Source: Candidatus Latescibacterota bacterium (GTDB taxonomy: Bacteria; Latescibacterota; UBA2968; UBA8231). From it: a DNA stretch of 64,000 nucleotides. The notes beneath the pieces were generated by a model. That model ran no database searches, was not told where the DNA came from, and saw only the letters and a program-made list of their open reading frames with translations. Shown here piece by piece: positions 1 to 64,000 of the stretch (the stretch's first letter is position 1; each line of letters starts with the position of its first letter). Both the position numbers and the translations under genes were made by a program. The stretch is from assembly GCA_965261395.1 (NCBI GenBank), contig OZ253462.1, positions 4,352,001-4,416,000 of the forward strand, read 5' to 3'.

Positions 1-549
1 GGCGATTTGTTCAACTTGCTCTAGCAGGTCCTGAATCAGGGAACTGCGGCTAACAATCTGATAGCGCTGACCTAGCTGGGTCCGGTAAAAGGTGTTGTCG
101 CGGCCCAAGGTCTCGTTCTCGGCCTTGAGGCGGGCGTTTTCGCGCAATACCGCCAACATCCGCTCGACCTTTTCCATCTCCACTTCGAGCTTGTCCTCAA
201 CGTACAAGTCCTTCTCGATAAAATCCGCCGCCCCGGCCTGCACCGCTTCGACCGCCAAGTCAACGCTTCCCTTGCCCGTGAGAATGATAACCGGCAGCTC
301 GGCCCACTGCTTTTTGATCTCTTTCAACACTTCGAGGCCATTGGGCTGGCCAGCGCCAAAGTCAAAGTCCAGCACCACAAGTTCGACGTCCATCGGCCTA
401 GCGGCTAGATGCCCGAGCAACCGCTGGCCATTGGAAAACGAGATGACTTCCTTGCCCAAACTGCGCAGCTTCTCCGCCAACATCTCGCGCAATTCCCGCT
501 GGTCATCGGCGATTAAGACGGCTTTCTGTTTTTTGCCTACCATGACCAT
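1..549 (-). CDS. NtrC-family (sigma-54) response regulator, N-terminal part; runs off the left edge
   Basis: Manual translation (not in the ORF track): MVMVGKKQKAVLIADDQ...VVLDFDFG...PNGLEVLKEIK...LPVIILTGKGSVDLAVEAVQAGAADFIEK is a receiver domain, followed by a coiled coil and YQIVSRSSLIQDLLEQVEQIA, the usual entry into a sigma-54 AAA+ domain. In-frame ATGs at 543, 549 and 555. Confidence 0.85.
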   Translation of the reverse strand, partial: MVMVGKKQKAVLIADDQRELREMLAEKLRSLGKEVISFSNGQRLLGHLAARPMDVELVVLDFDFGAGQPNGLEVLKEIKKQWAELPVIILTGKGSVDLAVEAVQAGAADFIEKDLYVEDKLEVEMEKVERMLAVLRENARLKAENETLGRDNTFYRTQLGQRYQIVSRSSLIQDLLEQVEQIA

Positions 550-571
550 CCTCATTCAATTCACTGAAAGG

Positions 572-1927
572 CTAGGTCTGACCGCCCGCGAAATTGAGCG
601 GCAGATCGAGCCGAAAAACGGTCCCATGTCCCTTTCTGCTCTTGACGCGCAGCACGCCCTGGTGGGCTTGGGCGATGCGGCGCGCAATGCTCAAGCCATA
701 GCCATTGCCCCGCTCCCTAGTGGTAAATCCAGGCTCGAATATCAATTCCAAATGCTCTTCCTCAATGCCTGGCCCATCGTCCTCGACCTCAATAAAGACC
801 AGCGACTGCTCCCCGTCGTAGCCAGCACCCACCACCACTTGGCCACCACGTCCTTCTTCGAGGATTTCCAACGCGTTGAGGCAGAGGTTAGTAATGGCCT
901 CGCGCAGCATCCGCTCGTCGGCCTCTACGCGCGGCAAGCCCTCTTGGACCCGCGTCTGGATCGTGGATTTCCAAGTCTGTCGGCCAAACCCAGCGGCCAC
1001 CCTGCGCACCAAGCTCCCGAGATCGACCACCGCCGGGTGGATTTTATCCGTTTTCATCGCTTCCAAGAACCCCACCCACTCGTCGTACAGAGCCTCGTAT
1101 TCGCCCCCTAAGCGATTCAACTCCCCCCGCTGCGCCTCTTCGGCCTTGCGCCCTAACCCTCGCAAGCGGCTGCCGATGATCCCCATCAGATTCTTGATGC
1201 GATGCCCCTTCGTGTAAAACCCCTCGTACACCTGCTCCTTTCCCAGCTCGACCATTTCCAGCGACAGACGAGCGAGGACTTGTGGAGCGCTTTGCTCAAA
1301 TTCCTCGCAGATGTGCTGGTATTCTTGTTCTAATTCAGGGGGTTTTACATGGCGAAAAAACAAACGGGCCAAATTCGCGTACGGCTGACTGAGCTTGGGG
1401 TCGAGCTGGATGGCTACCTTGAATTCCCCCATCGCCCCCAACACTTGGCCGCCTTGTAGCAAAAGCTGACCCAAGCTGTTGTGCCCAACCGCCGAAAGCG
1501 GGTTGAGCGCCAGCCCCTGGCGGAACGCGCCGATGGCTTCTCCACGCCGCTGCGGATCTTCGTTGTATTGACTGCCAAGAGCGAAAAAGACGCGATCGAG
1601 AGCTGGGTATTCGCGCCCTTCCTCGGCCGCGCGCACGATGGCCTCAAAGTGAGTCAGCGACCGCTCGCGGAACCGGGCATTGCGCCGTCCTTGGCGCATT
1701 GCGAGCAAGCCGAGTTGGTAATGACTTTCTAGATGCCCGCTCTCCGCGGCCGCTTCCAGCGCTGTGATGCCCACTTGCTCATCCCCCAGTTCCAAGAGAC
1801 AAAGCCCTTTGCGATGCTGAAGCTCCAAGTCATCGGGCTCCTGCGCTAGGCCGCGCTCGCACCACTCCAGCGCCTCGGCCCAACGCGCACCTTCACAAGC
1901 CTCTACAGCGCGGTCAAGCCAATTCAC
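572..1927 (-). CDS. Soluble sensor histidine kinase with N-terminal TPR repeats
   Basis: TPR-like repeats over the first ~190 aa; H-box-like GHRIKN; N box EAITNLCLNA; G1 VEDDGPGI; F box IFEPGFTT; G2 GNGYGL. No hydrophobic TM stretch seen. Confidence 0.9.
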   Translation of the reverse strand: MNWLDRAVEACEGARWAEALEWCERGLAQEPDDLELQHRKGLCLLELGDEQVGITALEAAAESGHLESHYQLGLLAMRQGRRNARFRERSLTHFEAIVRAAEEGREYPALDRVFFALGSQYNEDPQRRGEAIGAFRQGLALNPLSAVGHNSLGQLLLQGGQVLGAMGEFKVAIQLDPKLSQPYANLARLFFRHVKPPELEQEYQHICEEFEQSAPQVLARLSLEMVELGKEQVYEGFYTKGHRIKNLMGIIGSRLRGLGRKAEEAQRGELNRLGGEYEALYDEWVGFLEAMKTDKIHPAVVDLGSLVRRVAAGFGRQTWKSTIQTRVQEGLPRVEADERMLREAITNLCLNALEILEEGRGGQVVVGAGYDGEQSLVFIEVEDDGPGIEEEHLELIFEPGFTTRERGNGYGLSIARRIAQAHQGVLRVKSRKGHGTVFRLDLPLNFAGGQT

Positions 1928-1930
1928 GGC

Positions 1931-2299
1931 CTAGCCTTGCTCTCGTTGTTCCTGGCGCTCCCAAGGTTTAGATTCTGCCCCGTCCATATGGTCAATCTTT
2001 TCGCTGAGAGCAATCATGACGTCCTGCACCTCGGTCAGCCGCTGCTCGACTGAGGCCAACCGCTCCCGCAGTGCGTCTGGCTCAATGCCCTTGTCCTCGG
2101 ATACAGTCGCCTTGAGCTTGAGGTATTCGGCAACTTTGGCGATGCCGAAAATCGCCACAGCGGCCAACAAGAGTGGCGTCAGAATGACGGGCCCCATCAG
2201 ACCGAAGGAGCTCGGGTGGCTGGGAAACGCAGAGAAAAAAAGAACACACAACGCGATACCAGCGAGGAATCCGAAGACGATCCCCTTATTCTTGTCCAT
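1931..2299 (-). CDS. Small membrane protein with C-terminal coiled coil (PspB-like), 2 TM
   Basis: Two hydrophobic segments then RERLASVEQRLTEVQDVMIALSEKID; RBS-like AAGGAG upstream; located in the pspA cluster. Confidence 0.7.
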   Translation of the reverse strand: MDKNKGIVFGFLAGIALCVLFFSAFPSHPSSFGLMGPVILTPLLLAAVAIFGIAKVAEYLKLKATVSEDKGIEPDALRERLASVEQRLTEVQDVMIALSEKIDHMDGAESKPWERQEQREQG

Positions 2300-2342
2300 G
2301 ATTAGCTCCTTTCCCTCTCTTCGATGGAATTAACTTTTTCAA

Positions 2343-2618
2343 TCAGCTCTTCTTCCCATCTGCCTTTTTCGTGCTCCAAGGTTTAGCTCCTACCCCGTCC
2401 ATGTAGTCGATCTTTTCGCTGAGGGCAATCATGACGTCCTGCACCTCGGTCAGCCGCTGCTCAACTCGCTCTAGCCGCTTGACGATCAAATCCTCTTCCT
2501 CTTTGGCTTTTTTGTCCCTTCGCTTGCGGCTCGAATAATACTTGTTGCCCCAATTGACCAATCCACTGCACAGGATGATGAGACATACGCCAATGGCGAC
2601 CTGCAAAAACCCATTCAT
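2343..2618 (-). CDS. Small membrane protein with C-terminal coiled coil (PspB-like), 1 TM; paralog of 1931-2299
   Basis: N-terminal TM, basic stretch, then RLERVEQRLTEVQDVMIALSEKID; GGAGGGAG RBS upstream. Confidence 0.7.
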   Translation of the reverse strand: MNGFLQVAIGVCLIILCSGLVNWGNKYYSSRKRRDKKAKEEEDLIVKRLERVEQRLTEVQDVMIALSEKIDYMDGVGAKPWSTKKADGKKS

Positions 2619-2721
2619 TTGCTCCCTCCCTGTCTGAGCCTATGCACGCGCCAGCCATGAGCACGTGCCATTGAATCGCTGCAAAAACCAGTTCACTTGA
2701 TCCCGCCTTTGCCTGTTTGTA

Positions 2722-3246
2722 TCAGGCGCTTTCGACGCCCCGACTCCAGTGTTTTTCGTGCGCGAAAAGCACTTCTGGAAAGCGATAGACGATCAGACCC
2801 GAATCGGTTATTTCGACCTCGACGAATCCCCCATCGGCCAAACGCTTGAGAATCTCCGAGGCTTCCTCGACCGTCAGCCCGGTATCGGCCGCCGCTTCGG
2901 TCACCGTCAGGCGGCCACTTCTCTTCTGAGCCAGACGCACCACGCGGTTTTGTTGACGGCGGTAGCGGACCAAATGCGCGGCTGCATCGAGCTTTTTGGC
3001 CAGTATCCAGAGCAAGCTGCCAAAAATGGTCTGGGTGACGCCAATGGCAAAAAACTCGAAATGGGAATCTGGACCATCGGCATGGAGGATTTGAAAAAGT
3101 CCGTAGAGCATAAACCCCAGCCCCATCGGCACCATCGGCACGGCCATTACCTTGAGAAAAAGAGCGCCTAGGCGCTTGAATCCCCCTTCCATAGCACTTC
3201 TTACCTCGCTTTTTGCCGCGTTGGGCGGTCTCATCGTCATAGCCAT
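2722..3246 (-). CDS. 2-TM membrane protein with C-terminal winged-helix-like cytoplasmic domain
   Basis: Two hydrophobic helices followed by GRLTVTEAAADTGLTVEEASEILKRLADGGFVEVEITDSGLIVYRF (wHTH pattern). Confidence 0.7.
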   Translation of the reverse strand: MAMTMRPPNAAKSEVRSAMEGGFKRLGALFLKVMAVPMVPMGLGFMLYGLFQILHADGPDSHFEFFAIGVTQTIFGSLLWILAKKLDAAAHLVRYRRQQNRVVRLAQKRSGRLTVTEAAADTGLTVEEASEILKRLADGGFVEVEITDSGLIVYRFPEVLFAHEKHWSRGVESA

Positions 3247-3293
3247 CAGTTCTCCGAATTCAGCAGTCGCACAACATGCTGCGGGCCATAGGG

Positions 3294-3968
3294 TTACTTA
3301 TCTTTTTTCATCTTGTCCTTTAAAGCCTTCAATTCGTCGTCAACGCTGTGATCTGCTTCGATTTGGCGGATCTCTTTCTCAACATCTTCCATCTCGCCCG
3401 AAATCTCTACGTGCGCGGCAGCTTCTGCCTCGCTCTCTTCGACTTTCTGCTCAAAGCGCTCAAAACTGGAAAAGGCGTCCTGACCCAACCCGGAAATGCT
3501 TTGGGCGAGACGCTTGCGGGCCTGGGCAGCTTGGTGGCGAGCGATCAACGTGCCCTGTCGGGTCCGTGCTTCTTCGAGCTTGGTCTTTAGCTCGCGTAAC
3601 TGCTCGCGCAATTGCTCGGCCGTCTGCCGACTCTCCTCCACGGCCGGAGCCAGATCCTCGGCCGCTTTGGCAAACACCGCTTTGCGCTCCAGCGCCCGTC
3701 GCGCCAGCACATCCTCGCCCGCTTCCACCGCCCGTTCGGCCTTGCGCTGCCATTCGGCTACCTGGCTTTGCTTGTCGTTGAACTGGCGCTCGAGCCGCTT
3801 GTGATTGGCCACAGCGGTCCCGACCGAGGCCGTGGCCTTGCCGACTGCCTCTTCCATGTCCCGCACCATTTGGCGGATCATCTTGTCCGGCTCTTCGGCC
3901 CGGTCGAGCATTTCGTTGATATTGGACTTGAGGATATCGCTTATCCTCGCAAAGGCTCCCTTAGCCAT
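3294..3968 (-). CDS. pspA: PspA/IM30 (Vipp1, ESCRT-III-like) family protein
   Basis: N-terminus FARISDILKSNINEMLDRAEEPDKMIRQ, LARRALERK, FERFEQKVEE, C-terminus VDDELKALK; all-helical, 224 aa. Confidence 0.95.
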   Translation of the reverse strand: MAKGAFARISDILKSNINEMLDRAEEPDKMIRQMVRDMEEAVGKATASVGTAVANHKRLERQFNDKQSQVAEWQRKAERAVEAGEDVLARRALERKAVFAKAAEDLAPAVEESRQTAEQLREQLRELKTKLEEARTRQGTLIARHQAAQARKRLAQSISGLGQDAFSSFERFEQKVEESEAEAAAHVEISGEMEDVEKEIRQIEADHSVDDELKALKDKMKKDK

Positions 3969-4017
3969 CGTACACCTTCCTTGATTGAGTGAAGCTTATC
4001 ATGCGTTATTCCTAACT

Positions 4018-4033
4018 TGCAAGAGCTGTGCCA
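4018..4033 (-). promoter_or_regulatory. Sigma-54 (-24/-12) promoter for pspA
   Basis: Minus strand reads TGGCAC-AGCTC-TTGCA, an exact match to TGGCAC-N5-TTGCA, about 50 bp upstream of the pspA start. Confidence 0.9.
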
Positions 4034-4110
4034 AAAATGCCAGCACATCCGTAATTTATTACAGCCCATTGTGTTATAGACAAAACATATATCGAATTAC
4101 CACTTGTTAA

Positions 4111-4155
4111 TGGCCAGATTCGCCACTTGACTGGCGTCATTGGCCATTTTCGCTC
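4111..4155. promoter_or_regulatory. Candidate enhancer (UAS) sites for a sigma-54 activator
   Basis: TGGCCAGATTCGCCA (4111) and TGGCCATTTTCGCTC (4141) are repeated with a 30-bp period, 80-120 bp upstream of the -24 box, with an AT-rich tract in between. Confidence 0.5.
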
Positions 4156-4194
4156 CTTTAGTTATTATAACAAATCTTCAAAAAGGATCGTGCC

Positions 4195-5637
4195 ATGGCC
4201 AATCCATTGGTCTTGATCGGCTTGGGTGTCTATCTCGCGGTGATGCTCGGCGTTGGCCTATACGCTGGCCGCCGCGTCCGCAACTCGACCGACTTCATCG
4301 TCGCCGGCCAACGCCTGCCCCTGTTGCTCTGTACCGCAACCCTCGCAGCAACATGGTTTGGCGGTGGAATCTGCATTGGCGCTGCAAGTGCTGCATATAA
4401 GGGCGGCATCCTCGCGGTCATTGCCGACCCTTTTGGCGCGGCTTTGTGCCTGTTCCTCGCCGGCCTCTTTTACGTGCGGATGATGCGGCGCATGGGTTTG
4501 ATGACGATCGCATCCTTTTTTAGCCGCCGCTTCGGCCCTCGGGCGGGCCTACTGGCCAGCCTTTGCACCATTCCCGCCTATGTCGGCTGGACGGGCTCGC
4601 TCTTGGTGGCCTTTGGGCGAATCCTGCAGAGCCTCACCGGCATCGATCCCGCCATCGGCATCTGTGCAGCCGCAGTCATCGTGCTGATCTACACTTGGGC
4701 CGGCGGCATGTGGGCCGTAACGCTAACCGACTTTATCCAAGTGACCGTCCTCATACTCGGGTTGTTTATTTTGACGCCGATTCTCCTCGGCGACATGGGC
4801 GGCTGGAAGGCCCTCGTCGCTCAAATTCCGGCCTCCCGCTTCGATTTCTACCCTCGCGGCGACGCGACCAGTTGGTTGGCCTATGCGCGCGACTGGCTGG
4901 TCATCGGCCTCGGCAACCTAGCGGGCCAAGACCTAATCCAGCGCAGTCTTTCCAGCCGCGACGAAAAGGTGGCCTACCGCAGCGCGTACCTCGCTGGGCT
5001 GCTTTATATAACAGTCGGGCTATTGCCCGTTTTCCTCGGCATGGCGGGTGCGATCGTCCTCCCGGATTTGGCCGACCCCGACCTAGTTATGATGGCCCTC
5101 GCACTAAAGTACCTCCCGGATCTGGCCTTGGTCCTCTTTATGGGTGCCCTCGTCTCGGCCCTCCTGTCCAGCGCCGACAGTGCCCTCCTCGCTCCAGCGA
5201 GCGTCATTGGCTGGGACCTCCTGCGCTTTTTCAAACCCGACGCTGAAGAGCGGTCGTCGCTGCGCGTGACGCGCTGGTCCGTCCTCTTTTTGGGCGCGGT
5301 ATCTCTACTGTTGGCCCTCCGGACCGCTTCGGTGTACGATTTGATGGTCAACTCTTGGTCTGTGCTCCTCGCCTCGCTGTTCGTCCCGCTAACCGCTGGC
5401 TTGTGGTGGCCCAAAAGCAACGGCCCCGGGGCCTTAGCTTCCATAGGAGTCGGCCTGTGCACCTGGCAGATACTGAGGATGCTCTCCACGGATTTGCCGG
5501 CCGATCTTTTGGCCGTACCCTTTTCCGCCCTCGCCTTGGTAATCGTCAGCTTACTAACCCAGAAGCAGGCCCCGCCACAGCCCTTGCTCGATGCCGAGGG
5601 ACGCCCCCTGCCCTATAAAAACCGCTTGGGCATTTAA
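4195..5637 (+). CDS. Sodium:solute symporter (SSS) family protein
   Basis: About 13 TM helices; DFIVAGQRLP, ATWFGGG, YTWAGGMWAVTLTDFIQ, QDLIQR, SSADS motifs. Confidence 0.93.
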   Translation: MANPLVLIGLGVYLAVMLGVGLYAGRRVRNSTDFIVAGQRLPLLLCTATLAATWFGGGICIGAASAAYKGGILAVIADPFGAALCLFLAGLFYVRMMRRMGLMTIASFFSRRFGPRAGLLASLCTIPAYVGWTGSLLVAFGRILQSLTGIDPAIGICAAAVIVLIYTWAGGMWAVTLTDFIQVTVLILGLFILTPILLGDMGGWKALVAQIPASRFDFYPRGDATSWLAYARDWLVIGLGNLAGQDLIQRSLSSRDEKVAYRSAYLAGLLYITVGLLPVFLGMAGAIVLPDLADPDLVMMALALKYLPDLALVLFMGALVSALLSSADSALLAPASVIGWDLLRFFKPDAEERSSLRVTRWSVLFLGAVSLLLALRTASVYDLMVNSWSVLLASLFVPLTAGLWWPKSNGPGALASIGVGLCTWQILRMLSTDLPADLLAVPFSALALVIVSLLTQKQAPPQPLLDAEGRPLPYKNRLGI

Positions 5638-5716
5638 TCCCAAACTTGCTTGACAGGTAGAAGCGCACGCTTAACTTGTTGGAAACTTACCACACCACTT
5701 AAAGAGGAATTTGACC

Positions 5717-7126
5717 ATGAAGATGTACATCGCCGGAGACTGGGTTGATAAAGCCGCAACCATGGACGTCGTCAACCCCTATGACGGCTCGGTCATCGAC
5801 ACCGTCCCGAGGGGCGACGCCGCAGACATCGACCGCGCCATTGACTCGGCCGAGCGCGGCACCAAGGCCATGGCCGCAATGAGCGCCTATGAGCGCTACC
5901 AGATCATCCATCGAGCGGCAGATATAATGCTAGAACGGCTCGACGACCTAGGGCGCACGATTACCCTCGAAGAGGGCAAGGTCCTCGCCGAGGGCATGGG
6001 CGAAGCATCCCGTGCCCAAGAGACTATCGTCCTGTCTGCCGAGGAAGCCAAGCGCTTGACTGGCGAAACGCTCGACCTGAGCGGGGCCTCTAACGGGGCG
6101 GGTAAATTCGGCTTTACACTGCGGGTTCCCTGTGGTGTAGTAGCCGCCATTACGCCTTTTAACTTCCCGCTCAATCTCGTCTGCCACAAAGTCGGCCCAG
6201 CCCTCGCGGCCGGCAATGCGATCATCATCAAACCCGCCAGCGACACCCCACTTTCGGCACTCAAACTGACCGAGATTTTTATCGACGCGGGCCTGCCGGA
6301 GGAAGCCATTCAATGCGTCACAGGTTCGGGCGGCGTCATTGGCGACGCAATCAGTTCCAATCCCAAGGTCCGCAAAATCAGCTTTACCGGCAGCCGCGAT
6401 GTCGGCGAACACATCTGTCAGATCGCCGGCCTGAAGAAAGTGACGATGGAGCTAGGCTCCAACGCTCCGCTGATCGTCATGCCAGACGCCGATCTCGAAA
6501 AAGTCGCCGCCGCCACCGCCAATTCCGGCTTTGCCAACGCAGGCCAAGTCTGCATCTCGACTCAGCGAGTATTCGCCAGCAGCGAGGTGTACGGGGATTT
6601 TATCGACGCCCTCAAACCCGCCGTCGAAGCCTTAACGACCGGCAATCCCCTTGACGGCGACGTCAAGATGGGGCCAATGATCCGCGCCCAAGACGCCGAG
6701 CGCGTCGAAGCTTGGGTCCAAGAAGCCGTTGGATCTGGAGCCAGCATCGTCACCGGCGGCACCCGTGAGGGCACGATGCACGCCCCGACCATCCTAGCCG
6801 ATGTAGCACCCGAGATGAAGGTCTCCTGCGACGAGATTTTTGGGCCGGCGCTCGGCGTCAGCCGGATCGACGATATCGATCAAGCCATCGCCATGGCCAA
6901 CGACACCAACTATGGTCTCAGCGCCGCAATTTTCACCGAAAACCTCAACTGGGCCCTCCAGTTTGCCCAGCAGGTGGAATCGGGCAACATCCACATCAAC
7001 TGGGGTACTCAGTGGCGCGCCGATCTGATGCCCTATGGCGGCCTCAAGGAAAGCGGCATGGGCAAAGAGGGCCCCAAATACGCGATCGAGGAGATGACCG
7101 AAACCAAGATGGTCGTCATCCATTAA
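5717..7126 (+). CDS. NAD(P)-dependent aldehyde dehydrogenase
   Basis: ITPFNFP, KPASDTP, SFTGS, MELGSN, catalytic AGQVCIS, EIFGP, PYGGLKESG. ATG placed after the AGAGGA RBS; TTGACA at 5650 upstream. Confidence 0.95.
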   Translation: MKMYIAGDWVDKAATMDVVNPYDGSVIDTVPRGDAADIDRAIDSAERGTKAMAAMSAYERYQIIHRAADIMLERLDDLGRTITLEEGKVLAEGMGEASRAQETIVLSAEEAKRLTGETLDLSGASNGAGKFGFTLRVPCGVVAAITPFNFPLNLVCHKVGPALAAGNAIIIKPASDTPLSALKLTEIFIDAGLPEEAIQCVTGSGGVIGDAISSNPKVRKISFTGSRDVGEHICQIAGLKKVTMELGSNAPLIVMPDADLEKVAAATANSGFANAGQVCISTQRVFASSEVYGDFIDALKPAVEALTTGNPLDGDVKMGPMIRAQDAERVEAWVQEAVGSGASIVTGGTREGTMHAPTILADVAPEMKVSCDEIFGPALGVSRIDDIDQAIAMANDTNYGLSAAIFTENLNWALQFAQQVESGNIHINWGTQWRADLMPYGGLKESGMGKEGPKYAIEEMTETKMVVIH

Positions 7127-7145
7127 AAATCTCTGGCAACAACGC

Positions 7146-7190
7146 AAAAAGGGGGGACGCCCAGCCAGCGCGTCCCCCCTTTTTTATTTT
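7146..7190. terminator. Bidirectional intrinsic terminator
   Basis: AAAAAGGGGGGACGC...GCGTCCCCCCTTTTT stem with A/T tracts on both sides, between convergent genes. Confidence 0.9.
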
Positions 7191-7203
7191 TTCCCCGATC
7201 CTT

Positions 7204-8055
7204 TCAGGTCAACCCCAGCGACTCCAGAAACGCGACGCGAACCTGCCGCGTTATCGAACCCGGCGCACCATCGCCGATAACGGCATCATCAATCTGTACC
7301 ACCGGCATCGCCTCGGTAGCAGTACCGGCGAGAAAGACCTCTTCGGCTTCCTTAAATTGCTCCAGCGTGCAAAACTTTTCGTCGATGGGTATGCCGAGTT
7401 TGCGAGCCAAATCGAGAAGAATCCCCCTAGTGATACTCGGCAGGATATGAGGGCCAATAGGCGCTGTACACAATCGCCCCGCCTGTATGCAGAAAGCACT
7501 GGTCGAAGCCCCTTCGGTGACCCGACCTTCTGCATCGACCAGCAATGCCTCAAAAGCCCCCACTTGCGCCGCCGCCTGTTTGGCCAAGATGTTGGGCAGT
7601 AAGGCGATACTTTTGATATCGCAGCGCTTCCAGCGCAAGTCTTCGGTGCTAATGACCTCGACACCGCGGTCGTAGAGGTCCTGCGGTAGGCGATGCAATT
7701 CCTTAAACGTCATTACGACGGTGGGCGTGACCGAGACAGCGGGAAACTCGTGCCGCCTAGGGGCGACCCCGCGCGTAACTTGGATATAGACCAACGTCTC
7801 GCCAAAACCGCTCCGCTTAATGCCCTCCATCAGCTTGGCTCTAAGGCCATACTCGCAGATATCCAACGGCAAGTGCAGCGCTTCTAAGTTGCCTTGGAGG
7901 CGCGCCAAGTGCGGCTCTAAGGCATAGGGACACCCGCCGTAGGTCGCAACGACCTCATAGACGCCATCGGCGAACTGATAGCCCCGGTCCTCGACCGACA
8001 CCACGGCTTCCGCCAGTGGACAGAAGCGGCCATTGACATAGGCGACCTCAGGCAT
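7204..8055 (-). CDS. dat: D-amino-acid aminotransferase (class IV PLP)
   Basis: EDRGYQFADGVYEV, YIQVTRGVAPRRH, RCDIKSIALLPN, EGAST, ILPSITR. Confidence 0.85.
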   Translation of the reverse strand: MPEVAYVNGRFCPLAEAVVSVEDRGYQFADGVYEVVATYGGCPYALEPHLARLQGNLEALHLPLDICEYGLRAKLMEGIKRSGFGETLVYIQVTRGVAPRRHEFPAVSVTPTVVMTFKELHRLPQDLYDRGVEVISTEDLRWKRCDIKSIALLPNILAKQAAAQVGAFEALLVDAEGRVTEGASTSAFCIQAGRLCTAPIGPHILPSITRGILLDLARKLGIPIDEKFCTLEQFKEAEEVFLAGTATEAMPVVQIDDAVIGDGAPGSITRQVRVAFLESLGLT

Positions 8056-8064
8056 CTCCCCTCG

Positions 8065-8829
8065 CTAGCGTTTGGCGAGGGCCTGCCACAAGGCCCGATA
8101 ATAGCGCATCAGGCGCAGGGGCTCTGGACTTTCGGGGATTTCGGCGAGGCAATAACCTGAGTAGCCGCTCTGCCGCAGCAGAGTAAAGAGCCGCTCCCAC
8201 GGGTAATCGCTCCACAACTCGGTAATGTGGACCAAGGCAATGGCGTCCTGCAAGGAGGCGAAACTGCCGTCGATGGAGCCGTCGACGAGGTCCGTTGCAT
8301 TGGAGTTCCAGCAGACAAAGACGTTGTCGTGGTCGGCGTAGTCGATGATCTTGCGGATGTTGGCTGGATTCGAGGTCGTGCGGCCGTGGACCTCCAAGCG
8401 AATCTGCACCCCTAGGTCGCGGGCGAATTCGCCGCACTCGCGCAAGCTGACGCCGATCTGCTCCAAGGTCTGCTCAATGGGGATCCCTTTATCTACGTGT
8501 ACGTTGTTGGGGCGCACCTTGACTCCTCCGACCCCGAGATCATGGGCTAAGCGCACGTATTCTTTGGTCCCGTCGATGTGACTTCGGAGCACCTGCGGAT
8601 CGACGGCGTCGTATTCAAAGGCGCTGCCCAACCCTACCAACTCGACCGCCGAGTCGGCAAAGCGCCTTTTGACCTCGGCTCGTTCAGTAGCACTGAGGCC
8701 GACTTCGACCCCGTGGGCGTGCGTCGTCCGCAACTCAACTCCGGCAAAACCGGCTTCTTCGCAACGGGCAATCAGCGTCTCTAAATCCCAATCGCGGCCC
8801 AAATTGTAGGTCACCATGCCGAGCTTCAC
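8065..8829 (-). CDS. Sugar phosphate isomerase/epimerase (xylose-isomerase-like TIM barrel)
   Basis: GFAGVELRTTHAHG, IRLEVHG, VCWNS, VHITEL, LAEIP. Confidence 0.8.
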   Translation of the reverse strand: MKLGMVTYNLGRDWDLETLIARCEEAGFAGVELRTTHAHGVEVGLSATERAEVKRRFADSAVELVGLGSAFEYDAVDPQVLRSHIDGTKEYVRLAHDLGVGGVKVRPNNVHVDKGIPIEQTLEQIGVSLRECGEFARDLGVQIRLEVHGRTTSNPANIRKIIDYADHDNVFVCWNSNATDLVDGSIDGSFASLQDAIALVHITELWSDYPWERLFTLLRQSGYSGYCLAEIPESPEPLRLMRYYRALWQALAKR

Positions 8830-10181
8830 GTTGCATTCCTCCCTGTTTGACCGCCGGCAAAGAGCTCCCGACGAAAGAGTGCCTTTTGTTGTTGGAGATA
8901 TTCGCCCTTACTCATGTTGGGCGCATGGGTTTGCAGGATGCCCTGGGCCGCGGACGCATCGCCGTACAGCAGGTCAATTGCCATCATGGCCAAGATTTTA
9001 GCCGGGGCGAGGTACCCAGCGGCTGGGTCGGCGATGCTCCAATCGGGTCCGTGGATCGTGCCGCTGGCCCCGGTCATAGCCGGGTGCAGCACGGGCATGA
9101 TCTGACTGAGGTCGCCAGCGTCGGTGGAGCCGCCGCCGTGGGGGTAATCCCGATACTGATCGGGGCCAAAAATCTGCGCAGCGTTGTCCTTAAAAAGCTG
9201 CCCTAAGTCGGGATCATTGCACAGCGGCAGGTACCCGGGCACGGTTTCGATCTCAACTGAGCAGCCGAGGGCGACCGCCGCACCCCGCAACGCCCGATCG
9301 ACCTTGTGAGACGCATCGAGTATCGCCTCGGAAGTGCGGGCGCGGACGTAGGTTTCCAGCCGCACATCGGCCGGGATGATATTGACCAGATCGCCCCCCT
9401 TGGTGATGATCGGATGCACCCGCACGCAGTCTTGGTCGCGGAAGGTCTCGCGCTGGGCGTCAATCGCGCTGAGGGCCAGTGTCGCCGCGCTGAGCGCGTT
9501 GACGCCTTTCTCTGGCGCACCTCCGGCGTGGGCAGCCCGGCCAATAAAACGCACGTTCTTGGCCAAGAAGCCATTGGACGAACGGGCGATCCCCACCGCT
9601 CCCTCGGTTTGGGCCGCACTGCTGGTGTGGATCATCACGGCCATATCTACGTCGTCGAAGTGGCCTAATTCGACCAGTTCGGGCTTGCCGCCGAGAAACG
9701 CGATCTTGCCTTCCTCGACAAGTCCTAAGCGGTAGTCTATCTCGACGTATTCTTCTGCGGGCACGGCGAAAAACGCGATGTCCCCAACCAATTCCTCGCT
9801 AACGCCGGCCTCTACAAGCCCATAGGCGGCCCCTACCATCCCGGCGATCTGGGCGTTGTGTCCACAGGCATGTGCCGCCCCGGTTGCCGGGTCGGCGCGT
9901 GGGTGATCGGGCACGATAAGCGCATCGAGTTCGCCCATCAGCGCCACCGTCGGCCCCAATTGCCGCCCTTTGAGCCGGGCCTTCACGCCAGTCAGTGCCA
10001 GTTCCCGCTCGTACTGCAATCCAAGATCGGAAAAACTTTCGCAGACGCGATGGGCCGTCTGCTCCTCCTTAAAGCCCAATTCGGGCTGGTCCATGATGGC
10101 TTCGCCCAGCCCGATGATCCGCTCGCTCTGCCGATCAATGGCCGCGCAGACAGCCGCCTTTAATTCCTCTTTGCTCCGCAT
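8826..10181 (-). CDS. M20 family amidohydrolase
   Basis: PELGFKE, GELDAL, HACGHNAQ, PAEE, GSTDAGD. Start trimmed to ATG 10181 (MRSKEELK), which follows a sigma-70 promoter. Confidence 0.9.
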   Translation of the reverse strand: MRSKEELKAAVCAAIDRQSERIIGLGEAIMDQPELGFKEEQTAHRVCESFSDLGLQYERELALTGVKARLKGRQLGPTVALMGELDALIVPDHPRADPATGAAHACGHNAQIAGMVGAAYGLVEAGVSEELVGDIAFFAVPAEEYVEIDYRLGLVEEGKIAFLGGKPELVELGHFDDVDMAVMIHTSSAAQTEGAVGIARSSNGFLAKNVRFIGRAAHAGGAPEKGVNALSAATLALSAIDAQRETFRDQDCVRVHPIITKGGDLVNIIPADVRLETYVRARTSEAILDASHKVDRALRGAAVALGCSVEIETVPGYLPLCNDPDLGQLFKDNAAQIFGPDQYRDYPHGGGSTDAGDLSQIMPVLHPAMTGASGTIHGPDWSIADPAAGYLAPAKILAMMAIDLLYGDASAAQGILQTHAPNMSKGEYLQQQKALFRRELFAGGQTGRNAT

Positions 10182-10206
10182 AAATCTCCGTCTTTTTAGG
10201 TCGGCC

Positions 10207-10235
10207 AGTATAGCCGGCGTCGCTGGGGTTGTCAA
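10207..10235 (-). promoter_or_regulatory. Sigma-70 promoter for the amidohydrolase-epimerase-dat operon
   Basis: Minus strand TTGACA-N17-TATACT. Confidence 0.75.
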
Positions 10236-10328
10236 GCAATTCCTTGGCTTGCGCAGGTATAGCACACCCCTTAATTTTTTGAGGCCGGAAGCCTTTGCCC
10301 AGCCCCAAACTCGTCCAGAGCCATTGCA

Positions 10329-10697
10329 TTGTACAAAATCCTTATCATCGACCGCAATCCCATATTTGGTGCCACCCTCGCCGGGCTGCTCGAGCGGGCC
10401 GGCTATCAGGTCGAAGTCGCCAACCAACTAGACGACGGACTCGACCACTACCTACTCAACGCCCCGGACTTAGTCCTCCTCGGCGTCGAGGTTGACGACC
10501 CCGCCCCTTTTGTCGCGGCGAGTCGCTTGCTCGGCAACACCAAGGTCATCGCCTTCCTGTCGCGCCAAAGGCGCTCATCCGACGACCTGCAGGAGGTGCT
10601 GCAAACCCTCAGAGGGTGCCCCATTTTTTACAAACCCTTCCGCACCGAGGACGTCCTCACCGCCATCGCCGCAGAATTAGTGCCGCACGAGACCTGA
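10329..10697 (+). CDS. Single-domain response-regulator-like (pseudo-receiver) protein
   Basis: KILIIDRN...AGYQVEVA...PDLVLLG...FYKPF receiver pattern; Gly at the phospho-Asp position. Confidence 0.7.
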   Translation: MYKILIIDRNPIFGATLAGLLERAGYQVEVANQLDDGLDHYLLNAPDLVLLGVEVDDPAPFVAASRLLGNTKVIAFLSRQRRSSDDLQEVLQTLRGCPIFYKPFRTEDVLTAIAAELVPHET

Positions 10698-10700
10698 GCC

Positions 10701-11678
10701 TCAGCCGTGCGACAACACCCCGATGTCCTCGCCGCGCTGATAGTTAAGCGCATCTACCATCATCCGCACGATGTCGCAACTGGGGCTGAACCCTAGATAT
10801 TCCTCGGCCTTGCGCAGGTTGAATTCGTAAAAGGTGGGAGTAGCCTTTACAGCCGCTTCGACGTGGGGCATGTCGCGCAATTCGGCGAGCCGGTAACTAA
10901 CCTCGTCCCAAGTGAAAGGACGCGGCCCAGCTAGCTGGAAGGTCTCGCCCAACGCCCTTTCTTTGCCCAAGGCGCAAAGGCACCCATGCACGATGTCGCG
11001 CACATCGGCGATGTGCTTTTTGAAGGGACGGTCGCGCTGGTCTTTTAGTAGCACCGCGCACTCCTCGCCCTGCCACAGGGCAGCCAGTTCCGGGTGCACC
11101 TCCTTCATCTTGCTCAGGTAGAACTGCGGGAACTGCAAAATTTCGTCCGCCGCCCGGACCATGGCGAAACGCAAGATCGTCGTCGGCACCCCGTAGCCCT
11201 GCCAATAGCCGTTGCACAATTCCTCGCCCAGCGCCTTAGTCAAGGCATAAGCCCCCTTGGGCACACACGGCGTCTGTTCATCAATGGGCGAGCTCATGCC
11301 GCCGGGGACGTACTTGTCGTAGAGCGCATCCGAGCTGGCGAACAGGAGTTGGCCCATCCCCTTCACTCGACGCACGGCCTCTAGCATGTTGAAGGTGCCG
11401 CGCACGTTGATCTCAAAAAACTCCTCGTCGGTAAAGGGGCCACCACCCTGGAAGGCCGCCCCCAAGTGATAGACTGCCTCAACTCCCTCGACCGCCTGCT
11501 CGACTGCGGCCGGCTCTGTCAAACTCCCCTCGACTAGCTCGACCTGCATCTTCTTGAGGTTTTCCACTCGCGGATCTCGGGGCCAGACCAACCCGCGCAG
11601 ATGGTGGCCGCGCTCGACGAGTTGTTTGGCCAAGTTGGCACCAATGCGGCCGGTAATCCCAGTAATCAGTATCTTCAC
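10701..11678 (-). CDS. NAD-dependent epimerase/dehydratase (extended SDR)
   Basis: ITGITGRIG, YHLGA, NVRGT, YALTK catalytic motif. Confidence 0.9.
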   Translation of the reverse strand: MKILITGITGRIGANLAKQLVERGHHLRGLVWPRDPRVENLKKMQVELVEGSLTEPAAVEQAVEGVEAVYHLGAAFQGGGPFTDEEFFEINVRGTFNMLEAVRRVKGMGQLLFASSDALYDKYVPGGMSSPIDEQTPCVPKGAYALTKALGEELCNGYWQGYGVPTTILRFAMVRAADEILQFPQFYLSKMKEVHPELAALWQGEECAVLLKDQRDRPFKKHIADVRDIVHGCLCALGKERALGETFQLAGPRPFTWDEVSYRLAELRDMPHVEAAVKATPTFYEFNLRKAEEYLGFSPSCDIVRMMVDALNYQRGEDIGVLSHG

Positions 11679-11833
11679 GCAGCCCTCCCGGTTGAATTGC
11701 CAACAACAAACCGCACCGCATCGCTGCTGGCAACCCCACCGCGACGAGAAAGAAGGCTGGAAAAGATGACGGCCTGTTTTATATTTAAAGAATATTACTT
11801 CCTCGGCCCTTGGCTTGACGCCTTACAACGAAG

Positions 11834-13114
11834 ATGTCACCTGCTCAACTTCGCATTCTAGTCCCTCTCGAAAACCCGCACCAAGAACACAATCTCGTCG
11901 ACTTGGCTGCGACCCTCGCCCCTTCTCCTTGGGGCGAACTGCACTTGACCCACATCCTGACGCCCGACTCTGCACCCCTGCCCAACATAGAACAGGCACT
12001 CCAAGTTTCGGCCGACCGGGCCATGGCCCACGACATCGGCGCAATCGCGCATTTGGAAGAAGACGAGGACGTGACGAGCGGAATTCAGCGGGCTGTCCGC
12101 CGCTGGAGCTGCAACATGATGCTCATGGCCTGGAAGGCCAATGTCGAGCGCGACGCGATCCTATCCGCAGCCAACCGCGCTCTGACCAAGGCCATCGACG
12201 TCGACACCTTGATTTTTAAGGAAAAGAAGCGCGGGCCGGTGCGCCGGATTCTCGTGCCCTTCGGCGGCGGCAATCACGCGCTGGTGGGCGTGCAGATCGC
12301 CTACGATCTGGCCCAAACCTGGGGCGCTGAGTTGGAGATTCTCCGCATCGCCCGCGACACCCGCGACCCCTCCGACCCGATCCTCCAGCGCTACTGTTCG
12401 CAGCTAGCCGCAGACACGCGCTTGCAGCTAGAGTTGCTGAAGATCGATGTACCGTTGACGGTGGTCCCGGCCGTCGATGTGGTCCCGGCCATCGTCGAAA
12501 AGGCGCAAAACCACGATTTGATCGTACTCGGTGCCTCAAACGACTGGCGCCAAGAGGAACATCTCGCCGGCTCCATCCCGGACGAGATCGCCTATCGGGT
12601 GCCCTGTTCGGTACTAATGGTCCGCTCGGCTGCGGCCAACGACTTGCAGCTAAGTCGCATTTTCTGGGAGCACACCATCCGCTTGGACCTCACCCCCAAA
12701 GACAAGTGGGATGCCATCGCCCAGATGGTCGATGCGTTAATCGAAGAAAAACAAATCCCCGCCAACGAACGCCAGACCGTACTCGAGGCCGCGCTCGACC
12801 GCGAGCGCAAAGGCTCAACCTCGCTAGGGCACGGCACGGCCATTCCCCATGCGCCCATCCCGGATCTGGACGGGATTATCGGCTGCTTGGGGATTTGCCG
12901 ACAGGGCATTGACTTTGAAGGTACTACCCCTGAGCCGGTACACTTCATCTTCCTGCTGTTGACCCCGGAACAAAACTACCGCAGCTATATCCCGATCCTC
13001 GCCCAGATCGCGACCTTGATGCATGCCGACACCACCCACCGCGACATGCTCGCCTCGCAAACGCCGGCGGAAATAACCGCCGTTCTCAAGAGCCTGCCGC
13101 AACCGCGCCGCTAA
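11834..13114 (+). CDS. Tandem universal stress protein domains fused to a PTS EIIA (Ntr/Fru-type) domain
   Basis: ILVP...; RRILVPFGGG...DLIVLGAS...GSIPDEIAYRVPCSVLMVR; C-terminal DRERKGSTSLGHGTAIPHA and PVHFIFLLL. Confidence 0.85.
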   Translation: MSPAQLRILVPLENPHQEHNLVDLAATLAPSPWGELHLTHILTPDSAPLPNIEQALQVSADRAMAHDIGAIAHLEEDEDVTSGIQRAVRRWSCNMMLMAWKANVERDAILSAANRALTKAIDVDTLIFKEKKRGPVRRILVPFGGGNHALVGVQIAYDLAQTWGAELEILRIARDTRDPSDPILQRYCSQLAADTRLQLELLKIDVPLTVVPAVDVVPAIVEKAQNHDLIVLGASNDWRQEEHLAGSIPDEIAYRVPCSVLMVRSAAANDLQLSRIFWEHTIRLDLTPKDKWDAIAQMVDALIEEKQIPANERQTVLEAALDRERKGSTSLGHGTAIPHAPIPDLDGIIGCLGICRQGIDFEGTTPEPVHFIFLLLTPEQNYRSYIPILAQIATLMHADTTHRDMLASQTPAEITAVLKSLPQPRR

Positions 13115-13761
13115 GCCCCCTCGACCTGGCCGGCAAAATAATCGCAATGCGGCATGAGTACGCACTCGTCGCACAGGGGCTTGCGCGCCTTGCACACGTA
13201 GCGACCGTGCAAAACCACGCGCTGTCCAAAAGCCGTCCATTCCTCGGCTGGCAGTAGCTGCTCTAAGGCCATTTCGACCTTGGCCGGATCCTTTTCTGCA
13301 GTCAGCCCCAAGCGCCGACCCACCCGGCCTACGTGCGTATCGACCACGATGCCGGGCACGCCATACACGTTGCCGAGGATGACATTGGCACTCTTGCGAC
13401 CAATGCCGGGCAAGCGAGTCAAAGCGTCCATTTGCCCGGGGACTTGGCCGTCGTGTTCGGCAATGAGCATCGCCATGGCCGCGCGGATATTTTTGGCCTT
13501 TTGCCGGTAGAAGCCGGTTGGACGAATATCCTTCTCCAGTTCCTCTGCCTTCACCGCCACGTAATCGGCTGCGCACTGGTATTTTTTGAACAACACTGCG
13601 GTGACTTCATTGACCTTAACATCCGTGCTCTGCGCCGCGAGCACGGTGGCCACCATCAGCTCCAAGGCATTGCCGTAGTTGAGTTCCACTCTCGCTTCGG
13701 GAATGGTTTTCTTCAATTCCCTACAGACGATCTGTGCCCGCTCGACTTCGCGCTCCCCCAC
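13111..13761 (-). CDS. nth: Endonuclease III
   Basis: LAAQSTDVKVN, HhH LPGIGRKSANV, VDTHV, CKARKPLCDECVLMPHC 4Fe-4S motif. Start trimmed to GTG 13761 after an AAGGAAG RBS. Confidence 0.95.
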   Translation of the reverse strand: MGEREVERAQIVCRELKKTIPEARVELNYGNALELMVATVLAAQSTDVKVNEVTAVLFKKYQCAADYVAVKAEELEKDIRPTGFYRQKAKNIRAAMAMLIAEHDGQVPGQMDALTRLPGIGRKSANVILGNVYGVPGIVVDTHVGRVGRRLGLTAEKDPAKVEMALEQLLPAEEWTAFGQRVVLHGRYVCKARKPLCDECVLMPHCDYFAGQVEGA

Positions 13762-13775
13762 TTCGACTTCCTTCT

Positions 13776-14972
13776 TCAGCGCCGAGACGGCTCGGATAGC
13801 TCGACGCCAGGGCCGGCCCCACGCACGCGCCGGCCCCACAGGTGGATGCGGCCCTTCCAGCGAAAAATCCCCAAGCATCCAACACTGCCGACCAAAACTA
13901 CGTGCAGAGGCTGCAACAAGGCCCAAAGAGGAAAATAGCGGCGTAATTCGCGCCGGCCCGATAGCACTATTCCACCATTAAACACACCCCACTCGCCCCA
14001 CACTTTTGCCACCACCACGCCCAAGGCCCACAGGGGATCCAGCAAGCCGGCCAAGCACAGCAAGGGGGCCACGAGCATCACCCAGCTCAAAACGTAGGTG
14101 AGCAGCATATAGCCAAAAAAAAGCGGATCTAGGCGGGCGAGGACCGGGGCATTGGAGGCCCAGCGACTGCGCTGACCGAATAATCCGCCCCAAGATCCGG
14201 CCACCGGGTGCCGCACAAAGGTCGCTGGCTGGTTGGCAAAAACAATGGACCACCGGCCTGAGCGGCGCATGGCCTGCATGAGTAGCACATCGTCTCCAGA
14301 AGCCCGGTGCATGATCTTTTCATAGCCACCAACGTCGAAAAACGCCTCCCGCAAAAAGGCCAAATTCTGCCCGGAGGCCGCCATGGGATGGCCCCATCCG
14401 GCGCTGCCCCATATACAAGCCATCAAACAGGTGAAGTCAACGGCCTCGTATCCCTGGCACCACCCTTTGATCTCGGATGGCGAGCCGATTTGCGAAAAGC
14501 CTATGACCATGCCCACCCCGTCGGCAAAGTGCGACAATATCCCGCTGATCCATCCCGGAGTGACCTGGCAGTCGGCATCCGTGGTGAGAATCACCTCCCC
14601 CCGTGCTTCGGCGATCCCCAAGCTGAGCGCGGCCTTCTTGGAACCCGGCCCTTCGGTTCGCAGCAATCGCACAGCCACAGTCTCCCCGCTGAACTCGCGC
14701 ACTATGTGGCCAGTGCCATCGGTGGAGCCGTCGTCAACGACGATGATTTCGTAGCGATCTTGGGGATAATCCTGCGCCAGCAGGGAGCGCAGACAGCAGG
14801 CTATGTGCGAGGATTCGTTGCGGGCGGCGACGACGACCGAGGCCAAGGGGACGCGCTCGGCATTGGCATTGCCGGGACCGCGGCGCATCCCGGTGACGAA
14901 CCAACAAGCCCCGAGCAAGTAGGCTAGCGCACAGAATGCCAAGAGGTACTCGGGCGCGTACAGCGCGTGCAT
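13776..14972 (-). CDS. GT2 family glycosyltransferase with TM helices
   Basis: VAARNE, VDDGSTD, SKKAAL, TDADC, SGDD, QRSRW. ATG overlaps the radical SAM stop codon. Confidence 0.9.
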   Translation of the reverse strand: MHALYAPEYLLAFCALAYLLGACWFVTGMRRGPGNANAERVPLASVVVAARNESSHIACCLRSLLAQDYPQDRYEIIVVDDGSTDGTGHIVREFSGETVAVRLLRTEGPGSKKAALSLGIAEARGEVILTTDADCQVTPGWISGILSHFADGVGMVIGFSQIGSPSEIKGWCQGYEAVDFTCLMACIWGSAGWGHPMAASGQNLAFLREAFFDVGGYEKIMHRASGDDVLLMQAMRRSGRWSIVFANQPATFVRHPVAGSWGGLFGQRSRWASNAPVLARLDPLFFGYMLLTYVLSWVMLVAPLLCLAGLLDPLWALGVVVAKVWGEWGVFNGGIVLSGRRELRRYFPLWALLQPLHVVLVGSVGCLGIFRWKGRIHLWGRRVRGAGPGVELSEPSRR

Positions 14973-16039
14973 TAGCCCTTGATTTCCTTGATCAGTGAGA
15001 ACATACCTCGATAGCCTTCGGAGCAGTTGCGGCACATGTCGAAGCTATTGCGGTCGGCGAGGACCTGACCGCGAAAGTCCATATAGGCCCGGCTGTGCCA
15101 GATCTCGTCAAAAGAACGGCCGTCGAAAGCCTGTCCCATGGCAAAGTCAACGTCCTTGTCGAAACAGCAGGGCGCGACCGCTCCATTCCAATTGACCATT
15201 GAGCTGTACCACAGCACTTTGCAACCCCGCGTGGGCTGCCCCTTGACCACCAATTCGTCCTCCGCGTGCTCGTAGCGGCTGTATTGTTCGTCCTCGGGCA
15301 AGAACGCCTCGGCGTCCGCCGCGGTGTAAACCTGGGCGGTCTTGACCAAGAACTTGTCAACACGTAGGTCCTTGGCCAGCGCTTCGGCCGTGGCCATATC
15401 GCGCTCGTTGTGCTTCATAACGATGAATTGCAAGTTGATCTGCGGCGTCTGAGAACCGAGTGCCTCTTTGGCTGCGACCAGCAGGCGGACCCCAGAAAAG
15501 ACGCGCTCGATCTGGCCGCCGACCCGGTACTGTTCGTACGTGGCTTGGTCAACCCCGTCCAGCGAGACGATCATTTCGTCTAGCCCAGACTCGACGATGG
15601 CCTGCGCCTGCTCTGGGCTGCGGACGAAGTGGCCGTTGGTGCTGGTGAAGGTGAAGATGCCACGGTCGCTGGCGTAGCGCACCATCTGGTTAAAGCACTT
15701 GTTGATATACGGCTCGCCTTGGTTCCACAGCATCATCATAAAGACCTCGTCGCCGAGCTCATCAACCAACTTTTTGAAATCCTCCAAGCCCATAGTGCCC
15801 CGGGGGCGACGCATCTCGCCGTTGCCCGATGGGCACAAGGGGCACTTGAGGTTACAGAAGTTGGTCGGCTCGACCATGAGCATAAAAGGACGCCCCCATA
15901 CAATGGGCCGACGGGTCATCCACGACAGCCCCATGGAGGCCAAAACGGCGCAAAAATTAATTAGCCGCTTCCAGGAAAATACGCGGGCGTAGCGCCGAAC
16001 GTAGCTCGGCAGTGCTTTGGGCGTGATTAGGTAAGCCAA
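14972..16039 (-). CDS. Radical SAM protein with SPASM/twitch domain
   Basis: CNLKCPLC, NQGEP, SLDG, C-terminal CKVLW...PCCFD...CRNC. Confidence 0.92.
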   Translation of the reverse strand: MAYLITPKALPSYVRRYARVFSWKRLINFCAVLASMGLSWMTRRPIVWGRPFMLMVEPTNFCNLKCPLCPSGNGEMRRPRGTMGLEDFKKLVDELGDEVFMMMLWNQGEPYINKCFNQMVRYASDRGIFTFTSTNGHFVRSPEQAQAIVESGLDEMIVSLDGVDQATYEQYRVGGQIERVFSGVRLLVAAKEALGSQTPQINLQFIVMKHNERDMATAEALAKDLRVDKFLVKTAQVYTAADAEAFLPEDEQYSRYEHAEDELVVKGQPTRGCKVLWYSSMVNWNGAVAPCCFDKDVDFAMGQAFDGRSFDEIWHSRAYMDFRGQVLADRNSFDMCRNCSEGYRGMFSLIKEIKG

Positions 16040-16052
16040 ATCAACTCCTTTA

Positions 16053-17165
16053 TCAGGTTTTCCAGCGAAACCATCCCCAACGGCCGAGGATGGTAAAAAT
16101 CAGCACATAGGGAATATATAAAACTTCCACTAGCGGCAAATAGCGCAGGTGCGCGTGCTCCTCGGGCGTGGCCATCCGCTTGAGCAGCAAAAAGTCAACG
16201 GCCCAGCGCATAAACCACGCGCCCGCGACCCAGCCATCCCAGCTTTGGGTCCAGAGCATCTGCACCAGTCCCCAAGCGAGAAAGCCGTGGAACAAATAGA
16301 CGCCTACGGCCAAATAAAACGCGCGGCCCTTGTAGTGGCCTCCTTTGGCCGCGTGCCGCAGCTTTTGCTGCACCGCGTCCGCGAGCTTAGCTGGCGGCGG
16401 CTGCGAGAGGACGACAGCTTGGCGATTAAACGCCATGGCCCACCTGCCTTGGGCACTCAACAAACGCATGAAGTACACGTCGTCGCCCCCGATCAGATGC
16501 CCGATTTGCGCGAAGCCACCCAGCTCGTCGTACACTTGGCGGCGATAGCCCAAATTGCGGCCTGTACACGACAGCGGGTGCCCCATGCCAAAGCTGCCCG
16601 CTCCCAGCGCCCCGACCCCGATATTGTCCACAGCCAAGACCTTGGCCAGCACGCCGGAAACCGGATCGGGCCGCGCATACCCGGCGACTAAGCCAACCTC
16701 TGGCGCAAAGTGCGCCACCATCGAGCGAACCCAATCTGCGGGCGGGCGGCAATCGGCATCAGTAAAGAGCAAGATATCCCCCGTGCTCGCTGCAATCCCC
16801 TCGGCTAACGCGCTTTTCTTCGGGCACTTAAACCGCCCGTCCGGCGCAGCTTGCACGCCCTTGAGCGCCGGCCAAGTCGCCGCCTTCGCGGCAATGAGGT
16901 CCCAAGTTCGGTCGCGCGAGTGGTCGTCCACAACGATCACTTCAAACGCTCCCTGATAATCTTGGCAGGCGAGAGCGTCCAAGCAATGCGGCAAGGTTGC
17001 CTCCTCGTCACGTGCGGCGACGATGGCGCTGACTGAGGGTCGATCTCTGACTAGGGCCGGGCCGGGTCGCCGCCCGTTCAAGCCGCGCCACAGCCAGAGG
17101 ACACTGCCCACGTAGATCGCGCCGCTCAAGAGCAAACCGGCCTTTTGCAGATCCATAAGCTCCAT
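16053..17165 (-). CDS. GT2 family glycosyltransferase
   Basis: VAARDE, VDDHSRD, PKKSAL, TDADC, GGDD, QKLRH; paralog of 13776-14972. Confidence 0.9.
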   Translation of the reverse strand: MELMDLQKAGLLLSGAIYVGSVLWLWRGLNGRRPGPALVRDRPSVSAIVAARDEEATLPHCLDALACQDYQGAFEVIVVDDHSRDRTWDLIAAKAATWPALKGVQAAPDGRFKCPKKSALAEGIAASTGDILLFTDADCRPPADWVRSMVAHFAPEVGLVAGYARPDPVSGVLAKVLAVDNIGVGALGAGSFGMGHPLSCTGRNLGYRRQVYDELGGFAQIGHLIGGDDVYFMRLLSAQGRWAMAFNRQAVVLSQPPPAKLADAVQQKLRHAAKGGHYKGRAFYLAVGVYLFHGFLAWGLVQMLWTQSWDGWVAGAWFMRWAVDFLLLKRMATPEEHAHLRYLPLVEVLYIPYVLIFTILGRWGWFRWKT

Positions 17166-17174
17166 AAGGCGGCC

Positions 17175-18872
17175 TCAGAAGTAGTGGAAGCGCAAGTCAA
17201 AGCGCAGGTGCTGCTGGCGACCATCTCCGTAGCCAGAGCGCCACGCCAATGGCACGGCCGGGCCCCAAGCTGGAGGCAGCGGCACGCCTTGGCCCCACTC
17301 CTGCACGTACTCGGCCTCCAACTGGAGCTGGGGCAAAATCCGCCAGTGTAGGCCAGCGGCCAGTGTGGTACGCCGGACCTGATGCCCATCGAGGAATTGC
17401 TTGGTCACACGCTCGTCCCCTGGCCGCCAGCCATAGTGCATATCGCCGCCGACATTGCGAATGGTGCCGTCTGCCCCTAACTCGTTCTCGCCGTGTCGGC
17501 TGCGCGATACATATACCGCAAACTCTAGGTCTCGGGTCGCCCGCTTAGTCAGGCCCAATTGCCATTGGTCGCTGTTGGGCGCGAGGCTGTGTCCCAGTGG
17601 TGAATCGAAGTGGCGAAAGGTGTTAATGGGAAACCGATGCGAGTAAAGCCAAGGTTCGATGCGCACGTACTCGGCCCGCAGCTCGGCATCGGGCAACCCC
17701 AGCGGATCGACCCATAGCATTCCGGCCTGCAAGGAAAACTTGTTGGCAAAATCGTCGGAAAAGATGCGGGCCTTCTTCAGGTCATCGACCACGTACGCCA
17801 AATAATAGCGCCGCCCGCGCCCCGGATGGACATCTAAATCTATGCCCATCAGGAGGTTGTCCTTGTCGCCTAGGTGGCTCTGGGCTGCCCAGTAGAACAT
17901 CAGCGGGTTGACGTAGCTAGGCTCTAGCCCCCGATCGCCGTACACTACCACTTCCTGAAAACCCAAGTCGAGCCAAGGGGCCAGCGCGACCTCCAAGCGG
18001 TGGGCCGCCAAGTACTTCTGGCGCTCTAATAGACGCACCATGCCGTTGGCTACATACGTCGCCGCTGAATCGGCCGTCCCCGCACAAAGCGGCGAGTCGG
18101 GCCGATTGGGACAGGGGCGGAGTTCAGCAGAGATGCTGACCAGCTTAAAGGCCCCAAACTGCGACTGCAAGCGGATCATGTTAAACGACGGCGCGTTGTT
18201 GCTCAGTCCCAAATTTTGCTCTGGAGCCGGCCCCCACAGCGCCTCGTCTTTGCCCAATTGCACGTCCACCGGCCCCACCGCGAACTTCACGTACGCCGTG
18301 CCCTCGTGAAAATCGGCCGCCTCGCCCTTTAGCTGGGGCAGGTCAACTCGCCGTTCGTATAGATCGTGGCGATAGACGTAATGGCGCGAGCCTTGCTCCC
18401 GCACCTGTTCAAAAGCCATGCGGAAACCCACGCTACGGTCTAGATGCCCGCGGACGATGCCGCCGCCGCGATGGCGGTACACCACTTCGGCTGCCGACCG
18501 CCCCCGGCCGCTAAAGCGATCGGTTTGCTGGCGGGCGAGAAAATCGGCGAAAACGGCACCCCCACGGGCGCGATAGTGGAGCATAGCTCGCTCGTGTGCA
18601 AACTCGCCGCGCAACAAGTCCAATTCGCCCAGTTCGATCGGCGAGAGTTCAGGGCGATATTTTTTATCAACTGCGTCAAGTAATTCTATTATTTTATTGC
18701 GGCTGTATGGTCTAATACCATCTGCGACGCCGTTGGCTCGCCCTTGGGCCTCGAGCCGTTCGACAAAGCGATAAACCCAGTGCTCCAAAGGCGCGTAAAC
18801 CGACGAATCTGCCCCGGCAGCGACGGTGCCCAACGGGATCAACAAGCCTAGTAGAACCTGTGTTGACAGCAC
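17175..18872 (-). CDS. Capsule assembly Wzi-family outer-membrane protein
   Basis: Signal peptide, HWVYRFVERL, RPYSR, WGP...LSNNAP, AAHRLE, DN, PLGHSLAPNS, C-terminal aromatic residue. Start uncertain (GTG 18872 or ATG 18917). Confidence 0.75.
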   Translation of the reverse strand: MLSTQVLLGLLIPLGTVAAGADSSVYAPLEHWVYRFVERLEAQGRANGVADGIRPYSRNKIIELLDAVDKKYRPELSPIELGELDLLRGEFAHERAMLHYRARGGAVFADFLARQQTDRFSGRGRSAAEVVYRHRGGGIVRGHLDRSVGFRMAFEQVREQGSRHYVYRHDLYERRVDLPQLKGEAADFHEGTAYVKFAVGPVDVQLGKDEALWGPAPEQNLGLSNNAPSFNMIRLQSQFGAFKLVSISAELRPCPNRPDSPLCAGTADSAATYVANGMVRLLERQKYLAAHRLEVALAPWLDLGFQEVVVYGDRGLEPSYVNPLMFYWAAQSHLGDKDNLLMGIDLDVHPGRGRRYYLAYVVDDLKKARIFSDDFANKFSLQAGMLWVDPLGLPDAELRAEYVRIEPWLYSHRFPINTFRHFDSPLGHSLAPNSDQWQLGLTKRATRDLEFAVYVSRSRHGENELGADGTIRNVGGDMHYGWRPGDERVTKQFLDGHQVRRTTLAAGLHWRILPQLQLEAEYVQEWGQGVPLPPAWGPAVPLAWRSGYGDGRQQHLRFDLRFHYF

Positions 18873-18893
18873 TCTCAAGGGCTTGTAGCTTAA

Positions 18894-21426
<2,533 letters not shown>

Positions 21427-21434
<8 letters not shown>

Positions 21435-22281
21435 CGCTTGCTTCGCCCGTGTATAGATCGGGATTGCCCAACTGGGCGAAGCCCTCGTCAAACCCGTGGC
21501 AAAATCTTTCCACAGCCGATTCGCCCAGCTTGAGGACCTCCTCGTAGGCTTGATCTGAGGGTAGCAGCGGACGGGCCAAGGCCGCGCCATCCTTAAAGCG
21601 CACCCAGTGTTGGAGCCAATCCCCGAGGACTTTGCGCCCTAGATGGGCAAACGTCAATGTACACAGGGGATTAGGGCGGCGTCCGGCCACGCGGATGTGC
21701 CCTCCCCACCAGAGAATTTTGGGGATTCGCTGCAGCCACCGGGCGGTGGCCTCACCTCCTCGCTCCAGCAGGCGCTCGTCGGCATCTCGGCCGTAGAAAG
21801 CCTCCCCCACTTCCCCTAACAAGCTGTGGCCATCAGCGCGGCGGGGAAAATGCAAGCGCGCGTTCCACAGCCCGTCCATCCCCTCGCCGGCCAGCAAGCG
21901 GCAATCAAGCCCCCATTCCAAGCGCAGGTGCCACAAATCGGGCGAGGCCGGCCGAGTACCCTCGCTGAGCAATGCGGCCACGCGGGCCTCAACCCAAGGA
22001 TGCACGGCCATATCTGTATAGACGTGCAATCCCCAACCCGCGGCAAACGCCCGCTCGTTAGCGCTGGAGGCCCCTTGGGTCAGGGCGCGCAAAAAGTCGC
22101 CGGGCCGCTCCAGATGCGCGCGATGCGACAAGGCCGCCGGGCCGCCGGGGAAAAAACCGATATCCGGGCCTACAGAACCAGCGGCAAAGGCCGCCGGCAT
22201 CTCTACCTCGCCCGCGCAGTCGCCAAAAACTAGGGGAAAGACGCGCTCGGCCAGCCACAAGTGGAAGAAGCTACCCGCCAA
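21427..22281 (-). CDS. Zinc-dependent phospholipase C/P1 nuclease-like protein
   Basis: N-terminal FFH, GSVGPD, H..H, GWGLHVYTDMAVHP, HLRLE metal-ligand pattern. Confidence 0.75.
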
Positions 22282-22284
22282 ACT

Positions 22285-22752
22285 CTAGAACGGCAGGTCG
22301 TCGTCATCGCCACCCGGCGGCGGGGGCGCCTCTGGCTGGGCGGCCGGACCGACGTTTTGTCCGCCGGACGGACGGTCGGAGTAACCGGCATCTCTGCCAC
22401 CGCTGCCACCCTCGCCGCGGGAATCGAGCATCTGCATGTCGTTGACCACGACCTCGGTCATATAGCGCTTCTGGCCGCTCTGGTCGTCCCAAGAACGAGT
22501 CTGCAACTTGCCCTCGACATAGATCCTAGCGCCCTTTTTGAGATACTGCTGGGCGATCTCGGCCAGCTTGCGCCAGAGCACGAGCCGGTGCCATTCGGTC
22601 CGCTCCTGGCGCTCGCCCGTATTGCGGTCGTTCCAGCTTTCAGAGGTGGCCAAGCTGAAATTGGCTACGGGCACTCCGTCCGGCGTGTATTTCACTTCGG
22701 GGTCGCTGCCCAAATTGCCGATCAAGATTACCTTGTTTACCCCACGGGCCAT
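22285..22752 (-). CDS. ssb: Single-stranded DNA-binding protein
   Basis: [31 protein letters not shown]-terminal DDDDLPF. Confidence 0.98.
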
Positions 22753-22873
22753 ATATTCGCTCCTTTTTGCGGGCGCGCCGCAAGCGCGTACACACCCATT
22801 AACGTTCGCAATTTCGCTTATCTTAGGCGCAAGCCTTAGCCCAGTCAAGGCCAGCCCCAGCCCCCCGGCGGGC

Positions 22874-22902
22874 TTGACTTTCTCCGATGGCTTTCCTATT
22901 CT
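22874..22902 (+). promoter_or_regulatory. Sigma-70 promoter upstream of ftsA
   Basis: TTGACT-N17-TATTCT. Confidence 0.6.
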
Positions 22903-23107
22903 TCCATATCCTTAATTATTTAAGTGCTTACGGTAGGCCGACTTCCCCCTTTGTCTGGCGTTGTAAGCACTAGTAATTTGGGGTCGAGTGCCCCAATCCG
23001 TCGCATCACTGCCGCTAGACGGTAGCCTTTCTCCCCCCAGTATGTCCTCGCCTTGCTCCTGCTGCGCTGCATTTTGCGGCTGCGCTTAGAAAAAAGGTAC
23101 GCCGACC

Positions 23108-24322
23108 ATGGCTGGATCCCCCGTCGTCGTTCTCGATGTTGGTGCCTCAAAAGTTCTATGCCTAGTCGGCGAGGTGCAAAACAATTCCCAAGTCAAAATC
23201 TTGGGTCTAGGGCAAAGCCCCTGCACGGGCCTGCGCCGCAGCGCCGTCATCGACATGCCCCAAGTGGCAGAGTCCATCCGCTCGGCTCTCGCCGAAGCCG
23301 AGCGCTCGACCGGTCTCAAAATCGCCGGGGCCTATCTCGGCATAGCTGGCGAAGGCATCAACGCCCAGACGAGTTATAGCACGGTGGGCATCTCCGGCTC
23401 CTCCAACCCCATCTCCGAAGAGGACCGGGACCGCGCGCTACTCGCCGTCGCGCAGGAACAGATAGCCGAGGACCAGACGGTGATACATCGCTTCGTCCAG
23501 AGCTATGCCGTCGATGGCGAGCCAGTGCAAAACCCGCTCTGGCTGCACGGCAACCGCTTGTCGGTCGAGGTGCTGACCGTTTCCGTGGCTGAGCATCTAT
23601 GCACGGCGTTTCGCCACGCTGCCTCCAAAGCCGGTGTTGAGATCGCCGGCGTCGTCCTCGAAAGCGTCGGCATTGCCCATGCCACCTTGTCCCAAGATGA
23701 ACGCGACATGGGCGTTGCCCTGCTCGATCTCGGTGCCGGTACCTGCGACCTAGCTGTGTTCCAAGGTCCAATGCGGCACGTAGAGGAAATTCCGCTGGGG
23801 GGCGACGATATAACGCGCGATCTCTCGGTCGTCTTGAGCATCCCAATCCGCGAAGCCGAGCAGCTCAAATGCCGCTTCGGCAGCGTTAGCTGCTCCGGGG
23901 AAGACGGCGATGAGACCGTCACCTACCACACGACCGCCGGCCGCGCCTGCACCCTAACCAAGCAGCAGGTCAGCATGGTCATCGAAGCCCGACAGCGCGA
24001 GATTTTTGAATACGTGCGCCAAGCCCTCGTCAATGCTCCGTACAACGATCGCTTGGCCGCTGGCATCGTGCTCACCGGCGGCGGGGCCTCACTCAACCAG
24101 ATCGCGCCACTCGCCGAAGAGGTGCTTGGCCACCACGTCCGCATTGGCGTCCCCCAAGACGTGATCGCCCCAGTCGCGGTCAACGACCCCAGCTATGCCA
24201 CCGCGATCGGGCTGTTGAGTTTTGTCGCCGCCGGACACAGCGCCCCGGTCGAGTCGCCCGACGCCGACCGGACTCGCAACGGCTTTGCCCACGCGCTAGG
24301 CAAACTGTTCAATTTCTTTTAG
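23108..24322 (+). CDS. ftsA: Cell division protein FtsA (stand-alone copy)
   Basis: LDVGASKV, LDLGAGT, GGDDITRDL, AEQLK, GIVLTGGG, YATAIGL, C-terminal amphipathic helix. Confidence 0.9.
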   Translation: MAGSPVVVLDVGASKVLCLVGEVQNNSQVKILGLGQSPCTGLRRSAVIDMPQVAESIRSALAEAERSTGLKIAGAYLGIAGEGINAQTSYSTVGISGSSNPISEEDRDRALLAVAQEQIAEDQTVIHRFVQSYAVDGEPVQNPLWLHGNRLSVEVLTVSVAEHLCTAFRHAASKAGVEIAGVVLESVGIAHATLSQDERDMGVALLDLGAGTCDLAVFQGPMRHVEEIPLGGDDITRDLSVVLSIPIREAEQLKCRFGSVSCSGEDGDETVTYHTTAGRACTLTKQQVSMVIEARQREIFEYVRQALVNAPYNDRLAAGIVLTGGGASLNQIAPLAEEVLGHHVRIGVPQDVIAPVAVNDPSYATAIGLLSFVAAGHSAPVESPDADRTRNGFAHALGKLFNFF

Positions 24323-24391
24323 TGCGTGGCACCGACCGGGGCGGTTCTTGACACCGTAGCTGGCCCCGCCTAGTTTTTACTCCACAGCATG

Positions 24392-24467
24392 GCCGCCATA
24401 GCTCAGCTGGTAGAGCAACTCACTCGTAATGAGTAGGTCCCCGGTTCGAGTCCGGGTGGCGGCTCCA
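24392..24467 (+). tRNA. tRNA-Thr (anticodon CGT)
   Basis: GCCGCCA/TGGCGGC acceptor stem, anticodon stem ACTCA-CTCGTAA-TGAGT, GGTTCGAGTCC T-arm, encoded CCA; promoter TTGACA-N17-TAGTTT at 24348-24376. Confidence 0.97.
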
Positions 24468-24473
24468 CAACAC

Positions 24474-24510
24474 AACGAGGGCTTGCGCACTAGTCGCTAG
24501 CCCTCGTTTA
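24474..24510 (+). terminator. Hairpin terminator after the tRNA
   Basis: AACGAGGGCT...AGCCCTCGTT inverted repeat with a short T run. Confidence 0.6.
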
Positions 24511-24535
24511 CATTGGTCTCCTTCCCGCTCAGCCT

Positions 24536-24949
24536 GTGTCTATTCTAGATCTTCCCACGCTAAACGCCTGCCTCAACACGTTGTGCACGCTCCTGCTCGT
24601 ACGCGGCTTTCTGCAGATCCGCCGCGGTGCGCGTCACGCCCACCAAAAGTCTATGTTGGCCGCGCTCGTCTGCTCCGCGCTCTTCCTCTGTTCGTATTTG
24701 GTTTACCACATTCAGGTAGGTTCGGTGCCCTATCCCCACCACGACTGGACCCGCCCCCTGTACTTCGCCGTGCTTATACCCCACGTGGTCCTCGCCGCGT
24801 TGATGGCCCCCTTTGTGGCCCTCGTCGTCTGGCGTGCTTACAACCAAGATTTCGCTCGCCACCGTCGGCTGGCCCGCTGGGTCTGGCCGGTGTGGATCTT
24901 TGTCTCGGTTAGCGGCGTGGTGGTCTATCTAATGCTCTACCGGCTCTGA
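24536..24949 (+). CDS. DUF420 family membrane protein
   Basis: LPTLNACLN, HQKSM, FLCSYLVYH, HRRLARWVWPVWIFVSVSG. Confidence 0.85.
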   Translation: MSILDLPTLNACLNTLCTLLLVRGFLQIRRGARHAHQKSMLAALVCSALFLCSYLVYHIQVGSVPYPHHDWTRPLYFAVLIPHVVLAALMAPFVALVVWRAYNQDFARHRRLARWVWPVWIFVSVSGVVVYLMLYRL

Positions 24950-24951
24950 AG

Positions 24952-25716
24952 TCAGGGGCCACGATTGCGGGCCACCATCCAAGCGGCCCCGGAGGTCGTC
25001 AGCACTGTCCAGCCGCCGGTGACCAACAGGGCACGCACAAACGCCGCGTCGGCTATCAGTTGGGCCGGAGCCAAGTAGAACGCCTTGCGCAAAACGACCA
25101 GCGCATAAGTCACGGGATTGCACTGCATCACCCACTCTAGCCAAGGCGCGGCCCCTTCAATCGGGAAGAGAGCGCCGGAAAGAAACCACAAGGGGATGAG
25201 CACGACGCTCATCACCGCGTGGTAGCCAGCCACTGAATCCAACTTCCACGCGACTATAAAGCCCAACCCTGTGAAGCCCATGCCGATCAGCGCGCAGAGG
25301 ACCAAGAGCGCCAAGATCATCTCCACAGCCAAGCCAATGCCGGCCACCGGAGCCAGCAGCAAAAATACAAGCACCTGCAAGAGGGCGATGAGCGTACCGC
25401 CGACCAGCTTGCCCAGCGCTATACTCAAGCGCGGCACCGGGGCTACCAGCACGCCTTGCAAGAAGCCGACGCTGCGGTCTTCGATGAGAGTGATGGTGGA
25501 AAAAATCGCTGCGAATAGCAGGAGCATCAGCACGACGCCCGGATAGAAGAATTCTCCGTAGCTCAACTCGCTGCCCTTGCTGATGAAGCTGTCGGCAAAA
25601 CCCGAGCCCATGAAAAACCACAGCATCAGCGGCTGCACCAAGCTCCCCAAAAGCCGAGAGGGCTGGCGGAAAAAGCGCAGTACTTCGCGCTGGGCCAGAA
25701 TCCAGACGCCGTTCAA
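24952..25716 (-). CDS. ABC-2 type transporter permease
   Basis: REVLRFFRQPSR, DRSVGFLQGVLVAPV, LSGALFP, NPVTY. TTG start overlaps the ATPase stop codon. Confidence 0.88.
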   Translation of the reverse strand: MNGVWILAQREVLRFFRQPSRLLGSLVQPLMLWFFMGSGFADSFISKGSELSYGEFFYPGVVLMLLLFAAIFSTITLIEDRSVGFLQGVLVAPVPRLSIALGKLVGGTLIALLQVLVFLLLAPVAGIGLAVEMILALLVLCALIGMGFTGLGFIVAWKLDSVAGYHAVMSVVLIPLWFLSGALFPIEGAAPWLEWVMQCNPVTYALVVLRKAFYLAPAQLIADAAFVRALLVTGGWTVLTTSGAAWMVARNRGP

Positions 25717-26666
25717 GCGGCGTTCCCCTCCTCGAGGTGCTGGCCGGTATGGCGCACGAACACATCGTCGAGCGAGGGAGGGGCCAGCGACAGCGAGCGG
25801 ATCTGGGAGCCGAAGCGCTGAAATACCTCGTCGAGGCTGATGTCGCTTTTGAGTGGAACGCGCAAGTCCTGATCGACGACTAGACCTTCTAGGCCCATGG
25901 CGTGGCGCAGTGCGGCTTGCAGCGCGACCGCATCGTCGCTGCGCAGCGTGAGAATTTCGCGCCCCAATTGGCGCTGCAAGACCCTTGGGGGGCCGCAGAC
26001 GAGCAACTGTCCTTGGTGCAAAATGGCGACTTGGTCGGCGCGCTCGGCCTCGTCTAAGAGGTGAGTCGAGACCACGACCGTGAGCTGTTCGTCCGCTTTG
26101 AGTTCCTCCACTTGGTGCCAGAAATCCTGGCGCGCCACTGGATCCAACCCAGCCGTCGGCTCGTCGAGCACGAGAATAGCCGGTGTCGGCAGCAGCGCTT
26201 TGGCCAATTCGACGCGCCGCCGCATACCCCCAGACAGCTTCTCCACCCGCTCGTTGCGCCGATCCCACAAGCCGACGGACTCCAGCAGCAGTTGGCTGCG
26301 CTGGCGCACGGCACGGCGGCCCATGCCGTAGAGCAAACCCGCCATCCGCAAGTTTTCGCCGACCGTCATTTTCCCGTCCAGCGCGGGATTTTGGAAGACC
26401 ACTCCCAACTGGCGGCGCACCGCCGACGGATCTTGCCCCAAGAGCGCACCGCCGACTCGCACTGCGCCCGAAGTGGGCACCAGAGCGGTGGTCAGCACGC
26501 GTAGGAGCGTGGATTTACCGCTACCATTAGGCCCCAACAGGGCCACCATCTCCCCGGAACGAATGTCGAGATTGACCTCTTGGAGCGCGCGGTGTGCAGT
26601 TTTCTTGCGCGTGCCAGCATAGACGTGGGAAAGATGTGAGATGCTGATGAGCACTTGGGGATCCAA
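25713..26666 (-). CDS. ABC transporter ATP-binding protein (DrrA-like)
   Basis: GPNGSGKST, LSGGMRRR, LDEPT, STH. Start set at TTG after an AGGAG RBS. Confidence 0.92.
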   Translation of the reverse strand: MDPQVLISISHLSHVYAGTRKKTAHRALQEVNLDIRSGEMVALLGPNGSGKSTLLRVLTTALVPTSGAVRVGGALLGQDPSAVRRQLGVVFQNPALDGKMTVGENLRMAGLLYGMGRRAVRQRSQLLLESVGLWDRRNERVEKLSGGMRRRVELAKALLPTPAILVLDEPTAGLDPVARQDFWHQVEELKADEQLTVVVSTHLLDEAERADQVAILHQGQLLVCGPPRVLQRQLGREILTLRSDDAVALQAALRHAMGLEGLVVDQDLRVPLKSDISLDEVFQRFGSQIRSLSLAPPSLDDVFVRHTGQHLEEGNAA

Positions 26667-26745
26667 CTGAAATCTCCTGAAACCGCGCCGCAAGGCCGAG
26701 CGCATCGAGGCGACAAGATAAAAAGTTGAGAAATTAACCGATTCC

Positions 26746-26785
26746 CAGCCAGCGTCAAGAAAGCAGTGCAGATTGACACTGGCTG
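26746..26785. promoter_or_regulatory. 13-bp inverted repeat carrying back-to-back -35 boxes of the divergent ABC and mltG promoters
   Basis: CAGCCAGCGTCAA-N14-TTGACACTGGCTG (12 of 13 complementary). Confidence 0.55.
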
Positions 26786-26938
26786 TCTTTTCTTATAAAT
26801 TTCGACTCTCAGCCTTGGTTGTAAAAAAATTCCCCATCCATATTTTTGCGCTATATCTTAGTTTGTAGCCCACTTCTTCATAGGAATGGGCGCGAAACTC
26901 GACACACCCGAATCACTTTTTTAGGTAGGGCCGATGGT

Positions 26939-27970
26939 ATGTCAACTAAAGCCAAGTCTGGACGCTGGTTCCGCGCGCTCTTACTCGGCGCGGCTATAGG
27001 GCTGGTGGGGGGGGCGTTGCCGCTTGGGGCGTTGTGGTATTTGAACCAACCCACCTACGAATACCCAGCACGCCAGATCCACATCCCGCAGGGTGCGAGC
27101 GCCCGCTGGATCGGCCAGTTGCTAGAGCGGGAAAACCTAATCCACAACGCGCATGTCTTTACCTGGACCGTCCAGTTCAAGGGCCTCGGTCATCAGCTCA
27201 AGGCGGGGACCTATCAGCTCGACGGCACTGGCACGACAGCCGTCATTGCCCAATCCCTGCTCAAGGCCCCCATCCAGACCCAGCCCGCGACGATCCCCGA
27301 AGGCCTGAACCGCCACCAGATCGCGGGCCAGCTACAGGCCGCAGGCGTGGCGGACTCGGCCCGCTTTGTCGCCGTCACCGAAGATCCGCGTCTCATCCGC
27401 CAACTCGGCGTGGCCGCGCCCACTCTCGAAGGCTACCTCTTCCCCGAGACGTACTTCTTTGACCCAGACGCCGATGAACGCGCCATCGCCTCCCTCATGG
27501 TCAACCAGTTCCACCGCGTATTCACCGACTCCCTGCGCCAACAGCTCGAGATGCGAGGTCTTTCGCTGCACCAAGCGGTGACGCTGGCCTCGATCGTCGA
27601 GCGCGAAGCGGTGGCCGTCGAGGAGCAGCCCATTATCTCCGGCGTCTTCCAGCGCCGCCTCAAGCTCAATCGCCGCCTCGAATCCTGCGCGACCATCAAC
27701 TACGCCCTCGGCACGAACAATAAGCGGCTGACCTACGCCGATTTGGAAGTGGATTCGCCCTTTAACACCTATCGCCACCACGGCCTGCCCCCCGGCCCCA
27801 TCAGCAATCCCGGCCGCACAGCCCTGCTCGCCGTGCTCTATCCCTCGGAAACCGAGTATCTCTACTTCGTCTCCCGCGGCGACGGCACCCACATCTTCAG
27901 CCGCACCAACAAGGAACACGAGCGCGCCAAGCGCCAGATCAAGCTAGCCCAGCGCATGCAGACGAACTGA
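26939..27970 (+). CDS. mltG: Endolytic transglycosylase MltG
   Basis: N-terminal TM, LKAGTY, TIPEG, LEGYLFPETY, LASIVERE, SPFNTY...GLPPGPISNPG. Confidence 0.95.
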   Translation: MSTKAKSGRWFRALLLGAAIGLVGGALPLGALWYLNQPTYEYPARQIHIPQGASARWIGQLLERENLIHNAHVFTWTVQFKGLGHQLKAGTYQLDGTGTTAVIAQSLLKAPIQTQPATIPEGLNRHQIAGQLQAAGVADSARFVAVTEDPRLIRQLGVAAPTLEGYLFPETYFFDPDADERAIASLMVNQFHRVFTDSLRQQLEMRGLSLHQAVTLASIVEREAVAVEEQPIISGVFQRRLKLNRRLESCATINYALGTNNKRLTYADLEVDSPFNTYRHHGLPPGPISNPGRTALLAVLYPSETEYLYFVSRGDGTHIFSRTNKEHERAKRQIKLAQRMQTN

Positions 27971-27972
27971 GG

Positions 27973-30189
27973 ATGTCCATACTAGACGCCCTTAATCCAG
28001 AGCAACGCCGCGCCGCCGAGGCCGAAGGCGGCCCGCTATTGATCCTCGCCGGGGCCGGCTCGGGCAAGACCCGCGTACTCACCCATCGCATCGCTTTCCT
28101 CATCGAAGAAGTCGGCGTGGCCCCGTGGCGCATCCTTGCCGCGACCTTCACTAACAAGGCTGCGGGCGAAATGCGCGAGCGCATTGAGCAGCTCGTTGGG
28201 CCGGCGGCGGCCGAGCTATGGATCGGCACCTTCCACTCGATCTGTGCGCGCATCCTGCGCCACCAAGCCGAGGGGTTCGGTTTAGATCCCAACTTCTCTA
28301 TCTACGACGAAGACGACCGCCGCGCCACCATCCGCCGCGTCCTCGACGCCCACCAGATCGACGAGCGCGAGCTCGCCCCGCGCGCGGTCGTCAGTCAGAT
28401 CAGCCGCGCTAAGAACGCCATGCTCGACCCATTGGAATTCGCGCGTCAAGGGGGTGAGAACCAGCGACAAATCGCCGAACTCTACGCCGACTACGAGCGC
28501 GAGTTGCACCGCAACCAAGCCCTTGATTTCGACGACTTGCTCATCGAGGTCGTGCGCCAGTTCGACCGCCACCTGGACATTCTGCAAACCTACCAAGAGC
28601 GCTTTGAGCACCTGCTCATCGATGAATACCAAGACACCAACCGGCCCCAGTACTTGCTCTGCCGTCAGCTAGCGGCTCGCCACCGCAATATCTGCGTGGT
28701 CGGGGACGACGACCAGTCGATCTACCAATTTCGCGGTGCCGACATCCGCAACATCCTCGACTTTGAGCGCGATTACCCAGACACCCGCAGCGTGCGGCTG
28801 GAGCAAAACTACCGCTCCACCGGCCGTATCCTCGCCGCAGCCAACGCCGTCATCAGCCACAACCAAGGCCGCAAGGGCAAAGAGCTGTGGACGAACGGCC
28901 CCGAAGGCGACCCGGTCGCGGTCGTCGAATGCGACTCGGATCGCCGCGAGGCCCGCCACGTGGTCGATGCCATCCGCCGCTACGACCGCTTGGGACGCTA
29001 CAGCCTCGGGGACGCCGCCGTGCTCTACCGCACCAACGCCCAGTCGCGGCCCTTTGAAGAGGAGCTACAGCGCGCTGGCCTCCCCTATATAATCGTTGGG
29101 GGCATCCGCTTTTACGACCGCCGAGAAATCCGCGACGTGCTGTCCTATATGCGCCTGTTGGTCAACCCGGCCGACGACATTGCCCTGCGCCGCATCGTCA
29201 ATATGCCCCGCCGCGGCATTGGCGATACCTCCCTCGACCGCTTGCAGGATTTCGCCCAAGCCAAGGGTTGGAGCCTCTCCACTGCGCTCAATCACCTCGA
29301 CGACGTACCCGGCCTCAACAGCCGCGCGCAAAAGAGTATAGCGGCTTTCGCCGCCCTGATCGGCGAGCTAATGGCCGCCACCGAAGCGCTCTCCTTGCCC
29401 GAGTTGGGCTTTGCCGTCGTCGAAAAGAGTGGGTACCGCGCAATGCTCGCGGCTGAAAATACCCCAGAGGCCGAGGCGCGCTTGCAGAATATCGACCAGT
29501 TACTAGCCGAGATGACCGAGTACGCCGACGCAAACCCAGACTCGACTTTAGCGACCTATCTGGAAGAAAAGTCGCTGCTGACCTCGGCGGATGAAAGCGA
29601 CGACGATGGCAACGCCATTACCTTGATGACCCTGCACAGCGCCAAGGGCCTAGAGTTCCCCTTGGTCTTTGTCTGCGGCCTCGAAGAAAACCTCTTTCCC
29701 ACGGCGCGGGCCATCGACGATCCCCAAGCCATCGAAGAGGAGCGCCGTCTCTGCTACGTGGGCATAACCCGGGCGCAAGAGCAACTCAGCCTCACCTATG
29801 CCCTGCGCCGCTATGCATACGGCTCGCTGCTCGCGACCGAACCCTCGCGGTTTTTGGGCGAAATCCCCGCCGAGTTGACGGCCCAAAGCTACGAGTTGGA
29901 CCGCGGTTTTGCTCGCTCGCGGCAACGCGTCGATCCGCCGCGCCGCAAAAAGGCTGCCCAAGCCCAAGGCGTCCACTACGAGTGGGACGCCGAGCAGTCG
30001 CCCGGCTTCGGCGAATTGGTCGCCCAAGACGACTTCCTCGCCGAGGGCCAGTGGGTACGCCACCCCCAATGGGGGCGCGGCCAGATCGTCAGCCGCGAAG
30101 GGCACGGCGAAAAGATGAAGCTCTCCATCCGCTTTCAGACGCAGACCAAACGCATCGCCGTCGCGTACGCCCAGCTCGAACCCGCCTGA
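27973..30189 (+). CDS. pcrA: ATP-dependent DNA helicase UvrD/PcrA
   Basis: AGAGSGKT, DEYQD, GDDDQSIY, LEQNYRS, TLHSAKGLEF, EERRLCYVGITRA, Tudor-like C-terminus. Confidence 0.95.
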   Translation: MSILDALNPEQRRAAEAEGGPLLILAGAGSGKTRVLTHRIAFLIEEVGVAPWRILAATFTNKAAGEMRERIEQLVGPAAAELWIGTFHSICARILRHQAEGFGLDPNFSIYDEDDRRATIRRVLDAHQIDERELAPRAVVSQISRAKNAMLDPLEFARQGGENQRQIAELYADYERELHRNQALDFDDLLIEVVRQFDRHLDILQTYQERFEHLLIDEYQDTNRPQYLLCRQLAARHRNICVVGDDDQSIYQFRGADIRNILDFERDYPDTRSVRLEQNYRSTGRILAAANAVISHNQGRKGKELWTNGPEGDPVAVVECDSDRREARHVVDAIRRYDRLGRYSLGDAAVLYRTNAQSRPFEEELQRAGLPYIIVGGIRFYDRREIRDVLSYMRLLVNPADDIALRRIVNMPRRGIGDTSLDRLQDFAQAKGWSLSTALNHLDDVPGLNSRAQKSIAAFAALIGELMAATEALSLPELGFAVVEKSGYRAMLAAENTPEAEARLQNIDQLLAEMTEYADANPDSTLATYLEEKSLLTSADESDDDGNAITLMTLHSAKGLEFPLVFVCGLEENLFPTARAIDDPQAIEEERRLCYVGITRAQEQLSLTYALRRYAYGSLLATEPSRFLGEIPAELTAQSYELDRGFARSRQRVDPPRRKKAAQAQGVHYEWDAEQSPGFGELVAQDDFLAEGQWVRHPQWGRGQIVSREGHGEKMKLSIRFQTQTKRIAVAYAQLEPA

Positions 30190-30258
30190 GCGGCCCATTG
30201 CCTCAGAGAAGGCCGATCTTTAGTTTTAATTGTTTATCTCGTTTCCCTTTACGGACTT

Positions 30259-31578
30259 ATGGGCACTCCAACATCTGAAAACACGCGCGTGGCGCTGCAA
30301 AACGTGGGTTGCAAGCTCAATGCCTACGAAGTAGAAGCCCTCGCCCACCGCCTGACCGAGCGCGGCTATGCAATCGTGCCCTTCGGCTCTGAGGCCGACG
30401 TGTACGTGGTCAATACCTGTACGGTCACCGGCGCGGGCGATGCGGACTCGCGCAAGGCCGTGCGCCGCGCCCGGCGGCGCAATCCAAGCGCGGAGATCGT
30501 CGCCACTGGCTGCTATGCCCAGCGACGGCCGGCGGACCTCGCAGCGGCCGGTGCCGATTTGGTCGTGGGTAACGGCCAGAAGGCCCAGCTCGTTGAGCTA
30601 CTCGAAGCGCATCTAGCGGGTGCCGAGACTCCCGTGCCTTCGGCAACGAGGCCACGCACCGAGCAATTTCTCGCCATTGACGGCGCGGTGCCCCAAGGCC
30701 GCACGCGCGGCAGCCTGCAAATCCAAGACGGCTGCGACGAACACTGCACCTATTGCATCATCCCGGCGGTGCGCGGGCACAGCGCGAGCCGCCCAGCCGC
30801 CGAAGTCGTCGCCCAAGCCCAGAGTATGGTCGCGGCCGGCTACCGCGAGCTGGCCCTGACCGGCGTCCACACGGGCCGCTACGGGTTTGACCAAGGCCAG
30901 TCCGAAGCTCTCGTCGAGCTGCTCGCCGCGCTGGAGCAAATCGACGGCTTGGCGCGCATTCGCCTCAACTCCATTGAGCCGGGTTACGTCACCGACGCGC
31001 TGATCGACCAAGCCGCGGCTTCCACAGCGGTCTGCCGCCACTTCCACGTGCCTTTGCAAAGCGGCGACGACCACATTCTCAAGCGCATGGGACGGCGCTA
31101 CACCCGCGCCTATTACGCCGAGCGGATCGAGCGGATCGCCAGCCGCATCCCCGATTGCGCCATTGGTGCCGACGTCATGGTCGGCTTTCCCGGGGAAACC
31201 GACGCGCATTTTGCCCAGACCCGCGCCTTGTTGGCCGACCTGCCGTTGACGTACCTCCACGTCTTTTCGTACTCCCTGCGCGAAGGCACCCCGGCCGAAC
31301 GCCTACCCGAACACCAAGAAGCCGCCGTCAAAAAGGAGCGCAGCCAAGCGCTCATCGCCCTCGGCGCAGCCAAGCGACTCGCCTTCCATCAGCGCTTTGT
31401 CGGCCGCTCGCTCCAAGTCCTTGCCGAAGGGCGTTCAGACCCAGCCACCGGCTTGCAAGTCGGCTTGAGCGATAACTACGTCAAGGCTCTCTTCGCCGGC
31501 CCGGCCCAGCCCAACGAATTCGTGGACGTGCAGATCGAGCAAGCCCGCGAAGAGCTAACTTTTGGAGCGCGCCGATGA
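30259..31578 (+). CDS. mtaB: tRNA t6A37 methylthiotransferase
   Basis: GCKLNAYE, NTCTVT, GCYAQ, QDGCDEHCTYC, HVFSYSLREGT, GLSDNY. Confidence 0.9.
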   Translation: MGTPTSENTRVALQNVGCKLNAYEVEALAHRLTERGYAIVPFGSEADVYVVNTCTVTGAGDADSRKAVRRARRRNPSAEIVATGCYAQRRPADLAAAGADLVVGNGQKAQLVELLEAHLAGAETPVPSATRPRTEQFLAIDGAVPQGRTRGSLQIQDGCDEHCTYCIIPAVRGHSASRPAAEVVAQAQSMVAAGYRELALTGVHTGRYGFDQGQSEALVELLAALEQIDGLARIRLNSIEPGYVTDALIDQAAASTAVCRHFHVPLQSGDDHILKRMGRRYTRAYYAERIERIASRIPDCAIGADVMVGFPGETDAHFAQTRALLADLPLTYLHVFSYSLREGTPAERLPEHQEAAVKKERSQALIALGAAKRLAFHQRFVGRSLQVLAEGRSDPATGLQVGLSDNYVKALFAGPAQPNEFVDVQIEQAREELTFGARR

Positions 31579-32957
31579 ACTTGCCTCTCCTCGAAGCGAC
31601 CGAATACCAGCCCGTGGCAACGCGCCCCGGTCCGGCGGGCCGCCGCGTGTACATCGAGACCTATGGCTGCCAGATGAACGTGGCCGACAGCGAGTTGGTG
31701 GCCAGCATCCTCGCCGACGCCGGGTTCCAGATTACAGAACAAGCCGACCGTGCCGACATCATCCTGCTCAACACCTGCGCGGTGCGCGAGCATGCTGAGG
31801 AGCGGGTCATCGGCCGCGTCAGCCAGCTCAACGGCCTCCGCGCTCACCGCCCCAACCTCACCTTGGGCATCCTCGGCTGCATGGCCCAGCACCTGAGCAA
31901 AACCCTGCCAGATCGCGCTCCTTTCGTCGATTTAGTCATGGGACCGGATTCCTACCGCCGCCTGCCCCAGCTCCTCGCCCAATCCAGCGACGACGCGCTT
32001 TTAGACGTGCGGCTCGACCGCTCTGAGAACTACAGCGGCGTCCACCCCCAGCGCACAACCAGCACCAACGCTTGGGTGACCATCATCCGTGGTTGCGACA
32101 AATTCTGCACGTTCTGCATCGTGCCCTTTGTGCGCGGCCGAGAGCGCAGCGTGGCCGCTGACGACATCGTGCGACAAGTACAACACATTGCTGCTGAGGG
32201 ATTTAAGGAAGTTACCTTACTCGGCCAGACCGTTAATTCCTACCGCGCCGACAACGTGGATTTCGCCGATCTCTTGCGGCAGGTCAGCCAAGTTGAAGGC
32301 ATTGAGCGGGTGCGCTTCACCTCGCCTTATCCGGTTGATTTTACCGACCGCGTGATCGACGCCATGGCCGAAGTCGGCCCGGTGTGCCCGAGCTTACACC
32401 TGCCGGTCCAGAGCGGCTCAGATGAACAGCTTGCCCGCATGCGTCGCGGGTACACCATCGGTCAATACCGACAGCTCGTGCAGAAGCTACGCGCCGCCCT
32501 GCCCGACCTCGCCCTAACCACCGACATCATCACCGGCTTTTGCGGCGAGACCGACGCGGACTTCCGCCAGACCTACGATCTAATGGAAGAGATCCGCTAC
32601 GACTCGGCTTTCATGTTCAAATACTCGGAGCGCGAGGGCACGTACGCCCACAAGAAGCTGCCCGACGACGTCCCCGAAGCCGTCAAGGGCGAGCGCCTCC
32701 AGCACATCATCGCCCTGCAAGAGGGGATCTCGCGCCAGACCAACCAGCGGCAAGTGGGCCGCACAGTCGAGGTCCTCGTCGAAGGCCCGTCCAAGCGGCC
32801 AGCCGCCGATGGCCAACCCCGCTACTACGGCCGCACCCCGCAGGGCAAGACGGCGATTTTCCCGCAACCAGCAGCAAGCAACTCGCTCGTATCCGTCCAT
32901 ATCTCCCGCACCACCTCGCATACGCTCTTTGGCGATCGCATCGACGACGCTGTATAA
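31575..32957 (+). CDS. miaB: tRNA i6A37 methylthiotransferase
   Basis: TYGCQMNVADSE, NTCAVRE, GCMAQ, GCDKFCTFC, MFKYSEREGT, TRAM domain. Confidence 0.95.
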   Translation: MNLPLLEATEYQPVATRPGPAGRRVYIETYGCQMNVADSELVASILADAGFQITEQADRADIILLNTCAVREHAEERVIGRVSQLNGLRAHRPNLTLGILGCMAQHLSKTLPDRAPFVDLVMGPDSYRRLPQLLAQSSDDALLDVRLDRSENYSGVHPQRTTSTNAWVTIIRGCDKFCTFCIVPFVRGRERSVAADDIVRQVQHIAAEGFKEVTLLGQTVNSYRADNVDFADLLRQVSQVEGIERVRFTSPYPVDFTDRVIDAMAEVGPVCPSLHLPVQSGSDEQLARMRRGYTIGQYRQLVQKLRAALPDLALTTDIITGFCGETDADFRQTYDLMEEIRYDSAFMFKYSEREGTYAHKKLPDDVPEAVKGERLQHIIALQEGISRQTNQRQVGRTVEVLVEGPSKRPAADGQPRYYGRTPQGKTAIFPQPAASNSLVSVHISRTTSHTLFGDRIDDAV

Positions 32958-33212
32958 TATAAACCTGATAGTAACCTGTTAGACAAACAGTTACGGATTT
33001 ATATCATAGACCGAATAGCTCCGCCAATCTGCCGTCCGGTTATAATCGTTCAAATGTGAGAATTCGGAGCGGCTACGCTTTTTAGGTAGTGATTTTTATG
33101 CGACCCTGATATATTTGTAATTATTGCCTTAAGACCTATTGGCATAGGCCATTAAAAAAAAATTACTCCTTCCTACCACACTTTTTTGGGGTCTGTAAAA
33201 CTTCCGGCGGTC

Positions 33213-33315
33213 TGCGTCGGGCGAAACTGCACACGCTGTCAGTAGATAGGCGGTTTCTCCGCCTTATCCGCGAGCGCACTCGCTGGTCCTACTGGCGCTG
33301 ACGAGCCTATATGCA
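33213..33315 (+). ncRNA. Candidate structured RNA with hammerhead-like core motifs (type II order)
   Basis: GGGC-GAAAC...GTC-AGTAG...CTACT-GGCG-CTGACGA-GCCT with nested stems read by eye; has a non-canonical 4-nt insert before CUGA. Confidence 0.4.
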
Positions 33316-33763
33316 TCATTAAATCCCTGTCCTGCGCACAACGTTTATTATCTGATATTGCAGACGTTTGTAATCAAACGATCAAACCAAAAGAGTGGCT
33401 TATGCTACTACGCATAGTCGAAGGTCGAAGTAGGAAAGATGTATGAGAAGAACTTCTTGCTATAAGCCTTTAAATCTCTAAATAAGGAGATTCAAGATGA
33501 GAATCTTGATGCTTTTAGTAGCATGTATTGGATTTTCTTGCACCGATCAGGACAATCCTATAGCGCTCACTAGCACTCCCGCCGGGAAGGCCCATGTAGA
33601 TGACGCGGGCGAATGCCTTGCCATCTCTTGGCCTTGCGATACCGAAGTCGATTCCGTATGGACGGTCTTCTATGGGGCAGCCTATCGGTTCCAAGCCCAC
33701 GGCGAGCGCGTCCTGTTTTCTCATTATGTGGAGAGTAATAGGAAGAAACAGTACTGGGCCTCA

Positions 33764-34695
33764 GAAGCCGTCTGAAAACCCTTGCTGTAGCCGGTATTTG
33801 AATCGGCGTACTCATCGAGCCATATTCAGGTTTCGCGACAAAATCTGAACAGAAAGGCTCGTATGATGAGTACGCCTAGTAGGCAATATGCCACCGATGT
33901 AACCGATGTGCAATGGCGTCGGATCGAACCGTTGCTGCCGGCTTCGACATGGCAGCCGAACGGTCCGGGTCGGCCACCGCGGGATCGACGCCAGATCGTC
34001 AACGGCCTTTTGTATCTGACCAAGACCGGTTGTCCTTGGGCTTTGTTGCCTTCTTGTTTTGGACCGTGGAAAACGGTGTATGATTACTTTCGTCGCTGGA
34101 GTCTACAAGGGGTCTGGCCGCAGGTATTGGATCGACTCACCCAGCGGGAACGCCGCCTCAACGGACGGGCTCCAACGCCGTCGGCTGGCGTAGTCGATAG
34201 TCAGACGATCAAGACGGCAACCCATGGTAAAACAACCGGTTATGACGCCGGAAAAAAGGTCAAGGGGCGCAAGCGTCATCTGTTGGTCGACACCTCGGGC
34301 TTGCTTAGACAGGTGGTGGTCACCGCCGCCGATGTAGAGGATCGGGACGGCCTCAAGCAGGTGTTGACCCGCTTGGGGGCCTCCGGCGTAGCCCGGTTAC
34401 GCAAACTGTGGGGCGATGGCGGCTATCGAGGCGATCCGATCCGAACGTGGGTGGCTAACGTAAAAAAGACGCACAAAATAGACTTGGAAGTCGTCGCCAA
34501 ACAAGGCCCCGGCTTTGAGGTGTTACCACGCCGTTGGGTCGTCGAGCGCACGTTTGCGTGGTTGATGAATTTTCGCCGACATGCCCGAGATTATGAGGTG
34601 TTGACCCACCATAGCGAAGCCTTGATCCAGATTGCTATGATCCACTTGCTGCTCAAACGGATCAAATAGAAAAAATATAGTTTTCAGACGGCTTC
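33764..34695 (+). mobile_element. IS5-family (IS1031-like) insertion sequence, 932 bp
   Basis: Perfect 16-bp TIRs GAAGCCGTCTGAAAAC / GTTTTCAGACGGCTTC; 3-bp TSD TCA at 33761-33763 and 34696-34698. Confidence 0.95.
33863..34669 (+). CDS. IS5-family DDE transposase
   Basis: YATDVTDVQW, KTGCPW, VDSQT, GYDAGKKVKGRKRH, DGGY, RWVVERTFAW; single intact ORF. Confidence 0.96.
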   Translation: MMSTPSRQYATDVTDVQWRRIEPLLPASTWQPNGPGRPPRDRRQIVNGLLYLTKTGCPWALLPSCFGPWKTVYDYFRRWSLQGVWPQVLDRLTQRERRLNGRAPTPSAGVVDSQTIKTATHGKTTGYDAGKKVKGRKRHLLVDTSGLLRQVVVTAADVEDRDGLKQVLTRLGASGVARLRKLWGDGGYRGDPIRTWVANVKKTHKIDLEVVAKQGPGFEVLPRRWVVERTFAWLMNFRRHARDYEVLTHHSEALIQIAMIHLLLKRIK

Positions 34696-35199
34696 TCAGA
34701 AACTTCAACCCGCTTTGGGAAAGTTCAGTCGGGTTTCCGGTCGGGTGGTGGCGCGTGTGGTATCTGGAGCGAAGCCATCGACCATGATTCCTCTGTTGTG
34801 CGTATCTATAAAGGGGATGTGGACTACTTGTATAGAGATACGCCTAATGCCAGATATGCTCTATCCGAAAGCGATGTGCAGTATCCAATCGCCTTTGTGC
34901 AAGCAGAGGGGTCGGTGCACCACCGCGACTTTTTGAGTGTGCAGAATCGCGGCGAGCCGCGGCCGGCCAGTCTTGTAGAAATAAGAAGCACGCAGCATGT
35001 AGGCGCATACTACCTTCCGGTTAATTTTAGTGCCGTGGCAATTGATACCCTTATAGACCTGCCCGAGGATGAGCGGCCTTATTTGGAGCATTCCATTTGT
35101 TCGGGTAATGAATGTCCTGAGTGGGCGGAGTCGATTTGTCCGCTCGGTACGGAAGAGGATGTTGTAGTTCGAGATGTCTCTGTGGCAGAATCTACACCG

Positions 35200-35307
35200 T
35201 CCTCTGGCGAGGGCACTCCCTCTGGCGGCGATTCCCCCTCTGAGGGCGATTCCCCCTCTGACGGCGATTCCCCCTCTGACGGCGATTCCCCCTCTGGCGG
35301 CGATCCC
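35200..35307 (+). repeat. 18-bp coding tandem repeat, about 6 units (PSxGDS)
   Basis: Five units of CCCTCTGRSGGCGATYCC preceded by one degenerate unit. Confidence 0.9.
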
Positions 35308-35536
35308 CAGCCCGATCTGCCACCCGGTTTAGCCTGTGGTGGAGATTGTGATCCCGCTCAGGATCCAGGCGATGGCTGGAGTTGCCAAGGTGGAGCCCGT
35401 ACCCCTAGCGGCGGAGCCCTTTACCACGCTAACTACTGTGGAGATTTCACTGGTTGTTTTGTACCAAATGTTTGGGGCAACGGAAGTACTGATCCTCAAT
35501 TCAACTGCCCTCAATATTGAAACTTCAGAAGCGTCG

Positions 35537-35770
35537 AGGAACCCCATGTTCGCCCGTAGCCTCTGGCTCGCCGCGGCCTTTCGCTCCACCGCTTACGCCA
35601 CGGCGAGCCAGTAGCCCTATACCCGTAATAGAAAACCTCATTTCAATCAGAAGCCCAACGGTCCCCTAAACCGCGTTGGGCTTCTCCTGTTATCGCCTCG
35701 GTGAGCGACTCGAAGCCGAGGGGCGCGTTTTAGCATCGACCTAGCGGCAGCCGCGCACACGCTCGCATAC
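35537..35770 (+). pseudogene. Relic 5' fragments of the PQQ-propeller gene family
   Basis: AGGAACCCCATG matches 39671-39682; stub MFARSLWLAAAFRSTAYA; GCATCGACCTAGCGGCAGCCG (35733-35753) matches 37866-37886. Confidence 0.7.
35649..35685. terminator. Hairpin (likely terminator) after lipoprotein copy 1
   Basis: AGAAGCCCAACG...CGTTGGGCTTCT 12-bp stem. Confidence 0.65.
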
Positions 35771-36316
35771 TAACCCACTACCGTTGCTGTGCGATTTTTT
35801 ATGACTTGTCTTTAATGTTGTACTAGTTTGACATTTCTGTAAGCCTTGTGTTTTTTAGGGTTACCCCTAAGCCTTGAAGCGGAACCGGCAGTTCTCCTTC
35901 TCCCCGTCGGAGGACGCACTGAAAAATGGCAACCAATCCACTATTTGAGATGCCATCGCCGCAGATAGCATCTAGCACCTCGGCCACATCCGATTTCCAG
36001 TTCCAAGATGTCGCCGACGTATAGTCATAAGTAATTGGTACCCCCCCCGAGTACCTCCCCTGTTTTCCACCGTTAGGCTATAAGTCTTAACAATTCCCAG
36101 TGATCGTCGGGAATAGGCGGCTTTGTCTGCCTTGGTCTCGCCTAAAGGACGAGGTGAATATACCACCTTTCCTTTGCGCTTGGGGACTGCTTAGGACGAC
36201 GCCAGACGCAGCTATCAACCGAATTCTGCGTCCGCCATTACACCCGTTTCGGTTCTCTACCAATCGGTCTAAATCAACCGATTTTTTGAGATGAAACTAG
36301 AACTGAGAGGTACACA

Positions 36317-37519
36317 TTGAAGCGTGCTATCTTTGCGGTAAGCATCCTGCCTGAAGCTCTAAACCGAGGCTATTTCAAGACAAAAATCTTGCTGCTTTTA
36401 GCAGCATTCATTGGATTTTCTTGCACCGATCACGAAAATCCGCTAGCACTCATTAGCATACCCGCCGGCAAGGTCAAGGTGGATTCGGGCTCTGACGAAT
36501 GCCTTGCCATATCTTGGCCCTGCGATACGGAAGTCGATTCCGTGTGGACGGTCTTCTATGGATCCGACTATCGGTTCCAAGCCCACGGCGACAGCGTCCT
36601 GTTTTCGCATTATCTAGCGAGCAATAGTAAGAAACAATATTGGGCATCAGAAACCTCAACCCGCTTGGGGAGGGTTAGGTCGGGTTTCCGCTCGGGTGAT
36701 GGAGCCTGTGGTATCTGGAGCGAAGCCATCGATCATGATTCCTCTGTTGTGCGTATCTATAAAGGGGATGTGGACTACTTGTATAGAGATACGCCTAATG
36801 CCAGATATGCTCTATCCGAAAGCGATGTGCAGTATCCAATCGCCTTTGTGCAAGCAGAGGGGTCGGTGCGCCACCGCGACTTTTTGAGTGTGCACAATCG
36901 CAACGACCCGAGGCCGGCTGATCTTGTAGAAAGAGGAGCCAATCCTACAAGGGCATACTACCTTCCGGTTAATTTTAGTGCTGCTGCACTCGATACGCTT
37001 ACAGACATACCCGAAGACGACCGGCCTTATTTGGATGATTCCATTTGTTCAGGTGATGAATGTCCTGAGTGGGCAGAGCCGATTTGTCCGTCTGAGCAGG
37101 AAGAGGAGGTTGTCGTTCGAGACGTCTCTATTGCAGAGAATAACTCTGCGTCGCAAGCGTCTACAACTACAACTGCAACTGCAACTGAACCCGAACCTGA
37201 ATCTGAACCCGAATCTGCAACTGCAACTGAATCTGAACCTGAATCTGAACCTGAATCTGCAACTGCAACTGCGACTGAACCCGAACCTGTGTGTAACGTG
37301 ACTGGCGAGCAGGTTACGTCGATAGAGGAGCGTTACTGGTACAGACTCATTAGGGGGACATACCAGGGAACCTCAGTTGCATTCGGTGACGACACTGGAT
37401 GCTTTTTTTCTCATGATTGTGCCGATGGCCAAATTGGTGGATGCGTAACGCTTACGAAGGTATCTGGACCTGGCAAAGCTACCACAGTCTTTAAGTGGTA
37501 TTGCTTTGATTGCCAATAA
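36317..37519 (+). CDS. Lipoprotein of unknown function with T/A/E/P/S repeat linker and Cys-rich C-terminal tip
   Basis: Lipobox IGFSC; N-terminal ~270 aa highly similar to the IS-split copy. Start uncertain (TTG). Confidence 0.75.
   Translation: MKRAIFAVSILPEALNRGYFKTKILLLLAAFIGFSCTDHENPLALISIPAGKVKVDSGSDECLAISWPCDTEVDSVWTVFYGSDYRFQAHGDSVLFSHYLASNSKKQYWASETSTRLGRVRSGFRSGDGACGIWSEAIDHDSSVVRIYKGDVDYLYRDTPNARYALSESDVQYPIAFVQAEGSVRHRDFLSVHNRNDPRPADLVERGANPTRAYYLPVNFSAAALDTLTDIPEDDRPYLDDSICSGDECPEWAEPICPSEQEEEVVVRDVSIAENNSASQASTTTTATATEPEPESEPESATATESEPESEPESATATATEPEPVCNVTGEQVTSIEERYWYRLIRGTYQGTSVAFGDDTGCFFSHDCADGQIGGCVTLTKVSGPGKATTVFKWYCFDCQ
37160..37288 (+). repeat. 6-bp-period coding repeats (ACTGCA / GAACCT / GAATCT)
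   Basis: Encodes TTTATATEPEPESEPESATATESEPE... Confidence 0.85.
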
Positions 37520-37672
37520 GGCGATCCATGTTCGCCTGCTGCCTCTGGCTCGCCTACTGCGCGACCGGTGGTGTGTCAAGCGAGCCTAAGCCAACCGCTG
37601 TTTGTCATTGCTCCTAAACCTTCTATCTTGATTGGGTTGATTCCTACCCCACTCTCCCTCCGAAAGGACTCC

Positions 37673-39661
37673 ATGTTCGCTCGTTACCTCGCGCTCGCCG
37701 TGGTGCTCGTTGCCCTTTGCTCCACCGCCTACTCCGACCCGCAAGCGACCCGCGACGACATCGAAATCCGCCGCGTCCTCAACGTCCCCCAAGGCACGAT
37801 GCGCATCGCTAAAGATCCGCGTAACGATGTGCTCTACACCTTGCGGCAAAACGGCGCGATTGATCGCATCGACCTAGCGGCAGCCGAACACGCGCCCGCA
37901 TACTCCAGAGACGATCACGGCATCCGCAGCGGCTTCACGGGCTTTGCCATTGGGCCGGACGGTTCGTTTTACCTTGCGTCTAATCGCCGAGGCTCCCGCG
38001 ACAGCGGACAATTTGCCCTCGCGCGCGGGATTTTGCTCGACGCCGACACGGGCGAGCGGCAATGGGAACAACTCGACCCGGACAACCTACCGGTCGATGT
38101 TCCCATCGACGATATCCTCGCCGCCACCAGCCTCGGCCGCGATCCCACGACCGATATACGCTACGCCCTCAAGACCAACGGCAACATCACCCTCGTACCG
38201 TCGGGCACGGTGTACACAGCCGCCGACCACGGCTTCAGCCGCCCGAGCGCCCTGTTTATCGACGCCGACGGTACCTTTTACGTCCTCAAACGCATCGACC
38301 TATCCGGCTACAACATCGCCACCATCACCAAGGGCGAAGTCGATCCAAGCAGCAGCGAGCGCACTTGGTTCACCCTCGCGGAGACCGCGCCCTATGAGCG
38401 CTGCGACTGCATCTTCAACCACGAAGTCAACGGGCTAGTCGTCAGCCCCGACAACCGCTCGCTCTTTATCAACAGCGGCTCGCGCACCGATCACGGCGAA
38501 GTGCAAGACGGCAACAGGGCCTTTCCCGACCTGCGCGAAACCGCGCTCACCTCCGTAGTCTTGCGCGTCCCGACCGATGCCCGCGATCTCGTGCTACCCA
38601 ACGACCGCGACGCCCTCCGCACCCAAGGCTTCCTCTTTGCCGAGGGCCTGCGGAATTCTTACGACCTCGCCTTCGCCCCCAGCGGCGACCTCTTCGCCGC
38701 AGAAAATGGGCCAGACCGCGACATGGCCGAGGAACTCAACTGGCTGCGCGAAGGGCATCACTACGGCTTCCCTTGGCGCATGGGCCTCGAAGACACCCCG
38801 CAGCAATTTCCCGATTACGACCCGGCCAGCGACTTCCTCCTCCCAGCTAGGTTCACAGCCGTACGCGAAGGTTACTACCACAACGATCCCACGTATCCGC
38901 CACCGCCGCGCGACTTCACCGACCCAGTGATCAATCTCGGACCGGATGCCGACGCCTACCGCGATCCAGCCGACGGCCAAATCAAGGACGCTAGTGAAGA
39001 AGGCGTGCGCTTCGCCACCTTCACCGCGCACCGCTCTCCCTTGGGGCTGGTGTTCGACGCGGACAATGCCCTCGACGAGCCATTCCAAGGCGACGGCTTC
39101 GTGCTTAGCTGGACCGAAGGCGATCCCGACGGCGACGACATCGCCGGCCCGTTCAACGACCCCAGCCAAGACCTGCTGCACCTCGATTTGGCGAAACTCG
39201 GCGACAACTACGAGGCGCACGTCACCCGCATCGTCGGTGGGTTTTCCAACCCCATTGACGCGGAAATCATTGGCAATCGCATTTACGTCATCGAGTGGGG
39301 CGGCGGACGCGGGCTGTGGGAAATCGTCTTGCCACAGGCTGCAACCGAGACGGCTGTTGCCGAGGCCGAAGGCGTTGTGCCCGCAGAGTTTGCGCTGGTG
39401 CAAAACTTTCCCAACCCCTTTAACGCAAGCACCACCATTGCCTTCCAACTCGCTTTCGCCTCCCAAGTCGAATTGGCCGTTTACAACATCAGCGGACAGC
39501 GCGTGCGCACCCTCGTCAGCGATTCCCTGCCCGCCGGCCACCACCGTCTGCAATGGGACGGTCGCAACGACCGCGGTGAGCCAGCGGCCAGCGGCGCGTA
39601 TCTATACCAACTATCGGCCGGCGATTTTGTCGCCACCCGGCAGCTTATGCTACTCAAGTGA
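37673..39661 (+). CDS. Secreted PQQ-dependent sugar dehydrogenase-like beta-propeller with T9SS type A/FlgD-like CTD
   Basis: Signal peptide; GLRNSYDLAF, ENGPD, ELNWLREGHHYGFP, HRSPLG; CTD QNFPNPFN...YNISGQRVRTL...WDGRND.G...SGAYLYQL. Confidence 0.8.
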   Translation: MFARYLALAVVLVALCSTAYSDPQATRDDIEIRRVLNVPQGTMRIAKDPRNDVLYTLRQNGAIDRIDLAAAEHAPAYSRDDHGIRSGFTGFAIGPDGSFYLASNRRGSRDSGQFALARGILLDADTGERQWEQLDPDNLPVDVPIDDILAATSLGRDPTTDIRYALKTNGNITLVPSGTVYTAADHGFSRPSALFIDADGTFYVLKRIDLSGYNIATITKGEVDPSSSERTWFTLAETAPYERCDCIFNHEVNGLVVSPDNRSLFINSGSRTDHGEVQDGNRAFPDLRETALTSVVLRVPTDARDLVLPNDRDALRTQGFLFAEGLRNSYDLAFAPSGDLFAAENGPDRDMAEELNWLREGHHYGFPWRMGLEDTPQQFPDYDPASDFLLPARFTAVREGYYHNDPTYPPPPRDFTDPVINLGPDADAYRDPADGQIKDASEEGVRFATFTAHRSPLGLVFDADNALDEPFQGDGFVLSWTEGDPDGDDIAGPFNDPSQDLLHLDLAKLGDNYEAHVTRIVGGFSNPIDAEIIGNRIYVIEWGGGRGLWEIVLPQAATETAVAEAEGVVPAEFALVQNFPNPFNASTTIAFQLAFASQVELAVYNISGQRVRTLVSDSLPAGHHRLQWDGRNDRGEPAASGAYLYQLSAGDFVATRQLMLLK

Positions 39662-39679
39662 GCATCGCTAAGGAACCCC

Positions 39680-42595
39680 ATGCTGGTCCGTTGCCTCTCG
39701 CTTGTCGCACTCGCCGCCCTTTGCTCCACCACCTACGCCGATCCGCAAGCGACCCGCGACGACATTGAAATCCGCCGCATCCTCAGCGTCTCCCAAGGCA
39801 CGATCTGCATCGCCAAAGACCCGCGCAACGACTCGCTTTACATCTTGCGGCAAGACGGCGCGATCGAGCGCATCGACCTAGCGGCAGCAGAGCGAGTCCC
39901 AGCGTATTTCCCCAGCGATCACGGCATCAGCAGCGGCTTCACGGGCTTTGCCATTGGGCCGGATGGCTCGTTCTACTTGGCATCCAATCGCCACGGCCCC
40001 CGTGACAGCGGCCAGTTTGCCCTCGCCCGTGGGGTTTTGCTCGACGCCGACACCGGCGAGCGGCAATGGGAACAACTCGACCCGAACAACCTGCCCGCCG
40101 ATGTTCCCATCGACGACATCCTCGCTGCCTCCATCTTTGGCCGCGATCCCACGACCGATACCCGCTATGCGCTCAAGACCAACGGCGACATTCTCCTCGT
40201 GCCGTCGGGCACGGCGTACACAGCCGCCGATCACGGCTTTAACCGCCCGAACGCCCTCTTTATCGACGCCGAAGGTACCTTTTACGTCCTCAAACGCATC
40301 GACCTGTCCCTCTACAACATCGCCACCATCACCAAGGGCGAGGTCGATCCGAGCAGTGGCGAGCGCAGCTGGTTCACTCTCGCGGAGACCGCACCCTATG
40401 AGCGGTGCGACTGCATTTACAACCACGAAGTCAACGGACTAGTCGTCAGCCCCGACAACCGCACCCTCTTTATTAACAGCGGTTCGCGCACCGATCACGG
40501 CGAAATCCAAGACGGCGATGGACACTTCCCCGGTCTGCGCGAAACCGCGCTCACAGCCATAATTTTGCGCATCCCGACCAATGCTCGCGACCTCGTGCTG
40601 CCCAACAGCCGCTATGCCCTGCTCGACCAAGGATTCCTCTTTGCCGAGGGCCTGCGCAACGCCTACGACCTCGCCTTCGCGCCCAACGGCGATCTCTTCG
40701 CTGCGGAAAACGGACCGGGCCGCGACATGCCCGATGAACTCAACTGGCTGCGCCAAGGGCATCACTACGGCTTTCCCTGGCGCATGGGCCTCGACGACAC
40801 GCCGCAGCAATTTCCCGACTACGACCCAGCCACCGACTTCCTGCTCTCCCCCCGCTCCACGGCCGTGCGCGAAGGCTACTATCACAACGACCCCACGTAT
40901 CCGCCGCCACCGCGCCGCTTCACCGACCCGGTGATTAATCTCGGGCCAGATGCCGACGCCTACCGCGACCCAGCCGACGGCCAAATCAAGGATGCCAGCG
41001 AGGAGGGTGTGCGCTTCGGTACCTTCTCCGCGCACCGCTCGCCGCTCGGATTGGTGTTTGACGTGGCCCATGCCCTCGCCGAGCCGTTCCAAGGCGATGG
41101 CTTCACGCTCAGTTGGACTCGGGGCGACCCCGATGGCGACAGCATCAACGGCCCGTTCAACGACCCCAGCCAAGACCTGCTGCATCTCGACTTGGCAAAA
41201 GTCGGCGACAACTACGAGGCGTACGTCACCCGCATCGTCGGCGGGTTTTCCAACCCCATCGACGCGGAAATCATCGGCAATCGCCTCTATGTGATCGAAT
41301 GGAGCGGCGAGCGCGGGCTGTGGGAAATCGTCCTGCCACCGGCGGAGTTCCCACCCGCGAGCTTGGCCGACGCGCAGGTTTTCAGCGACCTAGGCGCGCA
41401 AACGCCCGCGGCTGGCGTGGTGCCGTACGAAGTCAATGCGCCGTTTTGGTCGGACGGAGCCACAAAAACGCGGTTCATTCGCCTGCCGCCCGGCGAGCGC
41501 ATTGCTTTTACCAGTAGTGGGCCTTGGAGCTTTCCCGACCAGGCCCTCCTGATCAAGAACTTTTACCTCGACTTGGTACGCGGCGATCCAGCCAGCCGGC
41601 GCATCATCGAAACGCGCTTCCTCATCAAGCGCGTGGATGCCCCGGGCTGGGACGGTTATAGTTATCTGTGGAACGAAGCTGGCACCGATGCCTCATTACT
41701 CGCCGACAGCACAACGGTTACATACGTGATTGACGACCCGCAAGATCCGGTGGGCTTTCTCTTGCAGGATTACTACTTCCCCTCGCGCCAAGACTGTGAG
41801 GTCTGCCACACCAGGGGCGCGGGCTATGTCCTCGGCGTACACACAGCTCAGCTCCACGCGGGCACGGAGCAAAACCAGTTGCATATCCTCGCTCAACAGG
41901 GCCTTTTCGCCGAGGAGTTACCAGCCGACCTGTCTTCCTTGCCCCGCCTACCCAACCCCTTCGACCCCAGCGTCTCGCTCGACCTGCGCGCCCGCTCGTA
42001 CTTGCATGTCAACTGCGCGCCGTGCCACCGGCCCGAGAGCGTCGGCCGCACCATCATCGACCTGCGCTACGACACGCCTTTGGCCGAAACCAATACTGTC
42101 GGGGCCTTCCCTACCCTCGGCGATTTGGGCGAGCTAGAGGCCCTCATCATCACCCCCGGGGCACCGCAGCATTCGACGCTCTACCTGCGGATGCTGACGC
42201 TGGGCACCTTTCGCATGCCCCCGCTTGCTTCCTCAATCATCGACGAGCGCGGGGCCGACCTCATCGCGGAATGGGTCGCCAGCCTAGACCTCGCCGTTGC
42301 CAAAGAGACCACACCGGCCACCTTTGCCCTCATCCAGAACTACCCCAATCCCTTCAACGCGACCACGACCATCGAATTCCAGCTAGCGATCCCGACCGCC
42401 GTCGAATTGGATATCTACGACGCGATCGGCCAAAAGGTTCGCACCTTGGTCGCCCGCTATCTCACCGCCGGACACTACCGCACCCAGTGGACCGGGCGCG
42501 ATGACGCAGGACACACGGTCGCCAGCGGCACCTATTTCTACAAATTGCGCGCCGGGGCCCACCTAGAGATCAAGCAACTGACCCTACTCAAATAA
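39680..42595 (+). CDS. Paralog of 37673 with inserted diheme cytochrome c domain and CTD
   Basis: Same propeller; insert YEVNAPFWSDGATKTR...CEVCH...RARSYLHVNCAPCH...RMPP; CTD QNYPNPFN. Confidence 0.82.
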   Translation: MLVRCLSLVALAALCSTTYADPQATRDDIEIRRILSVSQGTICIAKDPRNDSLYILRQDGAIERIDLAAAERVPAYFPSDHGISSGFTGFAIGPDGSFYLASNRHGPRDSGQFALARGVLLDADTGERQWEQLDPNNLPADVPIDDILAASIFGRDPTTDTRYALKTNGDILLVPSGTAYTAADHGFNRPNALFIDAEGTFYVLKRIDLSLYNIATITKGEVDPSSGERSWFTLAETAPYERCDCIYNHEVNGLVVSPDNRTLFINSGSRTDHGEIQDGDGHFPGLRETALTAIILRIPTNARDLVLPNSRYALLDQGFLFAEGLRNAYDLAFAPNGDLFAAENGPGRDMPDELNWLRQGHHYGFPWRMGLDDTPQQFPDYDPATDFLLSPRSTAVREGYYHNDPTYPPPPRRFTDPVINLGPDADAYRDPADGQIKDASEEGVRFGTFSAHRSPLGLVFDVAHALAEPFQGDGFTLSWTRGDPDGDSINGPFNDPSQDLLHLDLAKVGDNYEAYVTRIVGGFSNPIDAEIIGNRLYVIEWSGERGLWEIVLPPAEFPPASLADAQVFSDLGAQTPAAGVVPYEVNAPFWSDGATKTRFIRLPPGERIAFTSSGPWSFPDQALLIKNFYLDLVRGDPASRRIIETRFLIKRVDAPGWDGYSYLWNEAGTDASLLADSTTVTYVIDDPQDPVGFLLQDYYFPSRQDCEVCHTRGAGYVLGVHTAQLHAGTEQNQLHILAQQGLFAEELPADLSSLPRLPNPFDPSVSLDLRARSYLHVNCAPCHRPESVGRTIIDLRYDTPLAETNTVGAFPTLGDLGELEALIITPGAPQHSTLYLRMLTLGTFRMPPLASSIIDERGADLIAEWVASLDLAVAKETTPATFALIQNYPNPFNATTTIEFQLAIPTAVELDIYDAIGQKVRTLVARYLTAGHYRTQWTGRDDAGHTVASGTYFYKLRAGAHLEIKQLTLLK

Positions 42596-42677
42596 AAAGA
42601 CGCTGGGGAATTTGCTACCTAACGTTGTCTAACCCCCCTATCTTCTGACAATCAGTCAACGCCCAATTCATCAGGCT

Positions 42678-44852
42678 ATGAACCCCTGCGCCATCGTCCT
42701 CTTGGTCCTCGCTTTAGCAAGTTGCGCTGCCGATCCCTACCAGACGCCCGGCACCCAGCGCATGGCCGAGCAACTCGCTGCCCTCGCCGCCCACGCTAAC
42801 GCCGAGGACAATATCTATTTGAGCCAGCACCGCGTTGAGTGGCTGCGCCGCCAACCTGCGCCAGACGATCCTGTGCAACAGCTCAGCCGACAGGTCGAGA
42901 TCGCCAAAGAACTGTTGCGCGCTGGCGCATCCGCTGAGGCGGCCGCCCTCTTCGAGCAAGTGCGCGGACAAGCTGCGGCCCACCGCTTCCGCACTCGCCC
43001 GAGCCTCGAAGAAATGATCGCCCTCGCCTATTTGCGGCTCGGCGAGCAGCAAAACTGCATCGACGGTCACAACCTCGCTTCCTGCCTACTGCCGATCTCG
43101 GCTGAAGGAATTCATAAGACGCAAGACGGATCGCGTGCGGCCATCGCCTATTACCAAGCAATCTTAAAAAAGACGCCCTACGACCTGACCTCGCGCTGGC
43201 TGCTCAACATCGCCTATATGACCGTGGGAGAGTATCCGCACCAAGTGCCCGACGCCCATCTCATTCCCCCGGAGGCCTTCGCCGCTGAAGCCGCTATTGG
43301 CCACTTCCCCGACCAGGCCCCTGCTCTGGGGCTGGATGTCCTCGGCTTGGCCGGGGGCGGCATTATGGAAGACTTTGACAACGACGGCTTCCTCGACATC
43401 ATCGCCACTTCGTGGGGCCTCGACGATCCACTGCGCTACTTTCGCAACCAAGGCGACGGAACCTTTGCCGAGCGCACCGCCGCCGCAGGCTTGACCGGCC
43501 TAGTCGGCGGCCTCAACGCCGTGCAGACGGACTTTGACAACGACGGCTTCGCCGATGTGCTGGTCCTGCGCGGCGGCTGGTTTGGCGCCGACGGCCTCCA
43601 TCCCAACTCGCTGTTGCGCAATCAAGGCGACGGTACCTTCGCCGACGTAACCGAGGCGGCTGGACTGCTCACTTTGCACCCAACGCAGACGGCTGCCTGG
43701 GCCGACTTCGACAACGACGGCTGGCTCGACCTGTTCGTGGGCAACGAGTCCTCCACCCAAGAGCAGCATCCCTGCGAGTTGTTCCGCAACCAAGGCGACG
43801 GCACCTTCGCCGACGTAGCATCGGCAGTCGGCCTAGACGTAGTGGGCTTCGTCAAAGGAGTAGCTTGGGGCGACATCGACAACGACCGTCTGCCCGACCT
43901 CTACATCTCCCGCCTCGGGCAGCCCAACCTGCTCTTCCACAACGACGGTCCAGACGCCAATGACCGCTGGCGTTTCTCCGACATAACCGCCCGTGCTGGC
44001 GCGAGCCAACCGACGTTCAGCTTCCCGGTGTGGTTTTGGGACTACGACAACGACGGCTGGCTCGACCTGTTCGTCTCTGGCTACAAGGCCGACGCCGGCG
44101 ATGTCGCCGCCGATTATCTAGGGTTGCCGCACAAGGGCGAGCCGCCCCGCCTCTACCGCAACCAAGGCGACGGCACCTTCGCCGACATGGCGCAACAGAC
44201 CCGCAGTGACAAAGTCCTCTATACGATGGGCTGCAACTTCGGCGACCTCGACAACGACGGCTGGCTCGATTTCTACGCTGGCACCGGCGACCCCGACTAC
44301 CGTTCGCTGATGCCCAACCGCATGTTCCGCAACGCCGCAGGGCAGCGCTTCGAGGATGTAACCACTTCCGGCGGCTTCGGGCACCTGCAAAAAGGGCATG
44401 GCATCGCCTTCGGCGATATCGACAACGACGGCGATCAGGACATCTACGCGGTGGTCGGCGGGGCCTATTCGGGGGACGTGTACACCAATGTGCTCTTTGA
44501 AAACCCCGGGCACGGCAACCATTGGATCACCCTCAAACTGGAGGGGACTAAATCCAATCGGGCCGGGATCGGCGCGCGGATCCAAGCCCGTGCTGGGACT
44601 CAGACGATCCACATCCTCGCCGGCACGGGCGCGAGTTTTGGGGCTTCGACTTTACAACAGGAGATCGGGCTGGGGGAAGCTGAAGTACTCGACACGCTGA
44701 CCTTGCACTGGCCGTCGGGCGCGGTGCAAACCTTTACAGACGTGCCAGCCGATGGGATGTACCGGGTCCGCGAAGATGCCACGGCCCTAGAGCGCCTGGA
44801 CGTCTATCCCCTCACGTTAGCCAGCGAGGGCCAGCAAGCACATCGCCACTAG
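42678..44852 (+). CDS. CRTAC1-family lipoprotein (FG-GAP repeats plus ASPIC/UnbV)
   Basis: Lipobox LASC; repeated DFDNDGxLD and RNQGDGTFAD; SNRAGIGARI, IGLG, HWPSG. Confidence 0.9.
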   Translation: MNPCAIVLLVLALASCAADPYQTPGTQRMAEQLAALAAHANAEDNIYLSQHRVEWLRRQPAPDDPVQQLSRQVEIAKELLRAGASAEAAALFEQVRGQAAAHRFRTRPSLEEMIALAYLRLGEQQNCIDGHNLASCLLPISAEGIHKTQDGSRAAIAYYQAILKKTPYDLTSRWLLNIAYMTVGEYPHQVPDAHLIPPEAFAAEAAIGHFPDQAPALGLDVLGLAGGGIMEDFDNDGFLDIIATSWGLDDPLRYFRNQGDGTFAERTAAAGLTGLVGGLNAVQTDFDNDGFADVLVLRGGWFGADGLHPNSLLRNQGDGTFADVTEAAGLLTLHPTQTAAWADFDNDGWLDLFVGNESSTQEQHPCELFRNQGDGTFADVASAVGLDVVGFVKGVAWGDIDNDRLPDLYISRLGQPNLLFHNDGPDANDRWRFSDITARAGASQPTFSFPVWFWDYDNDGWLDLFVSGYKADAGDVAADYLGLPHKGEPPRLYRNQGDGTFADMAQQTRSDKVLYTMGCNFGDLDNDGWLDFYAGTGDPDYRSLMPNRMFRNAAGQRFEDVTTSGGFGHLQKGHGIAFGDIDNDGDQDIYAVVGGAYSGDVYTNVLFENPGHGNHWITLKLEGTKSNRAGIGARIQARAGTQTIHILAGTGASFGASTLQQEIGLGEAEVLDTLTLHWPSGAVQTFTDVPADGMYRVREDATALERLDVYPLTLASEGQQAHRH

Positions 44853-44865
44853 CGTGGGGGCGGCT

Positions 44866-46740
44866 CTACATCCGGGCCAACAGCCGCGCTGCCGTGGCGT
44901 GGTTCGGCTCCACTGCCAAGAGCTGCTGCAACGCCTGTCGTGCCTCGGCGATGTGGCCCAACCGCTGGTAGGAAAGCGCCATGCTCAAATAGGCTTTGAC
45001 GTGGCGTGGCTCTAAAGAGAGCGCCGAGGCAAACGCGGCGACCGCCCGCTCGTTCTCTCCGGCCTTCTGCAAGGCCAACCCCAAGTTGAAATGATGCGAG
45101 GCGTCGGCCCGGTTGAGCGCGATGGCCTTTTCGTAGGCGGAGAGCGCCTGCGGCAAGTTTCCCATCTGCAAATAGGCCGTGCCGAGGTTGTTGTACGCCG
45201 GGGCGTAGTCGAACTCGTCAAGGGCCTCGCGGAAGCGCTCTTCGGCCCTAGCGAACTCGCCCCGCTGCAAAAAGACCAAGCCCTGCGCGTTGAGCGCTTC
45301 GACGTAGCGCGGTTTGCGGTCTATCGCCTGCTGGTAGTGGGTATGCGCCTTGTCGAGCACGCCCTGCCGAGCGTAGAGTAGGCCGAGGTTCTTGTGCGCC
45401 TCATAAGCCCCCGCGTCCAGCTCTATCGCCCGCCGATACTCGCCGGCGGCCTTTTCCCAATCGCCCTCCCGCGCGTACAAGACGCCGAGGTTGTTGTGGG
45501 CACCGGCCAAGTCCGGGAACAATTCGACCATCTTCTCCCGCGCCTCGGCCTCGTCGGCCGTCCAGTAAAACTGGAAAAACGAGAACGCCATCACCGGCAC
45601 CGCGAAATAGGCCACCTGCCTGCCGGTCTCGCGGACGTACGAGGCCAAGCCGCTCGGCAAGGCCTGCAAGCCAATGCGGTTGGACCCTTCCTCGGCGTTG
45701 ATCCCCAGATTGGCTTGGTTTTTGCGGTCGCGGATTTTCCAGATAAACCCATCGAAGTAGTAGTGCAAAAGCGTCGAGGTGATGACGAATATCTCGACGC
45801 TTTTGATCGCCTGCTCGGACTTGAGAAAGCCCTCCATCATATTGATGCTGCCGTAGGCAAAGCAGACTAGCAGGTACGCGACCAGTATCGGCAACGTGCG
45901 CGTGGTGAAGAAGGTGCGCAGGAGCTTGGTAGTCCGCTCCTGTCTTTTGACGAGGTTGTTGTTGTAGATCCAGACGATGGCGAAGTACTGGATATCGTGG
46001 AAAACGGCAAAGGCCGCGTAGCCGATGACGAGGTCGTTGATATGTATCCAGCCATAGTAGATGATAAACACCGTCGTCGCCATCACCGCGACTTTAGGCA
46101 GGCTTATCTTCTGACCGGAGACCGCCCGTTGGACGATGTTGGCCAAGTACGCCGCGAGCACGGCCATCGTACAATAGAACAGCACCTTTTTGAGCAGGAA
46201 CGTCAATTCGGCCGACAGGAAGGGCACGCCGACCCGCTGATTGTGGTCGAGGATGCGGTGGAAGTACTCGGGGCTATAGATGACCACCGTTACAAAGGCG
46301 CATAAGGTCAACAGCCAGTCGAGCCGAGAGTTGAGCTTGGAGAAAATCTTGTTTTTGGCATCGTAGATCCGCATGATGCCGTAGTGCTGCATAAAGAGGT
46401 GCCAGATCTCCCACACTAGCACCATCAGGAAAAGCCCGTGCAGGGTATTGAATTGCGCCAACGCGGTCACAAACAGCACCACGATGGGAGCGACGACGAA
46501 CTTCTCCTTAAAGGTGCTGAAGAGTTCTGGGTCGCCGTATGCACGCATAAAGCCCGGCAGGTGGTGGCCGGTGGCAAACAGCGCCAGCGCGTAGAAGGCA
46601 ATGGTCTGCGAGTCGAACATAGCCCGCAGTGGCAGCATGGTCACCAAGCACAAAAGCGGCGTACCAATAAAAAAGAACAGGTCGCCAAAGGGCGAGATGA
46701 TCCACTTCTGATCGCGATACACGGCTGGGGCAACAGTCAT
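44866..46740 (-). CDS. His-rich polytopic membrane protein fused to C-terminal TPR repeats
   Basis: About 10 TM with GHH, WHLFMQHYG, FHDIQY, LHYYFDGFIWK; then AHNNLGVLY-type TPRs. Confidence 0.8.
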   Translation of the reverse strand: MTVAPAVYRDQKWIISPFGDLFFFIGTPLLCLVTMLPLRAMFDSQTIAFYALALFATGHHLPGFMRAYGDPELFSTFKEKFVVAPIVVLFVTALAQFNTLHGLFLMVLVWEIWHLFMQHYGIMRIYDAKNKIFSKLNSRLDWLLTLCAFVTVVIYSPEYFHRILDHNQRVGVPFLSAELTFLLKKVLFYCTMAVLAAYLANIVQRAVSGQKISLPKVAVMATTVFIIYYGWIHINDLVIGYAAFAVFHDIQYFAIVWIYNNNLVKRQERTTKLLRTFFTTRTLPILVAYLLVCFAYGSINMMEGFLKSEQAIKSVEIFVITSTLLHYYFDGFIWKIRDRKNQANLGINAEEGSNRIGLQALPSGLASYVRETGRQVAYFAVPVMAFSFFQFYWTADEAEAREKMVELFPDLAGAHNNLGVLYAREGDWEKAAGEYRRAIELDAGAYEAHKNLGLLYARQGVLDKAHTHYQQAIDRKPRYVEALNAQGLVFLQRGEFARAEERFREALDEFDYAPAYNNLGTAYLQMGNLPQALSAYEKAIALNRADASHHFNLGLALQKAGENERAVAAFASALSLEPRHVKAYLSMALSYQRLGHIAEARQALQQLLAVEPNHATAARLLARM

Positions 46741-46748
46741 AGCATTCC

Positions 46749-49100
46749 TCAATAGGCTACGGCTAGGGTGCGCAATACTTCCCCCTGCCCAGCGTCGGCA
46801 CCCGCGTCAATGCGGCATACGTACAGGCCGGGCGCAACCCGCTCACCCGACGCATCCAGCCCAGCCCAGCTAAACGACTGCAAAACATCCCCACCCGACG
46901 AAACAAGAGCCGCCACCTCCCGACCCGCCAAGTCGAATATCCGCACGCTCGGAGTAGCATCGACCGCCTTGAACAGCGCAAAGCGAATCTGCACCTGATC
47001 GTTGATCCCATCGCCGTTGGGCGAAAACACCGACGGCACAATCTGTAAATCGCCGATCAACCGCTCGCTGCCGGGCAGGTCGGGCAGAAAAACCAAGTTG
47101 GCTTGCCGCTCGGCCGCCTCCACCGACTGCCATAGCCCCGGACGCGCCTCTTGCCCTAAGTCGGCGGCAAAGACCGTGGCGTTGCGCAACACTTTAGTGG
47201 TGAACTCCACGGCAATCGAATCCGTCCGCACCGTCTCCGGCAAATCCACAAACAACAGCGAATCCCCCGCCACCCGCACCGCACTCGGCGTGCGCTCCGC
47301 ACCACCGATTAGCAGCCGCACGTCCGCTGCATCGATGGTACTGGGGGTGGAAAAGCGCAGCCGGTCGAAGCCAGAGTCGCGCTCGTCCGCGTTGGTCTGC
47401 AGCGCATAGGTGAACCGCGTCGCCTCGTTGGGCACGGCATGGCGCGGCGCAATCTGACCGGCTGCCTGCGCCACCAACGCGTCCTCAAAATCGAGTGTGA
47501 GGGCATGCAACACCGGTGCGACGGCTGGATCCTCCGTGGAAATAATCAGCTCTAACTGAATAAAGCGACGCGGCGTCTCCGACTTAAACGCCTCGCCGGA
47601 AAACTGGTAGAAGTTGCTCCACGCGCCCCAATCGGCTCCGACGGCGACCATGGTGTCGATGGGACCTCGGATGACTTTGGGCAAGCTGCCGTAGCGCGTC
47701 TCGGTGACTTCCTCGCCCTTTTTGTCGTAAAAGGTGTATAGCTCTTGCAGGGTGTTGCCCGCACGCGAGCGCACCTGCAACCGCGTCTGGTCGGGCGTCG
47801 TCGCCTCCCAGCGCAAGCGGTTGATGGCCTTAGGGCGGCCGTCGCCGGCGAGCTGTCCGAGGTCGATAAAGCCCGAGAGCAAAACCACCTGCGCGGGGTA
47901 CCCCGGCGAGAACAGCATCAACTCCATGGGATGGGAAAACCAGCCCGTATCGGTCAGCGAATGCCAGAACAAGTAGCGGATCTTGCGCGGAGCAAACGCG
48001 TAGCGATGGTGGCGCAAATTCCACTCCGCGCCGCTGACCGGCCTTGGCTCGAAGATCAGCGGCGTGTAGTCGATGTCGCCAGCAATGGTGCGCCGCCCAT
48101 CGGAAAAGAGGATTTGGTAGCCGGTGCCAGCCTGCAACCCCTCGAACAGGAAGCTCGACAGACCCTCGCCGCGATGCTGCCAGTAGATGAAAGCCTCGTC
48201 GAGCCAGAACAGCGCGCCTAGATCGACGGCCCACCACACCCCGCTCTCGCGCCAGCCGCCCTTGGTCTGGACGGTGAATATATTGCCGTACGTATCGGTG
48301 ATGCCGTCGAACATGTTCTGCGGCTCGCGCGCCAAAAGCCCGTTGTCGAAGCTCCCTCCGCGCGCCAAGACCCCGAGGCTTATGTTGTCGCCCGCGGTGA
48401 TCACCTCTACTTCGGCCAAGGCGGCGGCGGCGCTCTTTTCGTCGGCGCGCACGCGCACAAAGCGCACCATGCGAAAGGTGTTCAGCGCGGCCGGCTCCAG
48501 CCCGAGGTTTTCGTCGATGACCCGCGTTATGTCGCGCTCACCGACCAGCTCGATATCGACTACTTGCTCTTGGTTGGGCTGGGTCGTCTGAAAGATCTGG
48601 TCGAACTTGAAGACGTCGTCCGCGGATTGAATGCGCGCGCCATTGGCCGTGAAAACGCTGAATTGCCGCAAGGGACGCGCGCCCGCGCGGTCGGGAAACA
48701 CCAAGCGAATGCGCTCGGCTAGCACGGGCCGCCCCAAGTCAATGGTCACCACCCAATCGACCAGATCGTCGGATTGGCTAGGCCGCCACACCGTCTCCAA
48801 GTCCCCGTCCATGATGCGCCGGGCTGCCGTCGGATTAGAGCCGGCCTGCCAGATCCCCCCCTGCACCTTGCCGCGGGTCTGAGTGGGCTGGGTGAAGAGA
48901 TGGGCATCGAGGGTAGCGTTGATCTCCTTGCGGAATTTCGTCAGTTCCAGCGAGCCGTCATCTGCAAACTGGACGATGTCCTCCGGGACTTCCCAAGTCG
49001 CCCACTCCGCCGGGGTGTCGAAGCGGACTTCCTCTGCGTGGCTCGGGCCGTGGAACAACAGGCCCATCAGCAAGCAGCAAACCCCGTGTTTTCTCAGCAT
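46749..49100 (-). CDS. Secreted protein with discoidin-like segments and FlgD-Ig/T9SS type B-like CTD (paralog 1)
   Basis: Signal peptide; MDGDLETVW, IDLG; CTD VFSPNGDGIND...WAGLD..G..VAPGLY. Confidence 0.8.
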   Translation of the reverse strand: MLRKHGVCCLLMGLLFHGPSHAEEVRFDTPAEWATWEVPEDIVQFADDGSLELTKFRKEINATLDAHLFTQPTQTRGKVQGGIWQAGSNPTAARRIMDGDLETVWRPSQSDDLVDWVVTIDLGRPVLAERIRLVFPDRAGARPLRQFSVFTANGARIQSADDVFKFDQIFQTTQPNQEQVVDIELVGERDITRVIDENLGLEPAALNTFRMVRFVRVRADEKSAAAALAEVEVITAGDNISLGVLARGGSFDNGLLAREPQNMFDGITDTYGNIFTVQTKGGWRESGVWWAVDLGALFWLDEAFIYWQHRGEGLSSFLFEGLQAGTGYQILFSDGRRTIAGDIDYTPLIFEPRPVSGAEWNLRHHRYAFAPRKIRYLFWHSLTDTGWFSHPMELMLFSPGYPAQVVLLSGFIDLGQLAGDGRPKAINRLRWEATTPDQTRLQVRSRAGNTLQELYTFYDKKGEEVTETRYGSLPKVIRGPIDTMVAVGADWGAWSNFYQFSGEAFKSETPRRFIQLELIISTEDPAVAPVLHALTLDFEDALVAQAAGQIAPRHAVPNEATRFTYALQTNADERDSGFDRLRFSTPSTIDAADVRLLIGGAERTPSAVRVAGDSLLFVDLPETVRTDSIAVEFTTKVLRNATVFAADLGQEARPGLWQSVEAAERQANLVFLPDLPGSERLIGDLQIVPSVFSPNGDGINDQVQIRFALFKAVDATPSVRIFDLAGREVAALVSSGGDVLQSFSWAGLDASGERVAPGLYVCRIDAGADAGQGEVLRTLAVAY

Positions 49101-49117
49101 CCTACCACTCCAACCAA

Positions 49118-51541
49118 TTAGTAGGCTACCTCGACAACCCGCAGTTCAATGGCGTCGCCGGAGTCCGCGTTTACGTCTATGCGCCAGAGATAGATGCCCG
49201 GAGGCACGATCGCCCCGGCGGCGTCTTGGCCATCCCACCTAAAGCGGCGGGTTGGCCCCTCTGCCACCGACATCAATTGGGTCACTGGCCGGCCGACCAA
49301 ATCGCGCACCTCAACCATGGGCACGGCATCTTGGGCCTTGAAGACGACAAAGCTCAGTTCCACAGCATCGTTGATTCCATCGCCATTGGGCGTGAGCACC
49401 CGGCTCGAAAGCTGCAAGTCGCTAATCAAGCGCTTGCTGTCGGCCAACTCGGGCAGCAGTACCACGTTAGACCGGCGCTCGGCCGGCTCGACGTCTTGCC
49501 ACAGGTCGGGCGTGTCGCTCAGGCCCAGATCGGCTTCTACAACCGCGGCGTTTCGCACCAGCCGAGTGGTGAAAGAGACCTGCACGGAGTCGCCTTGAAC
49601 CACCTGCGGCAAGTCGATCAGCAGCGAATCCGCTACAATGTCCATAGCAGCCGGCACGACCGCCTGACCGGCGACCATCACCTCGACCTCATCGACCCGT
49701 ACCAGATCGGGCACAACCAAACGCAGGCGGTCAAAACCCGTGTTTTCTGGAACCACGGACGGCCATAGCATATAGGTGAAACGGGTGTCCTCGTTGGGCT
49801 TGGCTTGGCGCGGCAGAATCGACCCGTGTGCCTCGTAGACCAGCGCATCGACGAACTCCAACTCGACCGAGCGCACCGTGGGAGCCACCTCCGGGTCTTC
49901 CGTGCTCATAACTAGCTCTAGCTGGACGAACTTGCGCGGCGAGTCCGACTTAAAAGGCTCGCCCGACAGCTTGTACACGTTGCTCCACTCGCTCCACTCC
50001 TCCCCGACGACGACCGAGGTGTCCACTCGGCCTCGCAGCACCTTGGGCGAGCTGTTCCACTTCTCCTCGGTGACCACCTCGCCGATCTTGTTGTGAAAGG
50101 TGTACACCTCGCCCATCTCGTTGCCCGAGCGGGAGCGCAGCTCGATCTGGGTATTGGGCGGCAGGTCGGCGTCGTAGTGGAGGGCCTTGATCACCTTGGG
50201 CTGCCCGTCGCCAGCGAGCGCACTCAGGTCCAAAAAATTCGATTGAATGACGACTTCGGCTGGGTAGCCCGGGGAGAACATCTGTAGCTCCATGGGATGG
50301 GCGCGCCAGCCCAAGTCGTGCAGAGCCAGCCAGAAGATGTGCCGCACCTTGCGAGGATTGAACAAATAGCGGTAATGCCGCTTGTATTGCTCGCGGGCAT
50401 TGGTCCACTCCGGTTCAAAAATCCACATATCAAAGTCGATGTCGCCGGACAGGGTCTTGGTCCCGTCGGAAGAGAAAAAGGTGTACCCCGTGCCGGCGTT
50501 GTTGGTCCCCAAGCGGAAGTCAGCGAGGCGTTCGCCGGCCTTTTGCCAATAGACAAACGCGTCGTCAACCCAATAGGTCGCTCCCAGATCCACCTGCCAC
50601 CACAAGCCCCCTTCCAAGGCCGTGCCGCGCGACTCGGTAAACTGCTGATGCACCTCGATAACCCCGTACGTATTGAGGTTGCCGTCGAGCCAAAAGAAGG
50701 GGTCGGGCGCCCGCGATCCATTGACGTACGTACCGCCCTTTGCCTCGACTCCAAGGCTGAGGTTGTCGCCAGCGGCAATGACCTCGATCTCGGCGAGCGC
50801 ACCGTCGAGCTGGTGCTCATCGACGAGGAAGCGAATGAACTGGATCATCTGCCACTCGGAGTTGGCAGCCACCCGCGAATCCACTTGGCCGGTGGTGTTG
50901 GCCTTGAATCTGAATAAGTCCACGGTAAAATCGTCGAGACCGCCGACATCGCTCAGTTGCTCCACGGCGCGGGTGGTATCCTCCACCGCCGGCTTGAACC
51001 CAAAGCTGAGGTACGTATCTAGGTTGGGCTTGGTCGTGCGATAGATCGGTGCGAAGCGATATACGTCCTCTAAAGCTGCCACGTGGGCACCCGTAGAGGC
51101 GAAGACGCTGAACTGGCGGAAGGGCCTAGCCCCTTCTTCGTCGGGAAAGTGGATGCGAATTTCTTTGGCCAATACTGCGCGGCCCAAGTCGATTTGCACG
51201 ATCCACTTATCGAGCGGGTCGCCGCCAGCCGGCTGCCAAAAGGTAGCGGCATCCCCGTCGATGATCCGGGGAGCGTCGCCTGGATTGCTCAGCGCGGACC
51301 AGATGCCGCCGGCCACCTCCCCGCGCTCATTCGTCGGGTGGACGAAGAGAGGGGCATCGAGCACGGCGTTGATGTCCTTGCGAAACTTGACCAGCCCCAA
51401 GTGCCCCTGCGGGGTAAAGATGTTTAATTGCGGCTTGGGCGACCAGTTAGCCTCCCAAGCTGCTTGGCTGTCGAAGGTGAGGAACTCGGCGCGTGCGTGG
51501 CAGGCGAGTAGCAATGCTAAGGCGATGGCGCAGTTGTACAT
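49118..51541 (-). CDS. Secreted protein with discoidin-like segments and CTD (paralog 2)
   Basis: Signal peptide; IDGDAATFW, IDLG; CTD LTPNGDGIND...WDGQD...PPGIY. ATG after GGAGG. Confidence 0.8.
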   Translation of the reverse strand: MYNCAIALALLLACHARAEFLTFDSQAAWEANWSPKPQLNIFTPQGHLGLVKFRKDINAVLDAPLFVHPTNERGEVAGGIWSALSNPGDAPRIIDGDAATFWQPAGGDPLDKWIVQIDLGRAVLAKEIRIHFPDEEGARPFRQFSVFASTGAHVAALEDVYRFAPIYRTTKPNLDTYLSFGFKPAVEDTTRAVEQLSDVGGLDDFTVDLFRFKANTTGQVDSRVAANSEWQMIQFIRFLVDEHQLDGALAEIEVIAAGDNLSLGVEAKGGTYVNGSRAPDPFFWLDGNLNTYGVIEVHQQFTESRGTALEGGLWWQVDLGATYWVDDAFVYWQKAGERLADFRLGTNNAGTGYTFFSSDGTKTLSGDIDFDMWIFEPEWTNAREQYKRHYRYLFNPRKVRHIFWLALHDLGWRAHPMELQMFSPGYPAEVVIQSNFLDLSALAGDGQPKVIKALHYDADLPPNTQIELRSRSGNEMGEVYTFHNKIGEVVTEEKWNSSPKVLRGRVDTSVVVGEEWSEWSNVYKLSGEPFKSDSPRKFVQLELVMSTEDPEVAPTVRSVELEFVDALVYEAHGSILPRQAKPNEDTRFTYMLWPSVVPENTGFDRLRLVVPDLVRVDEVEVMVAGQAVVPAAMDIVADSLLIDLPQVVQGDSVQVSFTTRLVRNAAVVEADLGLSDTPDLWQDVEPAERRSNVVLLPELADSKRLISDLQLSSRVLTPNGDGINDAVELSFVVFKAQDAVPMVEVRDLVGRPVTQLMSVAEGPTRRFRWDGQDAAGAIVPPGIYLWRIDVNADSGDAIELRVVEVAY

Positions 51542-51552
51542 GAGTGCCTCCC

Positions 51553-53598
51553 TCAATAGGCGAGGTTAATGGGCCGAAGCTGTAGGGCGCTCTTATTTTC
51601 GGCCTCGATGCCGATGCCCAAAAGGTACAGGCCCGGGGTGAGTGTCTCTCCGCGCTGGTCGCGGCCGTCCCAGTGCAATTGCTGAGGACCAGACCCTTGC
51701 TGACCGCGCTGGACTTGAGCCACCCGGCGGCCGTCCAGCGAGAACACCTGTAGCTGCACCGGCACCGATTGCGGTAGCGCGAAGAGCGAGTAAGAAACGA
51801 CCAGCTCGTCGTTGACCCCGTCGCCGTTGGGGGTGATCACGCCGCTGGAGAACCGCACATCCTGCACTAACTGCGGATTGGCCGCGCTCGCAGCCAAGAC
51901 CCGCAGGCTATTAGTGCCGATCTCATCGCTGACGTCCCCGTCCTCGACTGGCTGCGGCAGGTCCGCGCTGCCGGTGTTGAAGACCTCGCCTTCAAAAGTG
52001 CGCGCAAAGTCGAAGACCTCGGCGGCAAAGGTCACCCGCAAGCTCGGGTTGTAGGCACTGCTTATGCGCTGCGGTAGCAGCACGACAAAGCCATCGTCCG
52101 CAACCTCGACCCCAGCCGGGTCGGTTGCGACCCCATCCACTTCCAGCCCCTTGAACTCGGTCTGAGTGCTACCGGTGCTAATCCGCAGGGCGTCAAAACC
52201 CACCTCCCCAGCCGCGAACTCCGCCTTGATGTCGTAGGTGAAGTCCGTCATCGCACCCAAGGTGACCTCGGTCACGCCGCGCGCTGGATTGGGCTGGCCG
52301 AGCTGGGCTATCTCAGCTACGACGCGGCTGGCCAAGATCGGCGAGGTCTCAATCCACAGGGAATCGAGGCGTACGAACTCGTCGAACCGCTCGCTGTGCA
52401 GCACCAGCTTGACCTGCAAATACGACCCTCGGTTGAGGTTGAGGGGCTGATCGGATTCGGTCGTTGGAAAGGCCCAGAACGTCCAATTTTGTTGGTCGTA
52501 CTCAATGCCGGCGCGGAGCCCTGGCTTGGGCCGCGTGGAAAGGGTCAGGGTTCCGCCTAGTCCGTCGGCATTAGTAACAGACGAGCTCTGGTTTTTCAGT
52601 ACGCCCTGATAGCGGGCTTGCTCGACGATGACGCGCGTCCCCATATCCGTGAACTCGTAGTAGATGTCCGGATTTGAGTCGATACCAGTGCGTGCTTCAA
52701 TCTCGATCTGCACGTTGGCGTCCGGGGCTTCCTCGGCCACGCCGTCGACTAGGCGCATGGGTGTGGCCTTCCAGAACAGCCGACCGAAGTTGACGACCGT
52801 GCCGAGGTCGAAAATGACCGTCTTGTACGTGGCCCGCTTGGGGATTCCCTCTCCCCAGAGAAAGAACTCGGCCAACGTCCCCTTGCGCGCCGTGCCCGAA
52901 TGCCCCAACGACTGATTCGTTGCCTCGTCGAGGATCGAACTCTTGCGCTTGTAGCGCACGTAGCGCACGTATTGCAGGGGAAAATCAGCCGCGATCTTGG
53001 AAATGACATTCTCGCGCGCCTCGGCAATGATTTCGCCGATGGGGTTAGACGTGTTCAGCACGTCGTTGTTGGTGTCCGCGGCGATCGACACCTCAAAAGC
53101 TGGGATGGCATCTTCTTCTAGCGGGGTCCCATCTGAGCGGTAGAACCCCTTGTCCGGCGTACTCATGGCAAAGCGAAACAGCGGCACCGGCACCCCCAGA
53201 TCAATGGTGTAGTACTCGCTGTCAATGCTGTTGCTGGTCACCGGATTGTACGTCGCGCCGCTGCCGTCGATGAGGTTGAGCGCATTGTCAACCGTCGACG
53301 AGGTCCCGGCCCCGCCCTTCCAAGCGCGGGGCCGCTCCCCATCGATAAAACCCAACTCGTCTGGATTCTTTTTCGGCGACCAGTTGTCGAGCAGGGGAAA
53401 GACCGTCGTATCCGTGCTGACCAGCACCGGCTGGATCGAGTTGTTCGGGTCGGCAAAGTCGATCATTACTTGGGCCGAGTCGCCATCGGCCCAGCGGAGG
53501 CCGCTCCCGCCGATCTGCCACAAAGAAATGTCCGCCGCCGCGCTCGTAGCCGATGCTGCGACGAGGAACCAAAGCCACAAATTCGCTAGACGTTTCAT
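51553..53598 (-). CDS. Secreted protein with CTD (paralog 3, more divergent)
   Basis: Signal peptide; IDG, IDLG; CTD ITPNGDGVND...WDGRD...PGLY. Confidence 0.78.
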   Translation of the reverse strand: MKRLANLWLWFLVAASATSAAADISLWQIGGSGLRWADGDSAQVMIDFADPNNSIQPVLVSTDTTVFPLLDNWSPKKNPDELGFIDGERPRAWKGGAGTSSTVDNALNLIDGSGATYNPVTSNSIDSEYYTIDLGVPVPLFRFAMSTPDKGFYRSDGTPLEEDAIPAFEVSIAADTNNDVLNTSNPIGEIIAEARENVISKIAADFPLQYVRYVRYKRKSSILDEATNQSLGHSGTARKGTLAEFFLWGEGIPKRATYKTVIFDLGTVVNFGRLFWKATPMRLVDGVAEEAPDANVQIEIEARTGIDSNPDIYYEFTDMGTRVIVEQARYQGVLKNQSSSVTNADGLGGTLTLSTRPKPGLRAGIEYDQQNWTFWAFPTTESDQPLNLNRGSYLQVKLVLHSERFDEFVRLDSLWIETSPILASRVVAEIAQLGQPNPARGVTEVTLGAMTDFTYDIKAEFAAGEVGFDALRISTGSTQTEFKGLEVDGVATDPAGVEVADDGFVVLLPQRISSAYNPSLRVTFAAEVFDFARTFEGEVFNTGSADLPQPVEDGDVSDEIGTNSLRVLAASAANPQLVQDVRFSSGVITPNGDGVNDELVVSYSLFALPQSVPVQLQVFSLDGRRVAQVQRGQQGSGPQQLHWDGRDQRGETLTPGLYLLGIGIEAENKSALQLRPINLAY

Positions 53599-53640
53599 AA
53601 TTTCTTCTCCCGCTAGACCAATAGTATAGTATAAAAAAAA

Positions 53641-55410
53641 TTACGGCGGCGCTGTTTTCTCTTTATCAGCATTGGCGAGCGCGTACTTTTCGAGCACATC
53701 GCCGTTGATGCCCCATGCACTGCGCCACTTGTTCCGCAACTGGAGGTTGAGGTCGCGCAATTCGCGCTGCTGCTTTTCTTGGCGGGCCAAGTAGTGGGCC
53801 TTCTGTTGGATCAAGTCGTATTCTTGCACTCGCTTGGGCCGACGCTGCAAGACTTTGAAGATCGAAAAGGCCCTTTCCAAAAGCTGGAGATCGCGCAGGG
53901 TAGACGGCAAGGGACTGACCAGTTCAATCGGACCTTGCAATTCCCTTTCGGGCGCGGCAATGGCCGCGTCCATCAGCTCCTTGTAAACGATCTTTTCAAA
54001 TGCACGCAGTGCGTAAAGGCCGCCGTTTTCGTCCGCGTCGCGCCGGATGCTGTGTTTGGTCGCCAGGGCACCCATATCGGCCCCGTTGCGAATTTGCTCC
54101 AACAGCTCTTGGGCGAGCGACTCGTCGGCGACCATGATTTCTTGGACGACGATTTCCTCCGGCACCCAGTACATCTCTGGATGTGCCTCGTAGTGGGCAC
54201 GCGCTTCCTCTTCGCTCTCCGCTAGGGCACCTTGGAGCAGCTCTTCCCACAGCCCTTGGAGTAGCAGCCGCTCCTTTTCGGCTCGCACCTTCTCCTGCAC
54301 CTCGGGCCGCTCGGCGTATCCACCGCGCTCGGCTGCCACGCCCAAAAGTAGGTCCGGTGCCCCACGACGGCGGATTCGGTCGTCGAGCAAGGCGCTGTCG
54401 ATTTGGGCGCGGCCCAGCCGCGTATTGTGCAGCAAATAGCTGCTCTGCTGCATGGTGATGACGCCGCTATCGTATTCGTAGAGCGGGGCGGCCCACTCCT
54501 CGGGCGTTAGCTGCGGTGCGCCAGGCTGTTCGTTCCAAGCCGCGACAAAGCGCCGCACGTGTTCCCCCACCGGGCGCAAGCCACTCTCGACGACCAGTTC
54601 GGCGATGTGGTCGCTGCGCAAGTTCTCGATTTTTTCGAGGAAGGTCACCCGCTGAATCACCGAGCGATACTTCTCAAAAGGCACCAATTTCTTATCGACG
54701 ACCTTGGCAATCTCCCAGCCTTGGGGCGTGCGGAAGGGCTGGCTGACCTCGCCTGTATCCAACGAGAACACGCGATCGTACACTCGATCTGAGACCCGGT
54801 CGAAGGCATAGTACGCGGCAAACCAGCCCCCATCAGCCGCGGTCGCCTCGTCCAGCGAGTGCTGGCGCGCCATGTCCTCAAAGGTGGCCCGACCGGCCTC
54901 AATCTCCGCGTAGATGGAATCAGCGCGAGCGCGGCTGTCGAGCAGAATGTGCGCACCGCGCACGGCGTGGCGGGCCGGATGCGCATCAAAGGTGGCCCGC
55001 AGCTCGTCTTCGGAAATCTCGATTTGCAGGCCGACCTGCTCGCGTATATAGGCTTCGACCATGGCCTTGTGCCGGGCTAGGTCCACGGCCTTGATCCACT
55101 CGGGATTTTTGTCTAACCCCCGCTCATACGCCTCGCGCACCATGAGCTTGATGTCGATCAGAGTTAGCAGGTGCTCGCGGTGCTTTTCCACGCCCTGTGC
55201 TAGCGAGCGGTGCTGAGATTGAATCCGGGCTTCGTAGCGGCGGAATTCGCGCTCGTCGATTGGGTCGTCGCCGACTTGCGCCAAGGCGGTGCCCGGCACC
55301 GTTAAACCGCCCCCCTCTATGGCTGGGGTCGGGTCCGCCGGCTCTTGGGCACAACAAAAAAGGAACGAGCAGGCCATAAGCCCCGCCCATTTTCTCGCGT
55401 TATTGGTCAT
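53641..55410 (-). CDS. PpiC/parvulin-type peptidyl-prolyl isomerase (SurA/PrsA-like), two rotamase domains, probable lipoprotein
   Basis: AHILL...FEDMARQHSLD...GG...VSQPFRTPQGW; second QEIMV...LATKHS...GG. Confidence 0.85.
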   Translation of the reverse strand: MTNNARKWAGLMACSFLFCCAQEPADPTPAIEGGGLTVPGTALAQVGDDPIDEREFRRYEARIQSQHRSLAQGVEKHREHLLTLIDIKLMVREAYERGLDKNPEWIKAVDLARHKAMVEAYIREQVGLQIEISEDELRATFDAHPARHAVRGAHILLDSRARADSIYAEIEAGRATFEDMARQHSLDEATAADGGWFAAYYAFDRVSDRVYDRVFSLDTGEVSQPFRTPQGWEIAKVVDKKLVPFEKYRSVIQRVTFLEKIENLRSDHIAELVVESGLRPVGEHVRRFVAAWNEQPGAPQLTPEEWAAPLYEYDSGVITMQQSSYLLHNTRLGRAQIDSALLDDRIRRRGAPDLLLGVAAERGGYAERPEVQEKVRAEKERLLLQGLWEELLQGALAESEEEARAHYEAHPEMYWVPEEIVVQEIMVADESLAQELLEQIRNGADMGALATKHSIRRDADENGGLYALRAFEKIVYKELMDAAIAAPERELQGPIELVSPLPSTLRDLQLLERAFSIFKVLQRRPKRVQEYDLIQQKAHYLARQEKQQRELRDLNLQLRNKWRSAWGINGDVLEKYALANADKEKTAPP

Positions 55411-56788
55411 CTTTTTGCTTTCTAATCAAGGCGTCGGCTATGCGTTTGTGTTCCTCGCTTTTGGCGATCTGCCCCAGCCGCTTGTAGGCCTCGGCCAGGG
55501 CTTGGTGGGCACCAAGCCAGTTTTCGTCGAGCGCGAGGGCCCGGTTGAGCATGGCGATGGCCTCATCCGTGCGCTGCTGGTTAAAATAAACCTGCCCGAG
55601 CGCGGCAAAAGCGGCTACGTGCTCGGGATTTTGCTGGATAATCTGCTGATAGGCTGCCGCCGCTTGGTCGAAATGGCCGGAGCGCAAGTAGATATTGCCC
55701 ATGTTGTTCAGCGCCCGCACGTGCGCGGGATTGATCCGCGCGGCTTGGGCGTAGTGCGGCAAGGCCACGCCGGTAAACCCCAGGCGGTTGTATATAAACC
55801 CCAAGCTGTAATGGGCTTCGGCATCGTCTGGATCGCTGCGCAGCCGCTCGCGGTAGCGCTGGATATCCCCCTCGACCTGCTTGATCTTTTCGTAGGCGGC
55901 GAGGGATTTTTCTCCGGCTGCCTCGCGGCCCTGCCGCAGGTGGATCTGACCCAATAGACGGAAGGACTCGGCAAGCCCGGGTTCAATTAGGATAGCCCGG
56001 CGGAAGCGGTCGGCCGCAGTCGCTAGGTCGTTTTGGCGCATCTGGATCCTCCCCAGTTGCAGATGCGCCTCCGCGTAGGTGGTGTCGGCCGCCAGCGTGC
56101 GCTCGAAGTACTCGGTCGCCCCGTCGTCGTTGTCCTCTTGCAGCCGGATCTCTCCCATTGCGTAGAGCGCGCGCGCATTCTGCGGCGCTGCCACCAAGAC
56201 CTGTTGCAGGGCCTCGCTGGCATCTGCATAGCGGCCCAAGCCGGAGTACACTAGCCCGAGGTTGAAGCGGGTGTGGAGGTGCTCGGGCCGCAGTGCCAAG
56301 GCGCGCTCATATTCGTGGGCGGCGTCGCCCAGCCGCCCCTGCTTGCTGTACACTGCCGCCTTGTTGCGCCGCGCTGGTGCGTACGTCGAGTCCAAGGCCA
56401 AGGCCGCGGCAAACGCGTCGTGGGCCTCGTCGTAGCGGCTCAGCTTCAGATGCACATTGCCCAAGGCGACGAGCCATTCGGGTTGGTCGGATTCGAGGGC
56501 CACGGCCATTTCGTAGAATTGGGTCGCCTCTTCGGGTTGGCCCAAGGCCAAGTGAATCCGACCTAGCGTAGCTAGCACCTCGCCCGACTGCGGATGGCGC
56601 TTGCGCGCTTCCCCGTATACCGCCAGCGCGTCCGCGTAGCGCTTCTGCCGCAATAGGGCACGCCCGACCAGCAGTGGATCCTCCACCGGAGGTGCCTGCA
56701 CTGCGGGTTGGGCAGGCGGGGCTTCCGGCTCGGTCTCGCAGCCGACTGACAGCACCCCGCACAGCGCTAATGACACCCATTTAATCAC
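55400..56788 (-). CDS. TPR-repeat lipoprotein
   Basis: Lipobox SVGC; TPRs over the whole length (FNLGLVY, NNMGNIY). Confidence 0.88.
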   Translation of the reverse strand: MIKWVSLALCGVLSVGCETEPEAPPAQPAVQAPPVEDPLLVGRALLRQKRYADALAVYGEARKRHPQSGEVLATLGRIHLALGQPEEATQFYEMAVALESDQPEWLVALGNVHLKLSRYDEAHDAFAAALALDSTYAPARRNKAAVYSKQGRLGDAAHEYERALALRPEHLHTRFNLGLVYSGLGRYADASEALQQVLVAAPQNARALYAMGEIRLQEDNDDGATEYFERTLAADTTYAEAHLQLGRIQMRQNDLATAADRFRRAILIEPGLAESFRLLGQIHLRQGREAAGEKSLAAYEKIKQVEGDIQRYRERLRSDPDDAEAHYSLGFIYNRLGFTGVALPHYAQAARINPAHVRALNNMGNIYLRSGHFDQAAAAYQQIIQQNPEHVAAFAALGQVYFNQQRTDEAIAMLNRALALDENWLGAHQALAEAYKRLGQIAKSEEHKRIADALIRKQKDDQ

Positions 56789-58422
56789 TGACTAGTACCC
56801 TCCTCTATGGCCACGTATTGCCGTCCGGGCAGGGCCTCCACGACTTGGACGACACCGGACGGCCAACGAATCTCAACTCGCTCGGCAACCTCGGCGTTCC
56901 CGAGGCCAAAGAGCACATGGGGGTCGTTCGACGACAGATAGCTCGCACTGCGGCGGACCTCGCGCACGAGGGTGCGACCGCCGGTCGTCAGCGCGACCCG
57001 CGCACCAATGGCGTCGCGGTTGCTCGCCGTGCCCCGCAACCTAAGCCCCAACCACCCGCTGGCCTCGGTGTCGTTGCGCAACAGGGCTGGCCGGTCGTTG
57101 GAGTTATTCACCGCAATATCTAAGTCGCCGTCGCTGTCGATGTCGCCGAAGGCGGCCCCGCGACTGACCTGTACCAGCGCGAGGCCCGGGCCGCGGTCGC
57201 CGCGCTCTACAAAAGTACCCGCGCCGGCGTTTTCGAGTAGCTGATTGCGCTGCGCGTACTCAGCCGCCCGATCAACCTTTTCCACGTTGTCGTACACGTG
57301 ACCATTGGCGACGAACAGGTCGAGATCGCCATCGTTGTCGCAGTCGAAAAACCCCGTGCCAAACCCGAGAAAGGCCATGCTGGCGCGGGTGATGCCCGAC
57401 GCTACGGTCGCATCCGCAAAAAACCCGCCGCCCAAGTTGCTGTACAGGGTATTGCTCTCCCACTGGAAGTTGGTCACGAACAAATCCAAGTCCCCGTCGC
57501 CGTCTGCATCGGCCATGTCAACGCCCATCCCAGCCTCGACAGCCCCCTCGTCGTTGAGGCTGGTGCCGCTGGCAAGCCCCCGATTGACAAAGCGCGCGCC
57601 GTCGTTGCGGTAGAGCATGTTGGGCACGAGGTCGTTGGCCAGGTACAAGTCAGGATCGCCATCTTGGTCGTAGTCGCCAAAGACGACCCCTAACTCCTTG
57701 CCGGCCGTGCTGGCGAGGCCGAAGGCCGCCGTGCGGTCGGCAAAAGCCCAACCACCCGCGTGGCCCTCGTTGATATAGAGGCGATCAACCTGGCCGTCGA
57801 ACTTGCGCGGGTCGCAGTAGAGCCGCTCCTCGCTGTTGCCAATCCGGCACACGAGCGGATCCTCGGTCGGGTAGTCGAGGTAGTTGCCGACGAATAGATC
57901 CAAATCCCCATCGAGATCCACATCGGCAAAGGCCGCGCTCGTTCCCCACCCTGGGCAGCCAACGTCGGCCGCGACCGTGACGTCGGCAAAGCGGCCCGTG
58001 CCCTCGTTGCGAAAGAGCGCGTTGGGCCCAAAATTGGTGACGTAGAGGTCGGCCCAGCCGTCGTTGTCGTAGTCGCCGACGGCCGCGCCCATGCCGTAGC
58101 CGTGATCGCCGACGCCGGTCCGCGCCGTCTGCTCTGAAAAGCGACCCGCGCCCTCGTTGCGAAAAAGCGCGTTGGCCGCTTCGGGCGCGTTTGATAGCTC
58201 GGGCAACCGCCCGGAATTGACCAAATAGAGATCGAGTGCGCCATCGCCGTCAAAATCCAAAAACGCGGCCCCAGAGCCATAGGTCTCGGGCAAATAGCGC
58301 GCACCGGCCGCGCCACTGCGATGGACGAAATCAACCCCAGCCGATTGCGCGATATCGACAAAGCGCGATTCCGCAGCGGCACTGCAACACAGCAGCAGGA
58401 CCATGCCGTAGTGCGCCTTCAC
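56785..58422 (-). CDS. CRTAC1-family protein (FG-GAP plus ASPIC/UnbV)
   Basis: DFDGDGALD, DYDNDGWAD, SRGAAFGD, SNRDAIGARV, FGLG, RWPSG. Confidence 0.9.
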   Translation of the reverse strand: MKAHYGMVLLLCCSAAAESRFVDIAQSAGVDFVHRSGAAGARYLPETYGSGAAFLDFDGDGALDLYLVNSGRLPELSNAPEAANALFRNEGAGRFSEQTARTGVGDHGYGMGAAVGDYDNDGWADLYVTNFGPNALFRNEGTGRFADVTVAADVGCPGWGTSAAFADVDLDGDLDLFVGNYLDYPTEDPLVCRIGNSEERLYCDPRKFDGQVDRLYINEGHAGGWAFADRTAAFGLASTAGKELGVVFGDYDQDGDPDLYLANDLVPNMLYRNDGARFVNRGLASGTSLNDEGAVEAGMGVDMADADGDGDLDLFVTNFQWESNTLYSNLGGGFFADATVASGITRASMAFLGFGTGFFDCDNDGDLDLFVANGHVYDNVEKVDRAAEYAQRNQLLENAGAGTFVERGDRGPGLALVQVSRGAAFGDIDSDGDLDIAVNNSNDRPALLRNDTEASGWLGLRLRGTASNRDAIGARVALTTGGRTLVREVRRSASYLSSNDPHVLFGLGNAEVAERVEIRWPSGVVQVVEALPGRQYVAIEEGTSQ

Positions 58423-60116
58423 GGCCCCAGCCTCGGCACCGGCCCAAACCCCTCGGTGAAAAGGCCTGCGCCGCGCCGGATGGTGATCAATCGGTTGCCC
58501 GCTACCCCGTCGATGCGCTCTTCCACCCCATCGGGCCAGCGCACCACGAGGTGGTCTGCCGCGGTCGCCTCCCCCAAGCCAAAGTGCAGCCGCAGGTCAT
58601 CCTGTGACAGGTACCCCGTGCCTGCGCGCACTTCCCGCATTTGCACCGCGCCGCCCACCGAGACCGCAACTCGCGCGCCAATGGCACCTGTATTGCCCCC
58701 GTCGGCGAGCAGCCTCACCATCAGATAGTTGTGGCGATTGCCCCCGTCGTTGCGCAGCAAGGTCGGCGTGTCGTCGATATTAACAATCACAATGTCCAAG
58801 TCGCCGTCGTTGTCCAAATCCCCGAAGGCTGAGCCACGGCTCGACTTCTCCACTGCTAGGCCTGGGCCCGCGGCTGCGCCAACCTCGATAAATGCGCCGT
58901 CGCGATTTTCAAACAGATGATTGCGCTGGGCGTAGCGGGTCCCCAAGTCGCGGCGGTCAACAGCCAGGTACACGTGGCCGTTGGCAACGAACAGGTCGTC
59001 GTCGCCGTCGTTGTCGTAATCGAAAAAACCCGTCCCCCACCCCAAGGAGCTGATGCTCGCGCGGCCGAGGGTCGAACTGAAACTGGCGTCGGTGAAAAAT
59101 CCCCGGCCATTGTTGTCGTAGAGCGAGTTGTTGTCGTGCGAAAAATTAGTGACGAACAGGTCGAAATCGCCGTCGCGATCGTAGTCGCCGGCCGCCAAGC
59201 CCATACCGCCCTGTTCGCGGCCGTCCTCGCTATACGCAGTCGCCGACAGGAGCGACACATCCGCAAACACACCCCGGTCGTTGCGGTAGAGCACATTCGG
59301 CGTCGAATCATTGGCAATGTAGATGTCCAAGTCGCCGTCCTCGTCCCAGTCGCCGGCCAGCGTAGCAAAGCCATAGTACTCGTGGTCGGCAATGCCAACC
59401 GCCGCACTCGCCTCGGCAAAGGCCCAATCCGCGCTGGGGCCGTCGTTGCGGTAAAACAAATCCCGCTCGCCAGGCATCCCGCGCGGGCCGCAGAATACGT
59501 CCAGTCCTCGCCAAGTGCAATAACTTGGATCGGCCGGGCGAAACGCCGGGTCAAAGTCGATGTAATTAGCCAAGTAGAAGTCCAAGTCGCCGTCGAGGTC
59601 GTAGTCGCCAAAGGCCGCAGACGAACTCCAACCGCCAAAATCCACGCCCCGTTCGGCAGCCACATCGACAAACGTGCCGTCGCCCTTGTTTTCGTATAGG
59701 GCATTGGGGCCGTAGTTTGCTAGATACAGATCGGGCCATCCGTCGGCATTGTAGTCGGCTGCGGTCGCTCCCATGCCCCAGCCTACATGGGCAACCCCAG
59801 CCTCTTGGCCAACGCCGGTAAAGCGCCAAGCGCCGTCATTGCGGTACAGCTCGGCGCGGGGTTCGCGGCCCGGGGCATACCCGGCGAGGCGCGTGCCGTT
59901 GACGATAAAAATATCCACGTCCCCGTCTAGGTCGTAGTCCAAAAGGGCCGTCCCGCCCGTGTTGCATTCGACGATGTGCTCTTTTTGCGGCGTCCCGGAT
60001 ACCGTGCGCAAGCGAACGCCCGCTTCGGCGGCCACATCGACGAAAAGGGGCCGGGCCTCCTCGCTCCCGCACCCTGCCAACGCCCAAATTGCGGCTGCGG
60101 CTAGTACAAACCGCAT
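58419..60116 (-). CDS. CRTAC1-family lipoprotein (FG-GAP plus ASPIC/UnbV)
   Basis: Lipobox LAGC; DYDLDGD repeats, SRGSAFGD, LHFGLG, RWPDG. Confidence 0.9.
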   Translation of the reverse strand: MRFVLAAAAIWALAGCGSEEARPLFVDVAAEAGVRLRTVSGTPQKEHIVECNTGGTALLDYDLDGDVDIFIVNGTRLAGYAPGREPRAELYRNDGAWRFTGVGQEAGVAHVGWGMGATAADYNADGWPDLYLANYGPNALYENKGDGTFVDVAAERGVDFGGWSSSAAFGDYDLDGDLDFYLANYIDFDPAFRPADPSYCTWRGLDVFCGPRGMPGERDLFYRNDGPSADWAFAEASAAVGIADHEYYGFATLAGDWDEDGDLDIYIANDSTPNVLYRNDRGVFADVSLLSATAYSEDGREQGGMGLAAGDYDRDGDFDLFVTNFSHDNNSLYDNNGRGFFTDASFSSTLGRASISSLGWGTGFFDYDNDGDDDLFVANGHVYLAVDRRDLGTRYAQRNHLFENRDGAFIEVGAAAGPGLAVEKSSRGSAFGDLDNDGDLDIVIVNIDDTPTLLRNDGGNRHNYLMVRLLADGGNTGAIGARVAVSVGGAVQMREVRAGTGYLSQDDLRLHFGLGEATAADHLVVRWPDGVEERIDGVAGNRLITIRRGAGLFTEGFGPVPRLGP

Positions 60117-60117
60117 T

Positions 60118-61362
60118 TTACTGTTGTGCCCTCAATGATGCGGCCTCGGCGCGGGCCGCGCGGCCTTCTGCCACGTGGCCCTGCTGAATCAGCGCCGTTG
60201 CCAAGCCATCGAGAGCCGAGACCATACTCCCGTCGAGGGCCAAGGCGCGACGAAACGCGGCGACCGCCTCTGCGTACTCGCCGAGGGCCAAGCTGTTGTT
60301 GCCTATGTTCTCAAAGGCCAAAGCGTAGTCGGGCTTGTGGCGCACCGCGCGTAGCAAAAAGGGCCGGGCGATCGCGTGTTGCTCTTGCAGCGAATAGATC
60401 ACCCCGATGTTGTGGCTGGCCTCCGCGTACGTGGAATCGAGCGCCAAGGCCGCCTCAAACTGCTCGAGTGCCGCCGCCAGCTCCTTTCTGCGCAAATAGA
60501 CTAGTCCCAAGTTGAAATGCGTGGCCGCCTGCTTGTCAGTCGCCAGCGGTACGGCTTGGCGATAGAGCAAGCGGCGGTAGTGATCCTCGTCCATCGTCGT
60601 GCTACTCAACTGCTGGAAAAGCTCGATCATCCGCGCCCCCTCGGCGACGCGGCCCGTGCGTGCATAGAGCGTGCCCAAGCTGTAATAGGCCGAGGTGTAA
60701 CCCGGGTCTGCGGCAATGGTCTGCTCCATCGCCGCCATGGCCCGCGGATCGTCCTGCAAGCGCAAGTACACCAGTGCCAAGTAGTAGCGGGCGTGAGCCA
60801 AGCCGGGGTCGAGTTCGATTGCCTTCAGTAGCGCGGTCTTGGCGCTTTCGTTGTCACCGCGTGAACACAGCACAAAACCCAGCACGAAGTGCCCATAGCC
60901 GCTCTCCGCGGCCAATTGCAGCCCATCTTCGGCTGTTGCAATCGCCTTTTCGTACCCGTCGCCACGCTCGTTGTATAGCAATGCCAAGGCCCAGTACACC
61001 TCGGCAAAGGCCGGCGCTTTTGCGAATGCGCGCTTAAAGGAAGCTATGGCCTCGCTTTTGCGGTGCTCTTTGGCGAGGGTAACCCCGAGATAGTAGTGAG
61101 CATCCGCATCGTCGGGCGCAACCGCGACCAGTTCGGACAACACGGCGGTGGCGCGGCGCGTGCGGTCCTTTTGCAGGTAGAGCCACCCCAAGGCCAAGAG
61201 CACCTCTGGGTCTGCGGGGTTTTGCTCGTAGGCGCGCTGGTAGAACGCAAGGGGCTGGGGCGTGGCAGGCTTTTTGAGGACGTGGCGTTCCGGAGAGCCA
61301 CAGCCGATCCCTGCGAGGAAGCCGACTAGCCCTATCCACGCCATGGCAAGGCGCATATCCAT
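60118..61362 (-). CDS. TPR-repeat lipoprotein
   Basis: Lipobox GIGC; TPRs (AHYYLG, AYYSLG, HFNLG). Confidence 0.88.
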   Translation of the reverse strand: MDMRLAMAWIGLVGFLAGIGCGSPERHVLKKPATPQPLAFYQRAYEQNPADPEVLLALGWLYLQKDRTRRATAVLSELVAVAPDDADAHYYLGVTLAKEHRKSEAIASFKRAFAKAPAFAEVYWALALLYNERGDGYEKAIATAEDGLQLAAESGYGHFVLGFVLCSRGDNESAKTALLKAIELDPGLAHARYYLALVYLRLQDDPRAMAAMEQTIAADPGYTSAYYSLGTLYARTGRVAEGARMIELFQQLSSTTMDEDHYRRLLYRQAVPLATDKQAATHFNLGLVYLRRKELAAALEQFEAALALDSTYAEASHNIGVIYSLQEQHAIARPFLLRAVRHKPDYALAFENIGNNSLALGEYAEAVAAFRRALALDGSMVSALDGLATALIQQGHVAEGRAARAEAASLRAQQ

Positions 61363-61376
61363 AGCTAATTAGGCAG

Positions 61377-61416
61377 TAAAACGCCCGGCATCTCCTACTA
61401 GAGAACACCGGGCGCT
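61377..61416 (-). terminator. Intrinsic terminator/attenuator after the large outer-membrane-like gene
   Basis: Minus strand CGCCCGG...CCGGGCG hairpin followed by TTTT. Confidence 0.65.
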
Positions 61417-61447
61417 TTGGATCCACAAAGAAATAGTGCAGCCTCTA

Positions 61448-64000
61448 CTACTGGAGACCCGCGAAGACCCGAATGAAGAGCAGCGAGTTGGTCTCGGTCG
61501 CTTCGGCAAAGGCTCGGCGCTCCCAGCGAAAGCCCGTGTTCATGGTCAACGAATAACCGAGGTACGCCGACCTGTTGGAAAGCTGCAAGGCCAGCACCGA
61601 ACCCGTGAAGTCATCGACGTACCCGGGCGGCAAGATCTCCGGGCGCTCTTCGAGGTTGCGGAAGAGGTTGAACTCGACGCCGTATTCGATAAAGGTCGCG
61701 GGTAGGATGAAGTACTTCGAGGTCAGCATGTAAAACTGCGACCACTCGGTGATGTCGAGGTCGGTGCTAAAGGTTGGATTGATCTTGCGGTAGACGCTCT
61801 TGTAGCGCGGCCAGAAAGACAAGTTGTCGGTAATCGGCAGCGGATAATCCACCTTGTTGATCGCGCCAAAAAAGAGGCGATCGTCTTTGACCTCGGCCTG
61901 CTCGCCGCGCTGCCTAAACCAATCGTACTTCACCTTGTTGTAGATATTCAGGTTTTTAAGGCGCAGATAATCGAACGTCAGATAACCGGTCCAAACAAAG
62001 GTGTCTTGGGCGATCAGCGGGTCGATGGCTTCGCGAAATCCATCTGGATCGACCCATTGGATCACATCGTCTTCGATGTCGTCTTGGACCGAGCGAGCGT
62101 ATTGGAAAGCTCGGGCCTCGATGCCCGGCCATTTCCACTGGCCCGTGAGCACCGCATAGCTCATCTGCGCGCTGCGCTTGGAGCTGATCTCGTCGGCCGC
62201 GGAGTTGCCTACCGTCAGCTTGATACCTTCGGTCAAGTAAACACCCCCGTACACGTTGTAGCCATCGCGATCCTGTCGGTAGGGGTAATCGGCGAAGGTG
62301 TCGTTCTCAAAGCGGTCAATGACGTTGTTGTTGTTCATGTCAACGCCAAAGAGGAACTCGGGCGGATCGACGTTATAGCGCAGAAATGGCTCGGCGAAAT
62401 CCGGCTGGCTGTTGTCGTTTTGGTTAAAGTCCGAGATGAAATCCGCGTTCTCGTCGTAGCCGGGAAAGACCTGCGTGTCGGCTTGGCCGCCGACGCCAAA
62501 AGGCGATTCGCGAAAGATGTTGTCGCCGTTCTGCCACAGTCGCTTCCAGTCGGCAAAGCGGTCTTGGTCGTCGTTGTCGTCAACCGCTTCAAAGGAATAG
62601 CGCTCTGGGTGTTCGTAGTCGATGAAACCCCGCGCATCCGCAATAAACGCATTGGTCTGATACTCGGGTTCTAGACGGTAGAATTCTCCGTACGCGAAGA
62701 ACGGATAAACGTCCTGTGAGGCCGTGAGGTAGTAAGCCAAGCCATCGTCTTGGGCGAGGGTGTGTTCTTGGAAATTCTGGTTGGGGAAGCGGCGAAACGC
62801 CCGGCTGAGGGCAATCTCCGAGCGCAGATTGAAGCCCTTGACATCGTCTATGTCAAAGTTGAGGCCAATGATGTCCTTGCCGGTGGGCAGGCCGTATTCA
62901 AAGCGTATAAAGCGCTGGTTTGAACCGTCGCTGACGTTGCCATGGGCGCGCTCGACCTCCAAGAACACGGGCTCGCCCTGGCTGTTGACTTGGAGATTGG
63001 AGGTGATTTCGATCCGGTAGTCGTTGGCGATGACCAATTCGAACTCGATCTCGCTGATCTCCTGAAACGTGGTGATCTGGTCATCGGGCTGTTGGCGAAA
63101 ATCGCGGGCGATGTTGTAGGTCAGCTCTAGGGTTTCGGCCCCATTGGCCTCGATGACGCCCGCGCGCCGCACGCCACCGCGCGGCGAGGGAACAATTTCG
63201 GGATGATCAACCCCGTCGATGATAATGCGCTCGGCAAAAAGCTGGGCACCGCCTACGCCGTCTTCGGGCGAATCGTCGGAGAGCCGCAGGACAATCGTCT
63301 CGACATTGCCGCCGTTTTGGGCCTCGGTCAACACGCCTTTGAGCGAGTTGTCGCCCAGCTTGCGACCCGTGGAGAAGTTGGCAATGTTCAAATAAGTAAA
63401 GCCTAGCTTGGAGAAATCCCCGAGCTGCACTTTGGAATGCGCGCCGAAGAGATTCGTCATGTCGCCTAGGATCTGGCCGAGCGAATTTTCAAACGACACA
63501 GGTGAGCCAGGGGAAGCCAAGCGCGACGCTAGGAGGGTCATCTGGTACTTGTCGGCGGCAAAGTCCCACTGCACTCCGTTGAAGGCTGGCTTGGAAAAGG
63601 TCAGCGGCGTCAGGGTGGAGCGCAGGGCCTCGCCAATGGTCATCGACGAGTAGAACTGCCCCTTTGACATGGACGAGACGAGCAAGCTATTAAACCACCC
63701 TGAGTACTTGGGGCCCTTGCGCACTGTACTGCCCGAAGTCACTGGGCTATCGTTCGACCAGTTGTATACCTCAAAGCCGCGGGTAATATAATTGCCGTAC
63801 AGGTCGTAGGTGCGAAATCCTTCTAGCTCAATCGACACGTAGCGCTGGTAGCTTTCGCGGGCGTAGTTGCTGTATTCCTCGCCGGTCCAGCGGTAGAAGT
63901 GATACAGACTTTGCGGATACTGCCACTTCCGCTGCGCCGGTGTCATCGCCATCTCATATACTTCCACGCCTCGCGGCTCGCGTCCGGTGAGAAAACCGAC
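61448..64000 (-). CDS. Large exported protein, probable outer-membrane beta-barrel; 5' end beyond the window
   Basis: Frame is open to the window edge (>850 aa); aromatic-rich alternating beta strands; acidic Ca-binding-like loops (DDNDDQD, DENAD, DMNNNN); ends FIRVFAGLQ. Confidence 0.65.
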   Translation of the reverse strand, partial: VGFLTGREPRGVEVYEMAMTPAQRKWQYPQSLYHFYRWTGEEYSNYARESYQRYVSIELEGFRTYDLYGNYITRGFEVYNWSNDSPVTSGSTVRKGPKYSGWFNSLLVSSMSKGQFYSSMTIGEALRSTLTPLTFSKPAFNGVQWDFAADKYQMTLLASRLASPGSPVSFENSLGQILGDMTNLFGAHSKVQLGDFSKLGFTYLNIANFSTGRKLGDNSLKGVLTEAQNGGNVETIVLRLSDDSPEDGVGGAQLFAERIIIDGVDHPEIVPSPRGGVRRAGVIEANGAETLELTYNIARDFRQQPDDQITTFQEISEIEFELVIANDYRIEITSNLQVNSQGEPVFLEVERAHGNVSDGSNQRFIRFEYGLPTGKDIIGLNFDIDDVKGFNLRSEIALSRAFRRFPNQNFQEHTLAQDDGLAYYLTASQDVYPFFAYGEFYRLEPEYQTNAFIADARGFIDYEHPERYSFEAVDDNDDQDRFADWKRLWQNGDNIFRESPFGVGGQADTQVFPGYDENADFISDFNQNDNSQPDFAEPFLRYNVDPPEFLFGVDMNNNNVIDRFENDTFADYPYRQDRDGYNVYGGVYLTEGIKLTVGNSAADEISSKRSAQMSYAVLTGQWKWPGIEARAFQYARSVQDDIEDDVIQWVDPDGFREAIDPLIAQDTFVWTGYLTFDYLRLKNLNIYNKVKYDWFRQRGEQAEVKDDRLFFGAINKVDYPLPITDNLSFWPRYKSVYRKINPTFSTDLDITEWSQFYMLTSKYFILPATFIEYGVEFNLFRNLEERPEILPPGYVDDFTGSVLALQLSNRSAYLGYSLTMNTGFRWERRAFAEATETNSLLFIRVFAGLQ

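Follow-up and report, generated by a model that had tools for sequence, protein, structure and literature searches.

The analyzed stretch of DNA (64 kb, hereafter the window) carries within positions 1–4155 six genes, all on the minus strand and in one direction, together with their control elements. Their order is pspA, a gene for a winged-helix protein with two transmembrane (TM) segments, two paralogous genes for small membrane proteins, a gene for a histidine kinase with TPRs, and a response regulator gene. The gaps between them were 47, 103, 43, 3, and 16 nt in this order, and no terminator-like site was found in any of these intergenic gaps. The genes, their shared direction, and the promoter that an earlier note had reported were all located in this interval. 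The first gene (3294..3968, minus strand) encodes a PspA/IM30 effector of the ESCRT-III superfamily (224 aa). Its product matched Pfam PspA_IM30 (PF04012) at 3.1e-47 (161.4 bits; cutoff 33.9), scored 162 bits against NCBIfam phageshock_pspA, which is under the cutoff of 242.95, and was 33% identical to Escherichia coli PspA from end to end. Judged by these matches, it belongs to the PspA family, but not as an equivalog. The immediate 3' neighbor, invariably so in the loci compared and with a gap ranging from 47 nt to overlap, encodes the winged-helix protein (174 aa; 2722..3246, minus strand), which was recognized from its hydrophobic segments (residues 26–51 and 65–83) and from an AF2 model (pLDDT 82.7) with helices at 8–55 and 63–108 followed by a winged helix. 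The model suggests an N-in TM hairpin with a very short outer loop, a cytoplasmic winged helix, and a disordered tail. Matches of the winged helix to wHTH families of Pfam were sub-threshold only (E 0.004–0.05), and Foldseek returned generic winged-helix matches of the ArsR/MarR/IclR/TFE type (best E 4e-3). Among the best 120 of 288 homologues, 119 had no Pfam domain, and the source-named entries were hypothetical, with one jgi label starting "predicted tr".

Small membrane protein 1 (91 aa; 2343..2618, minus strand), to which no Pfam or NCBIfam family was assigned, has one TM segment, a basic stretch, and an invariant cytoplasmic helix (RLTEVQDVMIALSEK). Its paralog, small membrane protein 2 (122 aa; 1931..2299, minus strand), has two TM segments and then the same helix. 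This helix, RLTDVQDVMIALSEK, is shared by the small membrane proteins, and within the family it is the part that is conserved; copy number is 1–4 per locus, and the number of TM segments varies freely (1, 2, or 4). By sequence, these proteins constitute an unannotated family. They had been called PspB-like, a label that failed the family tests and holds for the architecture only: Pfam PspB (PF06667) matched 0 of 20 family members at E <= 1, and the hhalign probability was 2.5% against E. coli PspB and 4.6% against an 11-sequence PspB alignment. A weak lead came from a language model, for which the nearest Pfam-bearing Atlas cluster was PspB (49% of members; score 0.78). The invariant helix also ends single-pass proteins with an extracytoplasmic CBM9 domain, which fits a cytoplasmic docking or signaling tag. 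Three loci that are complete in all other respects (L040, L055, and L062) lack a motif-bearing small protein, which therefore cannot be an obligatory input from within the operon.

The kinase (451 aa; 572..1927, minus strand) matched TPR families of Pfam and HATPase_c (1.2e-23), and Pfam HisKA gave no match at E <= 0.1. Its AF2 model (pLDDT 86.9) comprises 11 TPR-type helices, an unbroken helix (196–261) that joins the TPRs to the DHp and bears His242, a second DHp helix, and the catalytic domain, which is intact. His242 was present without exception in the kinase alignments (18 of 18 and 66 of 66 sequences). In a structure search, the closest match of the core was the cytoplasmic domain of ZraS (9jfj, E 6.5e-14), and the DHp-CA fold also matched CckA and HK853; the best NCBIfam matches were ZraS and AtoS. 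Conservation within the kinase was particularly high in the TPR block adjoining the DHp (approximately 110–235), and the N-terminal TPRs were variable or absent in some homologues. No 19-residue hydrophobic segment was found in the protein (Kyte-Doolittle maximum 1.07), in agreement with the earlier proposal of a kinase without a membrane anchor. Because there is neither a membrane segment nor a small-molecule sensor domain, and the TPR superhelix is the sole input module, the signal is probably received as protein contact.

The regulator gene is cut by the window edge. Positions 1..555 (minus strand) hold its 5' part, that is, the first 185 codons with the receiver (REC, 4.4e-20), the linker, and the start of the AAA+ domain; the remainder was read from a relative (L001, 474 aa) whose first 185 residues are 99% identical to these. 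The L001 regulator consists of REC, Sigma54_activat (9.4e-65), AAA_lid_14, and HTH_8, and contains GAFTGA; its Fis-type HTH (23.3 bits; cutoff 22) aligns to that of PspF. All 67 full-length orthologues contained GAFTGA, and all of them likewise kept the receiver phospho-Asp, the acidic pair (DD), and the Walker A region (GERGTGK in 49, GEPGTGK in 17, and GERGVGK in 1). The earlier note had advised looking for GAFTGA and a Fis HTH in the rest of the regulator, and both are there. It had also placed an NtrC-type regulator here instead of PspF. The NtrC class is borne out by the receiver, GAFTGA, and the Fis HTH, but "instead of PspF" needs correction, since of all models the AAA+ core most resembled that of PspF. 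Residues 167–406 alone scored 365.8 bits against the PspF model, which ranked top for three of the five regulators tested and second and third for the other two, every score falling below the equivalog cutoff of 443.55. Alignment with E. coli PspF over 312 residues, covering the AAA+ core and HTH, gave 49% identity, and PspF was the best AAA+-only match among solved structures. At the position of PspF Trp56, which we take to be the surface residue where PspA docks, the 67 orthologues had R (42), A (9), S (8), K (5), Q (2), or G (1), and none had W. On this sequence evidence, the regulator is best described as a PspF-like activator with a receiver and without the PspA-docking tryptophan.

Upstream of pspA lies a sigma-54 (-24/-12) promoter, TGGCACAGCTCTTGCA (4018..4033, minus strand), with 49 nt between its end and the pspA ATG. 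The exact TGGCAC-N5-TTGCA occurred once in the 64 kb window (shuffle expectation 0.01; 1 of 100 shuffles matched). In 59 of 64 loci, the 300 nt preceding pspA contained a promoter that matched at least 9 of 11 positions; of the remaining five, two retained GG-N10-GC and three had too little upstream DNA. The promoter described earlier as perfect is thus exact, unique in the window, and conserved. Two tandem TGGC-N7-GCCA palindromes (4111–4125 and 4132–4146, together 4111..4146, minus strand) form a putative upstream activator sequence. Their centers are 21 bp apart and they lie about 80–110 bp upstream of the -24 element; the pair was found nowhere else in the window, and 0 of 100 shuffles reproduced the paired pattern. 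These putative activator sites at 4111–4146 do not appear in the earlier note. The spacer between them and the promoter (4034..4110, minus strand) is AT-rich (GC 0.325 vs. 0.603 for the window), and a search of 4034–4110 for the E. coli-type IHF consensus, allowing one mismatch, found no match. The palindromes upstream of pspA held the same position in related loci across clades. In the distant clade they read TGGT/CGGT-N7-CACCA instead of TGGC-N7-GCCA, and the half-site change from GCCA to CACCA coincided with a change in the regulator HTH from DRFRHLLRK to DQFRHFYRK. From their position and this one clade-level co-change, we infer that the palindromes are sites of the regulator of this operon.

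The locus survey covered 71 loci, 68 of them of the Latescibacterota type (ingroup). PspA was encoded upstream in 64 of the 71 loci, the four ingroup misses being contig ends; the winged-helix gene was present in 65, and the regulator lay downstream of the kinase in 69. In the 64 ingroup loci whose flanks were long enough, gene order, palindromes, and, at the match levels given above, the promoter were all retained, so the synteny of pspA, TPR kinase, and regulator, for which a neighborhood search had been suggested, is conserved wherever the contig allows. In the distant clade, the kinase and regulator genes lie 4–6 kb away from the psp genes, and the intervening DNA encodes an ECF sigma factor (21 loci) and a Band_7 protein (18 loci); co-transcription and autoregulation are not guaranteed there. 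In the outgroup, one Myxococcota-type lineage had the order kinase, regulator, and PspA_IM30 with overlapping stop and start codons, and no sigma-54 promoter was recognizable in it. Neither rpoN nor a second enhancer-binding protein was seen within the 64 kb window; a receiver-less PspF may be encoded elsewhere in the genome.

We propose that the six genes make up a Psp-type operon of Latescibacterota for membrane stress, self-contained, dependent on sigma-54, and probably autoregulated, and that it is run by a kinase-regulator pair with protein-contact input; we give this reading somewhat better than even chances. The regulator, with its receiver, PspF-like AAA+ core containing GAFTGA, and Fis HTH, would be phosphorylated by the adjacent kinase, a pairing read from adjacency (16-nt gap here; 69 of 71 loci). 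It would occupy both palindromes, about 100 bp upstream, and remodel sigma-54 RNA polymerase at the -24/-12 promoter. The output would be PspA, the winged-helix protein, and the small membrane proteins, joined in this clade by the kinase and regulator themselves. The input would be contact with the TPR superhelix, passed on through the unbroken helix to the phospho-accepting His; the most likely contacts are the invariant helix of the small membrane proteins, the winged-helix protein, or PspA. Control that in E. coli is exerted by PspA docking on the receiver-less PspF would have shifted to receiver phosphorylation. The invariant helix might further be a portable cytoplasmic output tag, borne by membrane mini-proteins and CBM9-domain surface receptors and read by the kinase TPR, with PspA and/or the winged-helix anchor competing; we find this extension doubtful and advance it tentatively. 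If it were true, many membrane and envelope sensors would converge on a single soluble cytoplasmic kinase, and PspA titration, which acts directly on PspF in E. coli, would become a phosphorelay with built-in feedback.

There are other scenarios to be considered. The same transcription circuit could serve a TPR kinase that senses a cue from outside the operon (for instance a proteostasis signal or some other protein of the cell), in which case the winged-helix and small proteins would be mere membrane anchors or co-effectors of PspA, comparable to LiaI for LiaH. We regard this as rather unlikely: it gains from the tight coupling of pspA and the winged-helix gene, from the variation of the small proteins in copy and TM number and their absence from three loci, and from the variable N-terminal TPRs of the kinase, but the DHp-adjoining TPR block is highly conserved, and the kinase stays in the psp locus in all ingroup clades and adjoins PspA in a second lineage. 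Dual control, with PspA still inhibiting the AAA+ domain in the manner of PspF and the receiver serving as a second, phosphorylation-dependent gate, appears distinctly unlikely. The tryptophan is missing from every orthologue, all PspF scores stay under the equivalog cutoff, and the PspA is only 33% identical to that of E. coli, all of which weighs against it despite the closeness of the AAA+ core to PspF in model score, identity, and structure. It is very improbable that the two-component pair is merely co-located, controlling other genes while an enhancer-binding protein encoded elsewhere drives the promoter. The distant clade, whose pair sits behind an ECF sigma factor away from pspA, would agree with this; nevertheless, the genes were linked in each ingroup locus whose flanks were long enough and, in another order, in the second lineage, HTH and half-site change together, the paired palindrome is unique in the window, and no other activator is encoded within its 64 kb.

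Compared with enterobacterial Psp (pspF || pspABCDE of E. coli and Yersinia), the operon shares the PspA/IM30 effector, the sigma-54 promoter, the upstream activator sites, and, encoded 3' of pspA, small membrane proteins of the single-pass type that have a cytoplasmic helix. Unlike the receiver-less PspF, its activator has an N-terminal receiver and a partner histidine kinase, and the activator gene is co-directional at the operon end, not divergent. It also has an extra winged-helix protein with two TM segments and, by Pfam, no PspB or PspC, the latter (PF04024) without a match in the six operon proteins at E <= 0.1. The resemblance to ZraPSR lies in a two-component pair with an NtrC-class regulator, proposed for envelope stress, and in the ZraS-like DHp-CA core. 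ZraS has a periplasmic sensor between two TM segments and its accessory protein ZraP is periplasmic, whereas the kinase here lacks both TM segments and a periplasmic part, and PspA is the effector; no ZraP-like Pfam match was found in the operon. A Psp survey (PMC11237479) describes LiaS as embedded in the membrane and LiaR as a receiver-HTH protein that acts without sigma-54. The present operon differs from Bacillus LiaIH-LiaGFSR in its soluble kinase with TPRs and its sigma-54 AAA+ activator with Sigma54_activat, and its proteins had no Pfam matches to LiaF, LiaI, or Toastrack. In mycobacterial clgR-pspA-pspM-pspN, a membrane protein directly follows pspA and the regulator gene adjoins (PMC11237479), which resembles the pspA–membrane protein order and nearby regulator found here. 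The mycobacterial system, however, has a Cro-like HTH protein as its regulator and uses neither sigma-54 nor a kinase; a further difference is the winged helix at the end of the membrane partner in the present operon. The survey also describes PspF variants of Gammaproteobacteria with N-terminal ACT/PAS domains (PMC11237479). These likewise are PspF-type activators with an N-terminal regulatory domain in a psp context, but they are one-component and ligand-binding, whereas the regulator here has, by sequence, a phosphorylation-controlled receiver and a dedicated kinase. The features of the NtrB/NtrC class are present in the pair, namely the receiver Asp and acidic pair, the GAFTGA AAA+ domain (in the relatives), the Fis HTH, and a kinase that has the phospho-accepting His and an ATP-binding domain.

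The circuit was not described in the accessible portions of the Psp surveys (PMC11237479; 10.1101/2021.02.15.431232), nor in the literature searched. The earlier idea of a third wiring of Psp control holds for architecture, synteny, and the lack of a matching description in those portions, and falls short in its PspB-like label; its core, a TPR domain that would read PspA or the small proteins, stands as a deduction. The locus is a genuine new version of Psp, so far known only from genome sequences. As the whole case is built on metagenome-assembled genomes, from which all loci come, and on inference, its value is limited at present. Membrane repair by Psp/IM30/ESCRT-III is ancient and widespread, and its regulation is understood in three model wirings only (PspF-PspA, LiaFSR, and ClgR). 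This locus suggests that control of a PspF-like activator can pass to a receiver and to a cytoplasmic kinase dedicated to it. The locus also adds two unannotated partner families, the winged-helix protein with two TM segments and the TM-plus-invariant-helix module, and offers a compact, testable system for how a membrane-free kinase perceives membrane damage. Latescibacterota are, to our knowledge, a phylum without cultured members, and the operon gives a handle on envelope stress in them.

The operon opens with TGGCACAGCTCTTGCA (window 4033-4018, minus strand), an exact match to the sigma-54 promoter and the sole one in 64 kb, where 0.01 would be expected. Its end lies 49 nt from the start of pspA. 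Six genes follow on the minus strand, namely pspA (3968-3294), a gene for a 174-aa winged-helix protein with two hydrophobic segments (3246-2722), two genes for small membrane proteins (2618-2343 and 2299-1931), a gene for a 451-aa TPR histidine kinase (1927-572), and a response-regulator gene whose first 185 codons lie in the window (555-1). They are separated by gaps of 47, 103, 43, 3, and 16 nt, none of which contained a terminator-like site or a convincing candidate for an internal promoter. This layout confirmed the earlier note, which had described just such a promoter followed by these genes with short gaps. Upstream of the promoter, a tandem pair of TGGC-N7-GCCA palindromes (4146-4111, minus strand) has centers 21 bp apart and is separated from the promoter by an AT-rich spacer (4110-4034, minus strand; GC 0.325 vs. 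0.603 for the window). The paired pattern had no second copy in the window, and none of 100 shuffles produced it. An IHF site in the spacer was considered and rejected, as no match to the Escherichia coli-type consensus with one mismatch or fewer was found there.

The 226-bp intergenic region is common to the operon and a divergent sodium:solute symporter gene (4195-5637, plus strand). Because a sigma-70-like promoter, TTGGCC-17-TATTAT (4140-4168, plus strand), overlaps one palindrome, binding of the regulator could affect the symporter too. Elsewhere, the window encodes a 426-aa protein with a universal stress protein domain and a PTS EIIA_2 domain (11834-13114, plus strand), an IS4/IS5-type DDE transposase with DUF4096 and DDE_Tnp_1 (33863-34669, plus strand), and a long cluster of large proteins (37568-63967) with FG-GAP/ASPIC repeats, TPR proteins, F5/8-type C domains, FlgD_ig and CHU_C (type IX secretion-type C-terminal) domains, and a PPIase.

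Considering one genome per species, we collected 71 loci encoding a relative of the kinase and compared the six window proteins with all of them by tblastn. The majority (68) were labeled Latescibacterota, Gemmatimonadota-type, Planctomycetota (one), or uncultured, with kinase identities of 43-96%, while three outgroup loci (L069-L071) showed 33-34%. The phylum labels of these metagenome-assembled genomes (MAGs) are inconsistent, since the kinases of two loci labeled Gemmatimonadetes/Gemmatimonadota (L003 and L019; 91-92% identity) fall in the same range as those of Latescibacterota-labeled records among L001-L016 (89-96%). We found pspA upstream in 64 loci, the misses being L017, L036, L043, and L064, where contigs end, and the three outgroups. 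The winged-helix gene lay immediately 3' of pspA in 65 (all except L036, L043, L064, and the outgroups), and the regulator immediately downstream of the kinase in 69 (all except L066, at a contig end, and L069). The synteny of pspA, TPR kinase, and regulator that the earlier note proposed to look for is therefore conserved. In a distant clade of 21 Latescibacterota-type loci (L042-L060, L065, and L067), an insert of 4-6 kb separates the kinase from the psp genes (e.g., L056:1911-6735). It encodes an ECF sigma factor in 21 loci, a partner ORF in 18, a 504-aa Band_7/SPFH protein in 18, and a STAS protein in 13.

The promoter is conserved as well. A -24/-12 match at 9 or more of 11 positions, at most 300 nt upstream of pspA, was present in 59 of 64 loci; L047 and L053 retained GG-N10-GC upstream of pspA, and the upstream DNA of L048, L051, and L067 was too short for this count. 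In all clades the paired palindromes lay approximately 100 bp further upstream than the promoter. The half-sites of the distant clade are TGGT/CGGT-N7-CACCA, and the helix-turn-helix of its regulator reads DQFRHFYRK instead of DRFRHLLRK. This co-change, which counts as a single evolutionary event, is consistent with recognition of the palindromes by this regulator, short of proving it.

The rest of the regulator was obtained from L001, the locus of a close relative, whose 474-aa protein is 99% identical to the 185 residues in the window and whose kinase is 96% identical. It comprises REC, Sigma54_activat (9.4e-65, with GAFTGA included), AAA_lid_14, and HTH_8 domains, so that the NtrC-type regulator with GAFTGA and a Fis-type HTH anticipated from the truncated gene was borne out. 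Among 67 full-length orthologues (L030 and L064, truncated by contig ends, were dropped), GAFTGA, the phospho-acceptor Asp, and the acidic pair were each found in all 67, and Walker A was GERGTGK, GEPGTGK, or GERGVGK. The closest likeness of the AAA+ core is PspF. The best NCBIfam model was phageshock_pspF, which scored 365.8 bits over residues 167-406 alone and did not reach its equivalog cutoff of 443.55; across five regulators from different clades it took first place three times, second place once, and third place once. Identity to E. coli PspF was 49% over 312 residues, and no AAA+-only match in solved structures was better than PspF. None of the 67 orthologues has a Trp at the position equivalent to PspF Trp56, the residue by which PspA docks on PspF. 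The loss of this residue and the acquisition of a receiver together suggest that control moved from direct contact between PspA and the activator to phosphorylation. A dual control, in which such contact would act on the PspF-like core in addition to phosphorylation, appears improbable.

The earlier note had called the kinase soluble, and this held, as no hydrophobic segment was detected (maximum 19-residue Kyte-Doolittle score 1.07). In its AF2 model (pLDDT 86.9, 66-row alignment), eleven TPR-type helices (residues 3-193) lead into a continuous helix (196-261) that bears His242, followed by the second DHp helix and the catalytic domain. His242, within YTKGHxxKN, did not vary among the aligned homologues (18 of 18 and 66 of 66). 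The TPR block adjacent to the DHp (approximately 110-235, e.g., GEFKVAIQLDP) was as conserved as the catalytic core, and the N-terminal repeats were variable or, in some homologues, missing. The closest structure to the DHp and catalytic domains was the cytoplasmic domain of ZraS (9jfj, E 6.5e-14), and the best NCBIfam matches were AtoS and ZraS, both kinases of NtrC-class regulators.

The two small proteins have one and two TMs, respectively, and share the invariant cytoplasmic helix RLTEVQDVMIALSEK. They had been called PspB-like. Their layout of an N-terminal TM, a basic stretch, and a cytoplasmic helix is indeed common to PspB, but the profile tests for membership in that family were negative: Pfam PspB matched 0 of 20 family members at E ≤ 1, NCBIfam gave no match, and hhalign returned 2.5% against E. 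coli PspB and 4.6% against a shallow 11-sequence PspB alignment, a weak profile because the PspB search gave only close enterobacterial relatives. We therefore take them as PspB-like by layout alone. In a language-model search, the window protein adjoined a cluster of its own lineage that lacks a Pfam family and is auto-named "Phage shock protein B family protein"; among clusters with a Pfam family, PspB (49% of members) came nearest, at a score of only 0.78, which is a weak lead. One or more ORFs encoding the invariant helix were present in 63 of 71 loci, and none was found in L040, L055, L062, the short contigs L036 and L043, or the three outgroups. Copy number varied from one to four per locus, even between close relatives, with 0, 1, 2, or 4 TMs, counts that depend on uncurated ORF starts. 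L001 has an additional 64-aa copy without a TM (L001:6431-6625), and no further copies were detected in the window or beyond the psp region of the loci. Against 1.84 billion representatives, the small-protein profile retrieved 262 relatives at E ≤ 0.001, 124 of them with E ≤ 1e-10. Among the 10 long matches (262-517 aa), 8 (P0457, P0460, P0461, P0470, P0482, P0499, P0503, and P0508; 305-517 aa) have a CBM9_1-like domain, with the profile match at the C-terminus. Four long relatives examined (P0457, P0460, P0470, and P0507) combine a CBM9_1-like extracytoplasmic domain, one TM, and a C-terminal invariant helix; the first three begin with an N-terminal signal or anchor, and P0507 starts inside the domain and looks truncated. 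The TM-plus-helix unit is therefore a module able to terminate a surface receptor, which would suit a cytoplasmic docking or signaling tag.

PspA itself (PspA_IM30, 3.1e-47) shares 33% identity with E. coli PspA across the full length. In the AF2 model of the winged-helix protein (pLDDT 82.7), the second helix of a TM hairpin continues directly into the winged helix, and a disordered tail follows. All Pfam wHTH matches were subthreshold, and the Foldseek matches were all generic winged-helix regulators (lowest E 4e-3). An ESCRT-II-like adaptor was rejected: human ESCRT-II (3cuq_A) ranked 14th (rmsd 1.6 over 60 columns), with an E-value at the same weak level as ArsR, MarR, and TFE folds. The modeled domain is thus best regarded as a generic winged helix, and the likeness to ESCRT-II is only a lead. 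In the tail (window 2722-2760), the main clade keeps EKHWSRGVESA where the distant clade has EKxRAKPVDEL, and the intermediate clade shows poor conservation, so that conservation covers part of the family. The tail resembles a short linear motif, possibly one that TPRs bind. A four-chain complex prediction of the kinase TPR (1-213) as partner with PspA, the winged-helix protein (84-174), and a small protein (25-91), made without controls by a tool calibrated on chain pairs, gave ipSAE values of 0.00 and 0.00, which bear on binding in neither direction.

The linkage recurs, with changed order, in a Deltaproteobacteria/Polyangia-type (Myxococcota-type) MAG pair (L070:9663-10948 and L071:5304-6541), which counts as one lineage because the two are 99% identical at the locus. 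There, a longer TPR-like kinase (33%) is followed by an NtrC-class regulator (42%; REC, Sigma54_activat, and HTH_8), a PspA_IM30 protein (E ~1e-12; Ser-rich linker) that tblastn missed and whose start overlaps the regulator stop, and a 135-aa helical protein, with stop and start codons overlapping from gene to gene. No sigma-54 promoter was recognizable in this outgroup; the sole match lies inside the HTH coding sequence of the regulator and was dismissed as a coding coincidence. In L069, the related kinase adjoins PrkA and DUF444, without regulator or PspA. Other arrangements have been described, including PspF with ACT/PAS domains and membrane kinases with receiver-HTH regulators (PMC11237479); the accessible part of that paper contains no TPR kinase or receiver-bearing sigma-54 activator with pspA, and no occurrence of "Latescibacter" or "Gemmatimonad". 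PspF outside Enterobacteriaceae is regarded as probably unrelated to Psp in the available portion of another report (10.1101/2021.02.15.431232), and the Desulfovibrio psp activator DVU2989 is given as receiver-less in the part available of a third (PMC4641369). No description of pspA with a TPR kinase and a sigma-54 receiver activator was found by full-text literature searches, and the supplementary neighborhood tables of the two Psp surveys might include it.

In the most likely mechanism, the kinase would phosphorylate the receiver of the regulator, which would bind the palindromes and activate sigma-54 polymerase. Within the clade to which the window belongs, the kinase-regulator pair would be co-transcribed with the operon and thus autoregulated. 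Since the TPR domain, joined rigidly to the DHp, is its only input, and no membrane contact is possible, the kinase would have to obtain its signal from a protein, candidates being the invariant helix, the winged-helix protein, and PspA. The third wiring of Psp proposed in the earlier note is partly supported: the architecture, the conserved promoter, and the synteny stand, as do the palindromes added here, while phosphorylation, palindrome binding, and autoregulation are what we infer from them. The circuit is a real, conserved, and new variant of the Psp system, not a categorically new one, and two unannotated partner families accompany it.
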